Below, piece after piece: positions 1 to 64,000 of a stretch of DNA of 64,000 bases (the first letter of the stretch is position 1; every line of letters starts with the position of its first letter). Position numbers and translations under genes: made by a program. Origin of the DNA: Eledone cirrhosa (lineage: Eukaryota); the NCBI GenBank assembly GCA_964016885.1, contig OZ024745.1:40796001-40860000 (forward strand), read 5' to 3'. The notes below the pieces were generated by a model. The model made no database searches and was not told where the DNA came from. It was given only the letters and a program-made list of their open reading frames with translations.

Positions 1-15555: not shown

Positions 15556-15780
15556 TAAACTCATCTACATTTCTTCACATAATTGTGATAACATGTGATT
15601 GTATCACATTGATGCCAGGCGTTGTTGTAATGAATATATAACGGGTGTACACTGGTGTCACTAAAATATGTATTACGCAAAAAGATGATTATGTAACCAA
15701 AATATGGCTCTTAATGATAATTCATACATCCATGTATATATATAGACAGAACTGAACCTTTGGCACTGAAAAAAACACAC

Positions 15781-17784
15781 TTTAACCTGAGAGATCACAA
15801 ATCTAACTTTAACTCTAATCCTTCTATATGACTTATATGCCCTTCCAAATCTGACATTGGCATCATTAGTAAAATAAAAATATGTTAGACAGAATCAGCC
15901 CACAATTAAGAAAACACGTTAATTTACCACTCTGGGAAAACACATTCAAAGTAATTAACTGGTTTACTGATATTAGAAATAAATCATCTGCTTCATTTCT
16001 ACAATTTGATATAGATGCTTATTATCCCTCTATATCATCCATACTCCTGAACAAAGCCATGATATTTGCCAAAAATAGATCAAACTTGACTATGGATGAC
16101 ATTAATATTATCACGCACGCTAGACAAACACTACTGAAATTTCAGAAGGAATACTGGACCAGAAATACATATAGTAATCTATTCGATGTTACTATAGGCT
16201 CTAGTGCTTCTGCCCAAATTACCGATCTTGTGGGCCTCTTTCTTCTATTTAACATAAATTCTTCTCTTCCCCACCTTAAATGTGGTTTATATCGTGATTA
16301 CTGTCTTTTTCTTTCCACTAAGCTTAGCCTATCAGAAATTGAAAAAAATAAAAAACTTATTAGAACTTTCCTCAAAGACTATTATAGTCTCACTATTACA
16401 TTTGAAAACACCAGTAAAATAGTTAATTTTCCTAGATATAACTTTTGACTTATCTACGGGTACCTACCAACCTTACCATAAACCTAACCAACACTTACAT
16501 TACATACACTCACAATCCAATCACTCTAGATCTATCCTTAAAAACCTAGGATATATTATCTCACTCAGAATTTCTAACCTTTCATCTAACCAGGATGTAT
16601 TCGATAAAAATGCGCCATTTTATAACGAAGCTTTAGCTAGAAGCGGCCACAAAAACAAATTATACTTACACCAATAATACTTCAAACATACAACTCAATA
16701 TTACCAACAAACACCAAATGAAAAACCCACACCTAAATACCACTCACACTACACCCAAAAATACCAACCTAAAACTTAATTTCTCTACCTCTTCTCACAT
16801 AAAATATAATAACGTTCAAAAAACTATTCATCCTAATACTCCAATATACGTTAATAACATTACTAACAAAATTCCTAATAATCAGACTAAAACACCTAAA
16901 TCAGTTAATCTAACTAAACCTATATATAAATTCACTAATACTAATTCTCTTAGTAAACATCCTGATACATCGTATAAATATAAAAAACAACATCGAAACC
17001 GTAATAGACGAATTACTTGGTATAATGCTCCATTTAATCTACAAATTAAAGATAATATCCCTAAAAAAATGTTTACTATCCTAGAGAAAAACTTCCCGCC
17101 AAACCATAAATACCATCAAATTTTAAATAGATCAACTGTCAAATGTTCCTACTCCACTACCAAAAATATACAACAAAATATAAGTGCGTACAATGCATAT
17201 AAATGTTAAAAAAACCCAACGAATATACCACCAACACATCAAACCAACCATAATACTAAAATAAACCAAAACAAACCACCATCTCCTTCACATATAACAA
17301 GTCGAGTAAATTCCACACCAAATTTGACGAACTCCCCTGATATAATATTCACGAATGGTTGTAACTGTAGAAACAAAAGAAATTGCCCATTAAAGGGAAA
17401 CTGTCTTATTAATAACATAGTATATAAATGTAAAATTAGCACTAAGGACTCAAATTATTCATATATAGGAGCTACATCTAACCAATTTAAAGTAAGATTT
17501 AATACCCACAAACATAGTTTTTAAAATGCCACATTAGCTAATACAACATCATGGGCTGAAACAATTAATAATTATAGAAAAAAGAATATCGATTACAACC
17601 TGACATGGAATATGCTCAAAAGGGCCACCCTTATCAAAATAACAGATGTGAGTGTAGATTATGCTCCCAGGAACTTTTTGAAATAATGAAATCTAAGGAT
17701 ATCCTATTAAATAAGCGACAAGAATTAATTATATCTTTCAATCATAGAATTAGAAGAATTTTCAAATATTATAAACCTAATTAA
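15781..17784 (+). pseudogene. PLE RT and C-terminal GIY-YIG endonuclease, frameshifted (includes ORFs 15882-16448, 16718-17209, 17324-17524)
   Basis: LRDHK, FDIDAYYPSI, FDVTIGS..SAQITDLVGL, GLYRDY (RDD site), PYHKP, ITWYNAPF, CNCRNKRNC (CxCx5C), IVYKC..YIGAT..FKVRFNTH, LLNKRQEL. Confidence 0.88.
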
Positions 17785-18450
17785 TATACACCGTACACCT
17801 ATATTTTACATATTATTATAATTATTTTTTTAAACTTAGTTAACCTATAAATAGTACTTTACTACAGAGGACTTCATAATTTGATTTCCCTCTTATAGCT
17901 CTCTTTTCCTAAAATTAATACCTAAAAGTATACATATAAATTAATTTAATTTCCTGTTATGAATCTAGATTCCTTGTAGTCTATATAAGATTGGTATTTC
18001 TCACTACATCATTTATCCCCAAATTTTATTTTCCTTTGTTTTTAACAACATTCTTTAATAACATCTGATTCTTATTTATCACATTCATATGAATTAATAT
18101 AAGTTTATCCCTATAAGTATACCTATCAATTAATTTAATTTCTTGTTATAGATCTAAATTCCTTGTGTTTTAAATAAGATTGGTATTTCTCACTAACACC
18201 TTTACCCTAAAATGTTATTCTCCTTCGGTTTAAACATTAACATTATTCTTTAATAGCATCAAATTTTCGGAGTACTTTTCACCGGCTTGACCGCTTTTCA
18301 TCCCCAAATTATTCTTTTCATTCAAAGTAATCTTTCAATTCAAAACTTAAGTCTGCATTCCTCTACCCCTAAATTAAACTGTTCCCAAACAGACCTATTA
18401 TATTAAATCTTTGTTGTTTTTTTTTCAATAAACAAATATCATTATTTCTG

Positions 18451-18632
18451 TGGATTGGCAGTATCGGTAGAGAGTCGGACGCCATGCTTTGACGCATAGA
18501 GTTACGGCCAGTGCCATTCTGAGTTCAAATCCCGTCGAGGTTAACTTTGCCTTTCATCCTTACGGGGGTCGATAAAATAAAGTACCAGTAATGCACTGGG
18601 TAATTGCTGGCCTTGTGCCAAAAGTAGAAACA
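18451..18632 (+). mobile_element. tRNA-derived SINE (Meta-domain-like) with 10-bp TSD
   Basis: A-box-like TGGCAGTATCGG, B-box GAGTTCAAATCC, CCTTTCATCCTT..GGGGTCGATAAAA..AGTACC; TSD ATTATTTCTG at 18441-18450 and 18633-18642. Confidence 0.92.
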
Positions 18633-18764
18633 ATTATTTCTGAAGACAGGATATATATGTGAAGGTATGTATATTTCCTCTGATAGTTTGTAAAATGTTT
18701 ACATAGATCTATATGATATACATACCAACACACATATATATCCTAGAAACGATCGTAAAATGAT
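18633..18764 (+). ncRNA. Type I hammerhead ribozyme of the PLE 3' end
   Basis: ATTATTT CTGAAGA c AGGATATATATGTG...CACATATATATCCT a GAAA CGATCG TA AAATGAT. Confidence 0.85.
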
Positions 18765-18928
18765 GAATTTTTTTAATATAAGAAACTTGTTCTTTGTTTT
18801 TATTGATTGTTTCTATTAATTTATCTTGACTCAGTTTTCCTGTGATTTTCATCAAAATTTTTGAATGCATCTTCTCTCTTCATGATATTTGGATTACATT
18901 GAGTTCTTCATACGGATTGGACACTACC

Positions 18929-18985
<57 letters not shown>

Positions 18986-19034
18986 GAAAGAATATTGACA
19001 TGGTTTGCTATACAAAAAAGGTTTTTAATCTCAT

Positions 19035-19142
19035 TGCTGACTATTGTTTCTCTGAACTGGTAGGTCTAGAGATCGCTATTCGCTTGTTTTCACGTTACTC
19101 GATCGCCAATACAAAATTATAACCAGTCAGTTCTTCGGAGCA
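19035..19142 (-). ncRNA. Hammerhead ribozyme, antisense-arm copy of 19875-19982
   Basis: Same motif on the minus strand, with one stem III substitution. Confidence 0.65.
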
Positions 19143-19874
19143 TGCGAGAATGAAGAGGATATACAGGCATGAAAGGAATATACAGGCTACTATATGAAGT
19201 AGTAATGGCATTCAGTTAAAACAATAAATCACTACTACAATGTAACTTTACATTCCTTTTGCCATAATTACAGTCAGCATGTTTATCTCTTTGCATGTAT
19301 GTATGTATTTGTACGAGTGTATATTCATGTGTATGTATGTGTCTATGTACACGTGCGTGCGTATATATATGTGTGTGTGTATATATGTATATATATATAT
19401 ATATATATATTACCTCCTTAACCTCTGTATTAACTTGCCCATTATTTAGCTTTGACAGTGTTGTCCCATACATGTATGTTATTGAAGATGAAAAGAAAGA
19501 CTGTATTCTCATCTAATGTAGACCACACAAATTCTACTCAATGATAAATACTTCGTCTGTCAGATAAATACTGAACATTACGGCCACCTGACCTACATTG
19601 TTGATAAACACCGGCTTATCTTTAAAATTGCTATAATACACCCTAAGACACTCCTTACATGCCAACCTTATACTTCTGCTTCATGTCAGCTAGTTTTACA
19701 CGCCGAAATCTTAGATACACTAAACCCCCCACTAATCTAATGTCAGGGTCTCCTCAAATAATTTATTACTAGCATTGTTGTAATTGTTGTTATTGTTCTA
19801 ACTGAATGACATTACTACTTCATATAGTAGCCTGTATATTCCTTTCATGCCTGTATATCCTCTCCATTCTCGCA

Positions 19875-19982
19875 TGCTCCGAAGAACTGACTGGTTATAA
19901 TTTTGTATTGGCGATCGAGTAACGTGAAAACAAGCGAATAGCGATCTCTAGACCTACCAGTTCAGAGAAACAATTGTCAGCA
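19875..19982 (+). ncRNA. Hammerhead ribozyme, CCGAAGA core variant
   Basis: TGCT CCGAAGA a CTGACTGGT...ACCAGTTCAG a GAAA CAATTG TC AGCA. Confidence 0.7.
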
Positions 19983-20065
19983 ATGAGATTAAAAAACCTT
20001 TTTTGTATAGCAAACCATGTCAATCTTCTTTCCTGATTTATTATTGCTCCAAGTGTTTACTACAT

Positions 20066-21486
20066 AGGGAGATATATATAGAGAGAAAAAATATAGAGAG
20101 AGGAAAAAATAGCGAGAGAAAAAAAATTTAAAAATAGCCAGATATATTCGAGGCGTTTTAATGTATTAGTATTTATATGTTTTAATGTATTGGTATTTAT
20201 AAAACTTACACTATATTGTAAATATCAGTATTCCTGAATGAGACAAGTATCCATAGTGTGTGAAAATTAATTATCTTATGTTTAGTTTTTAAAAAAAAAT
20301 TCATATGTTTATGTAACAGCTACAAACATCCATGCGAATCCACATGATTCACTCTGCAAACTCTAAGTTCACGGAAAACATTCTCAATGTGGTATAAAAA
20401 TTTGAGCATACATATATGCGTATTATTATTCCTGTCTTTACTCTACAAGATTATCTATCAAGCAGAAATAGAGAGCAGATTTCAATATACTAATAAAAAT
20501 ATATATCAGAAACAAAACTAAAAAAATAAAAAGATAACAATAATAATACTAAGTATGTAGACCATATGTAGACCAATTTGGACATCATAACTTTTTGAAA
20601 TGATCTTTGCTAGATGTGATTTGATAGATCATTTTTGGCTTTGTCTTGTAATGAACTTGGCAATATATTGTCAATTAACTTTGAAGGGTTGATCTTTGTG
20701 GTTTATTTTTATTTTTATTTTTTATTATTGTAGTATTTTATAATTATTTTTTATTTTTTATTTTTTATTTTTATTTTTAATATCTTTAATATGTAAATTT
20801 TTAATACGTAATATTTTTTAATACGTAATATTTTTTAATACGTAATATTTTTAATATGTAATATTTTTATTAGTTAATATTCTTTCGTAATATTTTTTTA
20901 GTTTTCTATTTTATTATTACTTATTTTTACTTATTATTATTATTGTTATCTTTTTATGTAAATAAAGTACCAGTAATGCACTGGGTAATTGCTGGCCTTG
21001 TGCCTAAAGTAGAAACAATTATTATTGTTATCTTTTTATTTTTTTAGTTTTGTTTCTGATATATATTTTTATTAGTATATTGAAATCTGCTCTCTATTTT
21101 CTGCTTGATAGATAATCTTGTAGAGTAAAGACAGGAATAATAATACGCATATATGTATGCTCAAATCTTTATACCACATTGAGAATGTTTTCCGTGAACT
21201 TAGAGTTTGCAGAGTGAATCATGTGGATCCGCATGGATGTTTGTAGCTGTCACATAAACATATGAATTTTTTTTAAAACTAAACATAAGATAATTAATTT
21301 TCACACACTATGGATACTTGTCTCATTCAGGAATACTGATATTTACAATATAGTGTAAGTTTTATAAATACTAATACATTAAAACATAGGGTTTTTACGC
21401 CTCGAATATATCTGGCTATTTTTAAATTTTTTTCTCTCGCTATTTTTTCCTCTCTCTATATTTTTTCTCTCTATATATATCTCCCT
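20066..21486. repeat. Long inverted repeat (arms of about 470 bp) with AT-rich spacer
   Basis: 20066-20547 is the reverse complement of 21018-21486. Confidence 0.88.
20960..21017 (+). mobile_element. 5'-truncated SINE (3' tail only) with TSD of about 20 bp
   Basis: aataaagtaccagtaatgcactggg...agtagaaaca flanked by attattattgttatcttttta. Confidence 0.75.
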
Positions 21487-21860
21487 TACATTAATACTTG
21501 AGCTAAATAAATAAATAAATAAATAAATGTATCATTGATACATTTACTCAAAATGACCTCCCACTACCTAATTTTCTATATATATGTATCTATCTCTATT
21601 TCCTCTCTCTCTATATATATATATCTCTTTCTGTTTCTTTACATGAAGTTCTTCGCTTTATCTATCTTTCCATCTCTCTATTTTGTTCCATGCATTTCTT
21701 CTTTTTCTTCCTTTTCTTCGTTTTCTGTCTTTCTTTCTTTTTTCTCTCTTTCTTTCTCTCTGTGTAAAATTTTTTCACTGCCAGCTTAAACCTCTTCAAA
21801 TGGAAGTCGGTGTTATAACGGTATGTCGAATCTATTTATCTATAAAACTGTTTATATTGT

Positions 21861-21924
21861 ATTTTGTCTGAGGAAGGCATAGCATATTGTTAATATGATA
21901 TCCCCGAAATATATATAATGAAAT
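21861..21924 (+). ncRNA. Type I hammerhead ribozyme (family E)
   Basis: ATTTTGT CTGAGGA agg...CATATT-gtt-AATATG...ccc GAAA TATATA TA ATGAAAT; homologue at 54492-54554. Confidence 0.7.
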
Positions 21925-21962
21925 AAATATGGTTTTATAAATATAGTTTCCATTTATTTAAT

Positions 21963-22004
<42 letters not shown>

Positions 22005-23889
22005 AAAAAGCTCGTTGATGAAGTAAACTCCATTCCTCTTGGTCTAGTAGTCTTATATATTTATATGTGAGCTGATAGAGTACAGTCTAAGGATTTACAG
22101 AAACCCAAGAAGCTAGATTTAACACCTTTCTAGTGGGTCCGGGTATGATTTTACATTCATTTAAATTATTGATGTATTGTTTTATTGATATTTTTTATCT
22201 GTTTGTCCCGAATCTTCTATTATCGATTTTTTATCGTATGGTTGATTTTAGACTTGTTCTATGTGTGACGGTATTTTAACGATAGTTATAGCTCTGATTC
22301 ATCTGAATTATTGAGCCCTCTGCCGCTCATTTCGAATATTGTTTATCGTGAACTCGTGCGCCGATTTTTCGATACTCGATCTTTCTAATATATATATATA
22401 TATATATATAAAGGATAAAAAGGACGATTGATTATTCCTTCATTGCAGTTATTGATAGGTGACGCGCGTTTCGCCACTGATCAGCTCAAGGTTCGATCTA
22501 TATCGATCCTACCCGACTCAATAATCGGCAGCTCGACGGACCCTCTTAAAATGCTATAAGAAAATGAAATACATGCTACGTGATAAAGTCAGTTTCAAGA
22601 GTTTGACAAAATGAGATGTTTTGATTGGTGAGAAGGATCAAGGCGATGTACTGGCCTGTAGTGTATATGAGGGTGGGTGTGATGGTGAGATGTTGGTGAC
22701 GGTCTGTGGATGAGGTGGGCTGTGGTGGTGGTGGTGGTGGGTTGGCCTTGGCGTGTAGAGTATGTGGGGGTGTATGTGATGATATGGTGGTGGTTAAGGT
22801 TATTTAGTGGGATGGACTGTGGTATGAGGTTAGTGGATAGTCAGTAGACGGGTTGGCATGTGGTGGGGGTGTGGTAGTGGTGCCTTTGTCTATGGTAGCG
22901 ACGTTTGTGGTGGTGTGGTTGATGTATTGGTGGCGTCAGGTCCTTACATAGATACATAGTTAGACGCTCTTCGTCTGACAGATACCTTGTATATACGTAT
23001 ACGTACACACATATATGTATATATGTGCACATATATTGTTGTATAAACACACACAACATAAAACACATACGCACATCCTTGCCCACACATATCGGCATAC
23101 GCTCACACACAGCCATATGTATATGTACACACATGTATGTGCATGCGCGCATGCGGACACCAATATGGAGAGTGGGGGAGTATCGGTGGAGGTGGCGAAC
23201 GACAGAGATGGGGGGAAGGTGAGAGGCGATGTAGAAGGTGTTTTACATATATACATACACATACATACACATGGGTATGGGCACATGGACTCACACTCAT
23301 GTATGCAAGATATACACATACACACTCGCACACACGTATACACACACATATATATATACATATATATATATATATACACACACATGTAACGACAACACAC
23401 AAATACACGAACATATACACATACATGCACATATATGAGCTCACCTACACATACAGTCAGATTTACCCATATACATATATGTAGACGTACACATACACAC
23501 ACATACATACACATACATATATACACACACATATACATATGCATACACATGTGTTTACATACACACACACATACAGATAAATTTCCGTACACGCACGCAC
23601 ATTTAAAACGCCCGTATGAGTAAAATACTTACACACAGACACACACACTATTGTTGGTTGGGGAGTGGAAGTATCTTTTGTCGGTGTTGATGAAGTATGG
23701 AGTTGTGTTTTGTGGTGGTGGTGGTGGAGTTGTGAGGGACAAAAATATATATACCGGATCGAATACCGGTTAAAAGGTGACATGCGGAACGCGGGGGAAA
23801 AGCGTTTATGGACGTACTGCGATGTGTGTTGTGAACATGGTGTGGACATGGTGATGGTGGTAGTGGTAGTGATGGTGCTGGTGGTGGTG

Positions 23890-24064
23890 CCTAGCGTGTC
23901 TGCAATTGACAATTATGTCCGACCTATAGTTTATGGCGGAATCAAGTTTAATTATTTCCGCCGCCTCAGCTAGACACAATCTGCAGTGGTTTCTGGAAAT
24001 AATCAAACTTGATTCCGCCATAAACTATAGGTCGGACATAATTGTCAATTGCAGACACACTAGG
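23890..24064. repeat. Hairpin with arms of about 70 bp and a loop of about 34 nt, inside the family F spacer
   Basis: CCTAG..TGTCTGCAATTGACAATTATGTCCGACCTATAGTTTATGGCGGAATCAAGTTT and its reverse complement. Confidence 0.9.
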
Positions 24065-25427
24065 ATGCACACCTTTTCTGCACAAACTTTCGCGGGAAGA
24101 CCACGCACTAACCATGACCCACCATAATAACAACCACACCTGCCCCGTATCACCATCGCCCATCTCAACGAACTTTAATTCTAATCTAACTTCACATTAT
24201 CTTATTTCATTTCATTGAATTTAACCATATGTAAGCCCGTATTTTGTATATCATGCCGCATACATAACCCACACCAAAAATCACACTAACCATGACACAC
24301 CATATTAATAACCACCTATACCCCGTTCAACATCGCCCACCTCAATGAACTTATTGTATTGTACTCCATGTTACCATCTCTAAGGCCCCATTTGTATATC
24401 ATGCCGCACACATCACCATCACCACCACCAAAATTCACATCAACATACACAGCTCATAGTTGCAACATCGTATTAAATCGGTACCATATGATACGTTCTA
24501 CCTTGCAATCCACAATGACAAGAGACCTTGTAAATACAATGTCGATCATATCACACCATCGCCACCACCACCACACCACACATCGTCATGTGCATACCAT
24601 GCACGCCTACAACCTCATCCCCCCATGTTCCCTCTATCTACCCTAACCTGCAACCCCACGCTAAATTCGACCCTGTAACTGTACTGTCGCACGCGCGCAC
24701 ACACAACCACCGCCACCACTAAATACTTCCACATACTTCAACAATCATTATCATTACATCATCAACACATATCTTCCCTCGCTCCCAAATCGACTGTATT
24801 ATATACCTCCCCACCCCCGTCTGCCTACCATATAATACACCGTACCTCTGATCATGTAATCAACTTGCCGAACATATCACCCCAGCACCACCACCATCAC
24901 CATGTCCACAACACACATCGCAGTACGTCCATAAACGCTTTCCCCTCGCGTTCCACATGTCACCTTTTAACCGGTATTCGATCCGGTATATATATTTTTG
25001 TCCCTCACAACTCCACCACCACCACCACAAAACACAACTCCATACTTCATCAACACCGACAAAACATACCTCCGCTCCCCAACCAACAATAGTGTGTGTG
25101 TCTGTGTGTAAGTATTTTACTCATACGGGCGTTTTAAATGTGCGTGCGTGTACGCAAATTTATCTATATGTGTGTGTGTGTGTATGTGAACACATGTGTA
25201 TGCATATGTCTATGTGTGTGTATATATATATTTGTATATATATATATATGTGTATGTGTATGCATATGTATATGTGTGTGTATATATGTATGTGTATGTA
25301 TGTTTGTGTATGTGTACGTCTACATATATGTATATGGGTAAATCTGACTGTATGTGTAGGTGAGCTCATATATGTGCATGTATGTGTATATGTTCGTGTA
25401 TGTGTGTGTAGTCGGTACATGTGTGTG

Positions 25428-25460
<33 letters not shown>

Positions 25461-26266
25461 GTGTGAGTATACGTGTGTGCGAGTGTGTATGTGTATATCT
25501 TGCATACATGAGTGTGAGTCCATGTGCCCATACCCATGTGTATGTATGTGTATGTATATATGTAAAACACCTTCTACATCGCCTCTCACCTTCCCCCCAT
25601 CTCTGTCGTTCGCCACCTCCACCGATACTCCCCCACTCTCCATATTGGTGTCCGCATGCGCGCATGCACATACATGTGTGTACATATACATATGGCTGTG
25701 TGTGAGCGTATGCCGATATGTGTGGGCAAGGATGTGCGTATGTGTTTTATGTTGTGTGTGTTTATACAACAATATATGTGCACATATATACATATATGTG
25801 TGTACGTATACGTATATACAAGGTATCTGTCAGACGAAGAGCGTCTAACTATGTATCTATGTAAGGACCTGACGCCACCAATACATCAACCACACCACCA
25901 CAAACGTCGCTACCATAGACAAAGGCATCACTACCACACCCCCACCCATATGCCAACCCGTCTACTGACAATCCACTAACCTCATACCAAGCCCATCCCA
26001 CTAAATAACCTTAACCACCACCATATCATCACATACACCCCCACATACTCTACACGCCAAGGCCAACCCACCACCACCACCACCACAGCCCACCTCATCC
26101 ACAGACCGTCACCAACATCTCACCATCACACCCACCCCCATATACACTACAGGCCAGTACATCGCCTTGATCCTTCTCACCAATCAAAACATCTCATTTT
26201 GTCAAACTCTTGAAACTCTGACTTTATCACATAGCATGTATTTCATTTTCTTATAGCATTTTAAGA

Positions 26267-26353
26267 GGGTCCGTCGAGCTGCCGATTATTGAGTCGGGTA
26301 GGATCGATATAGATCGAACCTTGAGCTGATCAGTGGCGAAACGCGCGTCACCT
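26267..26353 (+). ncRNA. Hammerhead-like fold with non-canonical core; mirror copy at 22457-22543 on minus
   Basis: GGGT ccgtcga GCTGCCGAT...ATCAGTGGC GAAA CGCGCG TC ACCT. Confidence 0.5.
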
Positions 26354-26506
26354 ATCAATAAATGCAATGAAAGAATAATCAATCGTCCTTTTTATCCTTT
26401 ATATATTTTACACTCTGTATAGCTCTACACATCATCACAGAAGTGAACCTAAACATCGAGTGCTCACCCGGGTGAACCTGCAGTAACTCCTAGTTACACC
26501 CACTGG

Positions 26507-26577
<71 letters not shown>

Positions 26578-27869
26578 TAAATAATTGTGTTTCTCTCTCT
26601 CCCTACACCTACACACACACATATATATGAAGATAAATATAGATATAGATATATACGTGTATATTAGCAGAAATACGTATCTGTTCTCATGTTTATATAT
26701 ATCCCTGTATCCTTTAAATATCTAATTGACCCATCCATTACACAGTTGATAGTTTGTTATTGGTGTTCTTTAATTGCACTTATCTAACATATTAACCATT
26801 TAAACTAGTTATTGCATAAAACGTTAGCGAAACTGTTCTTAAACATATTTCATAATTTATTGGGAGAAAACTTTTATAATATTTCACCTTATATCTCAAG
26901 TATAATTTCACCATATGTATTCTGTTGTAATCGTTACACTATTGACCAGTTTTTTAAATTTATTTTGAAATTCCTCTTTGAAATTCCTGAATCTTAATAG
27001 CTATTTCCTAGTGTATTTAGTTATCAAGCAAAATTGTTATCTCCTCTTCATTTACATAATATATATATGAGAAGAACAAGACAAGGACACGAAATGTCGA
27101 TACTACATAATATTCAATAACATATTATTATCCTTCCTTAACAAAAGCATGCCAATAAGCAATAGATTCGCTAAGTAAATACTTAACTTGCTAGAAACAG
27201 CAGCCAAACTTCACTCAATTCATAAAAACAGATTTCAAATGCAAAGCAATGCATGCCGCTCTCAAATTATTTTGGAAAAAATCATTAATATGAAGGAATT
27301 TACTAATATATCAGTCGTTCGCATTATTAATCTAACGTTTTGGAATATAACAATGTTCTTACAAAAAAGAGAAATAAACTATTTTAGATATGTGTGAGCA
27401 TTTTACATTAACCAGTGTCAAATCATAGGATTTTCGAATGGCGGATTCTTGAAGACCTGGTGTATACATATATATATTCATTCATCTATATATACATAAT
27501 AGCTTTGCTTGTCTCCTTCTCATGTATATGACCTACGCAGTCACAATATCCACTAGCCTGCATATGAATCGTTATTGCACTCTTCCTTCTCAAAACTACT
27601 TCCTCAATGCCTCATTAATATTTCGACTATTCCCTTGTTTTAACTGTTGCATGTATTCCACTCCGTGCTTTTGATTTTAAATTAATTTTAATTTTAATTT
27701 TAATTTGAACTTGAATATTTGTACAATTATTGTACAATTCTCGTAAAATATATGTCACATACATTCCACCCTGTAAATACGAAACTGTTGCCCACAACAT
27801 CAATTTATATGTATTTATATTATTTTTCAGTTGAATAGGAGGTTAATTATATGTGCAAACATTGATAAT

Positions 27870-27914
27870 GCTCCGATGACTCCACATGAGAGTTTGGAAT
27901 AAACGATTGTCAGC
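27870..27914 (+). ncRNA. Degenerate hammerhead motif
   Basis: GCT CCGATGA c TCCA...TGGA a tAAA CGATTG TC AGC. Confidence 0.45.
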
Positions 27915-28336
27915 TATTAAATGATTTGAACACAACTTTGATAATTGTATAATTTATTTATTTTCCTGCTCTGTAAAACAATTGATGTTCATACGTTGAG
28001 CTATTTCTCTTACTGGCAATAAGGTAATTAAGAAATTACTGACCTTCCTGTTTATAGTTGTTTATACTATATAGATAACTAATAATAGTATTATTATTAT
28101 ATATATATACATATGTATATATATACACGTGGGCTGCAAATGACTTTGTTGAGCAAATTGTAACAATGAGATTTAAATCACTGGATACCGAGCTAAATCC
28201 TTATTATTATAATTAACTCTCCACTTTTTCTTTTTAATCATGAAGGAGTGTTCCACATTGGTGAAGTCATGTTGCTATATTATGTATGTAGATGTACAAT
28301 AACAACACAAACACATTCGGTCACACACACATACAT

Positions 28337-28427
<91 letters not shown>

Positions 28428-28434
<7 letters not shown>

Positions 28435-28704
28435 GTGAGGGTTTTTTTACAAAATGAAAAATAACCGAGGTGTCCTACACGAGTGAAAGTATAAAGAAAA
28501 AAAGATGAAATCGAAATTGCAACTGGAGTCTTATCTTTAAATTGAGAGGGAGAGTCTGTGGTCTTTCTCACGTGAAAAAACCACAGACCCTCTATCTCAA
28601 CTCTACTTTTGAAAAGCAGAAGAACCGCGAAACCGGTAAAGGAACCAAATAAATATATATATTTTTTTTTAAATAAGACTCCAGTTGCATTTTCGATTTC
28701 ATCT

Positions 28705-28712
<8 letters not shown>
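28428..28712. mobile_element. Short inverted-repeat element in (TA)n with the 3' half of an HHR
   Basis: About 28495-28534 is the reverse complement of 28673-28712; GAAA CCGG TA at 28629-28638. Confidence 0.6.
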
Positions 28713-28743
<31 letters not shown>

Positions 28744-29295
28744 AATAATAGGAATTCCAACTTTGTTTGATTTATTCGTTTTATTTACAATCCTTTAAAA
28801 TTATAATATTATAATGAAATAGTATGGTAGTATATTAAATGTTAAGTGTTAATTGCACAAGTACTTTCATGCTTTCGTAATCTTCAGGTTCATATTCTGT
28901 GGTGACAGTCAAGTTTGCAATTTTCAACTGTAATGAGATGGGTAAATGTTGTGCCTTATATACAGTAAAAAGCGCCTATAGAATGCTAAGTTTTGCAAAC
29001 AGAATTTCGACCAATCGGTGTGTAGTTTCACTGGATTACTGAAGCTGATTGGTTTCGGCATCAGGGTTGGTTGAACATGTCTAACGACTTCTATTTGACC
29101 CTATCCAAAGAATCAATTGTTTTGCTATTTTTAGAAATGATGAAAATCGCATTTTGTATGGTTTTTATAAAAAATCGTCAGTAAACATCACCATCAACAT
29201 CACTTTTATTATTATTATTATTGTTGTTGTTATTGTTGTTAGTGGTGGTAGTCGACATGGTCGTAGGCGTAGTCATAGTAGGAGTAATACCCCTA

Positions 29296-30300
29296 TTATT
29301 CATTTAGCTTGGGTTGGAATTTATCAATAAAATTCTTTTCTTTGATTTTTCTCTTGATTTCATTTGGGCTGTGTAATTTGTAGAATGGAAATATTATAAA
29401 TATTTTTTGACCACATGTTGCGAGATGGTTACTCAGGGGTATCTGACAGACATTTGTGTCTCTGATCTGCTGTCGGTGCACCCGTGCACGTTCCGATAGT
29501 GCATTTCAAGTTTGACCGACATATAGTTCTTCACAATTCGGGCATTTAATGCAGCAAATTAGATTTCTGCTTTTGCAGTTCATATTTACATTTGGGAATA
29601 TTTTTCAAGTTTTTATGTTGATATATTGACCAGTGTGTATGGATTGACATGTGCCACATCTACTATCATTGCATTTAGATACAGTGAATGATTGGTCTCT
29701 GTTGTTATGGTCAAACTTTGCCGTTGTTAGTAATTGCTTCAAATTTTTCGCCTGTCTTTTACTAAGAGTCAAAGATCGGTCTGTGATTAAACCTTTTAAT
29801 TCATTACTTTGAGCCATGATCGGTAGGTTTGCTTTGGCAGTTATTCTGGTGACATGGTATGACCAGTTCTTGGTTTCTTCTTCCTTGGGTTGTCCTAAGT
29901 TGTATAGGTATTTTTATAGCCCGTTGTATGCCATTTTCAATAAGTAGAGATGGGTATCTTTGTTTGAGCAAACATTCCCTCAGTTCTGTTAGGGGTTTGT
30001 TGCTGGTATTCGTATCGTCTACAATGGTACAAATTATTCTGGCTAGGCAGTATGAGATGTTGCGTTTTGTATGAGGTGGAGGGCACGACTTAAAATTCAG
30101 ATATTGATGGGTGTCTGTGTGTTTATAATATATATCCGTGGTAATGGTGTGTCGTTTTTGATTACCATTATATCTAGGAATGGTAAATTGGTACTACTCA
30201 TCTCTTTTGTGAATTGGAGAGATGGGTGTAGGTTATTCAGGAGGATATTGAACTCATCCAGTGTATCTAGAGATTATGTCCAGATGATGAAACAGTCATC
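29296..30300 (-). pseudogene. Penelope-like element (Neptune-like) RT C-terminus, Cys-rich linker and GIY-YIG; 5'-truncated
   Basis: DDCFIIW, LHPSLQFT, LPFLDI, YYKHTDTHQYL, KCNDSRCGTC, NCKSRNLICCIKCPNCEELYVGQT, VHRQQI, FIDKFQPKLN. Confidence 0.88.
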
Positions 30301-30418
30301 TGTTCCAATGCGACCTGATTTTGCGTGTGTGTCATTTTAACGGCTTGACCGCATGCGTTGTGCAGGAAGCGAAATATTTACTTACTATAGGGTTTGCAAC
30401 CTTATGGTGTGGAAATAG

Positions 30419-30495
30419 GCTGTCTGAAGATTTATTTCCATTGGAAATTCTCTGGATTTCCAATCTTTTGGAATGATGAAACCGTCGGTAACAGC
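30419..30495 (+). ncRNA. Type I hammerhead ribozyme
   Basis: GCTGT CTGAAGA tttatTTCCA...TGGAAtgat GAAA CCGTCGG TA ACAGC. Confidence 0.8.
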
Positions 30496-30567
30496 ATTGG
30501 AACAGGTGATTATTTAAATCGTTTTTTAATTTATTTAGAGAATTGTTTGATAACCGCTTGCTTCGCT

Positions 30568-30683
<116 letters not shown>

Positions 30684-30742
30684 TGAATGTATGTGTGTAT
30701 ATGTGTGTGTGAGCGTATGTGTTGTTATTGTAAGGGAAATAT

Positions 30743-30925
30743 GGTTGTGAATTGGCAGTATCGGTAGAGAGTCGCACGCCATGCTTTCCAGCATAGTTAC
30801 GTCCCTTTACGGTCTGAGTTCAAATTCCGCCGCGGTTCACTTTGCCTGTCATATTACGGGGTCGATAAAATTGACTGCCAGTAATGTACTGTGTAATTGC
30901 TGGCCTTGTACCAACAGTAGAAACA
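30743..30925 (+). mobile_element. tRNA-derived SINE with 19-bp TSD
   Basis: SINE consensus motifs; TSD GTTATTGTAAGGGAAATAT at 30724-30742 and 30926-30944. Confidence 0.92.
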
Positions 30926-30947
30926 GTTATTGTAAGGGAAATATATG

Positions 30948-30999
<52 letters not shown>

Positions 31000-31001
<2 letters not shown>

Positions 31002-31190
31002 GAAAGAGAGATATATTTTAATTTTAATTATATCTCATATAAAATAATACAACTGGCTTTCCACAAAATACATATAGTTAGCACCCGAAACACAAAATTG
31101 GGATTATACTTACGTATATCCTAATGTTTGTTGAGTGAGATGGTTACCAGTCAGAGTTTAGCTTAAAGCTTCCTCTGTTATTGTATTAAA
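31000..31190 (+). mobile_element. Family B copy lacking the HHR, starting at the predicted cleavage site
   Basis: Homologous to 48104-48292. Confidence 0.75.
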
Positions 31191-31734
31191 TATATATATA
31201 TATATATATATATTCCCCTTACACTAATTTTTATTGTTTTATATTGTTTACAATTTACACACATATATAAATAATTCAGTATATTAATACAATCATTTTA
31301 ATAGAGACCGTTTTTTTCCCCTGCAAACGTAAAATCCTTCTCCGGATATTTTCACCGGATGATTGCTTCTTAAAGACATATAAATATATATTATAATAAA
31401 TTAATTACTCTTAAGAACCCATCTACATATATATGTTATAATTAAATGCCTTTACGCACATGTTTAAATGCTGCTTAATTTGTTTTAATTTTAATTTAAT
31501 CGCAAGCATATTTTAATCAATAATTTTAATTGCATACATCTACTTTTGACATGCAACTACGCGTAAACATTTCTGAATGGATTAATTACTATATTCTCCT
31601 TCAGTGCATCCATTCTGCATAAAACGTTCTCTATCCTTTTAAGGAACGTTTTGTAATAGTGATGTTTCGGTTGTTTCGGCATCCAATACAAACTTAGATT
31701 TTTAAATATTTTCTGCATATATATATATATATAT

Positions 31735-31865
31735 TTATTAAATTAACAGATTAAAGTTTAAGCAAAGAATCGCTGTTTTCACCCTTAACGGGATCTTTTG
31801 AAACTAAATATATATTTATCCTTATCGAGCCCTCTTTGGATTTTAGTCTTCAAATTTATTATTAT

Positions 31866-31868
<3 letters not shown>
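31735..31868 (-). repeat. Family G short element between (TA)n tracts
   Basis: Reverse-complement homologue at about 54915-55090. Confidence 0.75.
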
Positions 31869-31918
<50 letters not shown>

Positions 31919-31924
<6 letters not shown>

Positions 31925-32432
31925 TGTAATAAACAACATAAGATAACTATTTAATTCACCAGTGGTTTCTTGAAAGCAAACACATCTGTTTCAGTCATCA
32001 GAATGAAAAGATTCTGATGTTTTTATTGAATGTCGATTTGAAAACAAAAATATAAGGAATATGAAAGAGAGGCTGAAGCAAGAAGAAAAAAAGATAATAA
32101 ATATATAAGTATATAAACACATACACACACACAGATATATATTTATATGTATATATACACATAAATATACATACACATACACATAAGTACACAAACACAC
32201 ACATATATATATATACACATACATATATATATACAAATACATATATTCAAATCCACATTCAATAAAAACACCAGGATTTTTTCATTCTGATGACTGAAAG
32301 CAGATTTGTTTGCTTTCAAGAAACCACTGGTAAAGAAAATAATTATCTTATGTTGTTTATTACATAACTATTAAGCTCTGTAACTTACAAAGAGCTCTCT
32401 TTTTTCCTGGACCATTCCGACGAAATTACTTC

Positions 32433-32436
<4 letters not shown>
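31919..32436. mobile_element. Inverted-repeat element with an HHR in both arms
   Basis: 31919-32043 is the reverse complement of about 32245-32371; tail 32372-32436. Confidence 0.82.
32279..32339 (+). ncRNA. Type I hammerhead ribozyme; mirror copy at 31950-32007 on minus
   Basis: TTTTCATT CTGATGA c TGAAAGCA-gatttgtt-TGCTTTCA a GAAA CCACTGG TA AAGAAAA. Confidence 0.78.
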
Positions 32437-32492
<56 letters not shown>

Positions 32493-32667
32493 ATAGAATA
32501 TAAAAGAAAAACGAACACAGACATATACATATATGTGTTCAAATCGTAAGGGACCGGATTCCCTAAGGTGAAAAGAATACTAACTATAGTTAATTGGGTT
32601 TCCTTGTCTCAATTTAAGAAAACATTAAGAAAATAAATACAAACCGGAATTGTGGTAACTACCAATT

Positions 32668-32739
32668 ACCCAGACAAATTGTTGTTGTTTTGCAATGTTA
32701 ATTGTGAATAGAATTACCAATTCAAGCTCATCAGTGGGT
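32668..32739 (-). ncRNA. Hammerhead motif with GAAA mutated to AAAA
   Basis: Minus strand: ACCCA CTGATGA GC...GC aAAA CAA..TTG TC TGGGT. Confidence 0.6.
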
Positions 32740-33825
32740 GATGAATTAGTATCCTAGACACTTCTAAATATATTAAGAAACTGAATAGTGTGCTATATAT
32801 AATAACGCGCATGGCATCCTAGCGCGTCTCACAAACTTACACCACTAGAAATAGCAGCCAGGTTTTTTCGACATTTGAAATAGCTCAGCAAATTAACGGA
32901 GCCGAATATATCAAAGGTATATATTGAGTTAGAGCTATTTTGTTGTAAGAGACTATTTTGAGTTCCTAACTCAATATATACCTTTGATATGTATACATAT
33001 ATATAAAAGAAACACGATTTCGCTTCAAACATAGCTTTATACAATATGTATAAATATTTCGTATCTCCAAAGAAATACGGTTTTAGGAAGCCGTAGCTAT
33101 GCAAACACCGGGGGGCTAATGCCCTTTGGTGATGTCCAGCAGAAGCAAGGGGGACAACCGGTTGCCCCCCTTGATGAATTAAAAATATAAATTAAAATAT
33201 GCTAACCATCCAATAATAACTATTACACCTGGACCTGCTGAAATTAGATTATGCTTCACCACAAAAAGTGAAGATTACATATTGTAGAGGGCTTGTCAAC
33301 AGGTGGACTACAATATGGTCCGCTCTTCTACAAATATATCAGATAACTAAAAAACGTACATGGTGTACAGAGAAGAAACGCGCGTTATATAGTCCATGAT
33401 GGTGTGAATGGATCAAAGACCGCTAAAAGCAACAGCTCAGAACCATTCAACTTAAGAAGCTCTACTTACATATAGAAATGAATTAGGAGCCAATATATCA
33501 AATTAAAATACCTATTAAAGACCCATGTTAATTCCCCTGTGGTTTTTTATCCCCTATAATTAAATACATACCTCTATGTGTACTTCTCTTTATATACTGA
33601 TATATAAAGAGCGCGAAATCTCTCCCTTCAGCTCATTACATTTTAAGGGATTAAATATATATATATTAATTAATTAGAGTATGTGTTAGTTTATATTCAC
33701 ACTTTCGTATGAACTATAGTGCATGAGACGGAATTTCTGTGCAAGAAGGGGAGGGGGAATTTCGCGTTTCCTATTTAAGATTGGTAAATCAGATTTGATT
33801 ATTACGATACATTGTGAGGCAAATG

Positions 33826-34034
33826 TTATACTTAAGGTTACCTGTCTTGCATGCTTCGACAACATTCAACATATCCCAGTTTTTAGGATATACTCTGAAG
33901 CAAAGATTATATTTAAGGTTACCTCTCTTGCATGCATCGATAACCTTCAACATATCCCAGTTTATTAGGATATACTCTGAAGCAAAGATTATATTTAAGA
34001 TTACCTGTCTTGCATGCCTCGACATATCCCAGTT
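33826..34034. repeat. Tandem repeat, unit of about 81 bp, 2.6 copies
   Basis: ttata.ttaag.ttacct.tcttgcatgc units start at 33826, 33907 and 33989. Confidence 0.85.
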
Positions 34035-36639
34035 AAGGGAATACTCAATATTAAAATGTGAAAAGGACAAAGGAAATAGAGTTTGTTTTTCTTTCTTAAA
34101 GGAATAGAGATGCATGTAGTAATTATAAAGCCAGAAAGATCGGCCAGGAGGCGTTTTTCTTATATGGTATCAGTCTTTATACCATATGAATAATTACGTG
34201 ATTAATTCATTCATTTGTTCGTTAGTATATCTCTCTTAATCGAAACGTTGATAGAAATAAATGGTTTTACCTAAGTAACGGCATTGCTTATTCCTTCTGA
34301 ATTGAGTACATCATTATATATATATACATATTAGACCCATCTTCCTAACCTCATATACATACACATACAAAATTAGAGAAAGGAAAATTCTAGAGAGAGA
34401 GAGATTACTTAAAGTAACTGGACAATAGGTAGCACATATATGTATATATATTCTCTTATTGGTTTTAGTAACATCCATTTCCTCGCTACAATAAATGTTA
34501 CCATAAAATTGCTGTACATTTTTTAATGAATATCACAATATCAATTGACATTGTTGCAATACATTGAATTTACAGCTTTTCATATCTCGGAAATATATTA
34601 AATCTTATAAATTTTCGATTAATCTATCGTATAAAAGCAAATAAAATAGAATATAAAAACATAATAAAAACGATCCCTGACAAACCTTTCCGACGGCTGT
34701 ATATATAGATTCCATTTAAATCATTCCATTTCTTTACAGTTTTTATCTTCAATAAATACTTTGTAATGTAACATAGGACATTCCTGTTTCAAATCTCTAC
34801 TAATAGATTTGTCGCTGCATATGTGTTAAAGAGGGAACAGCTCATTTCATCACCTGAGAAACCGAATGTCATATTTCGTGAGCAACATATGCATCCTGCT
34901 CAGTTACAATTCAAATTGTACACAAATCCAAAGTCCCCCAAAAGGCATACATTTTACATGCCATATGTCATAATACACCTAACAAGATCTGAAAGTGGAA
35001 CCTCGATCATTGGTATAGCAGGATGGTTCATGCTGTTTGATTGCAAGCAGATTCCAGCAAGCTTTCAGCAACAGTGAAAACGACTTATTTCGGCCATGAC
35101 TAGTTATGGGGCATGCACCCATATCTGACTAACCATGTTTCCGCCAGCCTCTGTGACACAAGCCTTATCATATTGTTTTGTGGAAAACCAACAGATGCCT
35201 GGGCATGCAAATAACACCACTCTACAACACTTAGGTGGTCAACAGGAAAAGAAAATGCCAATGCCCCAAAGCTTAGCATCAACTTCTAAATAACTCATAT
35301 TTTCCACTTGATAAAATGTTTTTCTCGTTGATGTAATCCCCTGTAAGAAAATAACTCAGGATGTTGTAAACATGTCATTTAACGGTAATAGGCACACGTG
35401 TTCACAAACATTTTAATAAACAACAATTAAAATACCTACACAACAGTGACAACAACAAAATCAATAATAGACTTTATGTTTTGCTAGAACATGAAGTCAT
35501 ATAACGAAAGCAATCGACTCCATGTTCATCCGGAAATCATTATCGTAAACCTTTCTTCTCTCGACTACATTAACTTAGCGATCAAATGGTTATTAGCAAT
35601 GCCAGTCTTGTCTGATTCAATGTTACATACTTTGAAAGAAGGTTGAACATAACCATTTATCTATAGAGCGCTATTAATATGAGTTGTGTTAATACGTACC
35701 TAATGGGAATATCTCAAGGACTTGTGTGATAAATCCTTAATTGATATTTTCACATGATGTATTTACAACTAACGAAGTGAGCAGGCACAACTAGAAATAT
35801 ACAAACTGCGACTTGATTGCTTGGAATGGATTTCAGTTGTTAGTTTAACGCTTGTATATCATGTTATGATTACAACTTAATTTATCTTCGTATCCTTCGC
35901 CCTGTCACCAACTCAGCCAACACTATTAAATCTAGTATATAATTTACTCTTCTGCATTAGGATTTTCGATGCAATTAATCAAGTTTTGATAAGCTGGTTG
36001 GAATTGCATGCTTTAGAAATCTCTTATTCTGTTAACGCGTAATCCAGTGGGAATGTTAGAACAAGGTGTGAGCTCACACTAAGTTTGGACTTCTATTATG
36101 TCACTAATATCTACAGGATATCCACAAACGCTAAACACTTTAATTAAACTATTCACTCGTTTATACTTCGTCACCAAAAATATATTCTGTAGGATTGCGG
36201 GGTCGAAGACATGAATTCTGTTATTATCTCAATGATGGATCTTATATTGGTTTTGAAAATGAACATCTTGTGTTCAGATCAACTGAATGTCATACTCATG
36301 AAATTAAAACATAAGTGACTGAGAATTGGACTGATGTGCTCACTCAACTTAATCATCAAGGCAAGAGGGTGTGATACAATGTTTATTCTACGTATGTGAA
36401 TCAAAGATTTACAATTATTGAACCAGACTTTGAAAGACTACGATTAATGTTTTTTTAAATGATGCAATGGACGTCGGTGAATTTCGCTGATGGGTGTTCA
36501 AGTTGTGGGAACAACAGAACAATCTACTCATGAAATTAACGTGCAGATGGTTGAGTGTTCTTCAAGCATGTGTCTTAATAATATAGTTCTGAATGACATT
36601 CAATGTGGCACAACACGTGAGAATACACGTCTAGGTAAG

Positions 36640-38200
36640 GCCCATGTTTTTAGGTCTTCCTCCACATACTTTAACCAGATCTTGCCGGCTCTGACTTATA
36701 ATCTACGCCCAATTTCTTCTGTCTATTTGAGTGGTGCCCTCGCTGGTGCTTTCATGGATATGCGTAGCATATGGCCAAACATCTTCCACAGTAGTTTGGT
36801 GATATTTCGCAGATTATTTGACCGGGTCCATTTCATAACCTCCTCATTGTGATGCAATCCCGCCAAGAAATCATATGTATAGACCTGAAATGAAATTTAT
36901 CTAAGCCATTTCACGGATATGTAGGTCCTACATCTGTTTTACCATGTGTCTCAAGCATATGTCATCCTTGGAAAATCGATTGATGTATGCAGACGGTGCT
37001 TTGTGATTTGGCTTATTCAGAATTTGGAACACATAAGCTTCAGGCACTGAAAAACAGTATCAGCGTTGTTCAGTCTCTTTTACACATCATATATTGAGTT
37101 GCCATCTTTAGAAGGAATGACGTGCAGGTACGTCCAGGTGTCAACTGTTTCTAGAATATGACCCTCCAACCAGAATAATTCTGTTGTTCCCCTACCCAAT
37201 AAGCATCACGTTGGTCATTTCAACGTCGGTATTAATACTAATCTCCAAGCTGTTTTTACTATTGAGCTCTGTAAGTTTTCCTTGTCTCCATTTGAACCCC
37301 ATCCCTAAACCTCAAAATGAGGAAATCCCCTACAAATAGAAACAAAAAGGAACAGTACACATCCACATCGCACCGCTATAATAGCATCGAAACACTCCGT
37401 ATTTTCTTATTGGATTCTGATGTTACAGCGCCTTTTCCAGTAGTGTAGAGAGACATAGCGGGTGGAGCGGAACAATCTTTCAGAAAGACTCTCTGGGCAG
37501 ACTGTTGGATGCCTTCTTAGATTCAAGGAATTGACCAAAAACGGCTGCTTGAATCCATGGTATTTTGTAGCCTGAAGATGTGTTCGCTATACGATATTCC
37601 ACACATTATTCCGCTCTGTTCTCGTAGATGTTCATCAACTGCCTTCTTCAGCTGAGCTAGAATAACACTGCAAAAGCGTTGTCATTTAAAAGCTGCACAG
37701 CTATATCCCACAAGTTGTTTCAGTCACATAAAGCTCAGTTTATGAGTAATATTATCACTCATGACCCTAAAGTTTAACAAGTTATTCGTGTCAAAGTTAG
37801 TTGTAAAGAGGTCTTAAGTGTCCTGTGTTGACATTCCCAAGTTTACGTAACTCTGTAGTTAGCTTGTCTAGCCCTGATTCTTTCTTTAAGCATCGAATGT
37901 TTTTATGACTTCTTCATTGAGAGTCCTTCCTTTGTCACCTACATGGGTTCAACGAAATGACCCCCGCCCCCGGTTAGAATCGAAGAGGTCGACGGGATTC
38001 GGAGGATTGAGGACTTCCTGAAAATGGTCTATCAAGGTGACTGATTGTTCCTCTTTTGCTAACAACACCCAACCATCTTTACATTTAATTCTTAAACAAG
38101 AAACACTATTTTCCCTTGGTAGCTCTTCGATTATTTTTGGACAGAGGTTTAGTATCATTGCTCAGCGCAGATTTTCTACCGTTTCTTTTCAGAGGAAACC
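36640..38200 (-). pseudogene. Highly decayed RTE-like LINE remnant
   Basis: WKMFGHMLR and GRP near the 3' end; WTYL, HGFKQP and LIDHFQEVLN fragments upstream. Confidence 0.5.
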
Positions 38201-39401
38201 ATATCCTATTGCCTCTTCTAGAACTCCGCGTGTCATATCCTGTCCTAGAACATAATCTGGCAGATGGAAGTTTATGCTGGAAGCTAAACAAATAAACACA
38301 GTAAAGACTGTGCAGTTCCATGCAAGGGAGTCTCTGAACAGCCATAACTGTCCACTAGAACACTTGAAGTGTTTAAAAATAACTTTAAAGCTTCAAAAGG
38401 TGAGTCTGATCAGCAAAGAAAGCTGGCGCATTTCCAGCATGTGTCTCTAATCAAATGCGGACAAGAAATGGCAACAACAGGGAACGATATATTTCCGTAT
38501 CGTCGTGGCGTCTGATTGACATGAGGAAAGACAGAAAGTCCAAGTGGGATCAGACACAGACTTTCAGTACAAGGAAACAATAAAACACTTTAATTATCAA
38601 TGGCATGTTTGAAATATTCAGGAATGGGATTTTCTTCAAACTAAACGTGAAACCATTTCAGTTTATTAATGGCTAAGATTTCAATTACCATAAAATAGGC
38701 GACCTAATGAAATATTTGATATACCGTATATATTTCGAATTGCAATGAGCACAAGTAGATCGTGCTTTAATTTCTTACTCATCAGCTTCCAGCTATAAAA
38801 TTGAAACTAATCACCAGTCCACAATTTTTGAACAGGACATATTACAATATCAAATGTATATCATCGCATGGGAGAGGGAACTGATTATCTTTATGACGAA
38901 AACGAAATATGCTACTACATAGCATGAATTCAACATTAATATATCCATTTCAAACATTCTATTACAGCTTATGCCAAGGTTTGCTGTACAAAGAATATAA
39001 GTTTTATTTATATTCTCTTTAAATAATCTGCAATAATATAGTCATTATTTTCCCCATCTACTTACTGATTTGAGTGAATAATGATAAGAATAAACAAATC
39101 TGTTTTAAACTTACACAAATTGAAGCTATACCAACCTACTTCTTGGACTCCTTTTTGGTAATTATTATTATCGTTTCACTGAATTAGTAGAGTTTTGTAC
39201 AAAATACCTTACGATATTTAAATAATATATTTTATCTCGTGCTTTCAATCCTCCTTGAGCTCACCTTTAAATTTAATCCGTCCTAGGATAAATGTTATAA
39301 AAGTGCCAATGAAGTAATGTTAGCTACTATATTCCAATGATCCCGTCCTCCACATATTCAGTCGTATACCTACAAAATGGCTTACGGTAATAATATTTAA
39401 T

Positions 39402-39568
39402 TGTTTCTACTTTTTGGCACAAGGCCAGCAATTACCGAGTGCATTACTGGTACTTTATTTTATCGACCCCGTAAGGTTGAAAGGCAAATTCAACCTCAGC
39501 AGGATTTGAACTCAGATCCTTAAGGGACGTAACTATGCTGGAAAGCATGGCATCCGACCCTCTACCGA
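39402..39568 (-). mobile_element. tRNA-derived SINE
   Basis: Reverse complement of the SINE consensus; TSD ataatatttaat. Confidence 0.9.
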
Positions 39569-41362
39569 ATAATATTTAATGAGAGATAATCAGTAATGAC
39601 GCCGATTATAAAATATTTTATACAAGGTGGTTCACAACAAATACAATTAAATGTTTGCCTTGTTTAGTTACATTTATTTAATCTGCGACGCATGGACGAA
39701 AGAGATAGCGCGTAGGACAAAATTCCGTGGTATTTGTTACGGCAGTGTGCGTTCGGAGTTCAAATTCCGCCGAAGTATCTCATCTTCCCAGCGTCAATGG
39801 AATAAATTACCTGCCTAGGCCGGTGTTTTGGCAGAATGTTTAGAGCGGCGAAAGATATCTTGCGATAGCTCTTCGAGATCATTGCGTTCTGAATTCAAAT
39901 TCCCATTAACGTTACAAACTTGCGATTGGGTACATTATGCGAACTGCATTCTCTTGCAAACGTTTCGCCACGTCTGCTATTTGTCGTTATGAAAAGTCTC
40001 ATTGTTTCTGAATAGTAGCTAGATACTGCTTTTCCTAATCGACAAAACAGTGAACAAAATATAGCGTTGGAAACGAATATTAAATGTCTGCTCCTTAATA
40101 GAAGTAAAGTACTGCGGCGTATTGAATCAACTACAGGTCTCCTCTTAGCCATCAAACATGTGTACCGGCAATTAAATTAGAAATCAATAACTAAAATATG
40201 TTAATGTTTAACAAAAAAATATATTTATATATTTGGACACCATTTTCCCGTAAGATAGATTGCTTTACATTTCAAAAATGCATGAAGAATCTTAAATGCA
40301 TTAGTTGATGTTTCCCCTTAAGGAAAAATATTTCTAGTATTTACATTTTTCCTCGTAATTCATTTCTATATAATGAAAAAAAAAATGTTGATTATATCAA
40401 ACAGATTATTGACAATTCAATTTCCTATTTTTAAACGAATAAATATTTATTCATGAAATTAAGGTAGCTGAATAAAACCATTTTAAGAATTCAACTAAAT
40501 CTGCATATTGTAAAATATTAATTAAGAAAAATGCGAGAAATAAATAATAATATTACAATAACAATAATTATGAATATTTGACTTACTTTTTATGTTTTAT
40601 TTTTTCCTTTCTTATTCCATAACATGTATGGCATTTAATGGATTTGCATTTCGGATTGAAATAGAATGTTAAGCATTTATTAGTTTTCTTTAAATCGATT
40701 AAAATCAGGTTTTATTGCGGCAATGTTGTAGATCACAGAGCCAGTAATATGCCTGTGCTACATGAAGTACACAGGGTTACTATAAAAGATATGTAGTGTT
40801 GTTTATACATGGTTGCTTCACTTAAAAGTATGTATCTGATCAAACAAACAGAGAACAAGAAGGAGTATGCAAAGTCGTTTGACTTGCTAGAGGTACAAGC
40901 CAAATATCCCACATATATTGACTTTGAAGAAAGATTGGATACTCATTGCTGCAACAAGTTTTATCATTGGTCGAATTTGCTCTACGTATCAACACCAGTC
41001 GAATACTTTGTATCAAAGTCTTTTATGCGAAACGTTTTTGCTTACATTATTTTAATGTTTTACTGATTTCACCATTGTATATTACTGGTTACCCACACCT
41101 TTAACTGAGAAAATTGTGAAGATTTAAAACAACAAAATGAAACATTTGAAATTGTTAGTCTTCAGAAACTAAAGCAGGCACGCAGTAAGTGAAGTATATA
41201 GGTCTTGATTAGTAATCATCAGGTTTTGTGAAATCTAAAATTGGGTTGTGATATTGTGTGATTTTCAAAAGTTTTATTTTCTTACCAACGAAGGGACAGC
41301 AAAATATTCATGTTCGATGATAGCTATATGTCAAAAACATCGGCATTAAATTACATACTATA

Positions 41363-41548
41363 GGCGGTGGATTGGCAGTATCGGTAGAGGGTCGGACGCC
41401 ATGCTTTGACGCATAGAGTTACGGCCCGTGCCATTCTGAGTTCAAATCCCGCCGTGGTTAACTTTGCCTTTCATCCTTATGGGGTCGATAAAATAAAGTA
41501 CCAGTAATACACTGGGTAATTGCTGGCCTTGTGCCAAAAGTAGAAACA
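41363..41548 (+). mobile_element. Full-length tRNA-derived SINE with TSD of about 18 bp
   Basis: GGCGGTGGATTGGCAGTATCGG...GAGTTCAAATCC...AGTAGAAACA; TSD attaaat[t/g]acatactata. Confidence 0.93.
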
Positions 41549-42094
41549 ATTAAATGACATACTATATTTATTCGTCTTCTTTAAAGTTCAGCGTTAATTT
41601 CACTAGTGTCGAATTTGACATCTATTCCTCCTGAATCTAATCAACATAGGTATTGCCTAATATAACCACGATTAATTATCCACTCCTAAGATCTTCTTGT
41701 AAATTTCTCGGGAAAGTATACAGACAAGTAATTTAAAGAACCTAATCCCGGGAAACTAACTATAACACCCTTCTTCCTCAGTTATTTGTTCCTTGTGTCA
41801 CTGCTGCTCTGAAATATGCTGTTTGTCTCACTAGTGCACTCTATGTTGTTTGAGTCATTAGTGCACTGTTATATGATTTTGTTGTTATAGTCACTATCAT
41901 AAGTAGTCCCTCCCTTCGGTCATGACTGATCATGGATTTTCGCCTGTAGATTTCCTTTACAATCAGCACGACTGTGTACGACATGTTGTTATAACAATCT
42001 GGCACCCATGCACGTAAGGCTACTCACTCCATATAATCAATGTTGTCCAAGGGAAACGCAAATACCGAAACATCTTGGCATCAGTGTCGACGCA

Positions 42095-42222
42095 ATTATA
42101 TTTTACAGCTGAGTGGAGTAGGTGAATGTGAAATAAAGTATTTGCTCTAGGACACAACGCAACATCCGGTCGGAGAAGAGAACTCACGCTCTAACAATCT
42201 AACCATTAAGTCACACGCGTCT
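42095..42222 (-). mobile_element. Second SINE family (tRNA head, CORE-like central segment), diverged
   Basis: Reverse-complement similarity to 61854-62000 (tgtgtcct.gagcaa, ccactcagct). Confidence 0.55.
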
Positions 42223-43412
42223 ATAAGAGTACTACACAACGATAATTCAATGTTATTTAGAATTCTATGTTCTTGTAGAAGTCTATCTTGTTTTAAACGT
42301 ATGTTTAATTAATTGAGAAACAGGAAAGACGACCTCTTTAGATACACGCTATTAATACTTTTTCCTGCAACGCAACCGTCAACAGAACACTTGCTTTCTT
42401 GTTTTTAACTAATATTGCTAAATAGTAATTGTTTTGGTGGTTCTTTTAAACAGGTGTTTTGATATAACTTTTCCAAATGATTCGATATATCCATTGTTAA
42501 CGATTGGCAGCTTCGTATATCATGAATTTATTGAACGATAGAGAGTTTTAAGTTTCGAAAAGAGTCGACTTTTATTCACGCTTGATTCTGGTTCTCTTGC
42601 CAATGCGCTTATGAACATTTCTATTCACATCCGTTTGAATTTTAGATTTAGTTCATGACAGGTTTTTAATTTTAGAATGCTCAAAATATTGTTTATTGAT
42701 CGAAGGATTTATATCAAAAACCTCATTAAATATTCTATCGTCTATTTGTGGAAATATTTTCAGAGTCATATCAGATGCCCATTGAGTCTTTCTCTCTTTC
42801 CCACCTATTTTCTGTCTCTATCTCTCTCTCTTTTTGTGGTAACGAAAATTGTCCGTATATCGTCATACAAATCCTGAAGAACGTCATTTATACCACGATT
42901 CCTTATAAAAATCGAATCACTATCGATTTAATTGAACAGTAAATACATTTTCTATTAATTATGATACTTCATTCAGATATCAATAATCTCCAACAACGCT
43001 AATGATGCATTAATTCCTAACAGCTCATTATTCATTGACTTTATCTTGTTACCAAAATGATATTAGCATTTATAAATGACTAGTTGAATATTAGTCTCTT
43101 TTCTAATTGCAGAATGAGAATACACACAACAATGTTCTTTAGGAGAGTGAATTTGGGTATTTTCGATATTCACCCATTAGTTGGGTAGCAACGGGTGATA
43201 GCTTCAATCGAAAACGGAAACCCATCGAATACGACAAACGACATGAAGCTGGCCGCTTTCTACTCAAGAAATGTCACTCCTGATTACACATTAATCCCGC
43301 AATAGGGCAACATACTGTTGCAAATATATGGAGTGCTCATTGGATAATTTACTTCTAAATATGTTCTGAAATTCGAGAGTAGGAAGAGTTAATACATAGC
43401 CATAATAAATCA

Positions 43413-43443
<31 letters not shown>

Positions 43444-57230: not shown

Positions 57231-57907
57231 AACAATTCTTCAGTAAATCACACGTAACGGTTTTAAAATTCGAAACATACGAGTTATAATTTAATCTATG
57301 ATAACATAGCCCTCGAATGAAATATGTGGCGGTTATAACTAGAATGGACTTTATCCTGGTATTATTTGATCACGGTATTTGGAGACATATAGGCTGTGGA
57401 ATGTGTATTCTACAATAGATTAAAAAACAAGATACTTGAAACATACATTAGGAATGAACATAAACAAAGTGTTCTACTATAAAAGTTGTTAAAGAATTCT
57501 ATATATTTTTTACAACCGAAATAAATGAGATTTAAACCGTTTAATATCAAATAAACGATCCTATCAACTCACTTTCTCATATCCGCAGTCATTTGGATTT
57601 CCTTAGTTGCAAGTAACCTCCTGACGTTTATAGTATTTTCAACATTTTAGTATTCTTCCGCAATGTCAGCGGAAATCAAAGAAATTAAATATATTTATGG
57701 ATACGACCTGTGTATGCGGTCCAGTTAAAGGTGTTTGACATAGAAAGCAATTTGCAAATACAACGATATTATACAAACAAGTATTAAATTGTTAAAGATC
57801 CTTTCTTTTATTCGTATAAGCTGTATTTCCTATGTCAACAGATTTTCTAATACACACGGATATAACACGTAAATACATGTAAGCGAATTACTTCAGAAGA
57901 TTATTAC

Positions 57908-58734
<827 letters not shown>

Positions 58735-59111
58735 ATAAACGCATCCATACATACACAGGTTCGTGTATGTAATAGAGTGCACATATACAAACGTCTATGC
58801 AAGAAAACACGCAATGCAATCAATGTACACAAGCACATAACATAAAGTTCAGCGTATCACAGCAACCATGCTGTCGAAGTTATGTTGAGCTTGACATTAA
58901 AACCTCTGGCAAGAGTGATTAATGTATTAACACGATTCAATAACCAGAGGAATTAAATTCATGACACCCTCTTGCAGTGTTTATTAGTCAGTTCGGGTCC
59001 CAGTAGAGGGCAGCATAGAGATATGGATTGCCGTAATTCTCAGCCAGTTACTATTGACAATAATTGTTCACTGCTGGAGGAAACAGCTACCGTGTTAAAA
59101 GTGACCGAAAA

Positions 59112-59158
<47 letters not shown>

Positions 59159-59781
59159 TACATGTACATACATACATATATACATACTAACATATACGCA
59201 CGCACACACATATATATATATACATATATAACTAGAGCGTGCGTATAATATATTTACATATATATTTAGGTATACGTACATTAAATCAATACAAATATAA
59301 AAGAAAATATGTAATAACTAGTATGTGAACAATAATAGGAAATTGAGTGTACAATGCATTGATTTTGAAGAGATGCTGATGTTTGCGTAGGTTGCAGTGA
59401 CTATTGGGGTGTCTGATATTAACGATTTCTAATTTTGACACAAGGTTAGTAATTTAAGGGAAAGGAAATGTCGATTATAACCACGCAGTATTTTACTGGT
59501 ACTTCCGTTTATCCATATATGTAGGAAGATTGGCAAGCTTGATCTGGGCGGGATTTGAAACAAATGTCATGAACGAAATAATGCAATGTATTTCATCCGA
59601 CACACGAACGATTCTGCTAATAATGCATAATAATGCATTCTTAAAAATGTTTAAGAATGCAAGTGCCTGCACTACATCACTGACTCCAGTTTGTTAACAA
59701 TAATCAATGTTCAATATACATTTCTCTCTCTCTCTCACTTTCTCTCTCTTTCTTTCTCTTTCTCTTTCTCTCTCTCTCTCT

Positions 59782-59884
<103 letters not shown>

Positions 59885-60446
59885 GAAGGAGTGTGGTAAG
59901 GAACCAGGTGGACCATACAAAACCTAACAAATCGGTTCCCCATTTCAAGTGGCGGGATTTAAACTCAGCGTCAGAACAAATCCGGCGAAGCACCTCGTCC
60001 GACTCTTTAGCCATTCCACTATTCCATCAACCCTAAATTGCTAATTTATTTATCGACTGCGAAAAATTCAAAGTTTAATTTAATCTCGGTTGGATTTGTA
60101 CTCAATTCGGAAAAGGTTGGACTAAATACTTATGGAACCACTGTGTTGCAATATTGCAAGCATTCACACCATCTCTACATCCGAGAGATAATGCGATTAT
60201 TTGATCCGCTTCTCTCTAGTGTAAATATCACATTAGGATCTTGCAAAAGTTCATAGAGACTGATCTTTTGTCTATTAGTAATTTAGAATATATGGAAGAT
60301 AATGCAGTATATGAACGACAATACACACTATACGATGGATATGATATAGGATTAGTGAAGAATAAAGTCGATCTTGAAAGAATTTGAAAAGAGAAATCAA
60401 GTCTAGTATCTATATGCTAAAATACTTTCTGTTTTGTATTATTGCC

Positions 60447-60601
60447 GCGGTGGATTAGCAGTATCGGAGAGGGTCGGATGCCATGATTTAAGTTCAAATC
60501 CCGCCGAGGTTAACTTTGCCTTTCATCCTTACGGGGTCGATAAAATAAAGTACCAGTAATGCACTGGATTAATTGCTGGCCTTGTGCCCAAAGCATAAAC
60601 A
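60447..60601 (+). mobile_element. tRNA-derived SINE with internal deletion
   Basis: SINE consensus motifs. Confidence 0.88.
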
Positions 60602-61853
60602 AATATTGCTGCTGTATTGGAGATTTCACTGAAGCATGGTATATTAATAGAAACAATAAATCCAAAGCCTAAATCCCAGTTTCAGTGAAATAATATACGT
60701 GCTTGGTCTGCAAAAATAAACTATTTTCTGAAGTATAAATGCAAATTAAACATATAAAGGGAAACATGGAATTATGAAAATATCGTGAATATGCAACTGA
60801 TTTCTATAATTCAGCAACTATCTGGTGACAAACGTGTAGAATGATCCACGGTGTATTTGATGATGTCTTTAATTAAACTGTCATATACTATTAGATACTT
60901 AGTTTAGAAAAAAAATTTAATGTATATTTTGTTAATTTAAAAATGGGAAGAATTCACTCGGGAATTGCATACGAGATATGAATATTAACTAAGGTTGAGA
61001 ATTATTTTATATCAAATCTAAAGAATTAAGTAAAATAATTCTATACAAATAAAAACATTATTAGATTGATGTGTATGAGAAATTTTACTCAGAGCCTAAC
61101 AAATGGCTTAAAGTTGAATAATTTTAATTTAGCTTAATTTTATATATATATATAAAATATTTTTATTTTCCTTGTGAAATAGCTAATTGCTTTTCTCATG
61201 AAATTATAGTGATCTAATGTAACTTTGACAAATTGCGGAATACCAAACAATTCATTGCCAGCAGATTATATTTCAATAGATTGCATCGACGATGTGATGG
61301 CAGGGTATTGGACATTTTAAACTAAAGGATTGACAGTATCTATTTCTTACCAACCATGGGCTCAATGTATCAAGAATGAAATCATTTACACACTTTTTCT
61401 TTTTCTCCCTCCATTTATATATATATATACACACACACACATCCATGCGCTCACACATATGTGTGTGTTTGTGTGTGTGAGCCTGTGTGTGGATGGGGTG
61501 GGTGCAATGTTATCCTTCATATGCATTTGGGTTTACAAACTGAGAGATTTTACAGTCAGAATGGTCTTAATGGACTGCAGTCCGTTTGTATTTATTTTTA
61601 ATACACCGAGAATAAGTGACCAAATGATTAACAGCAATTTTGGACACTATATTTAATTTGTTTCGTTATTTTCATGTCGGTGTTCCCTTTTCTGTGGGGC
61701 CCAATAGAAGGATGGACTAACCCTCACAGTAATTTCCAAACATTGCCATGTCATTATTATATCCACCGTTAATGTTATCCTTAAATTTCTAATTGACATA
61801 CTTCCACATCCAATCCAACACCAACATCATTAGTAAGTGTTAGTCCATTATAA

Positions 61854-62000
61854 AGGGCGCGTGGCTTAGTGGGCAATGTGCGGCGCACACTACTGTAAGG
61901 TTATAGAATTTGATTCCCAGATCTAGCGGCAAGTTTTTGTCCTTGAACAAGACATTTTATTTTGCGTTGCCCCAATCCACTCAGCTAGATAAAATTAGTT
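61854..62000 (+). mobile_element. Second SINE family (tRNA head, CORE-like central segment)
   Basis: GTGGCTTAGTGG A-box, TTTGATTCC B-box-like, tgtccttgaacaagacatttta, ccactcagct. Confidence 0.6.
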
Positions 62001-63454
62001 GCGACGACACTGGCATCAGAGTCAGGAGAGGCAACTGCTGGTGTTCACAATGCATGAATCAATCTTGTTCTTCTTGAGTCCTCAATCGAAGGTGAAACAT
62101 TTATTGTGATTTCTCTAATGGATAGAATATATGTGGCTCACCAAACCTGCATACCCACAGTTTTCTCCACTAACTAAAGCAGTTGTGCAAAGACATTGTC
62201 GAATAAATAGTCGACCAACTGCGAGGCCACTGGTGTTCAAGACGCTTGGTCTATATCATTAAACTGATGATCATCGCCTGAGCTACTGCTTTCTATGAGA
62301 CAATTAGGGTTATTTTGAAACTTACTTATCTAGATCCGACCGGTTCTGCTGGACTAGCATATGATAGCCATATCAGAGGCACCTCGTGTAGAATAAAGCT
62401 TTTCAGTACGCGGATTGGTCAGAGAGAGGCTATCTGCTCAGATTGAATGAGCATATATTGCGCGACATCAGTTCGCTGAGTGACATGTAGAACAGACACT
62501 GTGACACACAGGGAGGCCACAAAGACCACCAAGTGCTAACCAGTTAAATCTACTACAGCTCAGAACATATACATATTAATTTAATGTGTACCCACACGAT
62601 ATATACATATGTACACACAATTGGATGGCTATTGATTCCCATAATTTACTCCCTCATTTCTCAAGTTTTGTTTTTCATATATCAAGGTGTCCAAGCAAAT
62701 ATAGTGGGATTTCCGGTTTAGTCGCCGACGAGCCAAACATGTGACAGACTGTACTGGGTTGCATGTTGCCAGTAGAACTCAAGAATGACCTGACATGGTT
62801 CACAATCCACGGCTAGTCATAACCGATGGGTTTCTTACCTTTCCTTCCACCATTGATTTTCAGTTTCAGATCAACGTCTCCGGTGCAATTACTGGCTACA
62901 TAAGTGTATATTTATGTAAATATATAATCCGTTTCACATCCGTTCAAGGAAAGAGGAAATGAAGATTTCGATTGATCTTTCCAATGCTGGCAGTATCTAC
63001 CGGTCTCAACTATTGGCACAAATGTCACCGTTTTTTCCAATGTCAGGAGAGGTGATTTGAAATCAGGATGCATAGAGATGGAACAGATATCGCAAATATT
63101 TCAATCTCACCAGCTCCAGCAATGCCTGGCCCTGGACTGCTACTAAATATATGGAATGTGGGATTAGAACTAAGAGAACGGTTGTAGAAAAACGCCATTC
63201 TAACGAGTCTCTCAATTCAGTGTAACTACATCCAAACCCACATGCAAAAGCAAGCGTGAAGACGAATTGTTGCTTCATACAGATATTTCTCTCTTCATAT
63301 ATTTACAGTGCATAAGGAAAACAAAATTTTAAATGTTTGAATAAAAATAGTTTACATAAACCAGCATCTCATGATAATAGATCGTCTTTCAGAATAAATA
63401 CCATATGCATAACTCTTAACTACATAAACATTTCCATTGAAAAGGTAATCAAAC

Positions 63455-63531
63455 TTTTAAAATGTTTTGTTTTTAAATATCCATGTCATAAATAATATAA
63501 CATGGATATTTAAAAACAAAACATTTTAAAA
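63455..63531. repeat. Perfect 31-bp-arm hairpin
   Basis: TTTTAAAATGTTTTGTTTTTAAATATCCATG...CATGGATATTTAAAAACAAAACATTTTAAAA. Confidence 0.85.
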
Positions 63532-64000
63532 TATGTATCTACAAATGAAGATGACATTTTTATACCGTTATATAAGGCACGGATGTGGTAGTACGCATAG
63601 CTCTATATTTTCTCAATGCCTCCGAGACTGCTGGGAGGAAGAGAGAATATAATTGTACCAAACATCAGATCAGAATATTTGCAACTAAATGTACCCAATA
63701 ACGAGAGGAGGACTTTAAACCGAATTGACGATTTAAGTATACCAGCCAAGAATTGAAAACACCATAAAAATATCGCAACACCACTAGTAGGATACCATGA
63801 TAATTCCGCTATTCCACCACCTTCATTTGGGACTTATTTCATCGACACCGAAATAATGAATTTCAAGTTCGCCGTCGGCTGCATTTGACTTTAGGGCTCG
63901 GAGAATCGTTTGTTTATTTTGGAAAGGAAATTTGGTATTAGCATTTAGCAGGAGTTTTAAAAGATAGTTTGTTCCTCATCCTTCTTGTCAGTAATACTGT

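Follow-up and report, generated by a model that had tools for sequence, protein, structure and literature searches.

Insertion 5' ends pile up from the predicted hammerhead cleavage site in a Penelope-like repeat family of Eledone cirrhosa

A short repeat fragment in the genome of Eledone cirrhosa starts next to the predicted self-cleavage site of a hammerhead ribozyme carried by its relatives, which raises the question of whether such a start records ribozyme activity in vivo. We address this question at the locus itself, within a window of 64,000 nucleotides (contig OZ024745.1 of assembly GCA_964016885.1, forward-strand positions 40,796,001 to 40,860,000), and across genomic insertions of the same repeat, family B. 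Element coordinates are counted from offset 0, the first base 3' of the predicted cut. The features concerned, in window positions, are:

31000..31187, plus strand: 5'-truncated family B copy, subfamily B2, offsets 0 to about +185, 97.5% identical to natural unit L256
30941..31001, no strand: 5' junction, a (TA)n run continued by (TG)n whose final TG is shared with the element, which leaves the junction anywhere from -4 to +2
31189..31213, no strand: (TA)n at the fixed 3' end, the probable target site
47985..48107, plus strand: predicted type I hammerhead with helix I TCCA/TGGA, core CTGATGA at 47989-47995, helix II with a three-way junction, GAAAC, palindromic helix III and GTC^ cut at 48103/48104
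47980..48009, plus strand: GGGC at 47980-47983 and GCCC at 48006-48009, candidate partners in a loop 1-loop 2 pseudoknot or an alternative hairpin
47586..48701, plus strand: family B, subfamily B1, in partial tandem; the first piece spans -523..+185, and the second unit has lost an internal stretch, with -571..-224 running straight into +113..+185
7616..7941, minus strand: family B copy, older and more divergent, whose predicted hammerhead is complete, with CCCA/TGGG as helix I and the cut at 7794/7793

The fragment, 188 bp long, is a stub of a non-coding repeat of ~745 bp and is inserted within (TA)n. T31000 opens TGGAAAGAGAGATAT and abuts the (TA)n(TG)n run, just as the first-pass annotation had described an island starting directly after a microsatellite. 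Of the hammerhead, the stub keeps helix I's 3' strand and none of the core; the downstream sequence follows, and its 3' terminus at 31187 is the family's fixed 3' end at about +185, with (TA)n flanks on both sides. A blast alignment places its start at -4 and the exact match runs from 0; because of the TG repeat, the junction is placeable only to -4..+2, which bears out the annotation's caution that the leading TG might belong to (TG)n. Just upstream lies a repeat at 30760-30930 whose ends recur as 5' flanks of other family B insertions (L190, L215, L342, L405); we take it to be SINE-like, resembling octopus SINEs. Inverted repeats accompany the minus-strand copy at 8148-8198, 8593-8710 and 7975-8090.

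The annotation had also matched the stub to the sequence 3' of GTC in the hammerhead-bearing copies. That match holds, with GTC^TGG at 48103/48104 (plus strand) and at 7794/7793 (minus strand), but the stub's own subfamily is predicted to cut after GUU. The stub is ~81% identical to the copy at 48k and 97-98% identical to 39 other best genome matches, which are B2, and B2 relatives with an intact ribozyme read GAAAC-AATT-GTT^TGGAAAG; the triplet relevant to the stub is therefore GUU, not GUC. GUU cleaves more slowly than GUC. The accessible portion of PMC3138052 gives GUU as a cleavable triplet and says no more of it.

Family B has the anatomy of a Penelope-like element (PLE): partial tandems, a fixed 3' end, 5' truncation and an AT-rich or microsatellite target. 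Its natural tandem units measure 716-772 bp (about 745) and are arranged head to tail; a 995-bp variant carries a 250-bp internal duplication. All copies share the single 3' end at about +185, their 5' ends vary, and coding capacity is absent (longest stop-free frame 61-83 aa in the four units examined). Among 260 sampled insertions, 240 carry a TA run no more than 20 nt from the 3' anchor, 181 have a TA-rich 5' flank and 45 are longer than one unit. Partial tandems, a fixed 3' end and variable 5' ends are described as the anatomy of PLEs and their non-autonomous derivatives in the available text of PMC8557442. We also observed a B2 lineage whose unit has grown from 745 bp to 993-997 bp through duplication of its first ~250 nt (L252, L157, L174, L269, L275, L278), as well as inverted 5'-truncated copies abutting the 5' end of another copy (L213/L214 at G000:C1:13.078 Mb; L391), an arrangement known from PLE insertions.

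A search for an autonomous PLE partner (reverse transcriptase, RT, plus GIY-YIG) yielded no divergent ORF-linked relative in 527 loci and the window. Three ORFs neighbouring family B copies had no Pfam match; judging by motifs, we presume that they resemble PLE proteins. Other elements, whose ORFs end in a C-terminal CxLC and which also have short hammerhead-like motifs, share microsatellites with family B (L023:600-1130; flanks of L374, L253, L420, L275 and L366), and these, too, we take by their motifs to resemble autonomous PLEs. Within the window, stop-free frames of 680 and 352 aa at about 60800-63900 on the minus strand carry what we assume to be LINE-type RT motifs.

Structural analysis of the repeat supports a hammerhead in family B. 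Across 16 diverse natural copies, which were picked by core pattern, are related and supplied the sequences from which the structure was drawn, a type I fold whose helix II contains a three-way junction leaves 94.6% of cells paired, against 36-42% in slid controls, and 12 of its 36 pairs show two-sided change. Helices I, II and III are present with an open helix I, and helix III stays palindromic throughout by way of compensatory changes (GGCC, GATC, AATT); palindromic helices III are reported for dimer-acting PLE hammerheads in the portion of PMC4209133 available. Conservation was assessed separately on 131 copies chosen by their 3' end only: none of 11 core columns has a minor allele above 5%, against 39% of 147 other columns (Fisher p 0.007), and position 17 reads T in 76, C in 48, A in 7 and G in 0, so that the core CUGANGA...GAAA...UH is kept. 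The catalytic core is thus fixed across subfamilies. At the base of helix II the 10.1-11.1 pair is G-C in six of the 16 rows, A-U in four, G-U in one and unpaired in five, and B2 has U.U there; an axolotl hammerhead variant with U.U at this place still cleaves, according to the accessible part of PMC7229834.

Pairing of GGGC with GCCC (alignment columns 24-27 with 50-53) is possible in 14-16 of the 16 rows per pair and shows no compensatory change; it may represent a pseudoknot between loops 1 and 2, or else an alternative hairpin that would inactivate the ribozyme. The minimum free energy (MFE) fold of B2 is not the hammerhead, and there the same pairing appears as a competing hairpin. An Rfam scan of the window returned no hammerhead family among the 150 of 165 matches listed at E <= 1, probably because of the long helix II insert. 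The miRNA matches in that scan were set aside as microsatellite-driven and below gathering scores. Long near-perfect fold-backs at 51155-51288 and 53579-53761 fell below threshold against plant miRNA models in Rfam, and a tRNA-like match at 52562-52617 (36.3 bits) exceeded its gathering score.

The stub taken alone is within chance; the family-wide distribution of 5' ends is beyond it. To survey that distribution we used three exact 27-mers as 3' anchors, which have 287, 403 and 1,037 matches in the 3.0-Gb genome (at least 1,727). The first 100 matches per anchor by position were taken as 90 loci plus 180 of 191 merged regions, the last 11 regions, all B3, being left out. Once pieces had been chained over internal deletions, these 288 anchors, chosen by their 3' end only, gave 260 separate 5' junctions. 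Alignments served to curate by hand the ends lying no more than 50 nt from the cut, and samples biased by similarity to the query were kept out of the histogram. The window borders at -3, +10 and +21 were set after the data had been seen.

After curation, 25 of the 260 ends fall at -3..+10, 28 at +11..+21, 8 at -45..-4 and 39 at +22..+150; about one insertion in five (53/260) thus starts at -3..+21. The uncurated automatic ends of the same insertions give 46 at 0..+19, 8 at -20..-1 and 11 at +20..+39. The upstream edge of the excess is best placed at -3 or -2, and all top-ranked sliding 14-nt windows overlap the cut site. Among first-lap cDNAs that reach +21, 44 of 229 stop by -3, and among cDNAs on a second lap through a tandem, 9 of 27 stop there. 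The first-pass annotation had called for such a histogram in the expectation of a peak at the cleavage site. The distribution is far from uniform, but it has no sharp peak: its mode lies at +11 (14 insertions), and only 3 of 260 ends fall at 0/-1. The pile-up is instead a one-sided plateau that starts at the cut, and ~80% of cDNAs read through.

Could such a plateau arise from ordinary 5' truncation, through (TA)n microhomology, microsatellite erosion or a few short master copies, with the stub starting where it does by chance? Elsewhere in the unit the truncation rate does climb with TA-likeness, from 1.1 to 32 per 1000, and the mode at +11 coincides with an ATATAT patch. Adjusted for TA content, however, 4.9 ends are expected at -3..+10 against 25 observed (p 1e-10), and 8.8 at +11..+21 against 28 (p 2e-7); the best 14-nt window away from the cut holds 12 against 3.8 expected (p about 1e-3). 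We rejected a model of microhomology only, since the purine-rich stretch -3..+10 lies fivefold above its TA-adjusted expectation. A source in a few short masters was likewise unsupported, as short copies form no clade: their nearest-neighbour share is 0.23 against 0.19 when shuffled (p 0.28; 206 of 260 copies), and a tree, read with no shuffle control, needs 37 label changes for 41 short copies. The excess is moreover present in all three subfamilies (B1, B2, B3). At the family level ordinary truncation is largely refuted, and as a general explanation we consider it improbable.

Genome-wide junction lists resolve the edge more finely. A complete list of B2/B3 junctions with TATATA within 9 nt of the sequence from +1, counted by eye, contains 37 loci: 1 at +1, 17 at 0, 1 at -1, 7 at -2, 2 at -5, 8 at -6 and 1 at -9. 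The 17 at exactly 0 include the 31000 stub and one probable duplicate pair. Eighteen junctions lie at 0/+1 against 19 over -9..-1 (p 2e-5), and position -2, where the 1-nt overlap is identical, is outnumbered by position 0 (p 0.03). Eighteen junctions nonetheless lie 2-9 nt past the cut, ten of them by 5-6 nt; these ten at -5/-6 must derive from uncut or re-ligated RNA, because cleaved RNA cannot template them. A rough scaling to the sample gives the past-cut junctions a frequency close to that seen generally, ~2 per 1000 per nt. A second complete list of 49 loci, also counted by eye, has 5 at 0, 37 at +2..+8, 4 at +9 and 3 ambiguous. From the two sets of counts, position 0 is the edge of a plateau and not its summit; two further lists agree qualitatively in the matches listed (100 of 214 and 100 of 315). 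Three loci carry a short stretch in duplicate, the internal stop lying at 0, +3 and +8 (L508, L428, L450), and a comparable local duplication occurs away from the cut, at -113 (L259).

An uncut RNA could leave a closely similar edge. The RT might stall or drop off on entering the folded ribozyme from its 3' side, at distal helix I', helix I, a tertiary contact or a bound protein, and because helix I ends at the scissile bond this predicts nearly the same boundary as cleavage. The bulk of the ends fall at +3..+20, where the RT would be at helix I or still short of it, and there are junctions past the cut. The excess is also independent of the triplet and of the helix II base pair: stop rates per 1000 are 8.3 in B1, 6.1 in B2 and 10.7 in B3, and stops at -3..+10 number 9 events in the GUC/G-C subfamily and 16 in the GUU/U.U-rich ones, at equal rates (p 1.0). 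PLE insertion proceeds in vitro with unprocessed RNA, as the available text of PMC11167929 describes. Against stalling, helix I has only 4 bp, while the longer, stable and covarying hairpins inside the ribozyme (helix II and its two arms) gather few ends (2, 2 and 4); junctions favour exactly 0 over the equally overlapping -2; and it is the catalytic core that is kept, not merely the fold. We regard stalling as the main competitor of cleavage, though the less likely of the two.

A further possibility is that an internal promoter starts transcription near 0..+10, so that the pile-up is a natural RNA 5' end unrelated to cleavage. This would give a one-sided edge, and PLE transcription start sites have been placed in the pseudo-LTR (pLTR) in the accessible portion of PMC8557442. 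In a 745-nt unit, however, the start would have to fall by coincidence to about 3 nt or less from the scissile bond, and both the second-lap stops and the read-through require long precursors. We judge this very improbable.

We propose that the pile-up is run-off from hammerhead-cleaved RNA combined with imprecise joining, a reading that we hold at slightly better than even confidence; on the sequence evidence, cleavage in vivo appears the likeliest cause. A PLE RT/endonuclease supplied in trans would nick (TA)n and prime at +185. The upstream hammerhead of the template would be cut, probably as a dimer through palindromic helix III, and cDNA made on a cut template would end after about 185 nt. 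Joining to the target may then drop 0-20 nt, favouring the TA-like patch at +11. The cDNAs that pass the cut would imply that most templates are uncleaved there, or re-ligated into circles.

Run-off is supported because the pile-up begins at the cut, exceeds microhomology and recurs on the second lap, and because the core is fixed, the helices covary and internal hairpins collect few ends. It is weakened because the peak is not sharp, about half of the 37 junctions lie past the cut, and the stop rate is the same across triplets although GUU is the slower one to cleave, and also because the B2 MFE fold is not the hammerhead and ribozyme mutants of PAc inserted normally. PAc, according to the accessible part of PMC11167929, is the only PLE tested in vitro; its hammerhead mutants inserted normally, its reverse transcription starts internally, downstream of the hammerhead, and no RNA-seq reads starting at the cut appear in that part of the paper. 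For R2, the cut position of the ribozyme has been read from genomic 5' junctions (PMC3774820, available portion), and ribozyme-cut templates without target homology gave insertions that were often slightly 5'-truncated, mostly within 50 nt (PMC11331408, available portion).

For the stub itself, the annotation's reading as the cDNA of a 3' cleavage product is strengthened by the family, whose 5' ends pile up from the cut, and tempered by the read-through, by ends lying mostly 3-20 nt downstream, by the past-cut junctions and by a ribozyme of its own lineage with GUU and U.U. That this particular copy is a run-off product of cleaved RNA seems to us a little short of an even bet; a start set by chance or ordinary truncation is less likely, though plausible for this one copy.

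The role of the hammerhead in PLEs is called unclear in the available text of PMC8557442, and the sole biochemical study found the ribozyme dispensable for insertion (PMC11167929, in its accessible part). What has so far been missing is an in vivo trace of this kind, a pile-up of 5' ends across the family that starts at the predicted cut. The split between about 20% that stop and 80% that pass bears on the circular-template model set out in the portion of PMC4209133 at hand. More speculatively, and with clearly less than even confidence, the genome may hold a fossil read-out of hammerhead cleavage in Penelope-type retrotransposition, in which about one fifth of templates are cut per site and yield 185-bp ribozyme-less dead stubs, uncut or re-ligated circular templates yield tandem, propagating copies, and drift has left the active subfamilies with weaker ribozymes (GUU, U.U), which would keep the loss low. 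On that reading, histograms of 5' ends could serve generally, for PLEs and retrozymes alike, as an in silico assay of ribozyme activity in vivo. The element class is known and a single copy proves little.

Type I hammerhead repeats tied to PLEs are already known from the accessible portions of PMC7229834 and of Li, Clavereau and Pollet 2026 (10.64898/2026.07.22.740005). In the texts available, our literature search brought up no histogram of 5' ends compiled genome-wide for the hammerhead of a PLE or a retrozyme, and subscription papers and supplements may hold one; in the available text of an O. vulgaris repeat paper (PMC13282606) the word 'ribozyme' does not occur.

Family B resembles the animal non-LTR (type I HHR) retrozymes, as the available part of PMC7229834 (Cervera and de la Pena 2020) presents them, in having AT-rich units that lack coding sequence, lie head to tail and bear one type I hammerhead each. 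It shares with them a short palindromic helix III and the proposed mobilisation by PLEs, according to the same part and that of the 2026 study, and the B2 U.U at the helix II base recurs in axolotl HHR_Amex2 (PMC7229834, same part). It differs in a unit of about 745 bp against about 300, in occurring mostly as dispersed 5'-truncated singles and partial dimers and not as long arrays, and in a helix II that carries a ~90-nt three-way junction.

With PLE pLTR hammerheads and Anolis Poseidon PAc, as covered in the accessible portions of PMC4209133, PMC11167929 and PMC8557442, family B shares a fixed internal 3' end downstream of the hammerhead, variable 5' ends, partial tandems, AT-rich or microsatellite targets, a short helix I and a palindromic helix III. 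Unlike these elements, its unit has neither an ORF nor a clear 30-40-nt tail, and its 5' ends pile up at the cut, where the RNA-seq data in the available text of PMC11167929 give no ends for PAc.

The third comparison is with the HDV-like ribozyme of R2, for which the available portions of PMC3774820 and PMC11331408 describe a cut that fixes the template's 5' end and is visible in genomic 5' junctions; there, too, junctions vary, and microhomology is used when target homology is gone (PMC11331408, same portion). Cleavage in R2 defines the full-length element, as those portions have it, whereas most family B cDNAs pass the cut. In family B no more than 185 nt separate the cut from the RT start downstream of it, so that cleavage would give ribozyme-less stubs.
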